From an uncultured bacterium (lineage in GTDB: Bacteria > Verrucomicrobiota > Kiritimatiellia > PWTM01), in the NCBI GenBank assembly GCA_938005705.1, contig CALLML010000029.1, positions 5,705 to 69,704 of the forward strand: a DNA stretch of 64,000 nt, given 5' to 3'. Position 1 is the first letter of the stretch, and each line of letters opens with the position of its first letter. Shown here piece by piece: positions 1 to 64,000 of the stretch. Under the pieces are notes generated by a model. It was not told where the DNA came from, searched no databases, and saw only the letters and a list, made by a program, of their open reading frames with translations. Position numbers and translations under genes: made by a program.

Positions 1-36
1 CGCACGGCGCCTCACAATCTGGAGCTGAAAGAGGCG

Positions 37-732
37 ATGGCGACCTTGTATTTGGATCGGAAACAGTTTGAAGAAGCCCGTCGGCTGTTTGCTGAATTGA
101 TTGAAGCTCGCCCTCAGGATCCCGGCTTGCGGCTAAAGATGGCGCAGACGCTGATGCAACTGGGCGAATTTCGGGACGCCTATGAAGCGGTGCGGTGGTA
201 TTTGCGGGATGTACCCAATCATGCCGCAGGCCAGAAACTGGCTGCGCGTATCTGTCTGGATGGCGGATGGCCGGACCAGGCATTGCGCCATTTGCGTGTT
301 CTGGTGGACACCCGCCAGGACGATACGGAGACCCGTCAACTGCTGGCCGTGACCTATCTGCGGTTGGAACAATTTGCCCGGGCCATCAGTCAGTTTGATG
401 AACTCATTCGGAGCACGCCCGCTGATCCATCCAACTATTATAACATGGCCTTGGCCTACGCCCGCCAGCAACTGCCCACGGAAACCCTGAAGGTTCTGAC
501 CAAGGCGGTGGAAAACTTTGGTGCGCGGACAGTGGCGCAATGGATGGGCGAGCCCGATTTTCAACCGTTGCATGACCATCCGGTTTTTCGAACGTACCGT
601 GACCAGCTCGTCCGTCAGCAGACGCCCGACGTTGTAAGCCTGGCTCCGCGTTCCTCCATGGTGGGAGAAAAGCAAATTGGCTGGATGCCCGAACCGGTTT
701 TGGATCCCCTCCCAAAGCTTGCGCCTCGATGA
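37..732 (+). CDS. TPR-repeat protein
   Basis: Repeated TPR-like helical motifs (e.g. EEARRLFAELIEARPQDPGLRLKMAQTLMQLGEF). AGAGG ribosome-binding site about 6 nt upstream of the ATG at position 37. Confidence 0.55.
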   Translation: MATLYLDRKQFEEARRLFAELIEARPQDPGLRLKMAQTLMQLGEFRDAYEAVRWYLRDVPNHAAGQKLAARICLDGGWPDQALRHLRVLVDTRQDDTETRQLLAVTYLRLEQFARAISQFDELIRSTPADPSNYYNMALAYARQQLPTETLKVLTKAVENFGARTVAQWMGEPDFQPLHDHPVFRTYRDQLVRQQTPDVVSLAPRSSMVGEKQIGWMPEPVLDPLPKLAPR

Positions 733-1292
733 CATCTTCGACCTCGCGTTTCCGAAGACTCCCCGAAAAATTTGATCCGACACGCATCTTCGCTTCCCTC
801 CTGGCTGCCTTCGGCACGAACGTCATGTTACATCGACCCAACGATTGGCCAGTCCGATGGTGGCGTGGTTTTCGGAAAATCATTTGGGCCCGGAAACCGC
901 CGATGCGGGGTCACGAGCGCGCTTTCGAGCGCGCTTTACGGCTGCAGGGACGGTGACCGTGTGGAAAACCCTACACCGACGCGGAAAAAAACAGGCTGCA
1001 GCGCCACCGATCTTTTCTGCAGTCCCTGTCCCTGTGCCGTGGTCCCTGTGCCGTGCGTGTCCGCCCAGGGCGAAGGCGCGCCACCAAAATGTCCGCGGTG
1101 GGTGCGGGCTGCGATCGGCCATCCAGCCGTCGCCCACGGGCTCGAGCGCGATTCGAAAAGCCAGGAGAAAATGCTGTTGAAAACCCCGCCGCCGGCCGTG
1201 CGAAAAGAGAAGCGTTCCACGCATCTCAACCGCTTCGACCGACCGAAGGCCTCGACTGACCCGTTCCTAGACGTGCATTTTTCTCTTCCCGA

Positions 1293-2513
1293 ATGACCAT
1301 CGTCCTTCTCATCTCACTGGCGATTTCCGCCGTGATCTGGCTAGCCGTTGCGGGGCGGTTGCGCCGCATTCGCCATGCGGCCGTTTTTCTGGAAGCCGAC
1401 GCAACACCCCGGAACGCAGCCAGTGATGGACCTTTCGTCTCCATCCTCGTGCCCGCCCGTAACGAAGCGCGTGATCTACCAGCAACGCTCCGCTCGCTAT
1501 TGAACCAAGAATATCAGGCGTTCGAGATCATCGTCGTGGACGATGAGTCCATTGACGACACAGCGGACGTCGCGCGCGCGGTTTTGCAAAACCATTCTGC
1601 ATCGCGCGTGTTAGCAGGTGCACCGCGTCCGGACCCGGGATGGGTTGGAAAAACCTGGGCGCTGACACAGGCCTTTCGCGTGGCGCGTGGCGATTGGCTA
1701 CTGTTCACTGATGCCGACATCGAACACCATCCTGCAGCGTTGCGACGGGCGCTGGACGAAGCGGAAACGAAAAGGCTTGATGTCGTCACGCTGCTGCCAG
1801 CCATGGAATGCCGAACATTGACGGACCGTCTTGTGTTGCCCCTGTTCGCGCTTTTGGCCGGAATCATGGATTCCCTCGATCCCCGCGCCACGCGTGCGCG
1901 CGGCCCAGCACGTCTTTCCGGAGCCTTTATTTTGATCCGACGCGCCACGTACCAAGACGCGGGCGGGCACGAGGCCGTACGCGGCGAAATCATTGAGGAT
2001 ATGGCACTGGCGCAGCGGTTGAGACAACTCAATTGTCCCGTGGGTCTACGTTATACCCGCACTCTCCTGCGGACCCACATGTATGACGGCGCACAGGAAC
2101 TATGGCAGGGGTTGACGCGATTCGCCTATCCGATGCTGGGGCTCTCGCCGCTCCGTTTGGCCATGGCATTGGCGACCGCTTTCTTTGCAACGCTCGTGCC
2201 CGTGCTGGCTTTGGCAGTGAGTCTCTTCGCGTGGAGAGCGCATGACCTGTCAGCCGCAGCGTCCATGCTTGCGGGCGGGGCACTATGGGGCCTGCCCTGC
2301 TTCTTGTTGCGGGATGTGGCGCGCATTCTACGCGTGCGGCGGATCTGGATGCTGGCGCTGCCTGTCGGCGCCCTCGCGCTTTCTCTGGCCGCCGTCGAGT
2401 CCGCCATGCGTTTTCATCTCGGACGAGGGGTCGAGTGGAAAGGCCGACGCTACGCAGCCGCCGCACCAGCGAGTGGCTCTGAGGCCCCGGAAAAACCCGC
2501 TGCGAAGGGCTGA
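1293..2513 (+). CDS. Family 2 glycosyltransferase with C-terminal transmembrane segments
   Basis: GT2 signature VSILVPARNEA...IIVVDDES.DDT near the N terminus. DxD-like TDADIEHH. Several hydrophobic helices at the C terminus. Confidence 0.75.
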   Translation: MTIVLLISLAISAVIWLAVAGRLRRIRHAAVFLEADATPRNAASDGPFVSILVPARNEARDLPATLRSLLNQEYQAFEIIVVDDESIDDTADVARAVLQNHSASRVLAGAPRPDPGWVGKTWALTQAFRVARGDWLLFTDADIEHHPAALRRALDEAETKRLDVVTLLPAMECRTLTDRLVLPLFALLAGIMDSLDPRATRARGPARLSGAFILIRRATYQDAGGHEAVRGEIIEDMALAQRLRQLNCPVGLRYTRTLLRTHMYDGAQELWQGLTRFAYPMLGLSPLRLAMALATAFFATLVPVLALAVSLFAWRAHDLSAAASMLAGGALWGLPCFLLRDVARILRVRRIWMLALPVGALALSLAAVESAMRFHLGRGVEWKGRRYAAAAPASGSEAPEKPAAKG

Positions 2514-2543
2514 TCCTGGAAATGCGGCCTGTCCCTGGTCGGC

Positions 2544-2948
2544 CTACTTTCTGGCCAATCCCCTTCGTCTCATATTCGGCCGCTTGATGGTCACGATGCG
2601 ACTCTTCGGCGCAGGAGGGACGGCCAAGGTCGGTATCTCGATGCGGGTCGTCGTGCTCTTGTCATTGGGGGGCACGCCGAAGGCTAGAACTTCAATCGGA
2701 CGATCGGTGCTCGGCGTTCGCAAACGAGATGCACATTTGGGACATTCGATCTCGCTGCCGGCGGCCTCAGCCTCCACCTCGAGATTCTGCCCGCAAACCG
2801 GACAATCGAAATTCCACAACCGTATCTCCAACAGCGGCAGAGGAATTTCAAGACCGCAGGTCGGACAAGGAAAGGGCCACGCCGCCAGATTTTCGGCAAT
2901 TTGGATTTCCTGATCGCAGTTTGGACAATTGAAGACGACGTCGCTCAT
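2544..2948 (-). CDS. Small multi zinc-ribbon protein (hypothetical)
   Basis: Four CPxC/CxxC pairs (CPNCDQ, CPTCG, CPVCGQ, CPKCAS). 134 aa. Confidence 0.5.
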   Translation of the reverse strand: MSDVVFNCPNCDQEIQIAENLAAWPFPCPTCGLEIPLPLLEIRLWNFDCPVCGQNLEVEAEAAGSEIECPKCASRLRTPSTDRPIEVLAFGVPPNDKSTTTRIEIPTLAVPPAPKSRIVTIKRPNMRRRGLARK

Positions 2949-3458
2949 GGAATTTCATGATGATACGTAAATTTTCTGATGCTTTTTTAAATTCGGCAAG
3001 CACAATCAACTCAGATGCGGCTATGGACCGAGGAGAATATGGAAGTATCATGATCCTCCCGGCAATCACGAAGATGACCTCTTGCGATTCCGAATTATAC
3101 GACTCGCGCACGTTCCCGGTGCGCCGAACCCTCCGGCCCTGATAAAGCACGACCGCCGGTTTTCCGATTCACGGGTCCGCGGAAAAACACCGCGACCTTG
3201 CCTGCCGGAAATACCCAGAAGACGACACGGAGTGACTTCTCTTTCACCCGAAAGACATGCGCACAAGAGGAGACCATGAATACGGGTGGATCCTCTGCCG
3301 TCCCCGATTGCATCCCGAATTCGGAGGTCCGCCGATCGGCCGGGGCTGGTCTCGCCATGTCCGGCCTTGGCATTCGCGCAGGGAGGCCGCAATGTTTTTA
3401 CGCGCATGCGGAAGAAAGCGACCTGTCCCCGTTCTTCCGTTCTCCTCTTCGCATCGGC

Positions 3459-5474
3459 TTATGGCGCAATGCGCTCAGCAGCTGCAGCGGCCTCGAACAG
3501 CGTGAATGTACGTTCCCGCCACGTGGATGTGCGATACCACGCAGGGCCTTCGTCATCGGCCCGTTGGCGCAGGGCCCACGTGCTGCCGGTTTCAATGCCC
3601 TGGGCCTTCAAAGCCCCTTGCAGACCCTCCACCATGCTGCGCCCTCTCACCGGCCCAATTTTCTGGAGGTGTTCTTCAAACGGCCATTGGGCACGCCAAA
3701 GGGAGAGATGATAGTCATTCACCGCCTCCCGTGCCGCGCGGACGAAATCGGCCCTGGCCCGAGCGAGGCGTGCGTCGTCCAGAAGCACGCGCTCGATCGC
3801 TATGCGCGCTTCGCTTTCTTGCACCCCCTCGATCAGGTTCGCGAATCGTACCGTCGTCACCGCCCCATCGGCGCCCGGTCCCAGTATCCACGAGTTGATA
3901 TTCAACCCCCGCCAATGGTTGTGCGGGTAGCGGTCAAAGACGCAGCCGCTTCGCATTCCGCGCGCGTCTCGCAGCACGGGCCAAAAATCGCCGCCTATGC
4001 GCCCAATGCCTCGTTGATAGCCGCTGATGATAATCCCCGGCATGTGCCGGACCCGAAGTGCGCCGAAATTCATATCGCCAAAACGATCCAAATACGCGCG
4101 CAGTTCCTTCACCTGCCACCCCATCGGCACCTCGCGCGGGATACTCGGGTTTATATGATAGTAGAGATCGTAGGCGTGGGCCTCGTAGCCAATGGATGCT
4201 ATTCCGTACAGCACGTTGTTGGGCAACGGCTTGTTCAGCGTGCGACGTGGATGCGCGTGACTGATCCACGGCATGTTGCCACTGACATTCCGAAAGAATT
4301 CCGTTTGCGCCTTTGAAGGGCTCATGTCTGTGGCCACGCCCAAAAACAGACGATCTTCCAATCCTCTCTGTCGCAATCGTTTGCGGATTTCATTATAGAC
4401 CGGTTTCCAGCGCTCTTCACTGCCCGATTCAGCCGCCGTATAGAGCGGGAAGAAACCCGGCTCGGTCTTTCCCGTCGCTTCGTCCACTATGGTGACCGTT
4501 AGCCCTTTTTGCCGCAGGTCATACTGCTGCTGGGCCACAAGCTCCAGGCCACGCTGAAATTCGTTTTGGCTTTTCACTTCCGGGCGGGTCTTGGTTTCCT
4601 CATTGCCGCCCCGGTCGGCCACCAAATAGGCGTCCCATGCATACAGCACCACCATCCGAATCTCGCCGAGATTCTGCTGCGCCATATCGAGGTAGCGTTC
4701 CATGACGGAAAAATCCGGCGTGAACGCCCCATTGCGCCGACGCACCCATCGCACCATCGCCTCCGCGTTGCCCTGGTTTGTTTCGCGAATCAGCGGAATA
4801 TAAACCACGCCGCTGCCTGTCTCCCGGATCAGCCGGAAACTTCGGGCAATCAGCTCGAAGTGCCGGTCCGACCATAACGGCACGTTGTACTCCAGCGCTA
4901 AGGTGTCGGGCGACTGAATCACCTCGATCCAGGTCCGAAACTGCCGGGGATCGGGCACACGCCAGGCAGATAATTGCACCTCGACCGGCAACGTCACGGG
5001 GCTCTCGCCGGCGACTTCGACTCGCAGCTCGGCCGTATGGCGGCCCGGCGGCGCATCCGGAGGCGGACGCACTGTGAGCCAAACGCCCACAATCGCGCGA
5101 CGCGAACGGGGATCGACCGGGACTTCAGCGGGCGAAGTCTCATGGAGAAGGTCAAAACCCGACGGCGCACCTCGCGTGCTCTCCCACGGCCTCGCATAGC
5201 GCACCAGAGCCCCCGCGAATACGGTCGCCGCACCACTCGTCGGCCGGAGCGTCACCCGCAACCCCTTCAGCGTATCTGTTGTCTCCACCGCCACGGTGCC
5301 CGAAAATTGGCCGTTGCGCGCCGCCACGATCCGCATCGGTCGGAGTGGACCTGGATCTTTGACCGCGGCAGGATTCTCAAAAACTTCATAGTTCCACACG
5401 CGCAACTCTGCCCGCGCCGCGCCCGACGCCAATATCACCGCGGCCCCTCCGACGCCAATCCAACTCCATCGCAT
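3459..5474 (-). CDS. Secreted hypothetical protein, possibly glycoside-hydrolase-like
   Basis: N-terminal signal peptide MRWSWIGVGGAAVILASGAARA. 671 aa. No motif I can name with confidence. Confidence 0.5.
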   Translation of the reverse strand: MRWSWIGVGGAAVILASGAARAELRVWNYEVFENPAAVKDPGPLRPMRIVAARNGQFSGTVAVETTDTLKGLRVTLRPTSGAATVFAGALVRYARPWESTRGAPSGFDLLHETSPAEVPVDPRSRRAIVGVWLTVRPPPDAPPGRHTAELRVEVAGESPVTLPVEVQLSAWRVPDPRQFRTWIEVIQSPDTLALEYNVPLWSDRHFELIARSFRLIRETGSGVVYIPLIRETNQGNAEAMVRWVRRRNGAFTPDFSVMERYLDMAQQNLGEIRMVVLYAWDAYLVADRGGNEETKTRPEVKSQNEFQRGLELVAQQQYDLRQKGLTVTIVDEATGKTEPGFFPLYTAAESGSEERWKPVYNEIRKRLRQRGLEDRLFLGVATDMSPSKAQTEFFRNVSGNMPWISHAHPRRTLNKPLPNNVLYGIASIGYEAHAYDLYYHINPSIPREVPMGWQVKELRAYLDRFGDMNFGALRVRHMPGIIISGYQRGIGRIGGDFWPVLRDARGMRSGCVFDRYPHNHWRGLNINSWILGPGADGAVTTVRFANLIEGVQESEARIAIERVLLDDARLARARADFVRAAREAVNDYHLSLWRAQWPFEEHLQKIGPVRGRSMVEGLQGALKAQGIETGSTWALRQRADDEGPAWYRTSTWRERTFTLFEAAAAAERIAP

Positions 5475-5977
5475 TTTCGTCCTCCTCTGAGGATCTGCAT
5501 TTCACGCCGCCGGCCACATGCAACACCATTGCTTTATACAACGATTTCAACAACAGGGCTATTGCATCATGCCATGAATAAAATCAGACGAATGGTGTTA
5601 AGGCATTCCGAGGGGGACGAGCAGGAGCGTCGTGACGCGGCGGCGAAATGTGCGATCCTCCGGCGGTTATAGCCGCCGGAGGCCAACCGATAACGGCCAT
5701 TCGTTCCCCGCGCCCGCGGCCCCCGCAAACGCGCATGTCAGGACAATAATGAGAGGACCGCTAATGCAACTAACTGCACATACGCAAAACACACGCTGGA
5801 TAGCAAGAAAAGCCGCAAAGAGGCCAAAAGCCTTGGAATCGCTCTGCGCAGTGCAGGGAAAAATGGTGCAGCAGCTCTGAGAGGAGTGCGGGAATAAAAA
5901 AAGGCGGCGCGGAGAGCATCTCCCCGCGCCGCGCGGCCTGAGCAAGCTCAGGCCCTACGATCTCATGTATCGTGAGC

Positions 5978-8965
5978 TCAGCGGCGAATCCGACGCCGCA
6001 GCGCCGCCAGCGCCAGTCCGCCGAGCAGCAAGCCTGCGGTTCCCGGCTCCGGAATCACCGTGAACAGCAGATTGTTGCTGTCCATCGAGAAGGAACCGGA
6101 CAACCCGCTGGCAAGATTCTCATACGTGAAGTCGCTCGCGTCCGAGGCGAATGTCGTCGAGCCGAACTGAACCAGCGTGTAGGTCTCGTTCAGTTTTCCA
6201 CCGCCCATAAAGTTGAACTTGAAGTAGCTGCCCGTCCCCTTCAGGAACTCGGACGTGCCCAGGTTCAACCGGTCGGACGTGTTGTCCGTCGTGCTCAGCT
6301 CGAACAACATCTGGGCCGTGTCCGTCGTCTCGCCGTTCCACATGAAATACCCGTTGCCGTTGTTCTGCGTCGAGAGCGTGCCGATGCTCAGACCGGGGGC
6401 CAGACGCCCTCCCGCATTCAACTGAATGGAAGCCGTAGTGCCGTTGCCGCCCAGCCACGCGCCGTCCCGCACCTCGGTCAGCATCGAATTGGCGATCGAA
6501 CCTGTGACGATCAGACCGCCCTCGGACACAATGGTCGGGCCGTTGTAGAGGTTGGTTCCGCTCAACTGGAGCACGCCGGCCCCCATCTTCTGAAAACCAC
6601 CCATTCCGGTGGCCGTCGAGTTATGGAGCACGGACATGACCATAGCAATTTCCGCATCCACCGCCGCCGCGCCGTCGAAAACACGAATCGTAGCGACATT
6701 GGGCGATCCAGATGCTGAGGCCAGGTTAATGATGCTCGAATTGGTGGAATTGACGGTGATTTTCCCATCGGCATCCGCCGCGCTCAGCAGGAATTCGCCG
6801 TTGCGAAGTCCGCTCAGATCCAGAGTGCTGTTGATCGTCACCGTTCGATCCGCGTTATACGCCGCGAAACCGAAGCTGCCCACCACTTGAAACCGCCCCA
6901 CAGCGCCCGTCGCAATCGTGAAGGTCAAATCGCTGCCAGCAAGGCCTAATTGACCGCCCGCGAACTTCAACGTGCTGGAACCCAGGGCGTTCATGGTGCT
7001 CACCGCCAGAACACCGTCGGCGATGGTCGTTTCACCATAGCGCCCGGTGAAGTTATTGTTGCCGGTGAGGAACAGCGTGCCGGGACCCGCTTTGGTGAGG
7101 TGGGTCGTTGTCCCGGTGCCGTTGCGCAGCGTCGTGGACATGGTAACCGGGTTCGCGGTGTTGTTCTGCACAATGATCAGCTCCTGCGCCGTCTGGTTGC
7201 CGCCGCCGATCAGATTGCCGCCGGTGAATGAATTTACCCCGGCGCCGGTGATCAGGATTCCGCTTGCGCCGATCGTCAGGTTGCCGCCCAGCGTGATCGC
7301 CGAGCTGCCGGTCAACCGCAGGGTGTTGATGGTCTGCGTGCCCGGATTCGAATCCGGATTGCCGGAAAGCGACACGTTGTCCGATGCGGCCCAGGCCGTT
7401 GGGTCGGTCGAGGTCTGGTACGTGGACAGCGCGACGATGTTGCTCCCGCTCAGCGTCGCCCAGTCGGTCTTGTTCGCCGTGGCGAACGCCGTGGCGTTGA
7501 TGGTCAGCACGCCGTTGGTGGTCTCCGTATGCGACGTCGTGACCGTGGCGCCCGACGGATTGGTGATGTTCAGAACATGGCCGGTGTTCGTCGTGTTGAC
7601 CGTGGACGCGCGGGACAGTGCGCCGAGATTCACGGCGACCGTGCCGCCGGCGCCCGGCGCGACTTCGATGGAGGTGTAGCCCTCCCTGAGATTCGTTCCG
7701 TTGAAGGTCTGGGTGTTGGCTGCGCCGTCTTTCCCGCGGACGGCGAGCACGCCGTCGTAGAGGTACAGCGGGCTAACGGAATTCACGATATTGCTCGTTG
7801 GCGCGCCCGCGCCGGCGAAATCGAGCCGCAGCAGACCGGCGCGCAATTCCGTTATTCCCGTGTACGGCTGGGCCGCCGTGACGTTCCATGTCCCCTCGCC
7901 CCGTTTGCGGAGCGCGAAAATATTCGTGCCGTTGTTCGTCACCGCGCCGGCGAAAACGTTCTCGGCGATGCTTGATCCTGCCAGACTGAACACCAAGTTA
8001 TAGTTATTTGTGGAGCTCCCATGCCTGACATCGCCGGACCATGTGAGGGGTCCAACGCCATGCGCCGCTAAAATTGCGGGGCTCACGTTGCCATAAATGA
8101 TATTTCGATCCGTCGAGTGGCCCGCCGCATCGGTGCCCGCATAGAACAGCGTCTGTTCCGCGCTGGTCGAACCGACGGAGATATTCCCCAGCGCCGTGGT
8201 CGCCGCGTTTCCCAAGCCACTGGCGCCGCCGCCTACGGGCGTCACCGTCTCAAAGATCGCCAGGCCGCGAGACATACCGAACGAGCCCCGATAGGTGTTC
8301 TGCGCCTTATACCAAATGAGAGAACCGCTATAATCTTGCGAGACGCTCGTGTTGGCCGTGCCGCTGGGGTTGCCGATCACGCCGCGCACGACGGCCACGG
8401 GCGCCGATCCGCCAGTCGTTGTGACCGCAAAGTTCACAGAACCTCCGCTGGTCCCGCTCAGACCCGGGGTCAGATTGCCGTTAATATTGAACATCACGCC
8501 CAAGGTGTGATTGGCAGACCCGGCCTGGGAACTGAAATACAGGTTGCGGTTGGCCGCCGTCGTATGATTGGCGCCGAAAATGTCGGTGTTGAACGTGGCG
8601 GAGGTGGTCGCGTTGATATCGAAATAGATGGACCGATTGCCAGTCGTCCCGTTACTAAAGAAGTAAAGAGGGCCGCCATTGAACACGAAGGGGCCGGATG
8701 AGGCCCCGATGATCAGACGGGCGAGCGTGCGACCCGAGTCCACATTGACGGTGGTGTTGGATGTGCCGCTGAATGTCGCTATATCGGGAGTCAGCGTCGT
8801 CCCTGCCGACGTGTTGCCCGGGACCTGGTTGCCGACCCAGTTAGCTGCCGTATAGAAGTTGGCGTCCGTGTCGCCGTCCCACGTGTCGTCGACGGCGAAG
8901 GCCGGCGCGGCCGCGAGTGCGGCGATGAGGAGTAGGATATTGAACGAATTACGTTTTGTGATCAT
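5978..8965 (-). CDS. PEP-CTERM sorted surface protein with autotransporter-associated beta-strand repeats
   Basis: C-terminal VIPEPGTAGLLLGGLALAALRRRIRR is a PEP motif followed by a transmembrane segment and a basic tail. Internal repeats such as LTKAGPGTLFLTGNNNFTG and LSGTNLYNGPTIV. True start is MITKRNSFNILLLIAALAAAPAFA (signal peptide), an in-frame ATG with its complement at 8963-8965. The track ORF runs on to 9358. Confidence 0.75.
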   Translation of the reverse strand: MITKRNSFNILLLIAALAAAPAFAVDDTWDGDTDANFYTAANWVGNQVPGNTSAGTTLTPDIATFSGTSNTTVNVDSGRTLARLIIGASSGPFVFNGGPLYFFSNGTTGNRSIYFDINATTSATFNTDIFGANHTTAANRNLYFSSQAGSANHTLGVMFNINGNLTPGLSGTSGGSVNFAVTTTGGSAPVAVVRGVIGNPSGTANTSVSQDYSGSLIWYKAQNTYRGSFGMSRGLAIFETVTPVGGGASGLGNAATTALGNISVGSTSAEQTLFYAGTDAAGHSTDRNIIYGNVSPAILAAHGVGPLTWSGDVRHGSSTNNYNLVFSLAGSSIAENVFAGAVTNNGTNIFALRKRGEGTWNVTAAQPYTGITELRAGLLRLDFAGAGAPTSNIVNSVSPLYLYDGVLAVRGKDGAANTQTFNGTNLREGYTSIEVAPGAGGTVAVNLGALSRASTVNTTNTGHVLNITNPSGATVTTSHTETTNGVLTINATAFATANKTDWATLSGSNIVALSTYQTSTDPTAWAASDNVSLSGNPDSNPGTQTINTLRLTGSSAITLGGNLTIGASGILITGAGVNSFTGGNLIGGGNQTAQELIIVQNNTANPVTMSTTLRNGTGTTTHLTKAGPGTLFLTGNNNFTGRYGETTIADGVLAVSTMNALGSSTLKFAGGQLGLAGSDLTFTIATGAVGRFQVVGSFGFAAYNADRTVTINSTLDLSGLRNGEFLLSAADADGKITVNSTNSSIINLASASGSPNVATIRVFDGAAAVDAEIAMVMSVLHNSTATGMGGFQKMGAGVLQLSGTNLYNGPTIVSEGGLIVTGSIANSMLTEVRDGAWLGGNGTTASIQLNAGGRLAPGLSIGTLSTQNNGNGYFMWNGETTDTAQMLFELSTTDNTSDRLNLGTSEFLKGTGSYFKFNFMGGGKLNETYTLVQFGSTTFASDASDFTYENLASGLSGSFSMDSNNLLFTVIPEPGTAGLLLGGLALAALRRRIRR

Positions 8966-9180
8966 GGCTATTTTCCCTCTTTTTGCGAAGAAACTTGATG
9001 ACCCGCGGCGCATTGCCCAACGCAAATATCGCCGCGAAACATCCTTTCTTTTTTCATAACTGGGGACATCATGCACCATGTTGCTGGCGGCGTCAAATAT
9101 TTTTTTGTCTTTTTTTTGAACGCGCCGGGCTGAACGCATCGCCGCGCGACGGCAGGTCCCGCGGCTCCCTGTTTGCCATA

Positions 9181-10053
9181 TCACTCCCACAGCGGCGCCA
9201 GCGCTTCCTCGAGCAGCTTCGGGGTGGCTGAAAACAGCAACGCGGCGGCAAGGCGGTCTCCGACTTCGGCCATGTCGGTGACATTGGTGAAGGTGAAGGT
9301 GCGATTCAATTCCAGTCGTGTAAAAGGAATCGTGGCGGCGATGGATTCGTCCTTCCATTCCATGGCGCCGATCGTCACCGTCATCCGTTCCACGCGCCAG
9401 GTGCGCGGCGGAGAAAGCGCACGGTCTGGGCGCGCCGCGGACGGGGGCGACGTCTTGTCCGGTCGCGCAGGGGGTTTTCGTCCGGCCTCATCCCGATGAT
9501 CCGCCGCCGTTCCGTGGGGCGGTGTTGGCGTTTGGGGAGACGACGGAGCGGAGGATGGCGACGGCGGCGGATCGGCGCGGCGAGAGGACGGCGATGGAGG
9601 CGACGCGACGGGCGTTTCGGGCAGGCCCGCGACGAGCCGGTCAATGTTGGTCTCGCCGTTGGCGCGCCGGACGATCGAGACCTGCGCGATCTCTATCCGC
9701 AATTCGCGCAGCAGGGTCTCGCGCGGACGGTCCGAGCGCCCCCCATGTTCCGCATAGACTTCCCGCACGACGATGGCCGGCCCTTCAGGGAAACCCGCCG
9801 GATTGGCGACGGCCAGGTTTTCGATGCGCACGCGCGCCGGGAAGAGTCGGGCGCGCACGCGGTCCACCCTCACCCTCCACCCTGCGGTCCGTCGCGCTGA
9901 GAAAGTCAGCGCGCGCGCCAGCAGCACATCGCCGGCGAGCCATCCCAGCAGAGACAAGGTCAAAAGGCCGATCAACCAGCGCGGCCATCGGCGGCGTTTC
10001 GATCGAGCAGCGGGGGGCGGCGATGCATCGCGAGGCCGGCGGTCGGCGTTCAT
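9181..10053 (-). CDS. Hypothetical membrane-anchored protein with Pro/Ser-rich linker
   Basis: N-terminal transmembrane segment WLIGLLTLSLLGWLAG. Low-complexity PPSPSS region. No recognisable catalytic motif. Confidence 0.4.
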   Translation of the reverse strand: MNADRRPRDASPPPAARSKRRRWPRWLIGLLTLSLLGWLAGDVLLARALTFSARRTAGWRVRVDRVRARLFPARVRIENLAVANPAGFPEGPAIVVREVYAEHGGRSDRPRETLLRELRIEIAQVSIVRRANGETNIDRLVAGLPETPVASPPSPSSRRADPPPSPSSAPSSPQTPTPPHGTAADHRDEAGRKPPARPDKTSPPSAARPDRALSPPRTWRVERMTVTIGAMEWKDESIAATIPFTRLELNRTFTFTNVTDMAEVGDRLAAALLFSATPKLLEEALAPLWE

Positions 10054-10291
10054 GGTCGTTGCCCAGAGTATGGCGAGAATCCGGGGGGGCGCAAGAGATT
10101 TTTGCCCTATTTTTCAGAAGCCCATTGCGATGCGTTTGCTGGGGCGTTTTCTGGAGACCGAGCCCGCTGTGCGGCGGGCTCGGTACGCTGTTGGGAGAGG
10201 TTTTTTTGTATTTTTTCACCGTGCGCCGCGACGGTAATCATGTATTTTCAGGGGTGATTCGTCGGCCCCTACATTCGGAATCCGTGCGGTC

Positions 10292-12505
10292 ATGTCCTCC
10301 GTTGCCAAAGTGGTTGTGGATCTCGCGCTAAATCGTGAGTTTGATTATCTCATTCCCTCCGATCTTGTCGGCCAGGTGCGCATTGGCACGCCGGTGCTGG
10401 TGCCGTTTGGGCGCTCGGTCCGGCGCGGATTCGTCGTCGGGCTGGCGGATCACTCGGACTATTCACAGCTCAAGGCCATTCGCGAAGTCATCGGCCGGAA
10501 GGCGTTGATTGAGGAACGGATCACTGAGCTTGCCCGCTGGATCGCGGACTACTATATCGCGCCCCTTGAACTCGCCATGCGCACGGTCTTGCCGGCGGTC
10601 GTCCGGCGTCGGCCTACGGGTTTTGCGCGGCGGCAGACCGTGGCGCTCACGGAACGCGGCGCCGACCGCGCGTTGCTGGAGTCGTTGCGCGCGCGCGCGC
10701 CGAAGCAGGCGGCCGCGCTGGAGGCGCTACGCGTAGCCGCCGAGCTGCCGTTAAGCGTGCTGAAGCGGCGCGCGGGCGTGGGCACCGCGGCCTTGCGCGC
10801 CCTCGAAAGAAAAGGACTCATTCGGCGCAGCGAAACCGAAATTCACCACGTGCCTGACGTCGGCCGTGAAATATTGCCCTCCTCGCCGCCGACGCTGACG
10901 GAGGAGCAGGCGGAGGCGCTGCGGCTTATTCGCTCCGCGGTGGACACACGCGCCCCACCGGTCGTGCTGCTCTTCGGTGTCACCGGCAGCGGCAAAACGG
11001 AAGTGTATCTCCGGGCGATCGCCCATGCGCGCGCGCAAGGCAAAGGGGCGATTGTTCTCGTCCCGGAAATCTCCTTGACGCCTCAAACGGTGGACCGTTT
11101 TCAAAGTCGTTTTGGCGACGAGATCGCGATTCTTCACAGTCATCTTTCCGAAGGTGAACGGCACGACGAGTGGCATCGCATCCATGAGGGCCGTGCCTCG
11201 ATCGTCGTCGGGGCCCGATCCGCTTTATTTGCGCCGATCCGACGGCTCGGGCTGATTGTCGTGGATGAAGAGCACGAGGGAACCTACAAACAGGCGGAGA
11301 CCCCCTGTTACCACGCGCGCGATGTCGCCGTCATGCGCGGCGCGCATGAGCGATGCGCGGTTATATTGGGCTCCGCGACCCCGTCGTTGGAGTCCTACCA
11401 CAACACGAAGATCGGCAAATACGCAATGGCGCGGCTCACGCGGCGGGTGGACCATCGCGAGATGCCGCAGTTGCGCATCGTGGATCTTCGAGCGGAGACC
11501 GAACGCGAGGGACGCCCCCATGTTTTCTCCCGCGAGCTGATTCAAGCGGTGCGCGATCGTCTGGAGCGGGCGGAACAGACGATCCTTTTTCTCAACCGGC
11601 GGGGTTATGCCTCCTCGCTCCTCTGCCCGAAATGCGGTTTTGTGGCACATTGCGCCGACTGCAGCGTGTCGATGACCTATCACAAGCGGGAAGACCGTCT
11701 CCTCTGCCACCTGTGCGGCCATTCGGCGCCGACGCCCAATCGGTGTCCCCAATGCGGCGATCCCGGATTCCGATACACCGGTCTTGGCACGGAGCGCATT
11801 GAGGAGATTCTACGCAAACTCTTTCCGAAAGCGCGGGTGGCGCGGATGGATTCTGATACCATGACGCGGAAGGAATCCTATTGCGAGGTGCTGGGCGATT
11901 TTCGCACCGGCAAGCTCGATATCCTCGTCGGGACGCAGATGATTGCCAAAGGGCTGGACTTTCCGAATGTCACGCTGGTGGGGGTCCTCTATGCTGATCT
12001 CGCGCTCCATCTGCCGGACTTTCGCGCGGGGGAACGGACGTTTCAGATGCTGACACAGGTCGCCGGACGCGCCGGTCGCGGCGACGTCGGTGGCGAAGTG
12101 ATCATCCAGACCTATACGCCGTTTCACCCGGCGATCCAGGCGGTGCGGCGAATGGATCTTGACGGGTTTTATGAGCAGGAACTGGCGTTCCGACGTGAGC
12201 TGGAATATCCGCCGTATACGCGGCTGGCCTGTCTGACGGCGCGTTCGGCGGATGACTCGGCGGCGCTAGATTACATCGGCCGGCTGGCCGAGGCGATGCG
12301 CGCACACGCGGGCGCCGCCGCGAAGGTCTCCGACCCGGCTCCGGCTCCGTTTGCGCGCGTCAAGGGACAGTACCGGTTCCAGACCCTGATCCGGGCACAA
12401 TCGGCGAAGGCCGTCAACAACACTATCCGCCATGCCCTGGCCGCTGTTCGTCGGCCGAGGGCCGTTTCGCTTTCAGTGGACGTGGATGCGCAGGCGCTGC
12501 TGTGA
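10292..12505 (+). CDS. priA: Primosomal protein N' (PriA helicase)
   Basis: Walker A LLFGVTGSGKTEVY. DEEHEG (DExH box). Cys-rich zinc-binding insert CPKCG...CADC...CHLCG...CPQCG. 737 aa. Confidence 0.9.
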   Translation: MSSVAKVVVDLALNREFDYLIPSDLVGQVRIGTPVLVPFGRSVRRGFVVGLADHSDYSQLKAIREVIGRKALIEERITELARWIADYYIAPLELAMRTVLPAVVRRRPTGFARRQTVALTERGADRALLESLRARAPKQAAALEALRVAAELPLSVLKRRAGVGTAALRALERKGLIRRSETEIHHVPDVGREILPSSPPTLTEEQAEALRLIRSAVDTRAPPVVLLFGVTGSGKTEVYLRAIAHARAQGKGAIVLVPEISLTPQTVDRFQSRFGDEIAILHSHLSEGERHDEWHRIHEGRASIVVGARSALFAPIRRLGLIVVDEEHEGTYKQAETPCYHARDVAVMRGAHERCAVILGSATPSLESYHNTKIGKYAMARLTRRVDHREMPQLRIVDLRAETEREGRPHVFSRELIQAVRDRLERAEQTILFLNRRGYASSLLCPKCGFVAHCADCSVSMTYHKREDRLLCHLCGHSAPTPNRCPQCGDPGFRYTGLGTERIEEILRKLFPKARVARMDSDTMTRKESYCEVLGDFRTGKLDILVGTQMIAKGLDFPNVTLVGVLYADLALHLPDFRAGERTFQMLTQVAGRAGRGDVGGEVIIQTYTPFHPAIQAVRRMDLDGFYEQELAFRRELEYPPYTRLACLTARSADDSAALDYIGRLAEAMRAHAGAAAKVSDPAPAPFARVKGQYRFQTLIRAQSAKAVNNTIRHALAAVRRPRAVSLSVDVDAQALL

Positions 12506-12585
12506 GGCGCATAGTGCCGGTCGCTTTCTCGGGCGGCGCAGCAGGGACGCCGGTCTGCCCGTAAGCGGCGTCAGGGGGATTGGGT

Positions 12586-13185
12586 TCAGACACCGGTTTT
12601 GTCGGGGCGTCCGTCCCCACGGATGCGGGCGCACCATGCCGCGCGGGGGACTTCCCGTTCCGCCAGCGTGTCTCGCGCGAGGCCCAAAAGCTCTTCATCC
12701 GGCGTGAATTTCCAAAGTGACTCTCGGAAAAACCGTGCGATGACCTTTCGGGTTTTCTGCATCCGTGCTACCGCGGCATCAATAGAAATGCCCTCGCGAG
12801 CGGCGATCACCACCGCGGCCACATTGCCGCTTCGCCCGCTGCCTCCGCCGCAATGGATGAGCAGTGGAGGATGATCTCGCAGCATCTCGCAAGCCCGCAC
12901 AATCACCAGCCGCGCAAAGCTCGGGCATAACACCTGGCTCGCGCTCGGCTCGGGGGGTCCGAAATAGCCGTCCCAGAACCCGCAATGGGCCCATACGATG
13001 GACGCAGGCAGATGCGCGATGTATTCGAACGCCTCCCGCCCCGCACAGGATACCACATTGAGAATGCCTCTGATGCCGGCGGCCGCGATTTCCGGCACGT
13101 GTTCGGGTCGAGGACAGGCGCCCACCGCCAGGTAGGGCGTGACGAAATGCCCATCATATGAGGGGAACGCCGGCTTTACTTCCAT
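12586..13185 (-). CDS. Protein tyrosine / dual-specificity phosphatase family protein
   Basis: CX5R active-site loop HCGGGSGRSG. Confidence 0.7.
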   Translation of the reverse strand: MEVKPAFPSYDGHFVTPYLAVGACPRPEHVPEIAAAGIRGILNVVSCAGREAFEYIAHLPASIVWAHCGFWDGYFGPPEPSASQVLCPSFARLVIVRACEMLRDHPPLLIHCGGGSGRSGNVAAVVIAAREGISIDAAVARMQKTRKVIARFFRESLWKFTPDEELLGLARDTLAEREVPRAAWCARIRGDGRPDKTGV

Positions 13186-13327
13186 CGAATTCTCCCTGTG
13201 AATCTTTCTGAAACCGGTGTTATTTTGTCTTTTTTTTTCAGGGTGTCAAACTTTGAAGACCATTTACGATTTGCAAAAACACCGGAATCGGATATAGGGC
13301 GTATATGGATCATCGCATCGGCGCGCT

Positions 13328-14803
13328 GTGAAATACGCCATCGTCTCGGATATTCACGCCAATCTGCCGGCCTGGAAGGCCGTGCGGCTGGATATCGCTT
13401 CCCTCGGCGCGGATCGCATCATTTGTCTCGGCGACGTCGTCGGCTACGGACCTAATCCTGCCGAAACCCTCGAGTCGGTTTACGCCGATGTCCATCATTT
13501 CGTGCTCGGCAACCATGAAGCCGTCATTTGCGGCAAAATGGACGAAAACCTATTCAATGAGCGAGCTCGAGAAATTGTCCGCTGGACACGAGATCAGCTC
13601 GGCGCGAATGCGCTGCGCGTGTTTGAAAAGTGGCCTCTGACTGTTCGCGGCGCGGGTTTTCGCTGTGCGCACGGGGATTTCGCCGCCCCTTCCCTGTTCC
13701 CCTACATCATTGATCCAGAGGACGCCGTCGCTTCATGGAAGGCCGTGGGCGAAACCCTGCTCTTCGTCGGCCATTCTCATTGCCCCGGTATCTTTTTGCT
13801 GGGGACCAGCGGTACCCCGCACCGGGTTTCACCGCAGGATGTCGTATTGGAAGACGGCAAACGATTCCTCGTCAATGTCGGTTCCGTTGGCCAATCTCGT
13901 GATGGCGATCCGCGCGCCTCTTATTTTTTGTATGACTCCGACGCACGCGCCCTCTTTTGGCGGCGGATCCCGTATGATGTGGACGCCTACCGCGATGCCG
14001 TCCGTCGGGCCGGTCTGCCGGGCGACCGCGACCCTGTTCTGCAACAGGATCCGCGCCGCGGCGTGTTGCCTCTTCGTCCGATGCTGAGTTTTCGCCCGCC
14101 AACCGATCTTCGGCAAGGCGCCCGCGGGTGTGTCGAAGTCGGCGAAATTGAAACCCTGCGTCGGCGCGTACGGGCATGGCGGGGTGTCGCTTTCACATTG
14201 GCCGCACTGCTTGTGGCCGCCGCCGCAGCCGGAGGAGTTTGGGCTCGGCATCGGCACGCCGAACGGCCCCAATTCCGCGACCGTCGTCCGCCTCTGCCGT
14301 TCATCGCCGCAGACTATCCCGCCGAACACAATCTGATTCCTTTCGGCCCGCAGATGCCGGCAGATGGCGCTCCACCGGATAATTGGGCCGTCAGCCTGGG
14401 CAATCGCCGTCGGCAGACCATACGATGGAAAGCCGAAGAGCCCGACGGACGGATCATTGCGCTCTTTGTTTCCGAAACACCGAATCGTGAACTCTTCTTG
14501 CAGTCGCCCCGCGTCCGCGTTGAACCGGGCCAGCGCCTCACGGTCGAGGCTTTCTTCAGAAAAAAGGAGGGCTGGATCGGGAACGTCGGCCTGGAGATTC
14601 GCCTTCAGCGAGAGACTTCCTCCGGGATGACCATCGTTCCCCATTTTGTCTCTAAGGAACCCAATATGCCCCGACGAGACGGATGGATAGCCGCTCGCGA
14701 GACCTTCAACATTCCTGCTGGAGGGCGTGAGATCGAGCTGCGGGTAGGGGGCCGGTTTGCAGGCGAGGTAGAGGTGGCGCAAATCACGCTCCTCAGAAGA
14801 TGA
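13328..14803 (+). CDS. Calcineurin-like metallophosphoesterase (PPP-type Ser/Thr phosphatase-like) fused to a transmembrane segment and a C-terminal extracytoplasmic domain
   Basis: MKYAIVSDIHAN...GDVVGYGPNP...GNHE...GHSHCP metallophosphatase motifs. Hydrophobic segment VAFTLAALLVAAAAAGGVWA at about residue 285. About 200 further residues of unknown fold. Confidence 0.65.
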   Translation: MKYAIVSDIHANLPAWKAVRLDIASLGADRIICLGDVVGYGPNPAETLESVYADVHHFVLGNHEAVICGKMDENLFNERAREIVRWTRDQLGANALRVFEKWPLTVRGAGFRCAHGDFAAPSLFPYIIDPEDAVASWKAVGETLLFVGHSHCPGIFLLGTSGTPHRVSPQDVVLEDGKRFLVNVGSVGQSRDGDPRASYFLYDSDARALFWRRIPYDVDAYRDAVRRAGLPGDRDPVLQQDPRRGVLPLRPMLSFRPPTDLRQGARGCVEVGEIETLRRRVRAWRGVAFTLAALLVAAAAAGGVWARHRHAERPQFRDRRPPLPFIAADYPAEHNLIPFGPQMPADGAPPDNWAVSLGNRRRQTIRWKAEEPDGRIIALFVSETPNRELFLQSPRVRVEPGQRLTVEAFFRKKEGWIGNVGLEIRLQRETSSGMTIVPHFVSKEPNMPRRDGWIAARETFNIPAGGREIELRVGGRFAGEVEVAQITLLRR

Positions 14804-15693
14804 AAAAGGGCGCCATTCGACGGGGACATGGGCCCCGCGGATTCGTTCCGAACGCCAGGGGCGTCGTTCGATACTCCATCGGCGAAGGGCACGAGGGGGA
14901 CTTGCTATCTTCGCTTGCATCCTCAATCGGCCTGTCGCGGAGGTCGGCCAAACGCTTGCTCGACGAACGGCGAGTGTTCGTCAACGGACGTCGGGTCTGG
15001 ATGGCGCATCATGCGGTTCACGTCGGCGACGCCATCGAAGTGCAGCCACATCAATACGTTGATAATGAGGAGCTTAGGATATTAATCGAAGTGGATCCCT
15101 ATATAGTTGTCGACAAGCCGGCGGGACGAATGACCAATGAGGGCGCGCATGGTGTCGAGGCGTTGTTGCGCCGAATAAAGCATGACGAAGAGTGGAGGGC
15201 GGTACACCGGTTGGATCGCGAGACCAGCGGCTGTCTGCTTTTTGCCCGCACCCCTGAAGCGGCACAACGCATAGTCCCTTTATTTAGAGAGCGTCGGGTG
15301 AAAAAAACCTATTGGGCGCTGGTGTGGGGCGCGTTTCCGAAAAACATTCACCACGTTGCATCCCCCATTGATGGGGATCCGGCATTGACTCATATCCGTA
15401 TTTTGGCATCTAGCCCAGAAGTCAGCCTCTTGGAGGTCCGGATTGAGACGGGCCGGACTCACCAAATCCGGAGGCACCTATTGGAGGCCGGACATCCCAT
15501 CGCCGGCGATCGGGTCTACGGAACATCGCGTTTCCTTGACGAACGAGCGCGCGCCTTGCCCCGCCAAATGCTTCACGCCCGGCGGATTTGCTTTGCTCAT
15601 CCCTACACGGGCGACAGAGTGTCCGCTGAATCGCCTCTTCCCGCCGATTTCAGGGCCGCCCTGACGTTATACGGCCTTCGCATTCCCTTCTGA
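14800..15693 (+). CDS. RluA-family pseudouridine synthase with N-terminal S4 domain (RluD/RluC-like)
   Basis: S4-like RLLDERRVFVNGRRV. Catalytic motif HRLDRETSGCLLFA. HQIRRHL near the C terminus. Confidence 0.75.
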   Translation: MKKGAIRRGHGPRGFVPNARGVVRYSIGEGHEGDLLSSLASSIGLSRRSAKRLLDERRVFVNGRRVWMAHHAVHVGDAIEVQPHQYVDNEELRILIEVDPYIVVDKPAGRMTNEGAHGVEALLRRIKHDEEWRAVHRLDRETSGCLLFARTPEAAQRIVPLFRERRVKKTYWALVWGAFPKNIHHVASPIDGDPALTHIRILASSPEVSLLEVRIETGRTHQIRRHLLEAGHPIAGDRVYGTSRFLDERARALPRQMLHARRICFAHPYTGDRVSAESPLPADFRAALTLYGLRIPF

Positions 15694-15896
15694 TTTCACC
15701 TGAGCCCCAGATCGGCAACCGACTTGCATCTCAGGGGTCAAAAATGACGAAGGCCACTCCAGTGGAAAGACTCCTGCCTTTTAGATCCGCGGGTCCATCG
15801 AGCATGAACGGGCGCATGGAAAAAACGTCGGCCGGTCTTGGGTCCGCGTACCGCCTCTTCCGGGGGGAAATAACCTCTTAGGTCTGTTCCGCTGTT

Positions 15897-17768
15897 TTAT
15901 GGCGACCTTCTGTTCCTGGATCGAATCCACATAGAAAGAATCACGATTTCCGATGGGCCGACGCCAGGAATTCGCGCGGCCTGCCCCAACGTCTTTGGCC
16001 GAATCCTCGTCAGTTTCTCGATGGATTCCCTTCTCAGCTGTTGAATGGATCCATAGTCAAGATCGCCAGGTATCGGAACCGATTCCATGGATTTCATTTT
16101 TTCGACGGATTGCTTTTCAATTTCGATATATCCGCGGTAAAAAATATCTATAAGTGCTTTATTGCGAATGAATTCCTGATATGACTCGGCGGAATCTTCA
16201 TTCTGCAACGGAAGGTCATCGGGGTTTACATGACCTGAGCTTCCGATTTTTCCAATTTCGAACTGAATATCGGACGCGATTTTGCGGTAAAGAGAGATTC
16301 TTTCAGCTTTGACAATTCCGATTCTTTCGGCATGGTTGGCCAAGCGGTAGAATGCGTTGCCTTGTCTCAATTGAAGCCTGAACTCGGCCCTTGAAGTGAA
16401 CATACGATAGGGTTCGTCGACACCCTTCGTGACCAGATCGTCAATAAGGACGCCTATATAGGACTCGTATCTTTGGGGTGTGAATGGGGCTTCCCGTCGG
16501 CAAAAAAAGGCAGCGTTCACGCCGGCGATAAAGCCTTGTGCAGCGGCCTCTTCATATCCCGTGGTTCCGTTCACCTGTCCGGCCATAAACAAGCCTCGAA
16601 CGCCTTTGCATTGGAGCGTTGCGTCGAGCTGGATAGGTTCGAAATAATCGTATTCAATCGCATAGCCAGGACGGATGAAACTGGCTCGTTCAAGGCCGGG
16701 TATGGAACGAATGAATTGAATCTGGATATCTTCCGGCAGGGAGTTGGATGTTCCGTTCGGATAGATCCTGTCGCTGTTCCTTCCCTCCGGTTCGATAAAA
16801 ACATGGTGGGATCCACGCTCGGGAAATTTGACAACCTTGTCTTCAATAGACGGGCAGTATCGTACGCCGATGCCCGATATCAACCCGCCGTATAGAGCGC
16901 TTTCTTTGATATTGGAGAGTATTATTTCATGTGTCTTTGGAGTCGTATGGGTGAGATAGCACGGAATTTGCCCAATACCAGGGGGCCACGGATGAACGTC
17001 GTCAAAACCGGGTCGTTCCACGTGGAACGTCCCGTTCTCGACAAGTCTCCTTTGAATGCGTCTTATACGCAAATCGAATGAGAAAAAGGGCGGAGGATTT
17101 TCCCCTTTCTGTGGAACCATTTTGCTGTAATCGATGCTGTCTTTGTGTATTCTCGGCGGAGTCCCCGTCTTGAGCCTCCCTCCCTTCAATCCAGCCTTCT
17201 TTTTCAGTGCATAGGAAAGTCCTTCGGAGCTCTCTTCTCCGATTCTTCCGCCTTTGACGACGTGTTTGCCTACGAAAATTTTGCCATTTAAATAGGTTCC
17301 GGCGCAAACGACGATCGCATGGGCGGAAACAAATCCTCCAGATTTTAGCCTTGCCCCGGCCACGGAACCGTTTTCAATTTCAATGTCGTCTGCAAGCGAT
17401 TCCACCATCGTGAGGCCGGGCTGTCTGCGCAGCACGGAAAGCATTTTTCTTGGATATTCGTCTTTGTCGCACTGGACTCTTGTCGCATGAACTGCCGGAC
17501 CTTTCCGGGTATTCAAAGTCCGGAACTGGATGCCGGTGGCATCCGCAGTCCTCCCGATCTCCCCCCCCAAGGCGTCTATTTCATACACCATGTGAGATTT
17601 TGCCATGCCTCCGACGGCCGGATTGCACGACATCCTAGCCAATCTGCGGACCGAGAGGGTGACCAAGGCAGTTCGTACGCCCATTCTGGCGGCTGCCAGA
17701 GCTGCTTCGCACCCGGCGTGTCCGCCTCCGATAACCAAGACATCGAAGTCTCTCATTTCCCGATGCAA
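15897..17768 (-). CDS. mnmG: tRNA uridine 5-carboxymethylaminomethyl modification enzyme MnmG (GidA)
   Basis: FAD-binding [23 protein letters not shown]. Conserved MnmG core. 623 aa. Confidence 0.9.
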
Positions 17769-19111
17769 AAACGTTTAAAAATTGAGTTCAACAGATCTTC
17801 GTTGGATACCCGACCTGTTATTTGCCCGATACAATTGAGCGCGTTCATCAATTTCGCGCCTGCCGGCGCCTGATATTTCTCATCTTTCGAGACAAGCCAT
17901 TCGGCTTCAGAGAGCAACCGATCAGCGGACCTGAGAAGATTCGCGTGTCTTTCAGAAACCATCGCCTCTACGGGCGCATTGAACTTCGATGCCTTGTCGG
18001 CCAAAAGTTGAAGAATATCTTGTATTCCTTTCCCCTCCTTTGCGGATACCTTCAGAACAGGCACCCCGATATCCGGAACATGGACATCTCCAGCTATATC
18101 GATTTTGTTGAGCACCAGCACGACACGGTCACCGGGTAATTCGGATATCCTCGTGAAATCAGATTCAGAAAGACGCTCAGAACAGTCAATTACGTAAATT
18201 ATTGCGTCAGAAGATATTATATTTTGTCGCGTCCGGCGTATCCCTTCTGATTCAACCTCGCATGCCGGCGTGCGGAGCCCTGCGGTGTCGATTAGTCGAA
18301 CGGTCATGCCGCCCAAAAAAATGGTCTCCTCAATGAAATCTCGGGTTGTGCCGGGCAAATGACTGACTATGGCCCTTTCCCGACCGATCAAAGAGTTGAA
18401 CAGAGTGGACTTTCCCGCGTTCACTGGACCTATGATGACCACCCGTAGGCCGTTCCGAATTACGGCCGCCGCCTTCTCGGCGGCCAGCAATCCGGCTATT
18501 AATCCGCGTGCGGCAGCGATATCGCCTAAAACGACATTTGTATCACTCTCATTATCAATATATTCTGAAAAATCTATGCCTGATTCAATCTGACTGGCCG
18601 CGGAAAGAACCACCCTGTAAATCTCCTCCACCTTTACCCTCAAGCCCCCTTCCAATTGGCGCAGGGCCACTTCAGCGGCCTGGATTGACTGCGCCTGAAC
18701 CAAGTCCAAAATCGCCTCTGCCTGAGTCAAATCCAATTTGCCGTTCTGAAACGCTCGACGGGTAAATTCCCCCGGCTCCGCCGGTCGTGCGCCGGCTGCA
18801 CAGATCGCCGATAGGACCGCGCGCGGCGCCACCATCCCGCCGTGACACTGGATTTCGACAATATCCTCGCCGGTGAAACTGCGTGGAGATCGCATGGAGA
18901 GGAGCAGGGCTTCGTCCAGCAGCTCCTCCTTTTCGGATACCACCCGTCCATAGACGGCAAAACGAGAGGGCCGCTCGGAAGGGGGCGGAGGGCGACATCG
19001 GAAGACACGGTCTGCAATTTCAAGGGCCGCCGGCCCCGATATTCGGATCACCGCAACGCCCGCCGCTCCGGGCGCTGTCGCTATCGCTGCAATGGTATCG
19101 GATTCTGACAT
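17753..19111 (-). CDS. mnmE: tRNA modification GTPase MnmE (TrmE)
   Basis: N-terminal [19 protein letters not shown]-domain [15 protein letters not shown]-terminal CIGK. Confidence 0.9.
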
Positions 19112-19189
19112 GCGAGTTCCGGCTTGAAGTTTAATTGAACAAGAAAAGGTGGCGAGCGATCATTTTCATTGTATCGCCGAACGAAATGA

Positions 19190-20425
19190 GTGAAAATGTC
19201 TTTCATGGGTAAAATCCTGCCATTCGGGTGTGGCCGCACGGGCGCACTGGCACTGATATTGTTTGGCGGGCTTTTCGAGGATCGGTGGGCGCCGGCCTCC
19301 GCCATTGCGCAGGAGAATGCCCCGGCGCCGAGCACACCGGCACGTCGAATCCGCCGACGTTACGATGGAAGGGTTCAAGTGCATAATCCGGGCGAAACCG
19401 TCGTTCCGCCGCCCGCCGTTGAAACACAAAAAAACGCGCGCGTGGATCTTCGCATGGACCCAAGCCCCGTGAACTTGTTAAGTCCTTCCACGCCATCGCC
19501 GTCACCCGTGTCGTTCCCGAAACCTGTCCGTTCGCCGCAGCCCCATGAGGAAAAAAAAGACGATCTCTGGATCATCCTGCCGGCCGACATCCTGCTGGGC
19601 GCAAACCTGCAGCACACGAACACCGTTTCGGTCGGTTCCTGGGGATGGCTCGCCGACAGCATCGACAACATCCGGATAGCTCAACGAGGCGAACAGGCAC
19701 GGGTGGATGTGCTGGATACGGATGAGGAAGAAGTCGAAAACGAGAATTCCGCAACCGAACGTCGGGAGGAATGGATCGAGCGCAAGTCGGTCTTGCAGGT
19801 CGTCGCTCCACCGGCACCGTTTGAATTAGGTCCCCGTTTAGAACCCTGGCCGCTTTCCAAGAGTCCTGGAGCCGCTCCGCAGCGGTTTCCGCTGCCTGCG
19901 TTGAGACCCGAAGAACAACCCGAACGCGACGGCCGTCGCGGCGATGAATCGCCAATGCCGTCGGGGCCTTCATCCCCTCCTTCTTTTCCCGGCATTAGCA
20001 GCCGCATTGAGGAAATTGCAGGGGCCCATGGGCCCGCTCCGGCGACGCTGTCTACCGTGAATATCGTTCTCGACGGAATCGGGAAATCTTCCGAAGTATC
20101 CCTGATGCCGCTCGTCCGGACAGTTCCCGGCCATTCGTCGCCGGAGTCCTCGCGGCAGATGATGATTGGATCGCCGGAGAATTACGGACGGCGGGGCGAC
20201 ATTTTTTCGTCTTCGTTTCAAAGCAGTTCGGTCGATCTTCCGGGAGCGCGAATATCCGTCGTGTCCGAGACCATGCCCACCTCTTTCTCTTCGTTTTCCG
20301 GGCCTGCGATGTCGCCGGTGTTGCCGTCATCCGATCGTCCGCGGCCTCTCTTGGACTTTCGAGAAATCATGAGACCGTTCGATCCCGCCGGACGTCCATT
20401 GACCGATTTTGAGCGGCGTCGTTAA
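19190..20425 (+). CDS. Secreted Pro-rich low-complexity hypothetical protein
   Basis: Signal-peptide-like N terminus. Long Pro/Ser-rich tracts. No enzymatic motif. Confidence 0.4.
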   Translation: MKMSFMGKILPFGCGRTGALALILFGGLFEDRWAPASAIAQENAPAPSTPARRIRRRYDGRVQVHNPGETVVPPPAVETQKNARVDLRMDPSPVNLLSPSTPSPSPVSFPKPVRSPQPHEEKKDDLWIILPADILLGANLQHTNTVSVGSWGWLADSIDNIRIAQRGEQARVDVLDTDEEEVENENSATERREEWIERKSVLQVVAPPAPFELGPRLEPWPLSKSPGAAPQRFPLPALRPEEQPERDGRRGDESPMPSGPSSPPSFPGISSRIEEIAGAHGPAPATLSTVNIVLDGIGKSSEVSLMPLVRTVPGHSSPESSRQMMIGSPENYGRRGDIFSSSFQSSSVDLPGARISVVSETMPTSFSSFSGPAMSPVLPSSDRPRPLLDFREIMRPFDPAGRPLTDFERRR

Positions 20426-20520
20426 TCGCTCGCACGCAGGCATATGGTGAATCCGCGCGGGGCTTCCGGCAAGAGGATTATGAGCGTATCACTGGTATAA
20501 AGAAAGGAGGACTTAGTTCG

Positions 20521-21813
20521 ATGATCGAGCGTTACACCCGGCCCGAAATGGGCGCCGTCTGGTCCGAACAGAACAAGTTTCGAATCTGGCTGCGCATCGA
20601 GATTCTCGCATGCGAAGCGATGTGCCGGATAGGCGAGATTCCCGAAAAGGACCTGGAGATCATCCAGCGCCGCGCCACATTTGATGTGGACCGCATCAAC
20701 GAGATTGAGAAAGAAACCCACCATGACGTGATCGCCTTTCTGACGAATGTCGCCGAGAACGTGGGGCCGTCTTCGCGTTTCATTCACCGTGGATTGACCA
20801 GCTCCGACATTCTCGACACAGCGCTGGCGGTTCAGATGGTGGAGGCTGCCGAGCGCCTCATCGCCGGCGCCCGCGCGGTGCGCCGTGCGGCCGCGCGACA
20901 GGCGCGGCGCCATAAATACACGCCGATGATCGGCCGCACCCACGGTGTCCATGCTGAGCCGATCACGTTCGGGCTGAAAATGGCGCTGATGTATGAGGAA
21001 TTCGGCCGCGCCGTGGATCGTCTGGAACGGGCACGGGAGATCGTGCGGGTCGGCAAGCTATCCGGAGCGGTCGGTACGCACGCGCATCTCGATCCGCGGG
21101 TGGAGCGTTATGTCTGCTCGAAACTGGGATTGCGCCCCGCGACTGTTTCCACGCAAATTCTTCAGCGAGACCGCCACGCGGAATATGTGGCAGCTCTCGC
21201 TCTCGTCGGCGCCTCGGTGGAACGTTGGGCCCAGGAATTTCGCCATCTGCAGCGCACGGAGGTTCGGGAAGTCGAGGAGCACTTCGAACGTGGCCAGAAG
21301 GGATCGTCCGCGATGCCGCACAAGCGCAACCCGATCATCGGCGAACGACTCTGCGGCATGGCTCGGCTGCTGCGCGGCTACGCCGTAACGGCCATGGAGA
21401 ACGTGGCGCTGTGGCACGAGCGGGACATTTCCCACTCCTCCGCGGAGCGCGTCTTGCTGCCCGACGCCACCATCGCCCTGGATTACATGCTCGCCAAACT
21501 TGAGACGCTCGTTCGGACGCTGAGCGTGAACCCTCAACGGATGCAGGCGAATCTCGATCTCACCCGCGGCCTTATTCATTCGCAAGAGGTGCTTCTGCGT
21601 CTGACGGAGAAAGGATTCACGCGCGAGGACGCCTACCGAATCGTGCAGCGCCACGCGATGCGCGCCTGGGAGAGCGGAGAGGACTTCCGCGCGCTGCTGG
21701 CCGCCGATCCGGAGATTCGGGCGCGTCTTGAAGAAAAGGATCTAGACGACGCGTTTGACCTGCAGCGGCATTTTCGCGATATTGATCGCACATTCAGAGA
21801 GGTCGGTTTGTGA
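20521..21813 (+). CDS. purB: Adenylosuccinate lyase
   Basis: [16 protein letters not shown] start and fumarate-lyase signature region [11 protein letters not shown]. 430 aa. Confidence 0.9.
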
Positions 21814-22292
21814 GGATTCTGCAAACGCTGATCATACTGGCTGCGCTGGCGTTTCTCGGTTATGCCGTCTGGCAAAACATCTCCGGTGGCCAAACCGTAG
21901 GCCCTGCGCACGCCGGCGGCGGCGAGACGACCGCCCCCCCCGGCCCTTCCTCGGGCGGTGGAGTCCCAACGTCCCCCCAGCCGGGCCTTTCGCAACAACC
22001 GGGCGTATGCGCCCGATGTGGCGGGACCGGTTTTGTAACCTGCGCGGCGTGCGAAGGCAAAGGAACGGTTACCCGCGTGGAGTTGGTCAAATGCGATCAA
22101 TGCAACGGCACCGGTCGTTACAAAGCGCGGGTCGGTGCGGGCAATGTTCCGTGCCCTTTCTGCAAAGGGACGGGACACATAGAGAAAACCGTCACAGCGC
22201 AGTGTTCCATCTGTGGCGGCACGGGAAAAGTGCCTTGTCCGGTCTGCAGAGCCCCCAAAAGCGTTGAGCGCCGACGAAGAAGGACCCAATAA
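21810..22292 (+). CDS. Membrane-anchored DnaJ-type zinc-finger (CxxCxGxG repeat) protein
   Basis: N-terminal transmembrane segment ILQTLIILAALAFLGYAVW. Four to five CxxC.G.G repeats (CARCGGTG, CAACEGKG, CDQCNGTG, CPFCKGTG, CSICGGTG). Start overlaps the purB stop codon. Confidence 0.55.
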   Translation: MRILQTLIILAALAFLGYAVWQNISGGQTVGPAHAGGGETTAPPGPSSGGGVPTSPQPGLSQQPGVCARCGGTGFVTCAACEGKGTVTRVELVKCDQCNGTGRYKARVGAGNVPCPFCKGTGHIEKTVTAQCSICGGTGKVPCPVCRAPKSVERRRRRTQ

Positions 22293-22315
22293 TATGAGGG
22301 GAGAGGCATTTCATC

Positions 22316-23770
22316 GTGAACCCGCATAAAATGATTCCTATGTTTCCAGCCGATTTCGCTTGGGGCGCGGCCACCGCCGCTTATCAGATTGAAGGCGCCT
22401 GGGCGGAGGACGGAAAAGGACCGTCCGTCTGGGATTTGATGAGTCACCAGCCAGGTCGCATCTGGAGCGGACACAACGGCGACATCGCCTGCGACCATTA
22501 TCATCGCTGGCGCGAGGATGTCGCGCTAATGAAGGAACTCGGTTTGAAGGTGTATCGCTTCTCGGTGTCCTGGCCGCGCGTGCTGCCCGAGGGCGTCGGC
22601 CGGAAAAACGAGGCGGGGCTGGCGTTTTACAGTCGTCTGGTGGACGCCTTGCTGGAGGCCGGCATCGAGCCTTGGGTTACCCTGTTTCACTGGGATTTTC
22701 CGCTGGCGCTGTATCGCCGCGGCGGATGGCTCAACCGCGAAAGCGCGGAATGGTTTGCCGAATACACGGGCGTCGTCGCGGATGCGCTTTCCGACCGGGT
22801 GACGCATTGGATGACGCTGAATGAACCCCAGGTTTTTCTCGGCCACGGCCACCAGCTCGGCGTGCATGCACCGGGGCTTCGCCTGGGTTTCGACGATCTT
22901 CTGCTGGCGACTCACCACGTATTGCTGGCGCACGGGCGGGCCGTACGGTCGCTACGCGAGCGCGCGCGCAAGAGACCGTTCATCGGGTGGGCGCCGGCAG
23001 GAAACATCGCGACGCCGGCCGATCCCGACAACCCGCGCGATTGGGAGGCCGCGCGCATGGCCATGTTCGATTGGTTTGCCGATCCGCCGACCCGCACGCC
23101 CTCGGAATCGCACAGTCTCTGGAACAACAGCTACTTCAACGATCCGGTGATCTTTGGTCATTATCCGGATGCGGCATTGAAAAAATGGCACGCCTGGCTG
23201 CCGGAGGTGCAATCCGGCGATATGGAGACCATCCACGCGCCGATCGATTTCTTCGGCGTCAATATCTACAGCAGCAGCACCCAGCGTCTGGACGAGAACG
23301 GTCGTCCCGCCGCGGTTCCCGCGCCGCAGGGCTATCCCCAAACTTTCTTCCACTGGGCGGTGACGCCAGAGAGTCTTTATTACGGCCCGCGTTTTCTGGC
23401 GGAACGTTACCGGCTTCCGATCTACATCACCGAAAACGGCCTCTCCTCCATGGACTGGATCGCGCGGGATGGCGGCGTGCACGACCCGGGGCGGATGGAT
23501 TTCATGGCACGCTATCTGTCCGAACTCGCGCGCGCCGTGGCCGATGGCGTGGACGTGCGCGGATATTTTCACTGGTCGCTACTCGACAACTTCGAGTGGG
23601 CCGAAGGCTTTAAACAGCGATTCGGACTCGTGTTTGTGGATTATATCACGCAGAAACGCGTGCCGAAAGATTCGTTCCACTGGTATGCGGAAGTCATCCG
23701 CACCCGCGGCGCTACGCTTTCGATCGGCCATGGCGCGGGAGCCTTGGCCGCGCCGCCCGGCCCCCTATGA
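22316..23770 (+). CDS. bglA: GH1 beta-glucosidase
   Basis: FAWGAATAAYQIEGA N-terminal signature. LNEP acid/base region. ITENG nucleophile motif. Confidence 0.85.
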   Translation: MNPHKMIPMFPADFAWGAATAAYQIEGAWAEDGKGPSVWDLMSHQPGRIWSGHNGDIACDHYHRWREDVALMKELGLKVYRFSVSWPRVLPEGVGRKNEAGLAFYSRLVDALLEAGIEPWVTLFHWDFPLALYRRGGWLNRESAEWFAEYTGVVADALSDRVTHWMTLNEPQVFLGHGHQLGVHAPGLRLGFDDLLLATHHVLLAHGRAVRSLRERARKRPFIGWAPAGNIATPADPDNPRDWEAARMAMFDWFADPPTRTPSESHSLWNNSYFNDPVIFGHYPDAALKKWHAWLPEVQSGDMETIHAPIDFFGVNIYSSSTQRLDENGRPAAVPAPQGYPQTFFHWAVTPESLYYGPRFLAERYRLPIYITENGLSSMDWIARDGGVHDPGRMDFMARYLSELARAVADGVDVRGYFHWSLLDNFEWAEGFKQRFGLVFVDYITQKRVPKDSFHWYAEVIRTRGATLSIGHGAGALAAPPGPL

Positions 23771-23777
23771 CCGTCCG

Positions 23778-24419
23778 ATGAACCGGCGGCTCTGGATTTG
23801 GCGCCATTTTCGCTTCTGGCTGCCCGAAGACTGGGAGATGCTGCAATTCACGCGCCATTCAGCCGTGGGCCGCTGCGCTTTCGCCGACCGCTACGCCTTT
23901 CGACTCGAGATCAATTGGCGCGCGGTCGCCGGCCCACCCGATTTTGAATTGATGCTGCGGAACTATGTCGCTCGATTGCGCGAAGAAGGCCACGAGCGAC
24001 TCCGGCCGATCCGCCGCGCGGGATGGCGGGGCGTGGCCAGCCAAAAAAACGACCTGGCATGTTCCCGATTCGGCGCGTATTTCGATGCGGAATCTTGCCT
24101 GGTTGAAATGGTTTTTCTCTGGCCCGGCATACCGACCGCGCCGGAACTAGAAAAGGAAATTCTGGAATCGGTTGCTGAATCGCCGCCGGACGCCGCCGCT
24201 GGCTGGCCTTTGGCTTGGACCTGCGCGTCCACGATGATCTTCGACCAACGCGATGCCAGGTGGATCCCGGCGCGGTGGACTGGCATTTCGCGGACGCGCG
24301 AGGCCGGCGGTGGACGCGTTTCCGGCGCATCGGGTTGCGACCGCTCTGGATGCGACAAACGGTGGACGAATGGATGCGCGCTGGTGCACCGCCTTTACGC
24401 GCCGCCCGGGCGGAGATGA
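23778..24419 (+). CDS. Hypothetical Trp/Arg-rich protein (function unknown)
   Basis: ATG at 23778, 8 nt after the bglA stop. No recognisable motif. Its 3' portion overlaps an alternative-frame ORF (24215..24643), so the exact extent is uncertain. Confidence 0.3.
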   Translation: MNRRLWIWRHFRFWLPEDWEMLQFTRHSAVGRCAFADRYAFRLEINWRAVAGPPDFELMLRNYVARLREEGHERLRPIRRAGWRGVASQKNDLACSRFGAYFDAESCLVEMVFLWPGIPTAPELEKEILESVAESPPDAAAGWPLAWTCASTMIFDQRDARWIPARWTGISRTREAGGGRVSGASGCDRSGCDKRWTNGCALVHRLYAPPGRR

Positions 24420-24643
24420 TCGAACGCGACGGACATGTGATTCGACGCTGGGGCGGACGTCTCAGCAGCGGATGGCTTCAGCGGCTCATACGCGGCCCGT
24501 ACGACTATCAGGCGGAAGCGTGGATTTGCCCCGCTGACGATCGACTCTATGTGAGAGAAATTCGCGGGCCGGCATCTTTTGTACAGGACGAATCGCGCGG
24601 CGGCGGGCTGCGTTGCGCCGTTTGCGAAGGGGCTTGCTCGTGA
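24215..24643 (+). CDS. Hypothetical protein (alternative frame, possibly the C-terminal part of a frameshifted gene together with 23778..24419)
   Basis: Ends ...RCAVCEGACS. Overlaps the preceding ORF in a different frame. Could be a genuine separate gene, or the result of a frameshift or sequencing error. Confidence 0.25.
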   Translation: MDLRVHDDLRPTRCQVDPGAVDWHFADARGRRWTRFRRIGLRPLWMRQTVDEWMRAGAPPLRAARAEMIERDGHVIRRWGGRLSSGWLQRLIRGPYDYQAEAWICPADDRLYVREIRGPASFVQDESRGGGLRCAVCEGACS

Positions 24644-24690
24644 GTTCCGCTCGTCGCCCCTTTTCGCCGCCGCGCGCAGATTGGCGCTTG

Positions 24691-25062
24691 ATGCTTGCGG
24701 CGCGACCCGTCCGGAACCTGGCCGCGGAAACGGAACCGGCGAACGACAATGGATTGTGGATCATCATTCGCAAGGCGCCGGCCCCGTGGCGAAAGGCCCC
24801 CTGGAAATGGATCATGCCCGGTCGAGATCATCGGCGAATCGCACTGGATCGTCTCGGACACGAAATGTGGAATCTTTGCGACGGCCAGCGCTCGGTGGAG
24901 GACATCATCGACGAGATGAGCCGGCGCCATCGGCTGTCCTTTCACGAGGCGCGTGTGGCTGTGACCGGGCTTCTTCGGGAATTGATTCGGCGCGGCGCGC
25001 TCGCCATTGCGCTGCCGCCTGACTCCACACCGCCGACGGCTCAAGTCGCCAAGAACCAGTAG
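24691..25062 (+). CDS. PqqD-family protein (RiPP recognition element like peptide chaperone)
   Basis: LGHEMWNLCDGQRSVEDIIDEMSRRHRLSFHEARVAVTGLLRELIRRGAL fits the PqqD pattern (LNETAAxIxELxDGxRxVxxIxxxLxxxF....VxxFLxxLxxxGxI). ATG at 24691. The track ORF begins at 24613. Confidence 0.55.
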   Translation: MLAARPVRNLAAETEPANDNGLWIIIRKAPAPWRKAPWKWIMPGRDHRRIALDRLGHEMWNLCDGQRSVEDIIDEMSRRHRLSFHEARVAVTGLLRELIRRGALAIALPPDSTPPTAQVAKNQ

Positions 25063-25409
25063 AGCATCCAGAGCAGAAAACCGGCGGTAAGCAGAATCAC
25101 GAAAATTTTGTTGCGCCGAATGCGCCGCTCCTCTCTCACGGAAAGCCCCGGCGGAAAACTCGCGCTCGCAAAATACCGGAGGAAACGACGGCGGTCACTG
25201 GGCGGACCAACGGAAGGCCGGCGCTGCGGGGATGGCGTCCCTCCCGCGGCAGGGCGTTTCAGCATGGGCGCCGGCGTCGGTGCCGGCAAAATGGCCGGGG
25301 AGCGATCCCCGGAACGCGACAGCATCTTCAGCGACCGCCTCACTTCACGCAGGCGGCGCTCTACGTCGTCCAGTCGCTCGTCAATCGGATGGGAATGGCG
25401 GCGCGTCAT
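25041..25409 (-). CDS. Small tail-anchored membrane protein (hypothetical)
   Basis: C-terminal transmembrane segment IFVILLTAGFLLWMLYWFLAT. Arg- and Pro-rich N terminus. Confidence 0.4.
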   Translation of the reverse strand: MTRRHSHPIDERLDDVERRLREVRRSLKMLSRSGDRSPAILPAPTPAPMLKRPAAGGTPSPQRRPSVGPPSDRRRFLRYFASASFPPGLSVREERRIRRNKIFVILLTAGFLLWMLYWFLAT

Positions 25410-25430
25410 GGCGAGCGCGAAGGCTCCGCG

Positions 25431-26174
25431 TCAGAACAGCCGTCCGGACCCATAGAGCGCCAGAAACACGGCCAGCGCCAAAAGGGCGAGAATCAGCGGC
25501 AAGCTCACCGCCAGACCGATCCCCATCCATTGCAGAAAACTCTTTTCCTGCTCTCCACGCGACGCGCCTTCGTCGAACACGACCACCGGCGCGGCCGGAT
25601 TTTTCGATTGATCGCCGAGCAGTGCCTCGATACGGGCCATCGCGCGATTGTATTCCATGCGGCTGTCCTCCAACAGCGCCAAGGCCTTCGTCAATTCTTC
25701 GCGCACACCGTCCTCCGGCCACTCGTCTTCCCGAATGGCCCGGATCTGCCCTTCGATCTCCTTGAACCGGCGGCGGGCATTCTGCAGAAGATCGGCGAGC
25801 TGGGCGGTACGCAACTCGTGGCGCTCGAGCGCGACCAGACTCTGTTGAAGGCGTTCGAGTATTTCTTGTTTGCCGCGCTCATATTCGGATTGTTTTCGCC
25901 GCAGCTCCTCCAGATCCCGCTTTTCGCGCTCCAGGTTTTCCTGCATCTGGCGCAGGCGTTCGATTTCCTGCGCCCGTCGGGCGGCCTCTTCCTCAACCTG
26001 CTTTTTGTGCCGAACAATCATCGGCAATTCAATATCACCGGCGCCGCGGCTGCCCCCTTCCGCCTCCGGGTCATACGCGGCAGGCGGTGGTTCGCCGCCG
26101 GGACCGAGTCGAATCTGAGTGTTTTCCGCGCGCGGTTTGATCAAGTCTTCGTCGAAAAAATCACGGTTAGGCAT
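25431..26174 (-). CDS. Coiled-coil tail-anchored membrane protein (hypothetical)
   Basis: Long Glu/Arg/Leu heptad-like region. C-terminal transmembrane segment GIGLAVSLPLILALLALAVFLALY. Confidence 0.45.
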   Translation of the reverse strand: MPNRDFFDEDLIKPRAENTQIRLGPGGEPPPAAYDPEAEGGSRGAGDIELPMIVRHKKQVEEEAARRAQEIERLRQMQENLEREKRDLEELRRKQSEYERGKQEILERLQQSLVALERHELRTAQLADLLQNARRRFKEIEGQIRAIREDEWPEDGVREELTKALALLEDSRMEYNRAMARIEALLGDQSKNPAAPVVVFDEGASRGEQEKSFLQWMGIGLAVSLPLILALLALAVFLALYGSGRLF

Positions 26175-26192
26175 ATCGTGTTCCTCCGATGC

Positions 26193-26912
26193 TCAAGGGC
26201 GCGGCAGCGTCAAGGTGGTTCCCACTTTCAACTTGTTCGGATCCGATATGACGGTTCGGTTGGCTTCGTGGATGCGCCGCCCCGCCGAGGCGTCGCCGTA
26301 AAACTTCTCGGCGATGCTCCACAGGGTGTCGCCTGGACGCACGACGTAGGTCGTCAGATCGCGCGGCGGCGGGATGGGGGCTGGATGCGGCAATGTGGGA
26401 GGCCCGGCATCCGCCGGTGGAACCGGCGAGGGCGAGAAGTCCGTGCCGGCCGAGGCGGCCGCGCGGTGGGCCGACAGTTCAGCACGAAGCAACTCATTTT
26501 CACGCCGCAACGCCGCAATCATCTCGACAGCCCCCGGTGGTGTCTGAGCCATCGTCGCAGCAAATGAAAGCCGCGCGCGCCGCGCGAGGTCCTCGACGAT
26601 CTCCCGCTTCTCGGTCGTCGGCCGCGCCTCCAGATAGCGCTCATAATGATACACCGCGCGGATATAATCCTCTCGCTCCTGGTCATACAGCAAGCCCAAT
26701 TCCAGGTGGGCCCGCGCCAACCGCGGATTTTTTTCCAGCGCGGCATGAAACCCGGCGATGGCGCCGGAAATATCGCCGGCGCGTTTCAACGCCAGCGCGC
26801 GCCGCATCAGCGGATGATTTTCCTCGCGCGCGTCGCGGGAACCGCCCATGCATCCCATCAGGCCGACGCTCAGCGCCAGCACCGCTACAAATGACATCTC
26901 ACGCATGTCCAT
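26193..26912 (-). CDS. Lipoprotein with TPR-like repeats and C-terminal LysM domain
   Basis: Lipobox LMGC after a signal peptide. TPR-like AHLELGLLYDQEREDYIRAVYHYERYL. LysM YVVRPGDTLWSIAEKFYGD...LKVGTTLTLP. Confidence 0.6.
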   Translation of the reverse strand: MDMREMSFVAVLALSVGLMGCMGGSRDAREENHPLMRRALALKRAGDISGAIAGFHAALEKNPRLARAHLELGLLYDQEREDYIRAVYHYERYLEARPTTEKREIVEDLARRARLSFAATMAQTPPGAVEMIAALRRENELLRAELSAHRAAASAGTDFSPSPVPPADAGPPTLPHPAPIPPPRDLTTYVVRPGDTLWSIAEKFYGDASAGRRIHEANRTVISDPNKLKVGTTLTLPRP

Positions 26913-26954
26913 CCCCTAGCATTACTCCGCCACCACGTCAATGGCCCTCATGAA

Positions 26955-27545
26955 CATGAAGAGGAGAGCCGATGGCGCGGCGGGGAATGAGCGGCGGATA
27001 AAGGCGTGGGCAAAGGGATGCGAACATCATGTACCCCCGACGCCCCAGCACCATTTGTCGGTTTTTCGCATGGTTCCAAAAAAAACACGGGGGGTTCGTC
27101 CTTGGGGTTTCAAGCGGGTATAGGTTGCGGTGTACAAGCCCCGCATGAACTTCGAATCTCCTTCCTCGCTCTTCGGTCTGGGGCATGATGAACGCCGGGG
27201 CGGAGGGCAGGGCCAGGCCGTGGGGGCCGTCGGCCGGACAAGCAGCCAGTCAGGGTCGGGTGTCGAGGGAATTCGATAAGTCCGGTGGGATGGAGCCGGT
27301 TGCCCGGTGGAATATCCGGGAGGCGCTGTAATGGCATGACCGCCTTTTTCCCTGGCGCATCGCCGGCACAAAACCGGGCGATCTACCCGGGGCACAGATC
27401 GGCTGGTTCGGCTCCTTCGGCGAATGGAATCAACAGCGAAAATACACCGGGTCCTGGGAGGCAAGCCGTTTCCCTCTCGTCTGCCAAAGCCCGCTTTTCA
27501 AGCCAGCTCCTGTAGCGCAACCGGCTCAGGAGAGGAAAGGGCCTC
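26955..27545 (+). repeat. Non-coding structured repeat, copy A of a three-copy family
   Basis: Collinear with 56118..56640 (blocks ggcggataaaggcgt..., gggtatAGGttgcggt, cgctcttcggtctgggg, ggctggttcggcTccTtcggcgaatgga, gcaaccggct) and partly with 31285..31650. No credible ORF. Confidence 0.5.
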
Positions 27546-27754
27546 GGTGATCGCCAACGGGACGTGGCGGGATGGCGTTAAACAGGTAGAGTCGGACCGG
27601 CGCGCAGGACAAAAGAGACGGAGACGGAGCAAAAAGAATGAACGACCGGTCCTGGTTCCGGCCCTGCCGCTGGAGTGGATTCCATCGCTGTGCAGCCCGA
27701 ACGGTTCGGCACGCCGCATCGCGCGAGGCGACGAAAATCCGCTTCCAAGACGGT

Positions 27755-27772
27755 TTTCCAAGCCTTGGAAAA
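27755..27772. promoter_or_regulatory. 18-bp near-palindrome TTTCCAAGCCTTGGAAAA (putative operator), copy 1
   Basis: Identical 18-mer recurs at 35460..35477. Both are about 70-130 bp upstream of plus-strand gene starts (27904 and 35544). Confidence 0.3.
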
Positions 27773-27903
27773 TGGCACACCCCCGGGGCAGTCACAGTGG
27801 AGGAATGAGAGCGCGACATGAGAGCAAACCGGAAGGGACCGGGAACGATGATACGGTCGGAAAAACTTGCGCGCGGCCGATTCGTTCGGCACGATGCGGC
27901 CTC

Positions 27904-28641
27904 ATGTTCCCTTGGTCGGATTCCCGTTTGTGGCTGGCGGGCGGCGCTGCAGCCGTGCTCTCCGGCATGGCCAAAAGCGGTGTACCCGGTCTGGGCATTC
28001 TGGCCATTCCGCTGATGGCGATGGTGCTTCCGGCAAAGGCGTCGGTCGGCGCGCTGTTGCCGATTCTCATCATCGCCGACGTATTTGCCATCGCCCTCCA
28101 CCGCCGTCATGCGCAGTGGCATCAGATTTTTCGGTTGCTTCCCTGGGTCGCCGTGGGGATGGTGGCGGCCTATTTCGCGCTCGGCAGCATGGAGGACCGC
28201 ACGGTTCGGCCCGCACTTGGTACGTTGGTGATGGTCATGCTCATACTGGAGGCCGTTCGCCGAAAACTGGCGTGGGACCGGCTACCGCATCATCCGGTTT
28301 TTTCCGCCGTAACGGGCGTCGCGGGCGGCTTTGCCACCACGCTCGGCAACGCCGCCGGCCCCATCATGAACATCTATCTGCTGGCGCGCGGGCTGTCGAA
28401 GGAGGCGTTCATGGGAACGGCGGCCTGGTATTTTTTCATTGTCAACCTGGTGAAAGTTCCGATTTTTGCTTTTCGCGGGATGATCACCCACGACAGTCTC
28501 GTGCTGAACGCGGCGGTGTCGCCGCTGGTGGCTCTGGGCGCCTGGCTCGGGTATGCGTTCGTTTCTCGCATCTCTCCGCGCGTTTTTCTTGCCGTTGTTT
28601 TTGTTTTGACGGCAGTCGCCGCGTTACATCTATTCCGTTAG
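27904..28641 (+). CDS. TauE/SafE (DUF81) family sulfite/anion exporter-like membrane protein
   Basis: Multiple transmembrane helices with the family's Gly-rich motifs (GVPGLGILAIPLMAMVL, GVAGGFATTLGNAAGPIMNIYLL). ATG at 27904. The track's 5' extension back to 27424 overlaps the non-coding repeat. Confidence 0.7.
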   Translation: MFPWSDSRLWLAGGAAAVLSGMAKSGVPGLGILAIPLMAMVLPAKASVGALLPILIIADVFAIALHRRHAQWHQIFRLLPWVAVGMVAAYFALGSMEDRTVRPALGTLVMVMLILEAVRRKLAWDRLPHHPVFSAVTGVAGGFATTLGNAAGPIMNIYLLARGLSKEAFMGTAAWYFFIVNLVKVPIFAFRGMITHDSLVLNAAVSPLVALGAWLGYAFVSRISPRVFLAVVFVLTAVAALHLFR

Positions 28642-28643
28642 CC

Positions 28644-29663
28644 ATGTCCGCGCCCTTCGATATTCGCAGCGCGCTGGCTTCGTCGCCTTTCGTGCTTGCC
28701 CCCATGGCGGGTTATACGCACCTGCCGTTTCGTCGAATCTGTCGCCGACTGGGCGCCGGCTTGACGTACACGGAGCTGACCAGCGTGGACGGTCTGGTGC
28801 GTCGTACGGCCGCTACCTGGCACATGCTAGCAACCGATCCGGCGGAACGGCCCGTGGCCGCCCATCTCTATGGGCATGATCCAGAGGCCTTCGCGCGCGC
28901 GGCGGCGATGATCGAAGCGCAGGGGCATTTTGATCTGATCGACATCAATGCCGGCTGCCCCGTGCCGAAGGTCGTCGCCCGCGGCGCGGGCGCAGGTTTT
29001 CTGAAAGACCCGCCGCGGCTCTTCGCGGTGATTCGCGCGATACGCGCGGCCGTTTCGTTGCCGGTGACCGTGAAAACGCGCATCGGGTGGTCGGCCCGCG
29101 ATCCCGACTTGCTGGACCTCGCGCGCGGCATCGAGGACGCCGGCGCGGCGGCGCTGACCTTGCACGCCCGGCCGGCCAAGCTGCGCCACACCGGTGAGGC
29201 CGATTGGGACGCCATTGCATCGGTCAAACAGTCCTTGCGCATTCCGGTTATCGGCAACGGCGGCGTGCGAACGGCGGAAGAGGCCGCCGCGCGCCTGAAA
29301 GAGGGCCGCGCGGACGCGGTGATGATCGGACGCGGGGCGCTCGGCAACCCATGGATTTTCGCGGACGCCGTCGCGCAGCGACGTGGGGAAACGCCCCGCG
29401 ATCCGACCTTCGCCGAGCGGCGGGCGGTCGCGCTGGAGCATCTCGAGGGTCTGGTGCATCTGGCGCAGGCAGAGACCGCCTGGCGGCGGCGATCGCGTTT
29501 CGATCCGGAGACGGCCGGTGCGCGACGTTTTCGCGGGCATCTGTGCCAGTACTTCCGAGGTTTTCCGGGCATCACCGAGATGAAACGCCGACTCAACGAC
29601 GTCCGCAGCGTCGCGGACGTCGAGGCGCTGATCGCCCGGCTGCAGCCCACCGGCGAAGCCTAA
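28644..29663 (+). CDS. tRNA-dihydrouridine synthase (Dus family)
   Basis: FVLAPMAGYTHLPFRR..., DINAGCPVPKV, GNGGV motifs. ATG at 28644, 3 nt after the TauE stop. Confidence 0.8.
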   Translation: MSAPFDIRSALASSPFVLAPMAGYTHLPFRRICRRLGAGLTYTELTSVDGLVRRTAATWHMLATDPAERPVAAHLYGHDPEAFARAAAMIEAQGHFDLIDINAGCPVPKVVARGAGAGFLKDPPRLFAVIRAIRAAVSLPVTVKTRIGWSARDPDLLDLARGIEDAGAAALTLHARPAKLRHTGEADWDAIASVKQSLRIPVIGNGGVRTAEEAAARLKEGRADAVMIGRGALGNPWIFADAVAQRRGETPRDPTFAERRAVALEHLEGLVHLAQAETAWRRRSRFDPETAGARRFRGHLCQYFRGFPGITEMKRRLNDVRSVADVEALIARLQPTGEA

Positions 29664-29681
29664 GATCACGACAGAAAACGA

Positions 29682-31205
29682 TCAAGCGTTCGCGTTGGCC
29701 AGGATCACGGGAACGATCATCACCGTCGGCCGGCTCTGGATGGCGATCTCGACCGGACAGCGCACCACCGGATCCACCACTTCACCGGCGTGCAGCGTGA
29801 AGGGGACGACACGGGGACCGGACATCACGGGGGGCAAGACCGTCACCGCCGCATTGGCCGGTTCCGCGCGCCATCCCGGCGGCACATGCCAGCGCAGCGA
29901 AAGGCAGGCGTGCGTTTTGTAGGTGTTGCGCAGGATGAAGCGGACGCTCTTCACCTCGCCGTTGCGGATGGCGGGCGCGCCTTGCGTCTGGACATCCACC
30001 GCGAAGAAATCGAAGCGATACCGCGCAACGTGCACCCGCTCGATCAGGTCCTGTCGAAGCGACTCGGGCGCGTACAAGTCAGCAATCGGATCGCGAGCCT
30101 TCTCGACTTCTGCTGGGGTTGAGAAGGGCACGTCCAGGGGCGGAGCGGTTTCGAGCACACGTCGCGCCATCCGCTCGGTGCGATCGGTCAGCGCATCCAC
30201 TGTTGCCGGAACCTGCGCGCCGAAAGGCCCCAATTCGCCGAGATTCAGGCTGATCGTCTTGATGCGGCGCCCGATGGGACTGATCCATTTTTGTGGAATC
30301 GCCGCGATTCCGCGCATCAGCCCGAAAACGGCTCCGGCGGTGGCTGCCGTGCAATCGGTGTCCTCTCCGCAATTGACGGCGGTTGTGACAACCCGCCCGA
30401 AGTCATCCTGACCCTCCAGCAGCGCCAGCACGGCCAGCGCGACGTTGGACGGCGCGTCGTATCCGATCCGCCCTTCGTGGAACCCTTTGGCCCGGTCTTC
30501 CGGGCTGGTGCGGTGGAGCAGGCCAAACAGGGTGGAACCGCGGTAGCCGCGGAGAATTTCATCGCGGGATTCCCGCCAGGATTTGCCCGCCGTATGGCAT
30601 TCGATCGCACACCGCACCGCACCGGCGACGCCGGATTCGGCGGGGACATAAGAGAGACCGATTTCGATTAGGCGGCGCAGATCATTGCAGACGAACGCGG
30701 CGCTTTCGAGGGCGGCGAAGAAAACCTCCCCCCATGTGCCTTCACCATCGCCGTGGTCCACGATCGCATCTTCGATGGCGTACTGTGCCGCGAGGTCGGG
30801 GCGGCCCGGCGCGAGACAAGCCCATATTTCCGAGCGGATGAACGCACCGCAACTGTGCCGAAACTCATTGCCGAACGTTCCGGACCATGGGGGCGGCAAC
30901 CCGCGGCGCAGGTTGATCTTGGCGGTGCCGTACTCGGACCAGTGCGGCGTGACGTAGAGGCACCAGTACTCGGCGAGCGTGTGGGCGTCCAGTCGAGGGC
31001 CCCGTTCCTCCATCGCGATCAGCCAGAGAAGCTGAAGGTCCAGATCGTCGTTGGGCAGCGGCTCGCCGCCAAGGTCCTGGGTGTAGAAAGAAACATCGTT
31101 GATTTGCCGGATAAATTCGAACGGAGCGCCCAGCGTGCCCCCAATATTCTTTCCCATCCAGCAACCCAAAACGCGGTCGTGATAACCAGTCGGAAGCGCG
31201 TTCAT
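29682..31205 (-). CDS. ADP-ribosylglycohydrolase family protein with about 180 aa C-terminal extension
   Basis: ARH core (GCWMGKNIGGTLGAPFE...GEDTDCTAATAGAVFG). In-frame ATG at MNALPTGY, complement 31203-31205. The C-terminal 180 aa (APPLDVPF...VEIAIQSRP) have no motif I recognise. Confidence 0.7.
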   Translation of the reverse strand: MNALPTGYHDRVLGCWMGKNIGGTLGAPFEFIRQINDVSFYTQDLGGEPLPNDDLDLQLLWLIAMEERGPRLDAHTLAEYWCLYVTPHWSEYGTAKINLRRGLPPPWSGTFGNEFRHSCGAFIRSEIWACLAPGRPDLAAQYAIEDAIVDHGDGEGTWGEVFFAALESAAFVCNDLRRLIEIGLSYVPAESGVAGAVRCAIECHTAGKSWRESRDEILRGYRGSTLFGLLHRTSPEDRAKGFHEGRIGYDAPSNVALAVLALLEGQDDFGRVVTTAVNCGEDTDCTAATAGAVFGLMRGIAAIPQKWISPIGRRIKTISLNLGELGPFGAQVPATVDALTDRTERMARRVLETAPPLDVPFSTPAEVEKARDPIADLYAPESLRQDLIERVHVARYRFDFFAVDVQTQGAPAIRNGEVKSVRFILRNTYKTHACLSLRWHVPPGWRAEPANAAVTVLPPVMSGPRVVPFTLHAGEVVDPVVRCPVEIAIQSRPTVMIVPVILANANA

Positions 31206-31284
31206 AATGTATGGAAAATAGTCCCACAGGAATCGAAAAGTCAATGCCGCCTGCCGGCGGGCGCGTCGATGGCGCTGTTGGGGA

Positions 31285-31650
31285 TGAGTGGTAAATACAG
31301 GCGCCGGCGAAGGGAGGCGAAAATCGTTTACCCCAACGACCCCGCGCCAATCGCCGGTTTTTCTCGCCGCTCCCTCCAAAAACATGCATTTTTTTTGGGC
31401 CTTGATGTGGGTATGTGTTGCGGTGCAATTCACGGACGGCGTGGAAGCCGTCCCTCCAACTCCATCACAGGCCCTTGGAGGGTCGGGTTCCCCCCCGACC
31501 ATACGGCTGGACTCTGGGCAAGGGGCCGGCCTCTCCAACCGAGATTCGGACCGCCCTTCTCCTGTTCTGCTGTTGGCTCATGTTCTTCGCTTTTCATGGC
31601 GTCTTCTCCGGTGCGTAGCCCAGATTTTTCCACACCCCCTCGACTATCGC
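31285..31650 (+). repeat. Non-coding structured repeat, copy B
   Basis: Shares cgaaaatcgtttaccccaacgaccccgcgccaatcgccggtttttc..., gggtatgtgttgcggt and a ggtcggg-loop-cccgaccatacggc hairpin with copy C. Confidence 0.45.
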
Positions 31651-31985
31651 AGGGGTCGCGAACTCTCCCCCCGTAAGGCGGAGTCCGGAACTCGAAGAAA
31701 AATCGACGAAGGGGGATGAGGTCTATCCCGAGGGAGCTATTCGGAGGCCGAAGCGACGGTTGGGGAGGCGGGAACCGAGGTTTTTTCCAATTACGGAGAT
31801 TTTCGCCCCTCTCCGCATCCAGACCCCTCCTCTCGCCCCTAAAAACAATCCACAGCGCAATCGTCTGCCGGCGGGCACCCGACCGCGGCGCTTTCGAATG
31901 GACAAAAGGAGCGCATCGTCATATTTTCGGTCTGCTGACGATCGCGCGTTCGCCGATATCCACGGCGGTCATGACGATTAAAGGT

Positions 31986-32071
31986 GGTGGGGTAGCGAAG
32001 TGGTTAAACGCAGCAGACTGTAAATCTGCCACCTATCGGTTTCGTTGGTTCGAATCCAACCCCCACCACCA
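31986..32071 (+). tRNA. tRNA-Tyr (anticodon GTA), class II with long variable arm, CCA encoded
   Basis: GGTGGGG acceptor pairs with CCCCACC. Anticodon stem GCAGA/TCTGC with loop CTGTAAA. T-arm GTTGGTTCGAATCCAAC. Confidence 0.85.
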
Positions 32072-32207
32072 TCTTTTGCCTGCGCCGTTCCGGCATCGTG
32101 CGCGCAAAAGTCCGGGGTTGACCGGAGCCGACCGGCCGGAAAAGCGGGCGTAGCGAACGGTCTGCCGGGCCGCCGGCCAACTTCAGAAACAACAGGAAAC
32201 CACGGCG

Positions 32208-32681
32208 GTGTCTTTGGAATGGATCATCATTGACGGCTACAGCCTGCTGTATCGCGCGCGCGAACGCGGGGTCGCCGCGGCGCCGACGCCAATGGAACGC
32301 GCGGCGCTGATCGCGCGGCTGGAAAGGTTATGTGGAAGTCTCGCGGTCCGTATTACGATCGTATTCGACGGGCGTGGAAAGGGCGGAGCCGACGAATTGT
32401 ACACCGGTCCCATCGAGGTGCTTTTCTCGCCGGCGGCGATGACGGCCGATTCGGTCATCGAGCGCCTGGTGCACGAGAGCAGCGATGTTGCGTCCATCAC
32501 CGTGGTCACCTCTGACCGCCGTGAACGGGAAACTGTGGAGGCCGCGGGCGCCCGCAGCCTTTCCTGCGGCGATTTTATCCTGTTGTGCGAGCGTGAAGAA
32601 AATCGGCGGGCCGTCGCTTCCGCCGCGGCGGCCCGGTGCGCGCGGCGGGCGACGCTGGGCGACCGCTTTCCGCCCGCCTGA
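32208..32681 (+). CDS. NYN-domain (YacP-like) protein
   Basis: IIDGYSLLY...ITIVFDG...VLFSP pattern typical of YacP/NYN ribonuclease-like proteins. Confidence 0.5.
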   Translation: MSLEWIIIDGYSLLYRARERGVAAAPTPMERAALIARLERLCGSLAVRITIVFDGRGKGGADELYTGPIEVLFSPAAMTADSVIERLVHESSDVASITVVTSDRRERETVEAAGARSLSCGDFILLCEREENRRAVASAAAARCARRATLGDRFPPA

Positions 32682-32723
32682 CGTCGCTCGGCGCGGAGGG
32701 TCTCTCGCGTTGGGGTTGTACCG

Positions 32724-33671
32724 TCATGGTGCGAAGAGCATCAGGGTAACCGTCAATGGTACGACCGACACGAGCGTGGAGAGTGCAATCACCGCTCCGG
32801 TCAGTCGTTCATCCACTCCGAGCGGTTTAGCCATAACGTACATGGAGACCGCGGTCGGGCAGGAAAGATAGACCAGTGCGATCAGCGTCTCCTCCGGTTT
32901 GAGGGCCATGGCGCGAGCCAGAAGCCAGCCCATGAAGGGGGAAAGGCTGGTCTTCAGGAGGGCCGCGGTCGTCGCCCAGCCCAGGTATTCCCGTCGGAGT
33001 CGGCCCACATCCATGGAAGCGCCCAGGGCTAGCAGGGCTATCGGCAGCGCCATATTGCCGATGATCCTCAGGGTGCGCGAAACGAATTCCGGCAGAGGAA
33101 GCCCGAACATCGCGACCAGACCTCCCGCGGCGCTGGAAAGAATCAACGGATTCAACGCGATGGAACGGAACATGGCGCCCCGCCCTCCCGCCGTTCCGCG
33201 GGTGAGTCCTCGGCAGATCAGCACGCAGGCGACGTTGTACACAAGCACGATGGGCGCGAGGCACAGTGCCGCGGTCGCCCCCCAGGAAATGCCCTCCGGC
33301 GAAGCCGGCGGCAATGTGTAGAGCACGATGGGGAGGCCGACATAGGCGATGTTGCCCCGAAACGCGCACGAGATCACGGCTCCCGCGCGCGCCGACGGGA
33401 GCCGGCGCAAACGCGTCAGCAACACGGCGAATAATGTGGTCGTGATTGCCGCGCCCAGCATCACGAGGATCGTCGGGCCGGCCTGGCTTCCGCGCAGAGA
33501 CGCCTCCGCGACTTCGCGGAACAATAGCGCCGGCAGACCGATGTAATATGTCAGACGGTTGGCGTCGCGAAAAAACTCTTCCGCATAGTGACCCCGGCGC
33601 CCCAGCCACGCGCCGAGCGCAGCGACCAGCATAATAGGCAAAATTATGGAAACCGCATTCATGTTCGCCAC
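32724..33671 (-). CDS. AEC (auxin efflux carrier) family membrane transporter
   Basis: 315 aa. About 10 transmembrane helices. N-terminal ILPIMLVAALGAWLGR and conserved GLPALLF region. Confidence 0.65.
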   Translation of the reverse strand: MANMNAVSIILPIMLVAALGAWLGRRGHYAEEFFRDANRLTYYIGLPALLFREVAEASLRGSQAGPTILVMLGAAITTTLFAVLLTRLRRLPSARAGAVISCAFRGNIAYVGLPIVLYTLPPASPEGISWGATAALCLAPIVLVYNVACVLICRGLTRGTAGGRGAMFRSIALNPLILSSAAGGLVAMFGLPLPEFVSRTLRIIGNMALPIALLALGASMDVGRLRREYLGWATTAALLKTSLSPFMGWLLARAMALKPEETLIALVYLSCPTAVSMYVMAKPLGVDERLTGAVIALSTLVSVVPLTVTLMLFAP

Positions 33672-33715
33672 CTCTCACGGATATCGCCCCGCCCAATGGT
33701 CCGGCCCTGTATATG

Positions 33716-35110
33716 TTACGGACCCTTTTCAGGAATGGTGGACCTCCGAGAGTGGGGAGGATTCGGCTTCGCGGGTTCCACCGCGGAAGGCGTTGTTCGA
33801 TGGCGCGGGAGAGAGAGCGAACCGTCGAAAAACTCGATCACGTGGCCCTTGTCCACCAGCCAGCGCAGGTGGTTCAGCAGAGCGCGCACGTCCGGATCAT
33901 CGGCCGTGCGTTCGGGAAAAAGAGTGCTTACCATTTGTTCGCGCGTGCAGCCGGGGTGGGCAGCCAGATGGTTCAGTGCGGCACGGATGGGCGGGATGGC
34001 GCGGTCAGAGTCCAGGGGTGAAGGCGCCACGGCGGTGACGAACGTATGAATCTCGTCCGCCTTGAACAAGTGAAATCCCATATGGCGCAGCGCCGGACGC
34101 AAGGCAAACATGAGCGTTGCGGGGAATCGGTTTTCACGCGCCCACGCTTCGCGGACCTTTTCCTGAAGCGCAGCGTCTTCCAGCTCCAGTGCGAGCGAGG
34201 CGGGTAGGATGGCCCGCGAGACATGATGCACAACCTCGGACCCTGCTTTATCCAAAATCCAGGCGCGAACATCGGTCCACGTCCGCGGCGGCGCTTCGGG
34301 CGTTTCCCGGTTGTAGTACAGCGTCGCCCGGGCGGCCTCACGTTTCCATTGCTCGATCAGTTCGGGATCCCGCACGGTTTCCAACCGCGCCCGATATTCT
34401 TCCATCGACATCTCCGGGGCCTCGGCATCTCGCGCCCGCCGGAGGTTTTCCGCGAACAAATGGTGATTGGGCGGCCCAATCAGACGCCCGCTGGTCCGTG
34501 AGCGCACGATGCACGGGAATTGACCCGAAGGCGGCTGGAGCTCTGTCTCGCGCGCTTCGAACCAGCGATCGGCATGATGGGCAACGACGTGATCCAGCGC
34601 CGCTTCACGGTCCAGAAAAACAGCCTGACAAATCTGGCACTGATATAGGGAAGGCGCGTCGGGGACGGACCGTCGGCTCTCTATTTTTACCTGGCAAAAG
34701 TCCGGACGCTTCAAAAACAAATGCGCCACTTCAGACAGCGGGTACGCACGCCGCGTCGCATGCATGCGGTGGACGACCACCCCGAGCTGTCTGCGCTCGG
34801 GGATAAAATGGATATCAACGGCCGCCTCCCGGCGCTCGGACACCGTCGACGGCGACGGACGTTCCGCCGCTTGCGCCTCTCGACGGACCGCGGGCCGGCG
34901 ATCGGAGCGGGGACGTCGTCGGGGTTCGTAATCGCGGCCCGGTCGCAACTCGGGCTCGTCTTTTTCCTGTGCGAAGCGGCTTTCCGCGTAGCGGGTTTCC
35001 GTCGCGGGTCGGCGCGCCCAGGTCGGAATAAAATCGAGGTCGAGCATCGCCTCCGCGACCGGGGGCTCTGGGTTCATATCCGTTTCGCTTTCTAGTTCCA
35101 TGGGAATCAT
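33716..35110 (-). CDS. Hypothetical protein with a single C2H2-like zinc-finger motif. Start uncertain.
   Basis: CQICQAVFLDREAALDHVVAHH motif. The track ORF runs to 35596, but the N-terminal 160 residues (FIFAFLYLHVPRFIFFVDFP...) look non-coding. Candidate starts are MVRF, MIPMELE or MELE near 35100-35130. Confidence 0.4.
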   Translation of the reverse strand: MIPMELESETDMNPEPPVAEAMLDLDFIPTWARRPATETRYAESRFAQEKDEPELRPGRDYEPRRRPRSDRRPAVRREAQAAERPSPSTVSERREAAVDIHFIPERRQLGVVVHRMHATRRAYPLSEVAHLFLKRPDFCQVKIESRRSVPDAPSLYQCQICQAVFLDREAALDHVVAHHADRWFEARETELQPPSGQFPCIVRSRTSGRLIGPPNHHLFAENLRRARDAEAPEMSMEEYRARLETVRDPELIEQWKREAARATLYYNRETPEAPPRTWTDVRAWILDKAGSEVVHHVSRAILPASLALELEDAALQEKVREAWARENRFPATLMFALRPALRHMGFHLFKADEIHTFVTAVAPSPLDSDRAIPPIRAALNHLAAHPGCTREQMVSTLFPERTADDPDVRALLNHLRWLVDKGHVIEFFDGSLSLPRHRTTPSAVEPAKPNPPHSRRSTIPEKGP

Positions 35111-35459
35111 ACGCGCGAAGCGCACCATTCGAGCAACACAACACACAAACGCATTTTTCCCCGCGAGTAAAGCGGAAAGAGCAGGCGGCGTCTCCGGGAA
35201 TTCGCCGACCGCCATTCCTCGCATCACGGAGTTTTTGAGCCTCTCCAATACCATCCCACCCGCTAAACCTTCTGTCACGTCATAGAAATCAAACGGGTAA
35301 ATTCGGGCTGTCCCCAGCTCGACGGACAACCGTTGACCCGGGCCGGCGGGGAAGAGGTCCAATATTTCACCTGTGAGACTGTTCCGCGAATGGAATTGCT
35401 CTTCGCGCAGGAGAAGAGGAAAATGTTGCGTGGCGGGGAGGAGCCAGAGCGAATCCAGG

Positions 35460-35477
35460 TTTCCAAGCCTTGGAAAA
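35460..35477. promoter_or_regulatory. 18-bp near-palindrome TTTCCAAGCCTTGGAAAA, copy 2
   Basis: Identical to 27755..27772. 67 bp upstream of the NUDIX gene ATG. Confidence 0.3.
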
Positions 35478-35543
35478 AGGGACCGGACCGGGAAGTCCAC
35501 AAAAAAAATAAAACGGGGGACGTGGAGATAGAGGAAAGCAAAG

Positions 35544-36062
35544 ATGAAATGGGATGAGGTGAACTGGGATGCGTGGACGCCATGCTGGCGCGCCACGCTG
35601 CTGTTTGTCGTGCGCGACGACCAAATCCTCCTGATTCACAAGAAACGAGGCCTTGGGGCCGGTAAGATCAATGCGCCGGGTGGCCGCATCGAGCCGGGCG
35701 AAACGCTGCTGGAGGCCGCCATACGCGAAGTTCGTGAGGAGCTGCGGATCACGCCGCGCACCCCTGAAGAGCGGGGCCACCTGCGCTTTCAGTTCACGGA
35801 CGGTCTTTCCATCGAAGTGCATGTGTTTCGGTCCGATAGTTGCGACGGCGAGCCCGCGGAAACGGACGAGGCCGCGCCGCTATGGGTTCCCACGGATGCC
35901 GTTCCCTACGATCGAATGTGGGAGGATGATCGCGTCTGGCTGCCGCATTTTCTGGCGGGTAAATTCTTTCGCGGGCGTTTTCTTTTCGACGGCGACTGCA
36001 TGAAGACACACGCGTTGACGGTGTTCGACAGTTTCGATGCGTGGCGCGCGTCCGGCGAATGA
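35544..36062 (+). CDS. NUDIX hydrolase (MutT-like)
   Basis: Nudix box GGRIEPGETLLEAAIREVREELRI. GAGGAAAG ribosome-binding site upstream. Confidence 0.7.
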   Translation: MKWDEVNWDAWTPCWRATLLFVVRDDQILLIHKKRGLGAGKINAPGGRIEPGETLLEAAIREVREELRITPRTPEERGHLRFQFTDGLSIEVHVFRSDSCDGEPAETDEAAPLWVPTDAVPYDRMWEDDRVWLPHFLAGKFFRGRFLFDGDCMKTHALTVFDSFDAWRASGE

Positions 36063-36080
36063 ACAACAACAGGAGGTCCC

Positions 36081-37355
36081 ATGAAGACGCCAGAGGAGCC
36101 GTCCGCATCGTCTCGCGCCGCCGGCGCAGAATCGGCCGATGCCGCCTCCACGGCCATCGGCCGCAACATCGTGCTCGTGGGGATGACGTCGCTATTCACC
36201 GACATTTCCACCGAAATGGTCTATCCCCTCTACCAAGCCTTCGTGAGCTGGATCCTTACGGCTCAGAAGGCGCTGGTGGGGCCCGTGCTGGGCGTCATCG
36301 AAGGTATCGCGGAATCCACCGCGGCCTTGACGAAAGTGGCTGCGGGCTACCACTCGGACCGCATCCGCAATCGCAAACGCATGGCCATCGGGGGATACGG
36401 GCTGTCCGCGCTGGCGCGACTGCTGCTGTTTCTCGCGTCCCTCGGCTGGCCGATTTTGCTCCTGGCCCGATTTCTCGATCGCGTCGGCAAAGGCATCCGC
36501 ACGGCGCCGCGCGACGCGTTGATTGCCGAATCCGCCGCCACATCGGCGCGAGGGCGCGCTTATGGTTTGCATCGGGCCATGGATTTCGCCGGCGCCACCC
36601 TCGGCGCGTTGCTCGCCTGGGCGGTCTGCCTGCGCTTTCTAGACCCCCACACCGGTAACTTGTCGAGCCTGCGCGCGTTTTATATTCTGTTCAGCCTTTC
36701 GTTTTTGCCCGCCATCGTCGGGCTTCTTTTTTTGCTGCCCGTGCGAGAGGCGTGCGCGAGCCCGCCGCTGGCCGATCGCCCTCATCCGCGCCCCGACCTG
36801 AATCTCCGTCATTACGACCGGCGGCTGCGGCGGTTTTTCCTGGCGCAGTTCATTTTCACGCTTGGCAACTCGTCGAACCAGTTTTTGCTGCTCCGCAGCC
36901 GATCGCTAGGCATGACGCTTTCGACGACCATCCTGATGTACATCGTTTTCAATCTGACGACCACCCTGCTATCCGCCGCGTTCGGATCGCTGTCGGACCG
37001 CATAGGCCGCCGGAAATTGCTGACGGCGGGCTACGGGCTTTACGCCGTCGTGTATGCGGCCTTCGGCCTTTTGCCGGCGAACCGCGCCCTGGGGCTCTGG
37101 CTGTTATGGCCGCTGTACGGCGTGTACTACGCGATGACCGAAGGCGTGGAGAAGGCGCTCGTGGCGGAGCTCGCCCCTGCGGAATCGCGGGCGACCGCGC
37201 TGGGCATGTACCAGACCATTGTCGGACTGGGCCTTTTGCCGGCCAGCGTGATCGCGGGTCTGCTTTTCCGCACCCACGTCGGCGCACCGTTCGTTTTCGG
37301 CGGCGTCCTTGCGCTCGTCGCCGCTGCGCTTGTCGCGAGAGGCGTGCGGAATTGA
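36081..37355 (+). CDS. MFS transporter
   Basis: 12 transmembrane segment topology. DRIGRRK MFS motif in the loop between transmembrane segments 8 and 9. Confidence 0.7.
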   Translation: MKTPEEPSASSRAAGAESADAASTAIGRNIVLVGMTSLFTDISTEMVYPLYQAFVSWILTAQKALVGPVLGVIEGIAESTAALTKVAAGYHSDRIRNRKRMAIGGYGLSALARLLLFLASLGWPILLLARFLDRVGKGIRTAPRDALIAESAATSARGRAYGLHRAMDFAGATLGALLAWAVCLRFLDPHTGNLSSLRAFYILFSLSFLPAIVGLLFLLPVREACASPPLADRPHPRPDLNLRHYDRRLRRFFLAQFIFTLGNSSNQFLLLRSRSLGMTLSTTILMYIVFNLTTTLLSAAFGSLSDRIGRRKLLTAGYGLYAVVYAAFGLLPANRALGLWLLWPLYGVYYAMTEGVEKALVAELAPAESRATALGMYQTIVGLGLLPASVIAGLLFRTHVGAPFVFGGVLALVAAALVARGVRN

Positions 37356-37546
37356 GGTGAGCCGATTCCACCTGCCCGCACGGCTCCGGACAAGGCGAAG
37401 GGGGGGAATGTTGCCCCCTTGTGCACGCGCTCGTCTTTGTCGCTCCATCTCCCGGCGCCATCGGCCCGGATTCTACTCGACCTGAGGATAACCCGCGGTA
37501 TCATGAACGGCTATTTTCGGTGTGGGCGAACACAGGAGTGTGCACC

Positions 37547-38026
37547 ATGAATGAGCTGCTCAGATTGTTAATGATCAATGCGCGGGAGTCGGTAGAAAAT
37601 CTGGCGAAGATGCTGGACCGCACGCCGGATGAAGTCCGCGCCGAGATCGCTGATCTTGAGAAGCGCGGTATTATCCGGGGCTATCAGGCCATCCTGAACG
37701 AGGACGCTTTGGGCAACGACCGTGTCATGGCGATCATCGAGGTCAAGGTGACGCCGGAGCGCGAGGGTGGATTCAACCACGTGGCGATGCGAGCGAGCCG
37801 TTTCCCGGAAGTCGTCTCGGCACATCTGGTGTCAGGGCAGGCGGACCTGTTGCTCTTCGTCGAGGGCCGTACCTTGAAGGAAGTGGCGACGTTCGTCAGC
37901 GAGAAACTGGCGCCATTGCCCGGCGTGACGGCCACGACGACCTCGTTTTTACTGAAGACCTACAAGAAACACGGCGTTTTGATGGAAACCCCCGATGAGT
38001 ATGAACGCATCCAGGTCAGCCCTTGA
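37547..38026 (+). CDS. Lrp/AsnC family transcriptional regulator
   Basis: HTH ENLAKMLDRTPDEVRAEIADLEKRGIIRGY plus RAM domain (VMAIIEVKV...VSGQADLLLFVEGRTLKE). ATG at 37547 preceded by AGGAGTG. Confidence 0.7.
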   Translation: MNELLRLLMINARESVENLAKMLDRTPDEVRAEIADLEKRGIIRGYQAILNEDALGNDRVMAIIEVKVTPEREGGFNHVAMRASRFPEVVSAHLVSGQADLLLFVEGRTLKEVATFVSEKLAPLPGVTATTTSFLLKTYKKHGVLMETPDEYERIQVSP

Positions 38027-39182
38027 TTGCGTCGCGCATCACGTGCGCAACGTGCCGCGTTCCGGCATCCGGGATTTCTTCGACATCGTCAGCACGATGC
38101 GCGATGTCATCAGCCTGGGCGTCGGAGAGCCTGATTTTGACACGCCCTGGCATGTGCGAGAGGCCGCGGTGTTCGCGCTGGAACGCGGCGCCACACATTA
38201 CACATCGAATCTGGGACTTCTGAAGCTGCGGCAGGCGATCGCGCGATATGTGAAATCGTTTTTCGGTGTGGAGTACGATCCGGAGAGCGAGATTCTCGTC
38301 ACCGTGGGCGTCAGCGAGGCGATGGACCTCGCCGTTCGCGCACTGGTCAATCCCGGCGACGAAGTGCTCTATCACGAACCCTGCTATGTGTCCTATCGGC
38401 CGCTGGTGACGTTCGCCCACGGGACGCCTGTCGCTGTGGAGACGCGGATGGAGGAGGGATTCCGCCTCACGCGCTCCATGCTGGAACAACGCGCAAGCCA
38501 TCGGACGCGTCTCCTGATCCTAAATTTCCCCAATAATCCGACCGGCGCCGCGCTGAGGGAACAGGAGGTGCGGGAGATCGCGGCTTTCGCGATCGATCGT
38601 GACCTGCTGGTGCTCAGCGACGAGATTTACTCGGAGCTGACCTACGGGCGACGCCACATTTCGTTGCTGTCGCAACCCGGTATGCGAGAGCGCACCATTT
38701 TGCTGCACGGGTTTTCGAAGGCCTTTGCCATGACCGGATTCCGCCTCGGTTATGCATGCGGCCCGGCGGAGCTGATCGAGGCGATGATGAAGATTCATCA
38801 GTACACGATGCTCTGCGCTCCGGTACTCAGTCAGGAGGCGGCCATCGAGGCGCTGAAACAGCCAGATCGTGACGTGGCGGAGATGAGGGAGGAATACGAT
38901 CGCCGGCGGCGATTCATCGCGGCCAGTTTTCGCGAGATGGACCTGCCGTTCGTGATGCCGGAGGGTGCCTTTTACGCCTTCCCGTGTGTCGCCGGCCTCG
39001 GCCTGCCTTCGAAAGAATTCGTCCTGCGCCTGCTAAAAGAGGAGAAAGTCGCAGCGGTGCACGGCACGGCGTTCGGGGCGTGCGGCGAGGGCCATATCCG
39101 CTGCTCCTACGCCACCGCGATGGAGGACATCAAAGAAGCCATGGCGCGAATGGCTCGATTCATCGAGCGACTGCAAAAATAA
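37995..39182 (+). CDS. PLP-dependent aminotransferase, class I/II (aspartate aminotransferase-like)
   Basis: GVGEPDFDTP, NNPTGA and SKAFAMTGFRLGY (PLP lysine) motifs. Overlaps the Lrp gene end. Confidence 0.8.
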   Translation: MSMNASRSALDCVAHHVRNVPRSGIRDFFDIVSTMRDVISLGVGEPDFDTPWHVREAAVFALERGATHYTSNLGLLKLRQAIARYVKSFFGVEYDPESEILVTVGVSEAMDLAVRALVNPGDEVLYHEPCYVSYRPLVTFAHGTPVAVETRMEEGFRLTRSMLEQRASHRTRLLILNFPNNPTGAALREQEVREIAAFAIDRDLLVLSDEIYSELTYGRRHISLLSQPGMRERTILLHGFSKAFAMTGFRLGYACGPAELIEAMMKIHQYTMLCAPVLSQEAAIEALKQPDRDVAEMREEYDRRRRFIAASFREMDLPFVMPEGAFYAFPCVAGLGLPSKEFVLRLLKEEKVAAVHGTAFGACGEGHIRCSYATAMEDIKEAMARMARFIERLQK

Positions 39183-39370
39183 TCATTTTCAAGAATATTC
39201 AAGCAGGGTTGAGGAGAACCGCCTTTGCTGTTTCTGAAGTGGCCTCCGGTTGATGCGCCCGCATCCGCGCCCATGACCATCGCCGATGAGTTGTCACCTC
39301 CGGGTCTGATTCCATTTTTGTCCATTTTCGCCGGCCAAGGCGCCTCGGCGAACATTGAGCTATAAAACGG

Positions 39371-40372
39371 TTGCACAGACGCTTGATTCACCAAAACATG
39401 AACAAGAAAGACATGCTAGACGGCCTGTCGGGACCGGATTACGCCACTTACGCCCCATGCCGCTTGTGTCCGCGCGATTGCGGAGTCAATCGGCTGGCCG
39501 GAGAAATCGGCGCGTGCGGCGAGACCGCGGTATGCGCGATCGCTTCAGCGGAACCTCATTTCGGCGAGGAACCCGGCCTTTCGGGAACCGGCGGATCGGG
39601 AACGATTTTTTTTCGCGGCTGTTCCTGTGGGTGTTTTTTTTGTCAAAATTACCAGATTTCCCGTGAAGGTGTCGGAACCCCCGTCAGCCCGGAAACCTTA
39701 TATCAGCTCGCCCAAGGCCTCATCGCGCGCGGTGTGCACAACCTCAACTTCGTTACGGGGGACCATTTCTGGCCCCACCTTGCGGCATTGGCCCGGCGAT
39801 TACGGGAAGAAGACCAGGCCATTCCGCTGCTGCTGAACACGTCCGGTTATGTGCGCCCGGAGCGGGTCAGCGACTATGCACGGTGGATGGACATTTTCCT
39901 GCCCGATTACAAATACGCCGACGCCGATCTGGCGTTCGTGTGCATGGGCGACAGGCGCTATCCGGAAACAGCGATGGCGGCCCTGCGCGAAATGGTTTCC
40001 CACAAGGGTTTTCTCTTTCCCTTCGCTGTGAACGACCGAATGCCAACCGCGCGCGAGGGCGTGTTGGTGCGCCATCTCATTCTGCCCGGACACATCGAAA
40101 ACAGCCTCGCGGCCCTGCGCCGTCTGCGCGATGAGTTTGGTCCGCGCCTGCCCATTTCCGTCATGAGCCAGTATCGCCCCGTGCCTGCCTGTCGGAGCCG
40201 CGGCGAATTTGCGCGTCGGATCTCCCGTGAGGAATACGACCGGGTGCGGACTGAGGTGGAAAAGCTGGAATTCGAGCACGTCTATCTTCAGGAATTTGAA
40301 CCGGATGACGCGTTCTTTCCGGATTTCGAACGGAAGGCCCCTTTCGAGGGCAATCGGCGACAGGACGCGTGA
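39371..40372 (+). CDS. Radical SAM protein, PflX-like (pyruvate formate-lyase activating enzyme-like)
   Basis: CxxxCxxC cluster within GCSCGCFFCQNY. N-terminal Cys cluster CRLCPRDCGVN...ACGE. Confidence 0.6.
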   Translation: MHRRLIHQNMNKKDMLDGLSGPDYATYAPCRLCPRDCGVNRLAGEIGACGETAVCAIASAEPHFGEEPGLSGTGGSGTIFFRGCSCGCFFCQNYQISREGVGTPVSPETLYQLAQGLIARGVHNLNFVTGDHFWPHLAALARRLREEDQAIPLLLNTSGYVRPERVSDYARWMDIFLPDYKYADADLAFVCMGDRRYPETAMAALREMVSHKGFLFPFAVNDRMPTAREGVLVRHLILPGHIENSLAALRRLRDEFGPRLPISVMSQYRPVPACRSRGEFARRISREEYDRVRTEVEKLEFEHVYLQEFEPDDAFFPDFERKAPFEGNRRQDA

Positions 40373-40416
40373 ACAAGGTCGGCATTTGCATATGAGAGCA
40401 GACAACGTAGATTGGG

Positions 40417-41274
40417 GTGATGATACGCATCGTGCTCCAATTCAGTTTTTCTCTGCTTGCAGTGTTGCCCCGGGCGGTCGCCCATGCCGAAACGCCGCTG
40501 ATCGCGGAAGCGCGCATGATCTCCGACCGACGAAGTATCCGCGCCGGCGAGACATTTAAAATTGGGGTGCACGTGCGCATTCCGCCCGGCGCCCATATGT
40601 ACTGGATCAACCCCGGCGACGGCGGGTTGCCGACGCGCATCCAATGGCAAGCGCCGTCCGAATTCGAGATCGGCCCGACACAATGGCCCATACCCGCCCG
40701 CTTTGTCGAACCGCCGCTGATCAGCCACGGATATGCCGACGAAGTGGTCTTTTGGGCGACTGTCCGCGCGCCGGGGGATTTCGGTCCTATCGCGGCCGTC
40801 CGTTTGACTGCGCGCATCGACTGGCTGCTCTGTCGCGAATCCTGTGTGCCCGGCGGCGCGGATCTTTCGCTGGTGCTGCGCACAGGGAAGAGCGAGGATG
40901 CGCCAGACTCGGACCGCGCCATACTGTTCGAATTTGAACGACGCATCCCTCGAGAGCAGCCGGCATGGCGCTTTCTTTTCACCGATCACGATGACCACGT
41001 GGTGCTGTACACCGTGCCCCCGCCTGAATGGGATGCCAAGGCCTTGGCGAAGCTGGTTTTCATTCCTGAGATGGACGATCTGACGGAGCCGGCGGCGCCT
41101 CAAGAGTGGCGCAAAGATCATGGAAGATATGTGTTGCGGCTGCCGAAGACGGCGCGCCGTCACCGCGTCGGCGAGCGACTGGAAGGGGTGTTGAGGGAAG
41201 GCGACGGACATCCGAGACCGCCGAACGAGCAGTTTATGCGCGTCTCGGCGACTCACTTGGAACGAGAACAATGA
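40417..41274 (+). CDS. DsbD N-terminal (alpha) domain-like periplasmic protein
   Basis: Signal peptide. HMYWINPGDGG...WPIP and WLLCRESCVPG motifs typical of DsbD-alpha / ScsB N-terminal domains. Confidence 0.5.
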   Translation: MMIRIVLQFSFSLLAVLPRAVAHAETPLIAEARMISDRRSIRAGETFKIGVHVRIPPGAHMYWINPGDGGLPTRIQWQAPSEFEIGPTQWPIPARFVEPPLISHGYADEVVFWATVRAPGDFGPIAAVRLTARIDWLLCRESCVPGGADLSLVLRTGKSEDAPDSDRAILFEFERRIPREQPAWRFLFTDHDDHVVLYTVPPPEWDAKALAKLVFIPEMDDLTEPAAPQEWRKDHGRYVLRLPKTARRHRVGERLEGVLREGDGHPRPPNEQFMRVSATHLEREQ

Positions 41275-41367
41275 GGTTAAGAATCGGCGTCGGGGTGCCA
41301 GTGACCATGGAAATGACCCCGCGATTTCCATGTCGAGAAGCAATGCGGGATCGCGAAAGGAAGGACT

Positions 41368-41979
41368 ATGATGAGAACAGTAATCGGATGGATAGTGGTG
41401 GCTATTGGAACGGTCCTCGGGGCGTTTGCGGAGGCGCCTACGGCGATGGTTGGCGAAGCAGCGCCCGCGTTTGCCTTGCCATCGGTTGACGGCCGGGCGT
41501 ATTCGCTGGCGGACTTTCGCGGTTCTTACGTCGTCCTAGAGTGGACGAATTACGATTGTCCGTTTGTGCGTAAATTCTATAACGCGGGCGCGATGCAAGC
41601 GTTGCAGAAAGAACTCGCCGAAAAAGGGATTATTTGGCTGAGCATTTGCTCTTCCGCGCCCGGCAAACAGGGCCACTTCACGGCCGATGAATGGAAAAAG
41701 CGCATAGAGAAATGGCAGGTGGCTGCCAAGGCCGTGCTGCTCGACGCCGACGGCAAGATCGGACGGACTTATCAAGCAACGAACACGCCGCATATGTTTG
41801 TTATTGATCCGAACGGCGTTCTGATCTATGCGGGCGCGCTGGATGACAAGCCGAGCGCCGATCCGAAGGACATCCCGGAGGCGAAAAACTATGTCCGCGC
41901 GACGCTCGAGGCCGCATGGGCGGGCCGACCGGTCGAAACACCCTCCACGAAGGCCTACGGCTGCAGCGTAAAGTATTGA
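41368..41979 (+). CDS. Thioredoxin-fold (redoxin-like) protein, likely periplasmic
   Basis: Signal or anchor MMRTVIGWIVVAIGTVLGAFA. Thioredoxin-like LEWTNYDCPFVRKF with a single Cys in CPFV context. Confidence 0.5.
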   Translation: MMRTVIGWIVVAIGTVLGAFAEAPTAMVGEAAPAFALPSVDGRAYSLADFRGSYVVLEWTNYDCPFVRKFYNAGAMQALQKELAEKGIIWLSICSSAPGKQGHFTADEWKKRIEKWQVAAKAVLLDADGKIGRTYQATNTPHMFVIDPNGVLIYAGALDDKPSADPKDIPEAKNYVRATLEAAWAGRPVETPSTKAYGCSVKY

Positions 41980-42094
41980 GCGTGCGGCGCCCGTGGGTGG
42001 GTGAGCGAACCCGAGCCTTACGTGGCCACAAGTTCCTGTGGCAGCTCCACTCAGGGCCCCGCTACCGCCGGGAGACGGGACAGGGGAGATGCGA

Positions 42095-43144
42095 TCACCC
42101 AATGGCGATCATGCGCTCGAGCGCGACGCGCGCTCGTCGCGCGATCGCCTCCGGCACCTCGATCACATAGCGGTTGAACCGCAGCGCGTCGCGTGTGTCC
42201 TCCAGCGTAATCTCGTTCATATGCGGGCAGCGAATAGAGCACATGCGCACCATTTCCTTCCCGGGATTGGCTGCGGCAATGTTATCGCCCATCGCGCATT
42301 CGGTCAGAATCAGGTAGCGCGAAGCGGCATGTTCCTTCACATAGCGGATCATCGCGTTAGTGCTTCCGGAAAAATCGGCCGCCGCGACGACCTCAGGGCT
42401 GCATTCGGGATGAGCCAGGACCGCCACATCTGGAAACTGCCGGCGCGCGTTTTCAATGTCCTGGACGGTGAATTTCTCGTGCACCTCGCAGCGGCCGGTC
42501 CAGCCGATTACCTCGTATTCCAGCTCCTCGAAACGCGTCGCCGGAGGCAGGCGGGTCGGGAAGATGATCCGTTTGCCGGTTTCGCGCGCCACATTCGAGG
42601 CCAGATATTCATCCGGCAGAAAGATTACGCGGTCGCTCCGCAACGATGCCACGACGGCGACCGCGTTGGAGGAGGTGCAGCAGATATCCGACTCCGCCTT
42701 CACTTCGGCATACGTGTTCACGTAGCTGACGACCGGCACGCCGGGAAATTGCTGCCGCAGGCGGCGCACATCCTCTGCCGTGATGCTTTCCGCGAGCGAG
42801 CAGCCAGCCTTTTTTGCCGGCAGCAGTACGGTTTTCGAGGGATTAAGAATTTTAGCGGTCTCGGCCATGAACCTCACGCCGCAAAATACGATTATGTCTT
42901 TGTCCGTCTGAGCGGCCTTTCGGCTCAGATCCAGGGAATCGCCCTGGAAATCCGGTACAGAATAAAAGAGCGCGGGCTCCATGTAATTATGCGCGAGGAT
43001 AAGGGCATTGCGTTCGGCCTTTAATCGGAGGATTTCCGCGGCAATCTCCGCCTTGATCCGCAACTCGACATCCGGAACTACGCGCGCCAACCGCGCTTTC
43101 AGCCGCTCATATACCTCGGCTGCCGTTGGAAATGTTGAAATCAT
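42095..43144 (-). CDS. nadA: Quinolinate synthase
   Basis: ILAHNYM and FCGVRFMAET motifs. Three conserved Cys regions. 349 aa. Confidence 0.9.
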   Translation of the reverse strand: MISTFPTAAEVYERLKARLARVVPDVELRIKAEIAAEILRLKAERNALILAHNYMEPALFYSVPDFQGDSLDLSRKAAQTDKDIIVFCGVRFMAETAKILNPSKTVLLPAKKAGCSLAESITAEDVRRLRQQFPGVPVVSYVNTYAEVKAESDICCTSSNAVAVVASLRSDRVIFLPDEYLASNVARETGKRIIFPTRLPPATRFEELEYEVIGWTGRCEVHEKFTVQDIENARRQFPDVAVLAHPECSPEVVAAADFSGSTNAMIRYVKEHAASRYLILTECAMGDNIAAANPGKEMVRMCSIRCPHMNEITLEDTRDALRFNRYVIEVPEAIARRARVALERMIAIG

Positions 43145-43714
43145 ATCCTCCCCAAGATAAGCCGTTTCGCAGCTTTGCGCAAGGCCCCTCCATCACACCA
43201 GCGATCAAAATCACCGCCCCGCAGGAGCGCCCCCTGCGACGTGGAAAAATGATAGAAGCACGCAAAGGAGAGAGCAAGTTGTTCGATCCGTTGCCGACGG
43301 AACGATACCCCGGCGTGATTCCGGACCCTCCGCCCTCGACCTGCTGCGCCACAGCCCGGAGACGAAAAGGGAGACGGCGACAAGGGTCTACTCGGAAGGG
43401 GAGTTGAAAGCGGCTTTCAGATTGTGGTTGAAGGGGACAGCACTTCGTGAGACGGATACTGAAGAATGTTATCCATGATCGCCTTCAGACGCGTTTCCTT
43501 TCCCTAAATTGCTCAGCGCCAATGGCTCAGAAGAATGCGGGGAAAAACCGGCGCCGATCTCTCCGCGCCCCCCTCAGCCGCTATGGACGAAGAGCGGCGA
43601 ATACGCTTTGAAAAAGGGCAGACCAAGAGGCATATTGTTACGGTCATGTGCATTCGTCATCCAGGTATTCGCGCGGCAGTTCTTCTTGTTGCCGCCGTTG
43701 TATCAGGAGAAAAG

Positions 43715-44272
43715 ATGAACGTGAACGCCGCGGAAAAGAAAAATGCCGATCCGTCTACTACGGCCGTCGCCACGTTCGGCGCCGGCTGTTTCTGGTGCGC
43801 CGAAGCGGTCTTCGAGCGGATCGAGGGTGTGCGCTCCGTGACGTCCGGCTTCATGGGCGGCACGAAAGAACGCCCCACCTACAAGGAAGTCTGCCGGGGC
43901 GATACCGGCCACGCCGAGGTGGTGCAGGTGGTCTACGATCCGGCGGTTGTCTCCTACGAACAGCTTCTGGAATGGTTCTGGAAGATGCACGACCCCACCC
44001 AATTGAATCGCCAGGGGGCGGATGTCGGCACGCAGTATCGTTCGGTCATTTTTTACCATTCCGAGGAGCAGCGTCGTGTCGCGGAGGCGTCCCGTGCGCG
44101 GCTGGAAGCCGCGAAGGCGTATGATCGTCCGATTGTGACGCGCATCGAGCCGGCCGGAACCTTCTGGCCGGCCGAAGACTATCACCAGGACTATTTCCGC
44201 CGCAATCCGGACGCCGGCTACTGCCGCATGGTGATCGCCCCGAAGCTCGAAAAACTGAAACTTTCCCGCTAA
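43715..44272 (+). CDS. msrA: Peptide methionine sulfoxide reductase MsrA
   Basis: GAGCFWCAEAVF active-site motif. ATG at 43715 preceded by AGGAGAAAAG. An upstream in-frame extension with a hydrophobic stretch (possible signal peptide) cannot be excluded. Confidence 0.8.
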   Translation: MNVNAAEKKNADPSTTAVATFGAGCFWCAEAVFERIEGVRSVTSGFMGGTKERPTYKEVCRGDTGHAEVVQVVYDPAVVSYEQLLEWFWKMHDPTQLNRQGADVGTQYRSVIFYHSEEQRRVAEASRARLEAAKAYDRPIVTRIEPAGTFWPAEDYHQDYFRRNPDAGYCRMVIAPKLEKLKLSR

Positions 44273-44314
44273 GATGCCGTTCGGCGCGAGCGCTTGGCGT
44301 TTTGCGCTTGGCAC

Positions 44315-44911
44315 ATGAAGGGAAAAAATATCGGCATTTTCGGCGGATCGTTCAACCCCGTGCATCTGGGGCACCGGATCGCCGCCGCCGATGCGGTCGA
44401 ATCCCTGAAGCTGGATCGGTTGTATTGGGTCCCGGCTGCCTGTTCTCCGCTCAAGGTCGGGGCGTCTATGGCTTCCGCCGAACATCGGTGCGCCATGGTC
44501 GCGCTCGCGATTGCCGGGGATCGCCGCATGGCCTTGTGCCGATGGGAGATGCGACGCACCGGCCCGTCGTACACGATCGACACCATTCGCCATTTTCGTC
44601 GCGTCCGCCCAGATGCGAGCCTCTGGCTCGTGCTCGGGGGAGATTCGCTGCGGGACTTACATCGGTGGTACGAGATCCGTGAGCTGCTACGGCAGTGCCG
44701 CTTGGCGATCATCGGACGGCCCGGCCACGCCGTCCGATGGCCGTCCGCCCGCCTGCCGGCGCCCGATCCTCCGCCCGTCGTTGTGCCCGGTCATGCCGTC
44801 GGCATTTCCTCCACAGAGATTCGCCGCCGTCTTGCCGAAGGCCGTTCCATTCGCTATCTTGTACCTTCCGCGGTCGCCGACTATATTCGCCGACATCGAC
44901 TCTATATTTAA
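44315..44911 (+). CDS. nadD: Nicotinate-nucleotide adenylyltransferase
   Basis: IGIFGGSFNPVHLGH (HxGH nucleotidyltransferase motif). ISSTEIRRR near the C terminus. Confidence 0.8.
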   Translation: MKGKNIGIFGGSFNPVHLGHRIAAADAVESLKLDRLYWVPAACSPLKVGASMASAEHRCAMVALAIAGDRRMALCRWEMRRTGPSYTIDTIRHFRRVRPDASLWLVLGGDSLRDLHRWYEIRELLRQCRLAIIGRPGHAVRWPSARLPAPDPPPVVVPGHAVGISSTEIRRRLAEGRSIRYLVPSAVADYIRRHRLYI

Positions 44912-44945
44912 ACCGTTTGGCCGGATACGGACTAACAGCCTCGGG

Positions 44946-45338
44946 TTGAGTGAGAACTTGATTCTGAACGCCGAACAACTGGTGCGCGTGGTGTGGGACG
45001 CCCTCCTCGAGAAAAAAGGCGTGAATCCCGTGGCGCTTGACGTCCGCGGCATTTCCGGAATCACGGACTACTTCGTCATTGCCAGCGGTAACAGCGCGCC
45101 GCACTTGAAGGCCCTGGCCATGGAGGCGCGGTCCCGAGTGGACGAGGCCGGACACGCCAAGGGTCGCATGGAGGGCGATCCGGAAAGCGGGTGGGTGGTG
45201 CTGGACCTGGGCGACGCGGTTGTGCACCTGTTCCTGCCCGATACGCGCGCCTATTACGCCCTGGAAGACCTGTGGAACGATGCGCCTCGGTGGGAGGCTG
45301 TCTCCCAGCCAGACCCAAAGGACGGAATGAGGAAATAA
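44946..45338 (+). CDS. rsfS: Ribosomal silencing factor RsfS (Iojap)
   Basis: [22 protein letters not shown]...[14 protein letters not shown] is typical RsfS. No ATG available. Putative TTG start at 44946. Stop overlaps the icd ATG. Confidence 0.6.
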
Positions 45339-46600
45339 TGAGCGATTATCGTCATATACGGATCCCCGCGGAAGGCGGGGTCGTCGAAGCGGATGAGCGC
45401 GGCGTCATTCGAACACCCGATCGCCCCATTGTGCCGTTCATAGAAGGCGACGGTATCGGGCCGGATATCACGCGCGCCGCGATGCGGGTATGGAATGCGG
45501 CTGTCGAGAAGGCATATGGCGGCCGCCGACGCGTCGCCTGGATGGAGGTATATGCCGGCGAGAAGGCCGTGCGAGTGTATGGCGAAGGTGTGTGGCTGCC
45601 GGACGAGACTCTCGACGCCATTCGCCGTTTCCGCGTGGCGATCAAGGGGCCGCTGACCACGCCCATCGGCGGGGGTTTCCGCAGCCTCAATGTTGCGCTG
45701 CGCCAGGAGCTCGATCTCTACGTCTGCTTGCGCCCCGTGCGCTGGTTCACCGGTGTGCCGTCGCCGGTGCGCCACCCCGAGAAGACCGACATGGTCGTCT
45801 TCCGCGAAAATTCCGAAGACATTTACGCGGGCATCGAATGGGCCGCCGGCACGCCGGAGGTCCGGCGGGTCATCGAGTTTCTTCAGCGCGAGATGGGCGT
45901 CAAAAAAATTCGCTTCCCCGAAACCTCCAGCATCGGCGTCAAACCGGTCTCACGCGAAGGTTCCATTCGCCTGGTGCGCGCCGCGATTCGCTATGCCCTC
46001 GAACATCGGCGCCCATCCGTCACCCTCGTGCACAAGGGCAACATTATGAAGTTTACGGAAGGCTATTTCCGCGACTGGGGCTATGCCGTCGCGCGCGAAG
46101 AATTCGGCGCCGAGCCAATGGACGGCGGGCCGTGGCAGGTCATCCGGCAGCCCGACGGCGGACGGCTCGTCATCAAGGACGTCATCGCCGACGCTTTTCT
46201 GCAGCAGATTCTGACCCGTCCGGAGGAATATTCCGTCATCGCCACGCTCAACCTCAACGGCGACTACATTTCGGATGCCCTCGCCGCCTGCGTCGGCGGC
46301 ATCGGTATCGCGCCTGGGGCCAATATCAACTACGACACCGGCCATGCCGTGTTTGAGGCCACACACGGCACGGCGCCGAAATACGCAAATCAGGACAAAG
46401 TCAACCCCGGTTCGCTGATCCTCTCCGGCGAGATGATGTTTCGTCACCTCGGCTGGACCGAGGCGGCGGATCTCATCATCGCCGGCATGGAACGCGCCAT
46501 CGCGCAGAGGACCGTCACCTACGACTTTGCCCGCCTCATGGACGGTGCGCGCGAGGTCTCGTGCAGCGCGTTCGGCGAGGCGGTGGCGGAGGCCATGTGA
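45338..46600 (+). CDS. icd: Isocitrate dehydrogenase, NADP-dependent
   Basis: [10 protein letters not shown]...[11 protein letters not shown]...[16 protein letters not shown] at 45338 with GAGG ribosome-binding site. The track ORF's extension back to 45191 is spurious. Confidence 0.9.
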
Positions 46601-47160
46601 ACGGCGAACGGATAAGGGAAGCCGCGGGCGACGATTTCCTGAGTCCGCCGGCGCGGGTTCGCGACCCGCGCCGCAAAATCCTCTCCCGTGCCGACGCGCG
46701 CGCTCTAGCGGCGCGTTGGCGGGCCGAAGGGCGCGCCGTCGTCTTCACCAACGGCTGCTTTGATCTGCTGCACGTCGGCCACACGGACTATCTGAACCGC
46801 GCGCGGGCCGAGGGCGGTGCATTGATCGTCGGCCTCAATTCGGACGCCTCCGTGCGTCATCTCAAGGGGCCGGAACGACCGGTGGTGCCGCAGGATCAGC
46901 GCGCCTTACTCGTCGCCGCACTCGAATGCGTGGATGCCGTGGTCGTCTTCGACGAACCGGAGCCGGCCGCCCTGATCGCGGAGCTGGAGCCGGATGTACT
47001 GGTCAAGGGCGCCGACTGGGCGCACTACGTCAGCGGGCGAGAGACGGTCGAACGGCGCGGCGGGCGCGTGGTGCTCGCTCCCCTCGTCGAAGGGCTCTCG
47101 ACCAGCGCGTTGATTCGGCGAATCCGCGGCGCCGCGGCCGGCCAGGAGAGATTGTCATGA
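46597..47160 (+). CDS. rfaE2: D-glycero-beta-D-manno-heptose 1-phosphate adenylyltransferase (RfaE domain II / HldE C-terminal-like)
   Basis: Cytidylyltransferase-fold [13 protein letters not shown] and VKGADW motifs. Start uncertain. A GTG at 46597 overlaps the icd stop (atGTGa). The track uses the GTG at 46561. Confidence 0.6.
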
Positions 47161-48125
47161 GCGCAAAATACATCGTCACCGGAGGGGCAGGATTCATCGG
47201 TAGCAATACCGTCGCGGCGCTGAACGAGCGCGGCGAGCGCGATATCCTCGTCGTGGACCATCTCGGCGCCAACGAAAAGTGGAACAACCTTGTCGGGCTC
47301 GAATTCAGCGACTTCATAGACAAAGACGATTTCCGCTTCGCGCTGCGCCACGACGCCCTGCAGCGGGTGGACGTCGTCATCCACCTCGGCGCATGCAGCT
47401 CCACCACCGAACTGCGCGCCGACTATCTGATGGATAACAACTATCGCTACACCCGCGAACTGTGCGAATGGTGCCTACAGAACGACATCCGCTTCGTCTA
47501 TGCCTCCAGCGCGGCGACCTACGGCGACGGATCGGCCGGATTCGAGGACAACGAGGACACGCTCCTCGCCTTGCGCCCGTTGAATATGTACGGCTTTTCC
47601 AAGCATCTCTTTGACCTCTGGGCGCATCGGCAGGGCCTTTTCGACCGCATCGCTGGCCTAAAATTTTTCAACGTCTACGGCCCACGCGAGGCGCACAAAG
47701 GGGATATGCGCTCGGTCGTACACAAGGCCTGGGGCCAGATTCTGGATACGGGAGTCGTGAAGCTGTTTCGCTCTTATCGCCCCGATTTCGCCGACGGCGA
47801 ACAACGTCGGGATTTTCTCTATGTGCGCGACGCGGTGCGGGTCCTCCTGTTTCTCGCCGACGAAACACGAGTTGGCGGCCTGTACAACTGCGGCACGGGA
47901 GAGTCCCGGACGTGGAATGACCTCGCGCGGGCAGTCTTCACCGCGATGGGGCGCGAGCCCCGCATCGAGTACATCGAGATGCCGGAGGCCATCCGCGGCA
48001 AATATCAGTACGACACACGTGCCGACATCATGCGCCTGCGTCAGATCGGCTACCCTGAAGCCTTCACTTCGCTTGAGGACGGCGTGGCGGAATATGTGCG
48101 CTGGCTCGAGGAGGAGAAGGTGTAG
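47157..48125 (+). CDS. hldD: ADP-L-glycero-D-manno-heptose 6-epimerase
   Basis: [17 protein letters not shown] Rossmann start, YASSAATYG. ATG at 47157 with AGGAGAG ribosome-binding site. ATGA overlap with the rfaE2 stop. Confidence 0.85.
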   Translation: MSAKYIVTGGAGFIGSNTVAALNERGERDILVVDHLGANEKWNNLVGLEFSDFIDKDDFRFALRHDALQRVDVVIHLGACSSTTELRADYLMDNNYRYTRELCEWCLQNDIRFVYASSAATYGDGSAGFEDNEDTLLALRPLNMYGFSKHLFDLWAHRQGLFDRIAGLKFFNVYGPREAHKGDMRSVVHKAWGQILDTGVVKLFRSYRPDFADGEQRRDFLYVRDAVRVLLFLADETRVGGLYNCGTGESRTWNDLARAVFTAMGREPRIEYIEMPEAIRGKYQYDTRADIMRLRQIGYPEAFTSLEDGVAEYVRWLEEEKV

Positions 48126-48191
48126 GCGATCCTCTGTTCGGATCGTTCCCTTGGGCGGTACAACGGACTGGTTTCTTGAAAAGAAAAGGTC

Positions 48192-49184
48192 TTATCGCCC
48201 GCAATCTTCACCCATGCGCACCGCCATACGGCGGCGACCGGTCGCCATGGCCAGTGCGCCCAACGTGATCAGAATTACGATTCCAGGCTCGGGGATCGCG
48301 GCGAAGTACAGAGAACCGGGACTGTTCAGCCCCGTGATGAAGGCCGAGGACTCCATCGCCGTGATGCCGACATTGGAGCGCCAAACCTGACCATTGTTAA
48401 AAGCGTTCGCGTAGAGGCGCCCATCCGGCCCAATACGAATACCGGTGGCCGTCGTGGTTCCGATACTGCCGATCAGGGTCTCCGAAGCAGGATTGAGGCC
48501 CAGCCCATAATTGCCTGCAGCGAGAAGTTCGTAGCGATAAATCCGACCTTCGCTTCCGATGGTGCGGCTCACATAAACGTAATCGCCGGAAAATTCCATC
48601 TGTGACGCGATGCCGATGGTCGGCGACGTGTTCAAAAAGGTCGTCCACGCCGACGAGCTCAAGTCATACGCGAAGATCTGCCCGTCCGAGCTGTCCACGG
48701 CATACAGTCGCCCATCCGGCCCGATCCGGATGCCGTCGGCGGTGCTGAAACCGATGGGGCCCGTGAGGGTTGTATAGGTCCCGTCGGATAGATTCACCTG
48801 GTAGATATAGGGCGTCCCATAATGCGCCGCGAAGTGATGGGTGCTCGTCTGAGCGGCGTCCAGCAATGTGGGACTGCCGCCGATGGTCGTGAAGAGGCTG
48901 AACGATGTCCCGTCGAGACTGCGCCGATAAATCGCGCCGCCGTCGCGATTGACATGGAGCCTTCCCGCCGAATCCGTTACCATTCCGTCGGCGCCCGCGG
49001 CGGAGCCGCCCACCGGCATATAGGTGGACGGAAGCGGGATTTCGACACCGGTCGTGTAGTTGAATCCCCGTACGTTGCCGGTGCTGTACTCGCTCACAAA
49101 CAGGATCAACTGCGCCCGCGCCATTCCGATGAAAAACAACCCGGCCGCACAAGTTGCCCACCTTCTACGTTGGTGCAAGGTCAT
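48192..49184 (-). CDS. PEP-CTERM sorted protein with repeated beta-propeller-like (NHL/SMP-30-like) blades
   Basis: C-terminal IPEPGIVILITLGALAMATGRRR. Repeated GIRIGPDGRLYA blades. Signal peptide. Confidence 0.65.
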   Translation of the reverse strand: MTLHQRRRWATCAAGLFFIGMARAQLILFVSEYSTGNVRGFNYTTGVEIPLPSTYMPVGGSAAGADGMVTDSAGRLHVNRDGGAIYRRSLDGTSFSLFTTIGGSPTLLDAAQTSTHHFAAHYGTPYIYQVNLSDGTYTTLTGPIGFSTADGIRIGPDGRLYAVDSSDGQIFAYDLSSSAWTTFLNTSPTIGIASQMEFSGDYVYVSRTIGSEGRIYRYELLAAGNYGLGLNPASETLIGSIGTTTATGIRIGPDGRLYANAFNNGQVWRSNVGITAMESSAFITGLNSPGSLYFAAIPEPGIVILITLGALAMATGRRRMAVRMGEDCGR

Positions 49185-49454
49185 GACTTATTTCTCCATT
49201 TCGCCTTTAATGGCAAAATGCCTCAACTTTTCAATCTGTCAAATTTATGATCTTCACGCCCATCATAATCGGCTCGTTTTCTTTGCGTGGAGGCCCGAAG
49301 CTCAGTGCAGCGCTGATCCGCCAGTTCACAAGTCGGACCAACAGAGGCGCGAGGAGACAGCACGAGGGAGACAACACCAACAACAACGGACGTGCCCGGG
49401 CTTCATGAAAAATGAAGCGGGCCTGGGGCGGAAGGAAGAAGCGGTCTTATCTGG

Positions 49455-49832
49455 TCAGACGCCCAGTTTTTCCCGCAAGGTCTTCAACATCAGCTTCGGC
49501 TGGATTGGTTTCTGGAAAACGCCATCCAATCCGAGTTCGGCATAGTTCGTCGCCAGATTCAATTGATCCCCCGCTGAGCTCAACATGTAGATCGGCGCTG
49601 TGTTCTGAAGCAGCCGCAAGTCCTTGACCAGCGAGATACCCGAATCCACTTCCTCCATCATGAGGTCGATGATGATGAGGTCGGGGCGTTCGGCCTTGAA
49701 CTTGCGCAGCGCGACCTCCGCGGAGATCGCCTCCTCCATGATGTAGCCGTTTGCCTCGAGGATCGCCCGCATCGAATCGAGAAAATCCTGATCGTCGTCC
49801 ACATACAGAATGACTGGCTTGCCGTCTCGCAT
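49455..49832 (-). CDS. Single-domain response regulator (CheY-like receiver)
   Basis: VILYVDDD...DLIIIDLMM (phospho-acceptor Asp in DLMMEE)...K. ATG (MRDGKP) at complement 49830-49832 with GGAGG ribosome-binding site. Confidence 0.65.
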   Translation of the reverse strand: MRDGKPVILYVDDDQDFLDSMRAILEANGYIMEEAISAEVALRKFKAERPDLIIIDLMMEEVDSGISLVKDLRLLQNTAPIYMLSSAGDQLNLATNYAELGLDGVFQKPIQPKLMLKTLREKLGV

Positions 49833-49921
49833 CTGATCGCCCTCCAAGAACGTCTATCCCGTTCCGCCTTGCGATATATCAACCTCGGGAGAATCTACCG
49901 GAAGTCGCGAAAAGTCAAATG

Positions 49922-51175
49922 TCAATGGAGGTATCCGAGATAATCCTTCTGGTATTCCAACAGGACGGCCAGCGTCTGCTCCGCGGCACGAACGCTGTGG
50001 ACCACTGGATCGGCGAGCAATGCCTGGAGTGCCAGATCTTTCGAACACCTCAAGATTGCCTCCGCTGTCAGATCAATAACCGCGACCTGGTTGCGCCACA
50101 GTCCGGCAATGCCTTTCGGAATCCCCAAAAGGGTTTCGGGATGCAAACCGCGTTCGTCGATCCGGGCCGGGGTTTCGACGGCAATATCGCGTGGCAGCTC
50201 CGAAATCCATCCATCATTCATGACATTGACCGCCAACTCGCGCAAGGGGCGGCCGCCGATCAGCGCCTCGATCATCGGGATGACCCGCTCGCCGCTCGGC
50301 TTGCCCATTTCCGTCGCTCGTTTGGCGCAATAGCGCTGATAGGCCCGATAAAAATCCAGAATACCCTGATGGTCCACCACATCCCATGCCCAATGAATGT
50401 ATTCTCCGAGGTGGCTATCGGTCGTAATAGGCAAACGCTCATATCGTTCCAAGAGCATGCGGAAAAGTCCGCGTTCCCGTTTGCCGGCATAGAACGCGGG
50501 CGCACGAGCTCGAATATCCGGATAAAGGTCCCGTCCCGTATCGCGTTCACGAGCTTCCAATAAAAACGAGAAGTGATTCAAACCGCCGGCGACGATTTCC
50601 ATCCGCTCGAATGGCATGCCGAGAATTTCGGGGAGTTCTCGGGGCTGCGATGCGATTTCATGACACAGGCCGATCAAGCGCAGATCGGGATACCTGCGTT
50701 TAACGGTCGTGCAGATACGAGTCATCGGATTCGAGAAGTTGAACACCCATGCCTCCGGACAGAGCCGGCGGATATCTTCGCAGATCTCGAGAATGGGAGG
50801 AATCACGCGGAGCGAGTGGAAAAGCCCCCCGGGGCCGCCATTTTCCCCGTATACCTGACGGATGCCGAACTGCTGCGGAATGCGCCAATCCTGCTCCCAG
50901 AGTGCGAACCGGTCGCCAACCTCAATGGAGATGACGACGAAATCCGCGCCTTTAAGCGCCGCGCCACGGTCTGTCGTCGCCTCCACACGGACGGGCACTT
51001 GATGGGCCTCTGTGTAGGTGATGGCCTGACGGTGGACGTTTTGGAGCGCATCGGCGTTGATGTCACACAAAACAACCGTCGCCCCACGGAGGGGTTCGCT
51101 TAAAAAAATATCCGTAAGTGTTCCGAGTCCAAATTGAGCGCTGCCGGCCCCGATCAGCACGATACGACTGGCCAT
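49922..51175 (-). CDS. Glycoside hydrolase family 4 (NAD+/Mn2+-dependent glycosidase)
   Basis: RIVLIGAGSAQFG N-terminal Rossmann motif. NPMT. GLCHE catalytic Cys region. Confidence 0.75.
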   Translation of the reverse strand: MASRIVLIGAGSAQFGLGTLTDIFLSEPLRGATVVLCDINADALQNVHRQAITYTEAHQVPVRVEATTDRGAALKGADFVVISIEVGDRFALWEQDWRIPQQFGIRQVYGENGGPGGLFHSLRVIPPILEICEDIRRLCPEAWVFNFSNPMTRICTTVKRRYPDLRLIGLCHEIASQPRELPEILGMPFERMEIVAGGLNHFSFLLEARERDTGRDLYPDIRARAPAFYAGKRERGLFRMLLERYERLPITTDSHLGEYIHWAWDVVDHQGILDFYRAYQRYCAKRATEMGKPSGERVIPMIEALIGGRPLRELAVNVMNDGWISELPRDIAVETPARIDERGLHPETLLGIPKGIAGLWRNQVAVIDLTAEAILRCSKDLALQALLADPVVHSVRAAEQTLAVLLEYQKDYLGYLH

Positions 51176-51235
51176 TCGATATTCTCCCTTCTCTCTTCTT
51201 TCACCCGTGCAACCCGGTACGCATTTTCAACTGCT

Positions 51236-52168
51236 TCAGACCCGCGTCGTTTCTTTTTTCGAACGATCACTGGCACCTGCGCCTTGAGCCAGCGACAACA
51301 CCATGGACAAGAGGATCAACGCGGCGCCCACAAACATCCACATTGTCAGCCGTTCGCCGAGGATCCCCCAGGCCAATAGTGACGCCAGCACCGGCTTGAC
51401 AAAAAAGAATATCGCCCCTTGTGAAGCGTCCACCCTCCGCAATCCCAAAAAGTAGAGTACATAAGCCAGCGCTGTCGTCATCGAAGACAAGTACACTGTG
51501 GCGGCAACCTGCGGCAAAGTCAAGGGGGCCCAGCGCAGACCTTCCCGCCACACGCTCAAGGGCCAAAGTAGCACTCCACCCAGAAGCGAGGCCACACCGG
51601 TGATTTCGATGGCCCCATACACGGGCGCGCATCGTTTGACCATTATGGTGTAAAGCGCAAAGCCCAAGACGGAACCAAGCATCAGTAAGACACCTGTCGT
51701 CGCATGAACGGAGACACCGCCAGCGTCGGCCACGAAGGCGGCCACGCCCAGTGCGCCGACCATTGCGGCGACCAGGGTGCGGCGGGATAACGACTCCGGC
51801 AGAAGGGTCGGGGCCAGGAGGGCGACAAAGACCGGATGGACGCTGAACACAATGGCCGCGACATTCGCCTGCAGATACAAGATAGCCAGGTGAAAGAGCC
51901 CGATCGTTATTGTCACTCCGATAAGGCCCAAGCCGCCGAGGATGACGCCGTCGCGCAGAGTGATCCGACGTCCCGCTCGCCGCCAGAGAATGAAAGCGAC
52001 CGGCGTCAGCACGAGGCCCGTCGAAAAGAAGCGGATAAACGCCAGTCTCAAGGGAGGCACGGCGCCGCCAAGGCCTTTTGCGGCCACCTCGACCGAACTA
52101 AACAGCGCCACGGCAACCGCCATCAAAAGAAATCCTGCGAATTGCCGCCTCGCACCTCGCTCGCTCAT
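51236..52168 (-). CDS. DMT-family (EamA domain) transporter
   Basis: About 10 transmembrane helices with two EamA-like halves. In-frame ATG (MSERGARRQ) at complement 52166-52168 overlaps the glgP stop (ATGA). Confidence 0.65.
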   Translation of the reverse strand: MSERGARRQFAGFLLMAVAVALFSSVEVAAKGLGGAVPPLRLAFIRFFSTGLVLTPVAFILWRRAGRRITLRDGVILGGLGLIGVTITIGLFHLAILYLQANVAAIVFSVHPVFVALLAPTLLPESLSRRTLVAAMVGALGVAAFVADAGGVSVHATTGVLLMLGSVLGFALYTIMVKRCAPVYGAIEITGVASLLGGVLLWPLSVWREGLRWAPLTLPQVAATVYLSSMTTALAYVLYFLGLRRVDASQGAIFFFVKPVLASLLAWGILGERLTMWMFVGAALILLSMVLSLAQGAGASDRSKKETTRV

Positions 52169-54678
52169 ACCGAGCGTTTCCTTCCGTTTCCTGACGGAAG
52201 CGAAATGGGGCATCGTTTGAGTCCCCAGATATGCTCCGCATATTCCCGAACGGTCCGGTCACTCGAAAAACGCCCCATGCGGGATACATTCAGGATAGCC
52301 CGACGCGACCAGTCTTCCACGTCCAGATACCGAATGGCCACCTTGTCCTGTTCCTCGATGTAAGGGCGAAAGTCGGCCATGTGAAAATAGTGATCCCCTC
52401 CATCCAGCAATGCGTGGACGATCTCTGCGAACAGATGCGGCTCGTGGGGAATGAAGTCGTTGCGGCAGATGGCATCGACGACCCCGTGCAGCTCGACGTC
52501 GCCCTCATAATACTTTCTTGGATCATACCCGTTTTTGCGCAACTCCACGAGCTCTTCGGCCCGATGGCCAAAAATGAAGATATTCTCCAAACCCACCGCC
52601 TCAGCGATCTCGATATTCGCCCCATCCCACGTGCCGATGGTCAAGGCGCCGTTCAGGGCCATCTTCATGTTGCCGGTGCCGGAGGCTTCCATGCCGGCGG
52701 TCGAGATTTGCTCAGACAGGTCCGCGGCAGGAATAATGAGTTCGGCGAGCGAGACTCGATAGTCCGGCAGAAAAATGACTTTCAGCCGTCCATCCACATC
52801 CGGATCCGTATTGACTACGCGCGCAATGCTGTTGATCAGTTTGATGATTCGCTTGGCGATGTGATAGCTCGGCGCGGCTTTGGCACCGAAAATAAACGCC
52901 CGGGGGACGACCGCTTGATCCGGATCCGCCTTGATCCGGCGGAACAGCGCGATAATGCGCATCGCATTCAGCAACTGCCGTTTGTACTCGTGCAACCGTT
53001 TGACCTGGACATCGAACATCATGTCCGGCGAGACGACCTCGCCGGTCATGTCCCGAATAACGCGCGCGAGGCGCTCTTTATTCGACCGCTTGACCGCGCG
53101 GAACTCCACGCGGAATTCCGGGTCGTCGGCGAGTGGGACCAGATCGACGAGGCAATCAAGGTCACGTCGAAACGCCGGGCCAATGCGGCGTTCAATCAAT
53201 GAAGTCAACGCCTCGTTGCACTGTAGCAGCCACCGCCGATGTGAAATGCCATTGGTCTTGTTATTGAAACGCTCGGGCCACATCTCGGCGAACTCTGGCA
53301 GCAGACGGCGGCGTAGAAGGTCGGAGTGCAGCGCGGATACCCCGTTGACCGAGTGGCTACCGGCGACAGCAAGATTGGTCATTCGGACCTGTCGGGGTGG
53401 GTTTTCATCAATCATTGAAATCGCGCGGATTTTTTCCACATTTCCGGGGAAACGCACCTCCACTTGCTGAAGGACCCGCGCGTTGATGTCGTAGATGATC
53501 TGCATATGGCGTGGCAACACCCGCTGCATCAGGTCCACCGGCCAACGCTCGAGCGCCTCCGGCAGCAGCGTGTGGTTAGTGTAGGCACAGGTCCGGGTGG
53601 TCAGATCCCAGGCCACGTCCCAGGGCAGATCGGCGTCGTCGAGAAAAAACCGCATCAATTCCGCCACGGCAAGCGCCGGGTGCGTATCGTTCATATGAAC
53701 AGCGTTCTTTTTCGCAAACGAGGACCAGTCGCTGTGGTTTTTCCGATATCGGCGAATCAAGTCGCGGATTGCGCAAGTCACGAGGAAGTATTCCTGAATC
53801 AGTCGTAGCTCCTTGCCAGCGTAGATACTGTCCGATGGATAAAGTACCTTCGTAATGGTTTCCGCCCAGTTTTCGCTCTCGACCGCCTTTACGTATTCAC
53901 CTCGGTTGAAAACGTCGATCCGAAACCCCTCGGATGCGCGAGAGGCCCACAGACGCAACAAATTGACAGTGTTTCCATGATGGCCAGGAATCCCGATGTC
54001 GTGAGGGACTCCCTCGATCATCTGCCAGTCCACCCAGCGGTACCGTCGGCCACCGCCGGGCCGGTGATCCTCCACCACTCGTCCGTAAAGATACACGGGC
54101 ACGGTATATTCCGGGCGGACGACCTCCCATGGAAGACCGTACTTTAGCCAGTCGTCGGGTTTCTCGACCTGCCAGCCATCCTCGAACTCCTGAATGAACA
54201 TCCCGTGTTCATATCGCAGCCCGTAACCATAAGCCGGGTATTCGAGCGAGGCGAGCGACTCCAGAAAACAGGCCGCCAGGCGACCTAAACCACCGTTGCC
54301 CAGTCCCGCGTCAGGTTCCGTCTGCAGGACATCCTCCAGGCGCATATCCAGTGACGCCAGTGCCTCTCGCGTTTGAGGAAGAATACCGAGCGCGAGCAAT
54401 TGTTGGTGAAGCAACCGGCCCAACAAATATTCCATGGAAAGGTAATACACCCGTTTCACATCGCGATCGAGATACGTGCGTTGTGTCGCGATCAGGCGCG
54501 CCGCCGCATAATCGCGAGCGACGTTGGCGAGCGCCACATACTTGTTGAAGGGGGTCGCGGAACGCCAATCCTTGTAGCAGGTGTACTTGATATGACCGAG
54601 AAAACGCTGACGAATCTCCTCGGCGGTTACATCCCGAACCGGATCGTACAGATGAACTTCGTTCTCACTTATCGTCAT
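52165..54678 (-). CDS. glgP: Glycogen / alpha-glucan phosphorylase
   Basis: EASGTGNMKMALNGALTIGTWDGANIE (PLP lysine region). About 837 aa. ATG at MTISENEV, complement 54676-54678. Confidence 0.9.
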   Translation of the reverse strand: MTISENEVHLYDPVRDVTAEEIRQRFLGHIKYTCYKDWRSATPFNKYVALANVARDYAAARLIATQRTYLDRDVKRVYYLSMEYLLGRLLHQQLLALGILPQTREALASLDMRLEDVLQTEPDAGLGNGGLGRLAACFLESLASLEYPAYGYGLRYEHGMFIQEFEDGWQVEKPDDWLKYGLPWEVVRPEYTVPVYLYGRVVEDHRPGGGRRYRWVDWQMIEGVPHDIGIPGHHGNTVNLLRLWASRASEGFRIDVFNRGEYVKAVESENWAETITKVLYPSDSIYAGKELRLIQEYFLVTCAIRDLIRRYRKNHSDWSSFAKKNAVHMNDTHPALAVAELMRFFLDDADLPWDVAWDLTTRTCAYTNHTLLPEALERWPVDLMQRVLPRHMQIIYDINARVLQQVEVRFPGNVEKIRAISMIDENPPRQVRMTNLAVAGSHSVNGVSALHSDLLRRRLLPEFAEMWPERFNNKTNGISHRRWLLQCNEALTSLIERRIGPAFRRDLDCLVDLVPLADDPEFRVEFRAVKRSNKERLARVIRDMTGEVVSPDMMFDVQVKRLHEYKRQLLNAMRIIALFRRIKADPDQAVVPRAFIFGAKAAPSYHIAKRIIKLINSIARVVNTDPDVDGRLKVIFLPDYRVSLAELIIPAADLSEQISTAGMEASGTGNMKMALNGALTIGTWDGANIEIAEAVGLENIFIFGHRAEELVELRKNGYDPRKYYEGDVELHGVVDAICRNDFIPHEPHLFAEIVHALLDGGDHYFHMADFRPYIEEQDKVAIRYLDVEDWSRRAILNVSRMGRFSSDRTVREYAEHIWGLKRCPISLPSGNGRKRSV

Positions 54679-54779
54679 CGATTCTTCCGTTGAATGCGGC
54701 CTACTCCATATACGGTGTTCGATATGGGCGGGACTATACGCGTGTGCATCCGCATCTTCAACGGAGAAGAAGATGAGGC

Positions 54780-56069
54780 TCAAGATGCCCAGGGCACCTC
54801 CCGCACCTGCCGGCCTTTTTTCCATACCGCCACGGCGCGACCCCACAGTTTATGTCCCATAAACGGCGTATTGCGAGACTTCGACAAAAACCAATCCGCT
54901 CGCACGGTCCACGGCGTCGTGACATCCAGTAACACCAGATCCGCCGGCACACCCGGCCGCAGCGACGGCGGCGGCAGACCCAGGACGGCGGCGGGTCCGG
55001 TGGTCCAGCGCCGCAGCCATTCTATCGGCGGCATGCCGTATTCAATCACAAGTCTTGTCCATGTCACGCCGATGGCGGTTTCCAGCCCCACCATCCCGGG
55101 CGGAGCCTTCTCGAACCCCCGCGCCTTCGCCTCAATCGTATGGGGCGCGTGATCCGTCGCCAGGCACGAAAGAGTCCCTTCCAGCACCCCCTGGATCAAT
55201 GCCTCGCGATCCGCTCGGGATCGCAGAGGCGGATTCACCTTGAAGTTCGGGTTCTCCAGCCTCACATCTTCGTCGATCCATGTCAGGTGATGCGGGGTTG
55301 TTTCGCCGCTGACAGGCAACCCTTCTGCGCGCGCCGCGCGGATGCAAGCGACGCCTTCTGCCGTCGAAACATGTTGGATATGAACGCGCGCGCCGGTTTC
55401 GCGAGCCAGTCGAATGTCACGTTCGATTATGCGTATCTCCGCCGCGGCAGGAATGCCCGGCACCCCACGGCGCTGCGAACACCTGCCTTCATGCATAACG
55501 CCCCGGCGTTCAAGCGTCGGGTCCTGCGCGTGATCGAGGATCGGAAGGCCCAGGGCCGCGGCACGATCCATGGCCTCGCGCATGATGACATCCTCCGGCG
55601 GCGTTGACCCATCGTCCGTAAAGGCCGATGCGCCCGCCGCCGCCAATGCCTCCAAATCGGCCACCGCTCGGCCTTCTCGGCTGCGCGTAAGACAGGCGCT
55701 CTGCAATAGGATGGCGCCATCTTCTACGGCCGCGGCGCGCCGCAGCGCCGCGCGAACGTGTTCCGGGGTGTCTATCGGCGGTATCGTATTGGGCATGGCA
55801 ACCACCACCCCAAAACCGGCCATCCTCGCCGCACGCAGGCCTGTCGCCGTCGTTTCTGCGGCTTCATTCCCGGGCTCGCGCAAATGGACATGCAGATCAA
55901 TCAGGGCCGGAACCACGATGCGGCCGTCCGCGTCGAAAACAGCGGCCTCACTGGGCGAAATCTCCGATCCCTCGGCAATGCGGCCGTCTATGATATACAG
56001 ATCCCCCCGCTCGTCAGTGCCATCATCTGGATTGATCCGTCGCGCGTTTCGTATAACCAGAGCAGCCAT
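54780..56069 (-). CDS. pyrC: Dihydroorotase (cyclic amidohydrolase)
   Basis: DLHVHLREPG metal-binding motif. MPNT and DHAPH motifs. ATG at MAALVIRNARRI, complement 56067-56069. Confidence 0.75.
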   Translation of the reverse strand: MAALVIRNARRINPDDGTDERGDLYIIDGRIAEGSEISPSEAAVFDADGRIVVPALIDLHVHLREPGNEAAETTATGLRAARMAGFGVVVAMPNTIPPIDTPEHVRAALRRAAAVEDGAILLQSACLTRSREGRAVADLEALAAAGASAFTDDGSTPPEDVIMREAMDRAAALGLPILDHAQDPTLERRGVMHEGRCSQRRGVPGIPAAAEIRIIERDIRLARETGARVHIQHVSTAEGVACIRAARAEGLPVSGETTPHHLTWIDEDVRLENPNFKVNPPLRSRADREALIQGVLEGTLSCLATDHAPHTIEAKARGFEKAPPGMVGLETAIGVTWTRLVIEYGMPPIEWLRRWTTGPAAVLGLPPPSLRPGVPADLVLLDVTTPWTVRADWFLSKSRNTPFMGHKLWGRAVAVWKKGRQVREVPWAS

Positions 56070-56117
56070 GGCGCGTCTTATACCCTCACCGTTCCATGAG
56101 ACGCAACGTGAATAGCG

Positions 56118-56640
56118 CCTGCATGAACGAAGCGGTGACGCCGCGGGGTATGAACGGCCGATAAAGGCGTCGACGAACGGGTACGAATATCGTTTGCCCC
56201 GACACCCCCGCGCCATTCGCCGGTTTTTCTTGCCGCTCCTGAAAACACGCATTGTTCGATCCTGGGGGTCCGGAAGCGGGTATATATTGCGTTATATAAG
56301 CCATGTATCATGTATGAAGTTCGTCTTCCCCCATCGCTCTTCGGTTGGGGGCATAACGAACGCCGAGGTCGCGGGCTGGGGCTAGCCGGGTTGGGCGCCG
56401 AGGGAATCGGAGAGCCGTATGGTCGGGTTCCAGCCCGACCATACGGCAACAAACGGTGACGAGTCGACTCGCCGCCGTTTGTTAGGACAGACCGGCTGGT
56501 TCGGCACCCTCGGCGAATGGAAACCACGGTGAAGATATACAGAGCCCTTAGATGCAGGCCGTTTCCCCTCGTCTGCGAATGCCCGCCTTTTAAGCATGCT
56601 TCCGCCGCGCAACCGGCTGCCCGTCTATCCATTCGTTGAC
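56118..56640 (+). repeat. Non-coding structured repeat, copy C (contains perfect 14-bp stem hairpin at 56414..56447)
   Basis: Collinear with copy A. Hairpin gccgtatggtcggg-ttccagc-cccgaccatacggc. Immediately upstream of the pseudopilin gene. Confidence 0.5.
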
Positions 56641-56727
56641 CAATACACCTGTATGCACCAAACCAATTTTTATGCCTTGCCGCCGAATACCATTCGCGCA
56701 ACAATATCCAGCAGGCGGAGAGTCGCT

Positions 56728-57177
56728 ATGAAAAAGACCGCAGAATGGTGCAGAGGCAAACAGACCCACGATGATCGTTCCTCATTTACGCTCGTCGAGA
56801 TGCTTGCGGTTATGGCGATTATCGCGATTATTGCCGGCATAATTGTCGCCGGTAGCACCTACGCGCAACGACAGGCCGATCGACAGCGAGCGCTCGCCGG
56901 CCTGGAGAAAGTGAAGTTCGCAATCGAGGAATACCGTGCCACCATGGGTCAAGTGCCCAATAGCACCTACAATGGACCCATGACGAACGAGACCACGTGG
57001 GGATTGCTAGCCAGCAATGCCCTTACCAACGTTGTCTTTCCCGACGATTTTATAGACCCTTGGGGCCGCGCTTTTCTTTATACGAACCGTTCCCAGTTTT
57101 CCTACCTCATCATGTCGCACGGCCCCGACCGTAATGCCAGCCATGACGACATCACGAATGAACAGAGCGGCAACTAA
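56728..57177 (+). CDS. Type II secretion / type IV pilus-like pseudopilin (prepilin-type N-terminal cleavage/methylation domain)
   Basis: FTLVEMLAVMAIIAIIAGII prepilin signature after a short basic leader. ATG at 56728. Confidence 0.75.
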   Translation: MKKTAEWCRGKQTHDDRSSFTLVEMLAVMAIIAIIAGIIVAGSTYAQRQADRQRALAGLEKVKFAIEEYRATMGQVPNSTYNGPMTNETTWGLLASNALTNVVFPDDFIDPWGRAFLYTNRSQFSYLIMSHGPDRNASHDDITNEQSGN

Positions 57178-57332
57178 ACAATTACTGTTCCTCATTTCAT
57201 TTCGGCTATCTTAGACTTTAATCCTAAAGGATAGGATATCTAATCGGCCATCGCTCCTGCCAAACCGCAAGCTGCGTCCTTTAGCGCCCCGCGCCAACAG
57301 AAGTGGGAAACCAAGAAACGTAACCGATGAGC

Positions 57333-57406
57333 TGGGCCCGGCAGGGATCGAACCTGCGACCAGAGGATTATGAGTCCCCTGCTCTGACCAGCTGAGCTAC
57401 GGGCCC
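57333..57406 (-). tRNA. tRNA with CAT anticodon (elongator tRNA-Met, or tRNA-Ile2 if lysidinylated)
   Basis: GGGCCCG/CGGGCCC acceptor. Anticodon loop CTCATAA. T-arm GCAGGTTCGATCCCTGC. CCA not encoded. Confidence 0.8.
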
Positions 57407-57487
57407 GGTATATTGACGCGTCGCCTGAAAACATTTATAACCCGTATCAAATTGGTGCTGGTATTTACGACCGGCCCATCCCGACGC

Positions 57488-57561
57488 TGCCGGATGGTGT
57501 AATGGTAGCACCGCAGATTCTGGATCTGCTTGTCTAGGTTCGAATCCTAGTCCGGCAACCA
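57488..57561 (+). tRNA. tRNA-Gln (anticodon CTG), U1:A72, CCA encoded
   Basis: TGCCGGA/TCCGGCA acceptor. Anticodon stem GCAGA/TCTGC with loop TTCTGGA. T-arm CTAGGTTCGAATCCTAG. Confidence 0.8.
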
Positions 57562-57566
57562 CCACC

Positions 57567-58667
57567 TTACGAGATCATCAGCGGCATGATCACATAGAGA
57601 AATGGCTCGTCGGTTCGAATCACGCCAGGACTGGTCGGGTTTGATATTTCCAGGGTCACCTCGTCGGAGACCAGGTACTTCAGCGGATCTATTAGCAGCG
57701 TCGGATTGAACGCTATAGTGATCTCATCCCCTTCATATTTGACCGGCACCGTTTCTCGTGCGTCGCCAACATCGACCGAGGAAGCCGTTATTTCGACCCG
57801 ATTCTTTCCAAAGTTCAAGCGAACCGTATTGCTTTTCTCGCTCGTTAATAGGGACACACGCCGCAACGCGTTCATGAAAAGTTCCCGTTCGATCGTGATC
57901 CGCATAGCCGCCTGCGACGGAATGACCTGTGCAAAGTTGGGATAGACTCCCTCAATTAATTTCGTCCGTATCTGCAAATTATCCGTTTCAAAGATCGCCT
58001 GGCTCGGCATCACTCGTACCCACATCGTGCCCTCATCGCCCAGCGAGCGAACCAGCTCGTTGACCGCCTTCGTCGGTAAGATCACATCGAACGACTCCTC
58101 CACAACCGATTCCAGGTCCTGTTCCACGAGCGCGAGCCGACGTCCATCCGTAGCCACCGCGGTCAACCGACCTTCTTTAATTCTAAGCAACGTCCCGTTT
58201 AAAACACGACGACTCTCATCCGTGGATGCCGCGTAGCCAACTCGCTGCAGCATCGTTTTCAAGACCTTTTGGTCCACCGTCAAAGCCCGAGCCTCTACCG
58301 CCGAAGGAAACGGGGGAAAATCATCCGCAGAAATGCCCCGCAGCATGAAGACCGCGGAACCTGCGGATATGGAGGTCGTTTCATTCTCCAGGCGTTCAAA
58401 GTTCAGTTCCGCGCTTGGCGCATCCCTCACTATACTAGGAACAATCTTTGCCGGCAGTGTCGTAGCGCCTTCCCGTTCAATCGTTGCGGGAATGGTCGCA
58501 CGCACACTCAGGTCAAGATCCGTTGACATGATATGGACTTTGCCACCTTCCGCGGTAAAGAGAAGGTTCGAGAGCACACTGATGGACGTTCGTATGCCCA
58601 CTGCAGCGGAAGCCTTCTGTAGTGCGCTCATCAATGGGTCTTTGCCCACCGTGAATTTCATGGCCAT
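57567..58667 (-). CDS. dnaN: DNA polymerase III beta sliding clamp
   Basis: MKFTVGKDPLMSALQKASAAV start. 366 aa three-domain clamp. ATG at complement 58665-58667 with GGAAGGAA ribosome-binding site. Confidence 0.9.
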   Translation of the reverse strand: MAMKFTVGKDPLMSALQKASAAVGIRTSISVLSNLLFTAEGGKVHIMSTDLDLSVRATIPATIEREGATTLPAKIVPSIVRDAPSAELNFERLENETTSISAGSAVFMLRGISADDFPPFPSAVEARALTVDQKVLKTMLQRVGYAASTDESRRVLNGTLLRIKEGRLTAVATDGRRLALVEQDLESVVEESFDVILPTKAVNELVRSLGDEGTMWVRVMPSQAIFETDNLQIRTKLIEGVYPNFAQVIPSQAAMRITIERELFMNALRRVSLLTSEKSNTVRLNFGKNRVEITASSVDVGDARETVPVKYEGDEITIAFNPTLLIDPLKYLVSDEVTLEISNPTSPGVIRTDEPFLYVIMPLMIS

Positions 58668-58927
58668 TCCTTCCTTTCCTGAGCATTCTCGTGTTTTGAT
58701 AATAGTCTTTATGCTCAAAAAATAAAGCGCCGTATTATTCGTGCCTGTTTGTATGTTTCAATCTTTGTCAGACTGGCTTTAATACTAGTTCTGAATAGAG
58801 GGAGGGATGTAAACAAGTCTGTGGAAAAATCGCAAAAAAATGGTCGACGAGCGCGATGGGGGAAATATCCACACAGATTGAACATGTTGCTATCATGTTT
58901 TTCATTCTTGGATGCATGGGATGGTGT
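58668..58927. promoter_or_regulatory. Candidate oriC / DnaA-box region in the dnaA-dnaN spacer
   Basis: AT-rich 260-bp spacer. DnaA-box-like ATATCCACA (about 58864) and TGTGGAAAA (about 58819). A-tracts. Confidence 0.35.
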
Positions 58928-60337
58928 TCAACCCCGTGTGATTTTATTCTCGAGACATTCGATCATCTCACGGAAGGAAGCGTCGTTTTTTATCCGCCGT
59001 TCAACGATGTTACAGGCGTGGATAACGGTAGCATGGTTACGGCCAAAGGCCTCGCCGATGGACGGAAGAGACCGATGGGTCAGACGTCGGCACAGGTACA
59101 TGGCGATCTGACGTGGAAAGGCGATGGATTGAGGCCGACGTTTGCTCGTCATGTCCGCCAACCGCAGGTCGTAGGCTTCAGCGACTATGCGCTGAATCGC
59201 TTCCAGGGAAGGGGCGCGCCGAACGGGATCAACGCTGTCGCGCAACAGGCGGCCAGCCATTTCCACGGTTGGGGATTGACGAAGAAGAGAGGCATACGAA
59301 ATAACGCGCGTTAGCGCGCCTTCCAGACGGCGCATGTCTGTTTGGATGTTCTCGGCAATATAGAGAAGAACGTCATTGGGGATTGTGAGCTGCATAGCCT
59401 CGATCTTTTTTCGCAGGATGGCCACGCGCGTCTCCAGATCCGGAGGCGATAGCTCGGTTACAAGGCCCCAGCCAAAACGTGAAACCAGGCGTGGTTCGAG
59501 CCCTTCTATTTCCGCGATGGGACGATCACAAGTTAGGACAATTTGTTTGCGGCTGTAAAAGAGGGCGTTGAAGGTATGGAAAAATTCCTCCTGAACGCCT
59601 CGCTTTCCCGCCAGGAAATGGACGTCGTCGAGCAGCAATATGTCGACACTCCGATATTTTTTTCGAAATTCAGCTGGCCGGTTGTTCTGAAGAAACTCAA
59701 TGTATTCGTTGAGGAACGACTCGGCAGAGAGGTAACACACCTGAGCCGACTTGATGGCGTGAAAGACCTGGTGACCGATGGCCTGGATGAGATGCGTTTT
59801 TCCCAGTCCTGGCCCTCCGTAGATCAACAAGGGGTTGTATGCACAAGCTGGCTTTTGAGCGACCGCCAGACAAGCCGCATGAGCAAACGAATTCGAGGGC
59901 CCGACAACGAAGGCATCGAATGTGAATGATGGACAAAGGGTTGGTGTCGGGCGTGGTTCGACGCGTCGCCGAGAAGACGTTACGTGCTCGGCAGGCTCCA
60001 CGGGCGATGCCACGAGGGGTTCGACGGCCACGGTGTCGGAAACGCGGAAAACTACGTCCATAATGTCCGTGGTCTCTTCGGCGATGATTTTCCGAATGAG
60101 AGGAAGATAATTCTCCGTCAGCCAAAGAACATAGAAATCGTTCGCGACATTGAGCGTAAGTCTGTTTCCCTCTATCGCACCAGGCTGGATAATGGATATC
60201 CACCGGTCAAAAACATCCTGAGCTACCGCCCCGCGCAAACGCTCGCGCACCTTTTTCCACACACACTCGGCAGACTCATGTTCGGCCATACTAATCTCTC
60301 TCGATTTTTCAAAAAAGACAAGGGGTTTTATCAACAA
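58928..60337 (-). CDS. dnaA: Chromosomal replication initiator DnaA
   Basis: AAA+ Walker A GGPGLGKTHL. VDILLLDDVHFL. C-terminal DNA-binding helix region. Start either at 60337 or at M17 (MAEHESAE). Confidence 0.9.
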   Translation of the reverse strand: MLIKPLVFFEKSREISMAEHESAECVWKKVRERLRGAVAQDVFDRWISIIQPGAIEGNRLTLNVANDFYVLWLTENYLPLIRKIIAEETTDIMDVVFRVSDTVAVEPLVASPVEPAEHVTSSRRRVEPRPTPTLCPSFTFDAFVVGPSNSFAHAACLAVAQKPACAYNPLLIYGGPGLGKTHLIQAIGHQVFHAIKSAQVCYLSAESFLNEYIEFLQNNRPAEFRKKYRSVDILLLDDVHFLAGKRGVQEEFFHTFNALFYSRKQIVLTCDRPIAEIEGLEPRLVSRFGWGLVTELSPPDLETRVAILRKKIEAMQLTIPNDVLLYIAENIQTDMRRLEGALTRVISYASLLRQSPTVEMAGRLLRDSVDPVRRAPSLEAIQRIVAEAYDLRLADMTSKRRPQSIAFPRQIAMYLCRRLTHRSLPSIGEAFGRNHATVIHACNIVERRIKNDASFREMIECLENKITRG

Positions 60338-60613
60338 CTTATTAACACCCCCACCCTTCCTCCGCGCGCGGCACGTGGCGATTTTATGAGGGAAAGGTTA
60401 GGCTCGCAACGCGAAAAGAGCGTTGACGTATAACCTGAACGAGGGCATCAAGGGGTTGTTGCTATCAGTGGAAAAGGCAACGATATATTGAATAGCGTCC
60501 AATTTATTTGAAAAATATTTGCCTAAAAACCGTATTATTCGGTGAAGCGAAAGGTTTGAATGAACGCCAAGTACCCCCGAATGTAGGATGCTTGAGAAGC
60601 GCGAAAAAAGGAT

Positions 60614-61738
60614 GTGAGACGCATGAAATTGACAGCCCCCCGCCTGATGATTGGGCCGCCAGCGGACACCGCTGACATCCGATATCTGTCTGGTTTCTCA
60701 GCAGTGGATGCGATGATTCTACTCGATGGGCCGGCGGGCCGGATTCTCGTGGTGCCGGACCTTGAGGTGGGTCGCGCGCGTGCCGAATCGAAAGGCGTTC
60801 GGGTGTTCGGTTTTTCCGAAATAGCCGCGGGTCAGCGTAAGTCTCTTTTTGAGACGGTGAGTCTTTTGCTCCATGCAAAGAGAGTTCGCCGGGTAATGGT
60901 GTCCCCTTGGTTTCCCGTAGGCGCCGCTCGTTTTCTTCAGGAACACGGTGTTCACGTGGATATAACAGCGGGTCCTCTGGTGCCTGAAAGGATGGTGAAG
61001 AAAAAAAATGAAATCGGCCGTCTGATCGAAGTGCAACGAGTCGCTGTGCGTGCAATGAAGCGCGCTATCGAGCAAATACGCGCGGCGGAGATCGGGCCGG
61101 ACGGCACCTTGAGAAAGGGGCGTCGGCCCCTCTATTCCGAGGATGTCCGGGATGAAATTGAACACACCGCGTCGAAGTATGGCTGTCAATGCACGGAGAC
61201 CATCGTGGCTGGCGGAAAACAGGCGGTCAACCCTCATGAACGGGGAAGCGGACCGCTGCGGGCTGGCGAAGCGATCGTTCTCGATATTTTTCCCCGACAC
61301 CAAAAGAGTGGGTATTGGGGCGATCTGACGAGGACCGTTGTACGAGGCCGCCCCTCGGAGGCGCTTCGGCAGATGCACCGCGCGGTGCGCCGCGCCCAGC
61401 AGGCGGCGCTGGCATGCATTCGGCATGGCGCCGAGGCGGCCGAACCGGATCGAGCGGCGCGGCGTACTTTTGAGGCCTTGGGATTTGTGACGAAACGCGA
61501 GGCCGGAAAATCCGAAGGTTTTATTCATGGAACGGGACACGGACTGGGTCTCGAAATCCATGAGATGCCGTCGCTCCGTGAGGGAGGAGGAACATTACAC
61601 GCCGGACATATCGTGACGGTAGAACCTGGCCTGTATTATCCGAACATCGGCGGCGTGCGCATTGAGGATGTTGTACGCGTGACGCTCAACGGATATTGGC
61701 TGTTTCCTGCTCCCCCCAGACGGTTTGAGCTCGCTTGA
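60614..61738 (+). CDS. M24-family metallopeptidase (Xaa-Pro aminopeptidase / creatinase-like)
   Basis: HGTGHGLGLEIHEMP metal-binding signature and pita-bread fold motifs. Confidence 0.75.
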   Translation: MRRMKLTAPRLMIGPPADTADIRYLSGFSAVDAMILLDGPAGRILVVPDLEVGRARAESKGVRVFGFSEIAAGQRKSLFETVSLLLHAKRVRRVMVSPWFPVGAARFLQEHGVHVDITAGPLVPERMVKKKNEIGRLIEVQRVAVRAMKRAIEQIRAAEIGPDGTLRKGRRPLYSEDVRDEIEHTASKYGCQCTETIVAGGKQAVNPHERGSGPLRAGEAIVLDIFPRHQKSGYWGDLTRTVVRGRPSEALRQMHRAVRRAQQAALACIRHGAEAAEPDRAARRTFEALGFVTKREAGKSEGFIHGTGHGLGLEIHEMPSLREGGGTLHAGHIVTVEPGLYYPNIGGVRIEDVVRVTLNGYWLFPAPPRRFELA

Positions 61739-61759
61739 AGAGAGGATTGAATAGCCGCG

Positions 61760-62578
61760 ATGATGACCATAATAGCCATATTAGCCGTAGGGGTCCTCGC
61801 GTGGCTGGCGTGGTGGTGGTTTGAGTGGAGCCAGGTCTATCATCCTCGAGCTAATATTCAAACAACGCCAAGATCGGTCGGACTGGATTACGAGGAAGTA
61901 GTATTTGTGGCTGAAGATGGGGTTCGATTGAGCGGGTGGTGGATTTCCGCCCCTCAAGCGCGGGGGGCTCTGATCTACTGCCATGGGAACGGCGAAAATA
62001 TAGGTGACTTGACGTCTCTGCTCGTGGATTTGGCGAGGTGCGGTTTGAATGTTTTTCTCTTCGATTATCGCGGATATGGTCGCAGCCGAGGATGGCCTAC
62101 GGAACGGGGAACTTACCGCGACGCTCGTGCGGCTTTCGAGTACGTGCGGGCCCGCTATAACGACATGGAAAGTCCTCCGGTAATCGCTCTCGGCCGATCG
62201 CTAGGTGGGGCGGTGGCCGCGCAGCTGGCTCTCGACAAACCGCTGCGTGGTCTGATCCTCGAGTCCACGTTCGCCTCGATTCAAGCCGTGGGCCGTTTGC
62301 TCTATCCGCATCTTCCAATCCAATGGTTATGTCATTATCGGTACGACACGCTGTCCAAAATGCCTCGCATCCAGATCCCGGTCTTGATCGCACACAGCTC
62401 GGAAGATGGACTAATCCCGATTGCTCAAGCTCGGGCCCTCTATGATGCGGCACCCGGACCGAAGCGATTCGTCCAGTTATCCGGTCGTCACAATGAAGCC
62501 GGATGGTTTCGAACGCCGGCGTATCTGGATGCGTTGCGGTCTTTTTTCCATCATGCGCTCTCCACGCCCGCGCCGTGA
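61760..62578 (+). CDS. Alpha/beta hydrolase
   Basis: N-terminal transmembrane anchor. HGNGENIG oxyanion-hole region. Nucleophile elbow GRSLGG. Conserved His near the C terminus. Confidence 0.7.
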   Translation: MMTIIAILAVGVLAWLAWWWFEWSQVYHPRANIQTTPRSVGLDYEEVVFVAEDGVRLSGWWISAPQARGALIYCHGNGENIGDLTSLLVDLARCGLNVFLFDYRGYGRSRGWPTERGTYRDARAAFEYVRARYNDMESPPVIALGRSLGGAVAAQLALDKPLRGLILESTFASIQAVGRLLYPHLPIQWLCHYRYDTLSKMPRIQIPVLIAHSSEDGLIPIAQARALYDAAPGPKRFVQLSGRHNEAGWFRTPAYLDALRSFFHHALSTPAP

Positions 62579-62579
62579 T

Positions 62580-63647
62580 CTAGGGGTTGACGGGAATCCA
62601 ACGCCCTTCTCGATGGGAGCGATAGATGGCCAGCACTAGGTCCACGGCCTCACGTGCAGCCCGTGCGGGGATGAACGGTGGGCGGTGTTCGCGGATAGCG
62701 GCGATAAAATCAGCGATCTGCGTGGGGTGGCTGGGTCCATAGTAATCCTTTCCGGCAGTACGGCCGGCAGGCTCCTGCGCGCAAGACTGCAGACCATCAG
62801 TCACGCGGCGCGTGGTTTCCTCATCCGCGAAGGATGCGCGTAAGAGTTTACCATTGCGCAGCTCTAGGGAGCCTGCGGACCCGTAAATAAAGAACGAAGG
62901 GTCCCAATGCAGATGGCTGGAGCTGGTGGCGGTCATAGAACCGAGGGCGCCGTTGCGAAAACGGACGGCGGCGACCGCCGTGTCCTCAGTCTCAATGGTC
63001 GCACCGTGCGTGAGGTTGGCAAACGCTGCGCCGACCGCGATAATGCCGCCCGTGATCCAGTGCAGGAGGTCAAGAAAATGAATGGCCTGATTGATCATCA
63101 CTGACCCCCCCTCGCGTTCCCAGGTGCCGCGCCAGCGGTCCGCTCGATAATAGTCGTCTGTTCGGAGGCACAGGACCTTGCAGCTCGCCACTAGCAGCGT
63201 GCCTAACGTTCCGTCTTCAATCAGGCGTTTGACGAATTGATACATGCGATCAAACCGATGTTGAAAAACGCCGGCGAATACAAGATCCGGGTGGCGATCG
63301 CCGGCGGCGATCATTTGATCCAGGCCTTCCTTCGTGGACGCCAGGGCCTTTTCGCACAAGACATGTTTCCCCGCATCAAGGGCGGCAACGGCAATTTCGG
63401 CATGGCTGGCGTGATCTGTGCAGATAGACACGGCATGGAGATGAGGATCATCCAACAGATGGCGATAATCCGTTGACACACGGGTGATACCGAATCGCGA
63501 CGCCAGCGCGCGCGCCTTGGACTCGACCAGATCGCAGGCCCACGTGAGATGGACGCCTGGAAGGCGTCGGTATGCGTCCGCATGAGAAGGCGCGATCACG
63601 CCGCAGCCGATAATGCCGATATTTAAGTCAGGAATCGTGTGGGACAT
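62580..63647 (-). CDS. Gfo/Idh/MocA-family NAD(P)-dependent oxidoreductase
   Basis: LNIGIIGCGVIAPSHA Rossmann motif. Family-typical EKAL region. Confidence 0.75.
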   Translation of the reverse strand: MSHTIPDLNIGIIGCGVIAPSHADAYRRLPGVHLTWACDLVESKARALASRFGITRVSTDYRHLLDDPHLHAVSICTDHASHAEIAVAALDAGKHVLCEKALASTKEGLDQMIAAGDRHPDLVFAGVFQHRFDRMYQFVKRLIEDGTLGTLLVASCKVLCLRTDDYYRADRWRGTWEREGGSVMINQAIHFLDLLHWITGGIIAVGAAFANLTHGATIETEDTAVAAVRFRNGALGSMTATSSSHLHWDPSFFIYGSAGSLELRNGKLLRASFADEETTRRVTDGLQSCAQEPAGRTAGKDYYGPSHPTQIADFIAAIREHRPPFIPARAAREAVDLVLAIYRSHREGRWIPVNP

Positions 63648-63733
63648 CGTTGATACTCCTTTTTAGCAGAGAGGCCTGAGGGGGTGGGTAAGAGGAATCA
63701 GCGCTTTTGAACGAGCCGACATTGCGAGTGGGA

Positions 63734-64000
63734 TCATTTCAACTGGTATTTCTCCTCCAATTCGCGCGAGAGGCGCTCCATCCATCGCTGGAGCTCGGCC
63801 ATAGTCGGTTCGTGCGTTTTTTCCATACTCTTCCGCATCAGTTCCGGCATTCGATCGAGTAGCTTCCGCCCGAGCCGGGTCCGATTGAACGCGATCAGCT
63901 CTCGGATTTCCCCTTCGGAGAAAGGCTCCGTATAAACGTCTCCGAAAAGGGGCAGTCCGTACGCGGACTCCTTTCTCGTCCGGTCGCCTCGCAATGAAAC
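63734..64000 (-). CDS. Partial CDS, C-terminal end only (gene continues beyond the window). Unknown function.
   Basis: Open frame from the window edge to a stop at 63734. No motif recognised. Confidence 0.3.
   Translation of the reverse strand, partial: VSLRGDRTRKESAYGLPLFGDVYTEPFSEGEIRELIAFNRTRLGRKLLDRMPELMRKSMEKTHEPTMAELQRWMERLSRELEEKYQLK

Follow-up and report, generated by a model that had tools for sequence, protein, structure and literature searches.

Bacterial MITEs, exemplified by the Correia elements of Neisseria, RUP of Streptococcus and the IS-derived MITEs of Acinetobacter, and DDE insertion sequences (ISs) generating duplications of about 9 bp, such as those of the IS4 type (IS10/IS50) and the IS903 type, IS1 and IS256, are the described systems closest to the repeat family analyzed here. 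The family agrees with bacterial MITEs in its length (about 0.1-0.6 kb), its non-coding character, its terminal inverted repeats and, at copy B and in decayed form at copy A, target-site duplications, its multicopy and intergenic occurrence, often beside promoters, and in having its left end in common with a longer ORF-bearing relative. In contrast to many MITEs, its three copies in the window (the whole 64-kb stretch of DNA analyzed) are larger (491-605 bp), show no sequence similarity to any element in the collections searched, and keep a left non-coding/promoter region of ~215 nt together with the first codons of the parent gene. With the DDE ISs the family shares short imperfect terminal inverted repeats, a duplication of 9 bp (in the family possibly 11 bp), and a single ORF located a couple of hundred nucleotides from the left end under its own promoter, whereas the ORF of the family is known from 49 N-terminal residues alone, which match nothing. 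Large bacterial structured ncRNAs of Rfam (OLE, ROOL, GOLLD, raiA and HEARO/omega RNAs) likewise consist of several hundred non-coding nucleotides with conserved blocks and hairpin regions of variable length; the family, however, gave no covariance-model match, no clear excess stability and, over nine copies of its 5' module, essentially no covariation, and displays transposon hallmarks instead. In the survey by Tempel et al. (2022; PMC9208149), ISs were described at short distances from neighbouring genes and a regulatory pairing was proposed. The family is comparable to the IS-gene couples of that survey in ending 12-24 bp from the -35 boxes of its neighbours, and differs from them in its unusually uniform geometry and orientation and in consisting of non-autonomous relics.

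In blastn comparisons, copies A and C were shown to share two collinear blocks (E 1.6e-29, 71-80% identity), and copy B was related to both C (E 2e-20) and A (E 9e-15). A repeat search of the window recovered the same three copies as family D1, plus extra blocks common to A and C, and a 24-nt degenerate pattern (CCCNGCNCCANTNGNCGGTTTTTC), derived from the block common to A, B and C, matched the A, B and C sites only in 64 kb, against 0.04 matches expected. These three approaches upheld the claim of a preliminary description of this DNA that the regions are related, collinear and in one orientation, all being homologous and located on the plus strand. The coordinates given there identified the three regions correctly but not their true limits, which are those listed in Table 1, and the 3' side of B in particular had been under-called by ~220 nt. 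As judged by Pfam searches on the neighbours, all three copies are placed in long divergent intergenic regions, between genes that are functionally unrelated to those at the other copies, and the best-matching named relatives of the neighbour proteins in the window belong to Planctomycetota/Phycisphaerae MAGs. Each copy indeed lies 5' of a plus-strand feature, as had been noted earlier. Copy C is situated ~1 kb from the dnaA-dnaN region, and a replication origin is probably close.

Table 1. Positions of the repeat copies, their parts and their surroundings (window coordinates unless a contig is named)
Feature	Position	Strand	Description	Basis
Copy A	26966-27527	+	562 bp, A/C-type non-autonomous element	alignment with C, blastn, terminal analysis
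A, neighbours			LysM/TPR gene (minus, ATG 26912) / TauE-family gene	
A, left-flank interval	26912-26965			
A, left flank TGAAGAGGA	26957-26965		7/9 match to right flank	
A, left terminal inverted repeat GAGCCGATGGCGC	26966-26978	+	11/13 complementary to right end GCGCAACCGGCTC	
A, left-end module D1	26966-27067	+		ten-copy alignment; alifold
A, degenerate internal promoter box TTCAAG-N18-TACAAG	27109-27138	+		aligned with L010/L018 TTGACG-N18-TATAAG
A, remnant ORF MNFESPSSLFG...	27145-27279	+	44 codons	tblastn of L018 N-terminus
A, right terminal inverted repeat GCGCAACCGGCTC	27515-27527	+		terminal analysis
A, right-end 12-mer	27516-27527			
A, right flank AGGAGAGGA	27528-27536		partner of 26957-26965	
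Copy B	31263-31867	+	605 bp, B-type element	blastn vs L017 and L004; termini
B, neighbours			ADP-ribosylglycohydrolase gene (minus, ATG 31205) / tRNA-Tyr 31986	
B, left-flank interval	31205-31262			
B, left target-site duplication CCGGCGGGC	31254-31262		9/9; 11/11 with preceding TG	
B, left-end module D1	31263-31363	+	93% identical to L015	pattern, alignment, alifold
B, left inverted repeat core CGATGGCGCTGT	31267-31278	+	11/12 complementary to right-end core	
B, right inverted repeat core ACAGCGCAATCG	31852-31863	+		terminal analysis
B, right-end 12-mer	about 31856-31867			
B, right target-site duplication CCGGCGGGC	31868-31876		partner of 31254-31262	
Copy C	56129-56619	+	491 bp, A/C-type element	alignment, blastn, left-end comparison
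C, neighbours			dihydroorotase (minus, ATG 56069) / pseudopilin gene (ATG 56728)	
C, left-flank interval	56069-56128			
C, left-end module D1	56129-56229	+		pattern, alignment, alifold
C, left inverted repeat CGGTGACGCCGCGG	56133-56146	+	11/14 complementary to right-end CCGCCGCGCAACCG	
C, degenerate internal promoter box CGGAAG-N18-TATAAG	56271-56300	+		alignment
C, remnant ORF MYEVRLPPSLFGW...	56310-56459	+	49 codons	PSLFGW match, tblastn
C, right inverted repeat CCGCCGCGCAACCGGCTG	56602-56619	+		terminal analysis
C, right-end 12-mer	56608-56619			
Spurious gene calls	56078-56704; L001 685-1308; L041 1393-1908	- (window call)		
tRNA-Met and tRNA-Gln	57333-57561	-; +	near copy C	
dnaN	57567-58718	-		
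DnaA-like ORF	58928-60337	-		DnaA domains in L044

The family was found to be bounded by imperfect terminal inverted repeats of the form 5'-GARCCGATTGCG...CGCAAYCGGYTC-3'. In the ten-copy alignment, which includes seven relatives from other genomes, the onset of similarity was abrupt at the 12-mer GARCCGATTGCG in every copy, this left-end 12-mer being conserved in all 10, and its reverse complement, CGCAAYCGGYTC, terminated all four complete copies (A, B, C and the relative L017). The left end of A matched the family consensus GAGCCGATTGCG at 11/12 positions. Complementarity between the two ends amounted to 15/16 in L017 and is given for the window copies in Table 1; the scores of the individual inverted repeats were only modestly better than those of random 30-mers (p 0.0005-0.07).

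Target-site duplications, which the preliminary description had suggested seeking at the copy edges, were perfect over 9 bp at B, matched at 7/9 positions at A, and were recognisable neither at C, whose flanks read TGCATGAAC and CCCGTCTAT, nor at L017. The 11-mer TGCCGGCGGGC occurs twice in the 64 kb, at 31252-31262 and 31866-31876, namely at the two edges of B, and the flanks of A (TGAAGAGGA/AGGAGAGGA) appear from their sequence to be the decayed remnant of a 9-bp duplication. The pre-insertion (empty) site of B is predicted to read ...AATGCCGCCTG CCGGCGGGC ACCCGACCGCGG.... When this site was sought via orthologues of the ADP-ribosylglycohydrolase gene (71-81% protein identity, L030-L037), the element was absent, but the loci were not syntenic, and the strain-level contigs all carried an element or broke inside one; no empty site emerged from either set. 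Directly past the right end of L017 (600-680, minus reading), the sequence ..KKGVLQVTIPKTESARAARRTIKIEPD* was observed, which looks like the C-terminus of an Hsp20-type protein with the N-terminal part missing; this adjoining gene fragment suggested a deletion or rearrangement at L017, which is also the copy from another genome without a target duplication.

The left-end module D1 comprises ~100 nt, is 75-93% identical among copies, and ends in a hairpin and T-run (..TTTGTCGGTTTTTC in A), the stem being followed by GGTTTTTC; read directly from the sequences, the stem of A carries one G-C to A-T exchange. Beyond the module, A and C contain degenerate promoter boxes, that of C not being flagged in a sigma-70 scan of the window, and remnant ORFs, whose homology to the ORF of the longer relatives is limited to the first ~12 codons (MNFESPSSLFG in A; ..PPSLFGW in C) and gives way to ~300 nt of non-coding sequence up to the right end. 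All junctions are shared by A and C, which present one internal architecture at two loci. Meanwhile, B and L017 have a different shared interior in two genomes, B having the same architecture as L017 with ~240 nt of additional internal sequence. These shared architectures (A/C; B/L017) suggested that the short forms themselves were propagated.

The blocks that had been listed as common to the three copies correspond, in order, to module D1 at the left end, the spacer of the promoter box ('gggTATrTrTTGCGkT'), the opening codons of the lost gene ('CGCTCTTCGGT..'), internal sequence, and the right repeat ('GCGCAACCGGCT'). This list stood for A and C, but B shares with both of them only the first ~165 nt, to ~31425 (module plus promoter spacer), and the terminal repeat, and with C only a 27-nt hairpin block at 31481-31507. 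Two long, near-perfect, back-to-back hairpins were observed in C at 56413-56445 and 56449-56484, with the arms CCGTATGGTCGGG..CCCGACCATACGG and then AACAAACGGTGACGAG..CTCGCCGCCGTTTGTT; the first of them is 93% identical to the segment of B just mentioned, the interiors otherwise differing, which implied mosaic interiors among subfamilies. A candidate long-range pairing of CCATTCGCCG in the left module with CGGCGAATGG ~340 nt downstream was dropped, being seen in two sequences only.

In agreement with the earlier statement that none of the copies has a credible ORF, the ORFs on A, B and C gave no Pfam or NCBIfam match, and six-frame tblastx comparisons (A against C, B against L017) favoured no reading frame. 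In public gene calls, C is overlain by a hypothetical protein of 207 aa and A by one of 171 aa (positions in Table 1); both calls are spurious, produced by the long open frames that occur in non-coding DNA of high GC content.

When 185,579 species-representative genomes were scanned for the family pattern, 17 loci were obtained, seven of which (L004, L007, L009, L010, L015, L017 and L018) proved to be true homologues by blastn. All seven came from three uncultured-bacterium MAGs of one project (CALGXT, CALHGX and CALGMT, with L018 on CALGXT010000166.1 and L010 on CALGMT010000003.1), so that the family totals ten copies in four genomes, and the genes flanking the MAG copies were unrelated to those around A, B and C. 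L004 and L015 were truncated left-end fragments. Another GCGCAATCGGTT site, at position 4260 of L017, was taken for a chance match. In four of the seven MAG copies (L007, L009, L010 and L018) a true contig end falls inside the element, and the short-read contigs of the window's own strain are likewise interrupted within A (L042), B (L040, which stops at window position 31695) and C (L044, which begins at 56575). These contig ends and breaks indicated that the family behaves as a multicopy repeat in assemblies.

Searched with the family pattern, 241 million metagenome records and IMG/VR yielded chance matches only, from which we infer that the family is lineage-restricted. In addition, nothing was found in a protein-guided viral scan, and blastn against plasmids revealed no known IS. 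The earlier assertion that no described element matches thus holds, at the sequence level, in the collections searched.

Two of the relatives, L010 and L018, which belong to two separate MAGs and differ in their left flanks, were found to be of a longer type, in which the shared left end leads into the same ORF. A promoter box (TTGACG-N18-TATAAG) is located 6 nt before the ATG of this ORF, which starts with MNFEYTPSLFGWDRLDDSPDLQTVRRFFEALPAEKLLSALRQRRGRGRD..., differs by a single synonymous change from one copy to the other, and consists almost entirely of codons ending in G or C (very high GC3). In both cases the ORF runs off the contig, the contigs ending after 33-49 codons. The 49 N-terminal residues gave no match in Pfam, NCBIfam or an index of 5.8 billion proteins, and the plasmid tblastn hits, which were unrelated hypothetical genes and did not rise above chance level, were discarded. 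The ..RRGRGRD motif of the ORF may resemble N-terminal regions of some planctomycete IS4/IS5-like transposases, and the ORF is here assumed to encode a putative transposase.

Based on the inverted repeats, the 9-bp duplication, the unrelated sites, the reproducible short forms and the longer gene-bearing relative, A, B and C, at 491-605 bp, are likely to be MITE-like, non-autonomous, internally deleted derivatives of a DNA transposon or insertion sequence. Accordingly, the repeat family is probably a new lineage-restricted MITE/IS family of ordinary class, and not a new RNA. The same features, together with the multicopy nature of the family, support the reading as a miniature non-autonomous element that had been offered in the preliminary description, and on wider comparison the copies turned out to be essentially what that description had foreseen as a contrary outcome, namely fragments of an IS. 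The accompanying idea that the element brings promoter activity received no support, the internal box being near consensus in the MAG copies only and degenerate in A, B and C.

A full-length element, none of which was recovered in the sequence obtained, would comprise, from left to right, the GARCCGATTGCG repeat, a ~100-nt non-coding module with the hairpin and T-run, a promoter resembling those of sigma-70 (TTGACG-N18-TATAAG), whose spacing of 6 nt from the ATG would give rise to a leaderless mRNA, a protein gene beginning MNFEYTPSLFGWDRL..., and, at the right end, the inverted repeat CGCAAYCGGYTC. Of these parts, the short copies would have kept both ends, the left module, a degenerate promoter and the first ~12 codons, and would have lost the gene. 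The transposase supplied by full-length copies would bind the two inverted repeats and move the short copies in trans, with insertion occurring through a staggered 9-bp cut that duplicates the target, while the hairpin and T-run may insulate the gene of the element from outside transcription. Given the 20-30% divergence and the degenerate promoters, the copies in the window are probably old and no longer active. If this MITE-like interpretation is accepted, one supposed new large structured RNA drops out as a candidate, about 1.7 kb of intergenic DNA can be annotated as transposon relics, and the family explains the assembly fragmentation of the lineage at these points; as the scans of large public collections returned no relative at the sequence level, it would constitute a new lineage-restricted mobile element of uncultured, probably Planctomycetota/Phycisphaerae-like bacteria.

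Short copies of this kind could also arise as wreckage in situ, if complete ISs had inserted and then lost their interiors by independent deletions, the short forms never having been mobile as MITEs. Such a history is in line with the age of the copies (70-80% identity), with the lack of duplications at C and L017, with the clear truncation of L004 and L015, and with the gene fragment abutting L017, which indicates that rearrangements occur at the elements. A and C, however, agree in their junctions at two loci, and B and L017 in two genomes; independent deletions would not lead to such a common architecture, and we consider this course of events quite unlikely.

The relation of the copies to a divergent minus-strand gene is more regular than that to the plus-strand feature. 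In at least 8 of the 10 copies, a TTGAC.-like -35 hexamer of the divergent gene was located 12-24 bp outside the left end, always in the same orientation, and was often followed by a -10-like box at 17-19 bp and then by the ATG 7-10 nt later. Measured to an approximate left edge, set 4-5 nt outside the 12-mer, the ATG of the divergent gene is 37-86 nt away in 8/10 copies, and the gap between this ATG and the 12-mer is 53 nt in A, 57 nt in B and 59 nt in C (intervals in Table 1; the left flanks of L004-L018 were also considered). The chance of such placement was estimated, generously, at 0.18 per copy, and by our own estimate is ~3e-5 for 8/10. Upstream of the minus-strand dihydroorotase (56069-56100), ADP-ribosylglycohydrolase (31205-31245) and LysM/TPR (26912-26945) genes, a -10-like box was observed 7-10 nt before the ATG, without a Shine-Dalgarno sequence; this short spacing, in the neighbours as in the long-copy ORF, suggested that leaderless mRNAs are frequent in the organism.

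Uniform placement and orientation beside promoters are not usual for decaying transposon relics, and the left module could be retained for a function. The placement may reflect selection against disruptive insertions combined with orientation effects, targeting upstream of promoters, or exaptation of the left module. More specifically, integration might be promoter-guided and oriented, with the left end ~12-24 bp upstream of the -35 hexamer of mostly leaderless genes and always pointing away from them, or the left module might have been exapted as an upstream promoter element, a tentative proposal that we regard as unlikely. Targeting, if this and not selection is the cause, would be an unusual way for a bacterial transposon to choose its integration sites, a counterpart of promoter-tethered integration, and the uniform -35-adjacent placement is the only aspect of the family that is of wider interest.

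The same geometry could be taken to mean that the copies are a conserved cis-regulatory cassette, that is, an upstream activating region or bidirectional promoter module that was duplicated or recruited before several leaderless genes and kept for the control of the divergent neighbours. The similar distances of the left end from the -35-like hexamer and, in A, B and C, from the ATG, as well as the fact that the truncated L004 and L015 keep exactly the left module beside a gene, are consistent with this idea. A cassette of this sort would, however, leave unexplained why an inverted repeat is found at the opposite end, why 9 bp are duplicated on either side of the complete B copy of 605 bp, and why a long version bears an ORF, and the neighbour genes are functionally unrelated; moreover, regulation by the left module is compatible with a transposon origin by exaptation and is not opposed to it. 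We hold a regulatory cassette to be a very unlikely explanation of the family.

Finally, the copies had been proposed to be a structured RNA, either sRNAs or leaders. Transcription of such sRNAs or long leaders would begin at the internal TATAAG-type promoter or further upstream, and their complementary ends would pair into a closing helix. In favor of such an RNA, the 5' and 3' ends are complementary in each copy and paired in the MFE folds, some of the end pairs being G-U on the plus strand only, long perfect hairpins such as C 56413-56445 are present, and every copy occupies a long intergenic region and faces the same way as the gene downstream of it. The end-to-end pairing in the MFE folds follows from the inverted repeat, however, and the Rfam search that had been recommended gave nothing credible on A, B and C even at E<=10, only tRNAs reaching the gathering score. 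The folding energy equalled that of shuffled sequences for A (z-score 0.00) and was marginal for C (-1.88). Compensatory changes, examined with RNAalifold on nine copies of the 5' module, were confined to a double change in 1/35 pairs, with a covariation term of +0.36 from few and too-similar sequences, of which only two belong to full A/C-type copies. Of the conserved stem-loops reported earlier, the hairpins themselves were confirmed, but their conservation as structure was upheld neither by folding nor by alifold. Considering further that all three window copies have a degenerate promoter box, that the 5' part of the family is common to a protein-coding element, that B has a target-site duplication, and that the positions are not conserved between genomes, the loci there being unrelated, a structured RNA is highly improbable.

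A perfect palindrome, TTTCCAAGCCTTGGAAAA (core TTCCAAGCCTTGGAA), was also observed in the window, at 27754-27772 upstream of the TauE gene and at 35459-35477 upstream of a plus-strand gene (ATG 35544). Its two matches in the window compare with 0.07 expected, and the palindrome 15-mer occurs twice after a terminator in the MAG contig L017 (482-496 and 514-528). This palindrome is probably an operator or a small palindromic repeat of the lineage, separate from the element.
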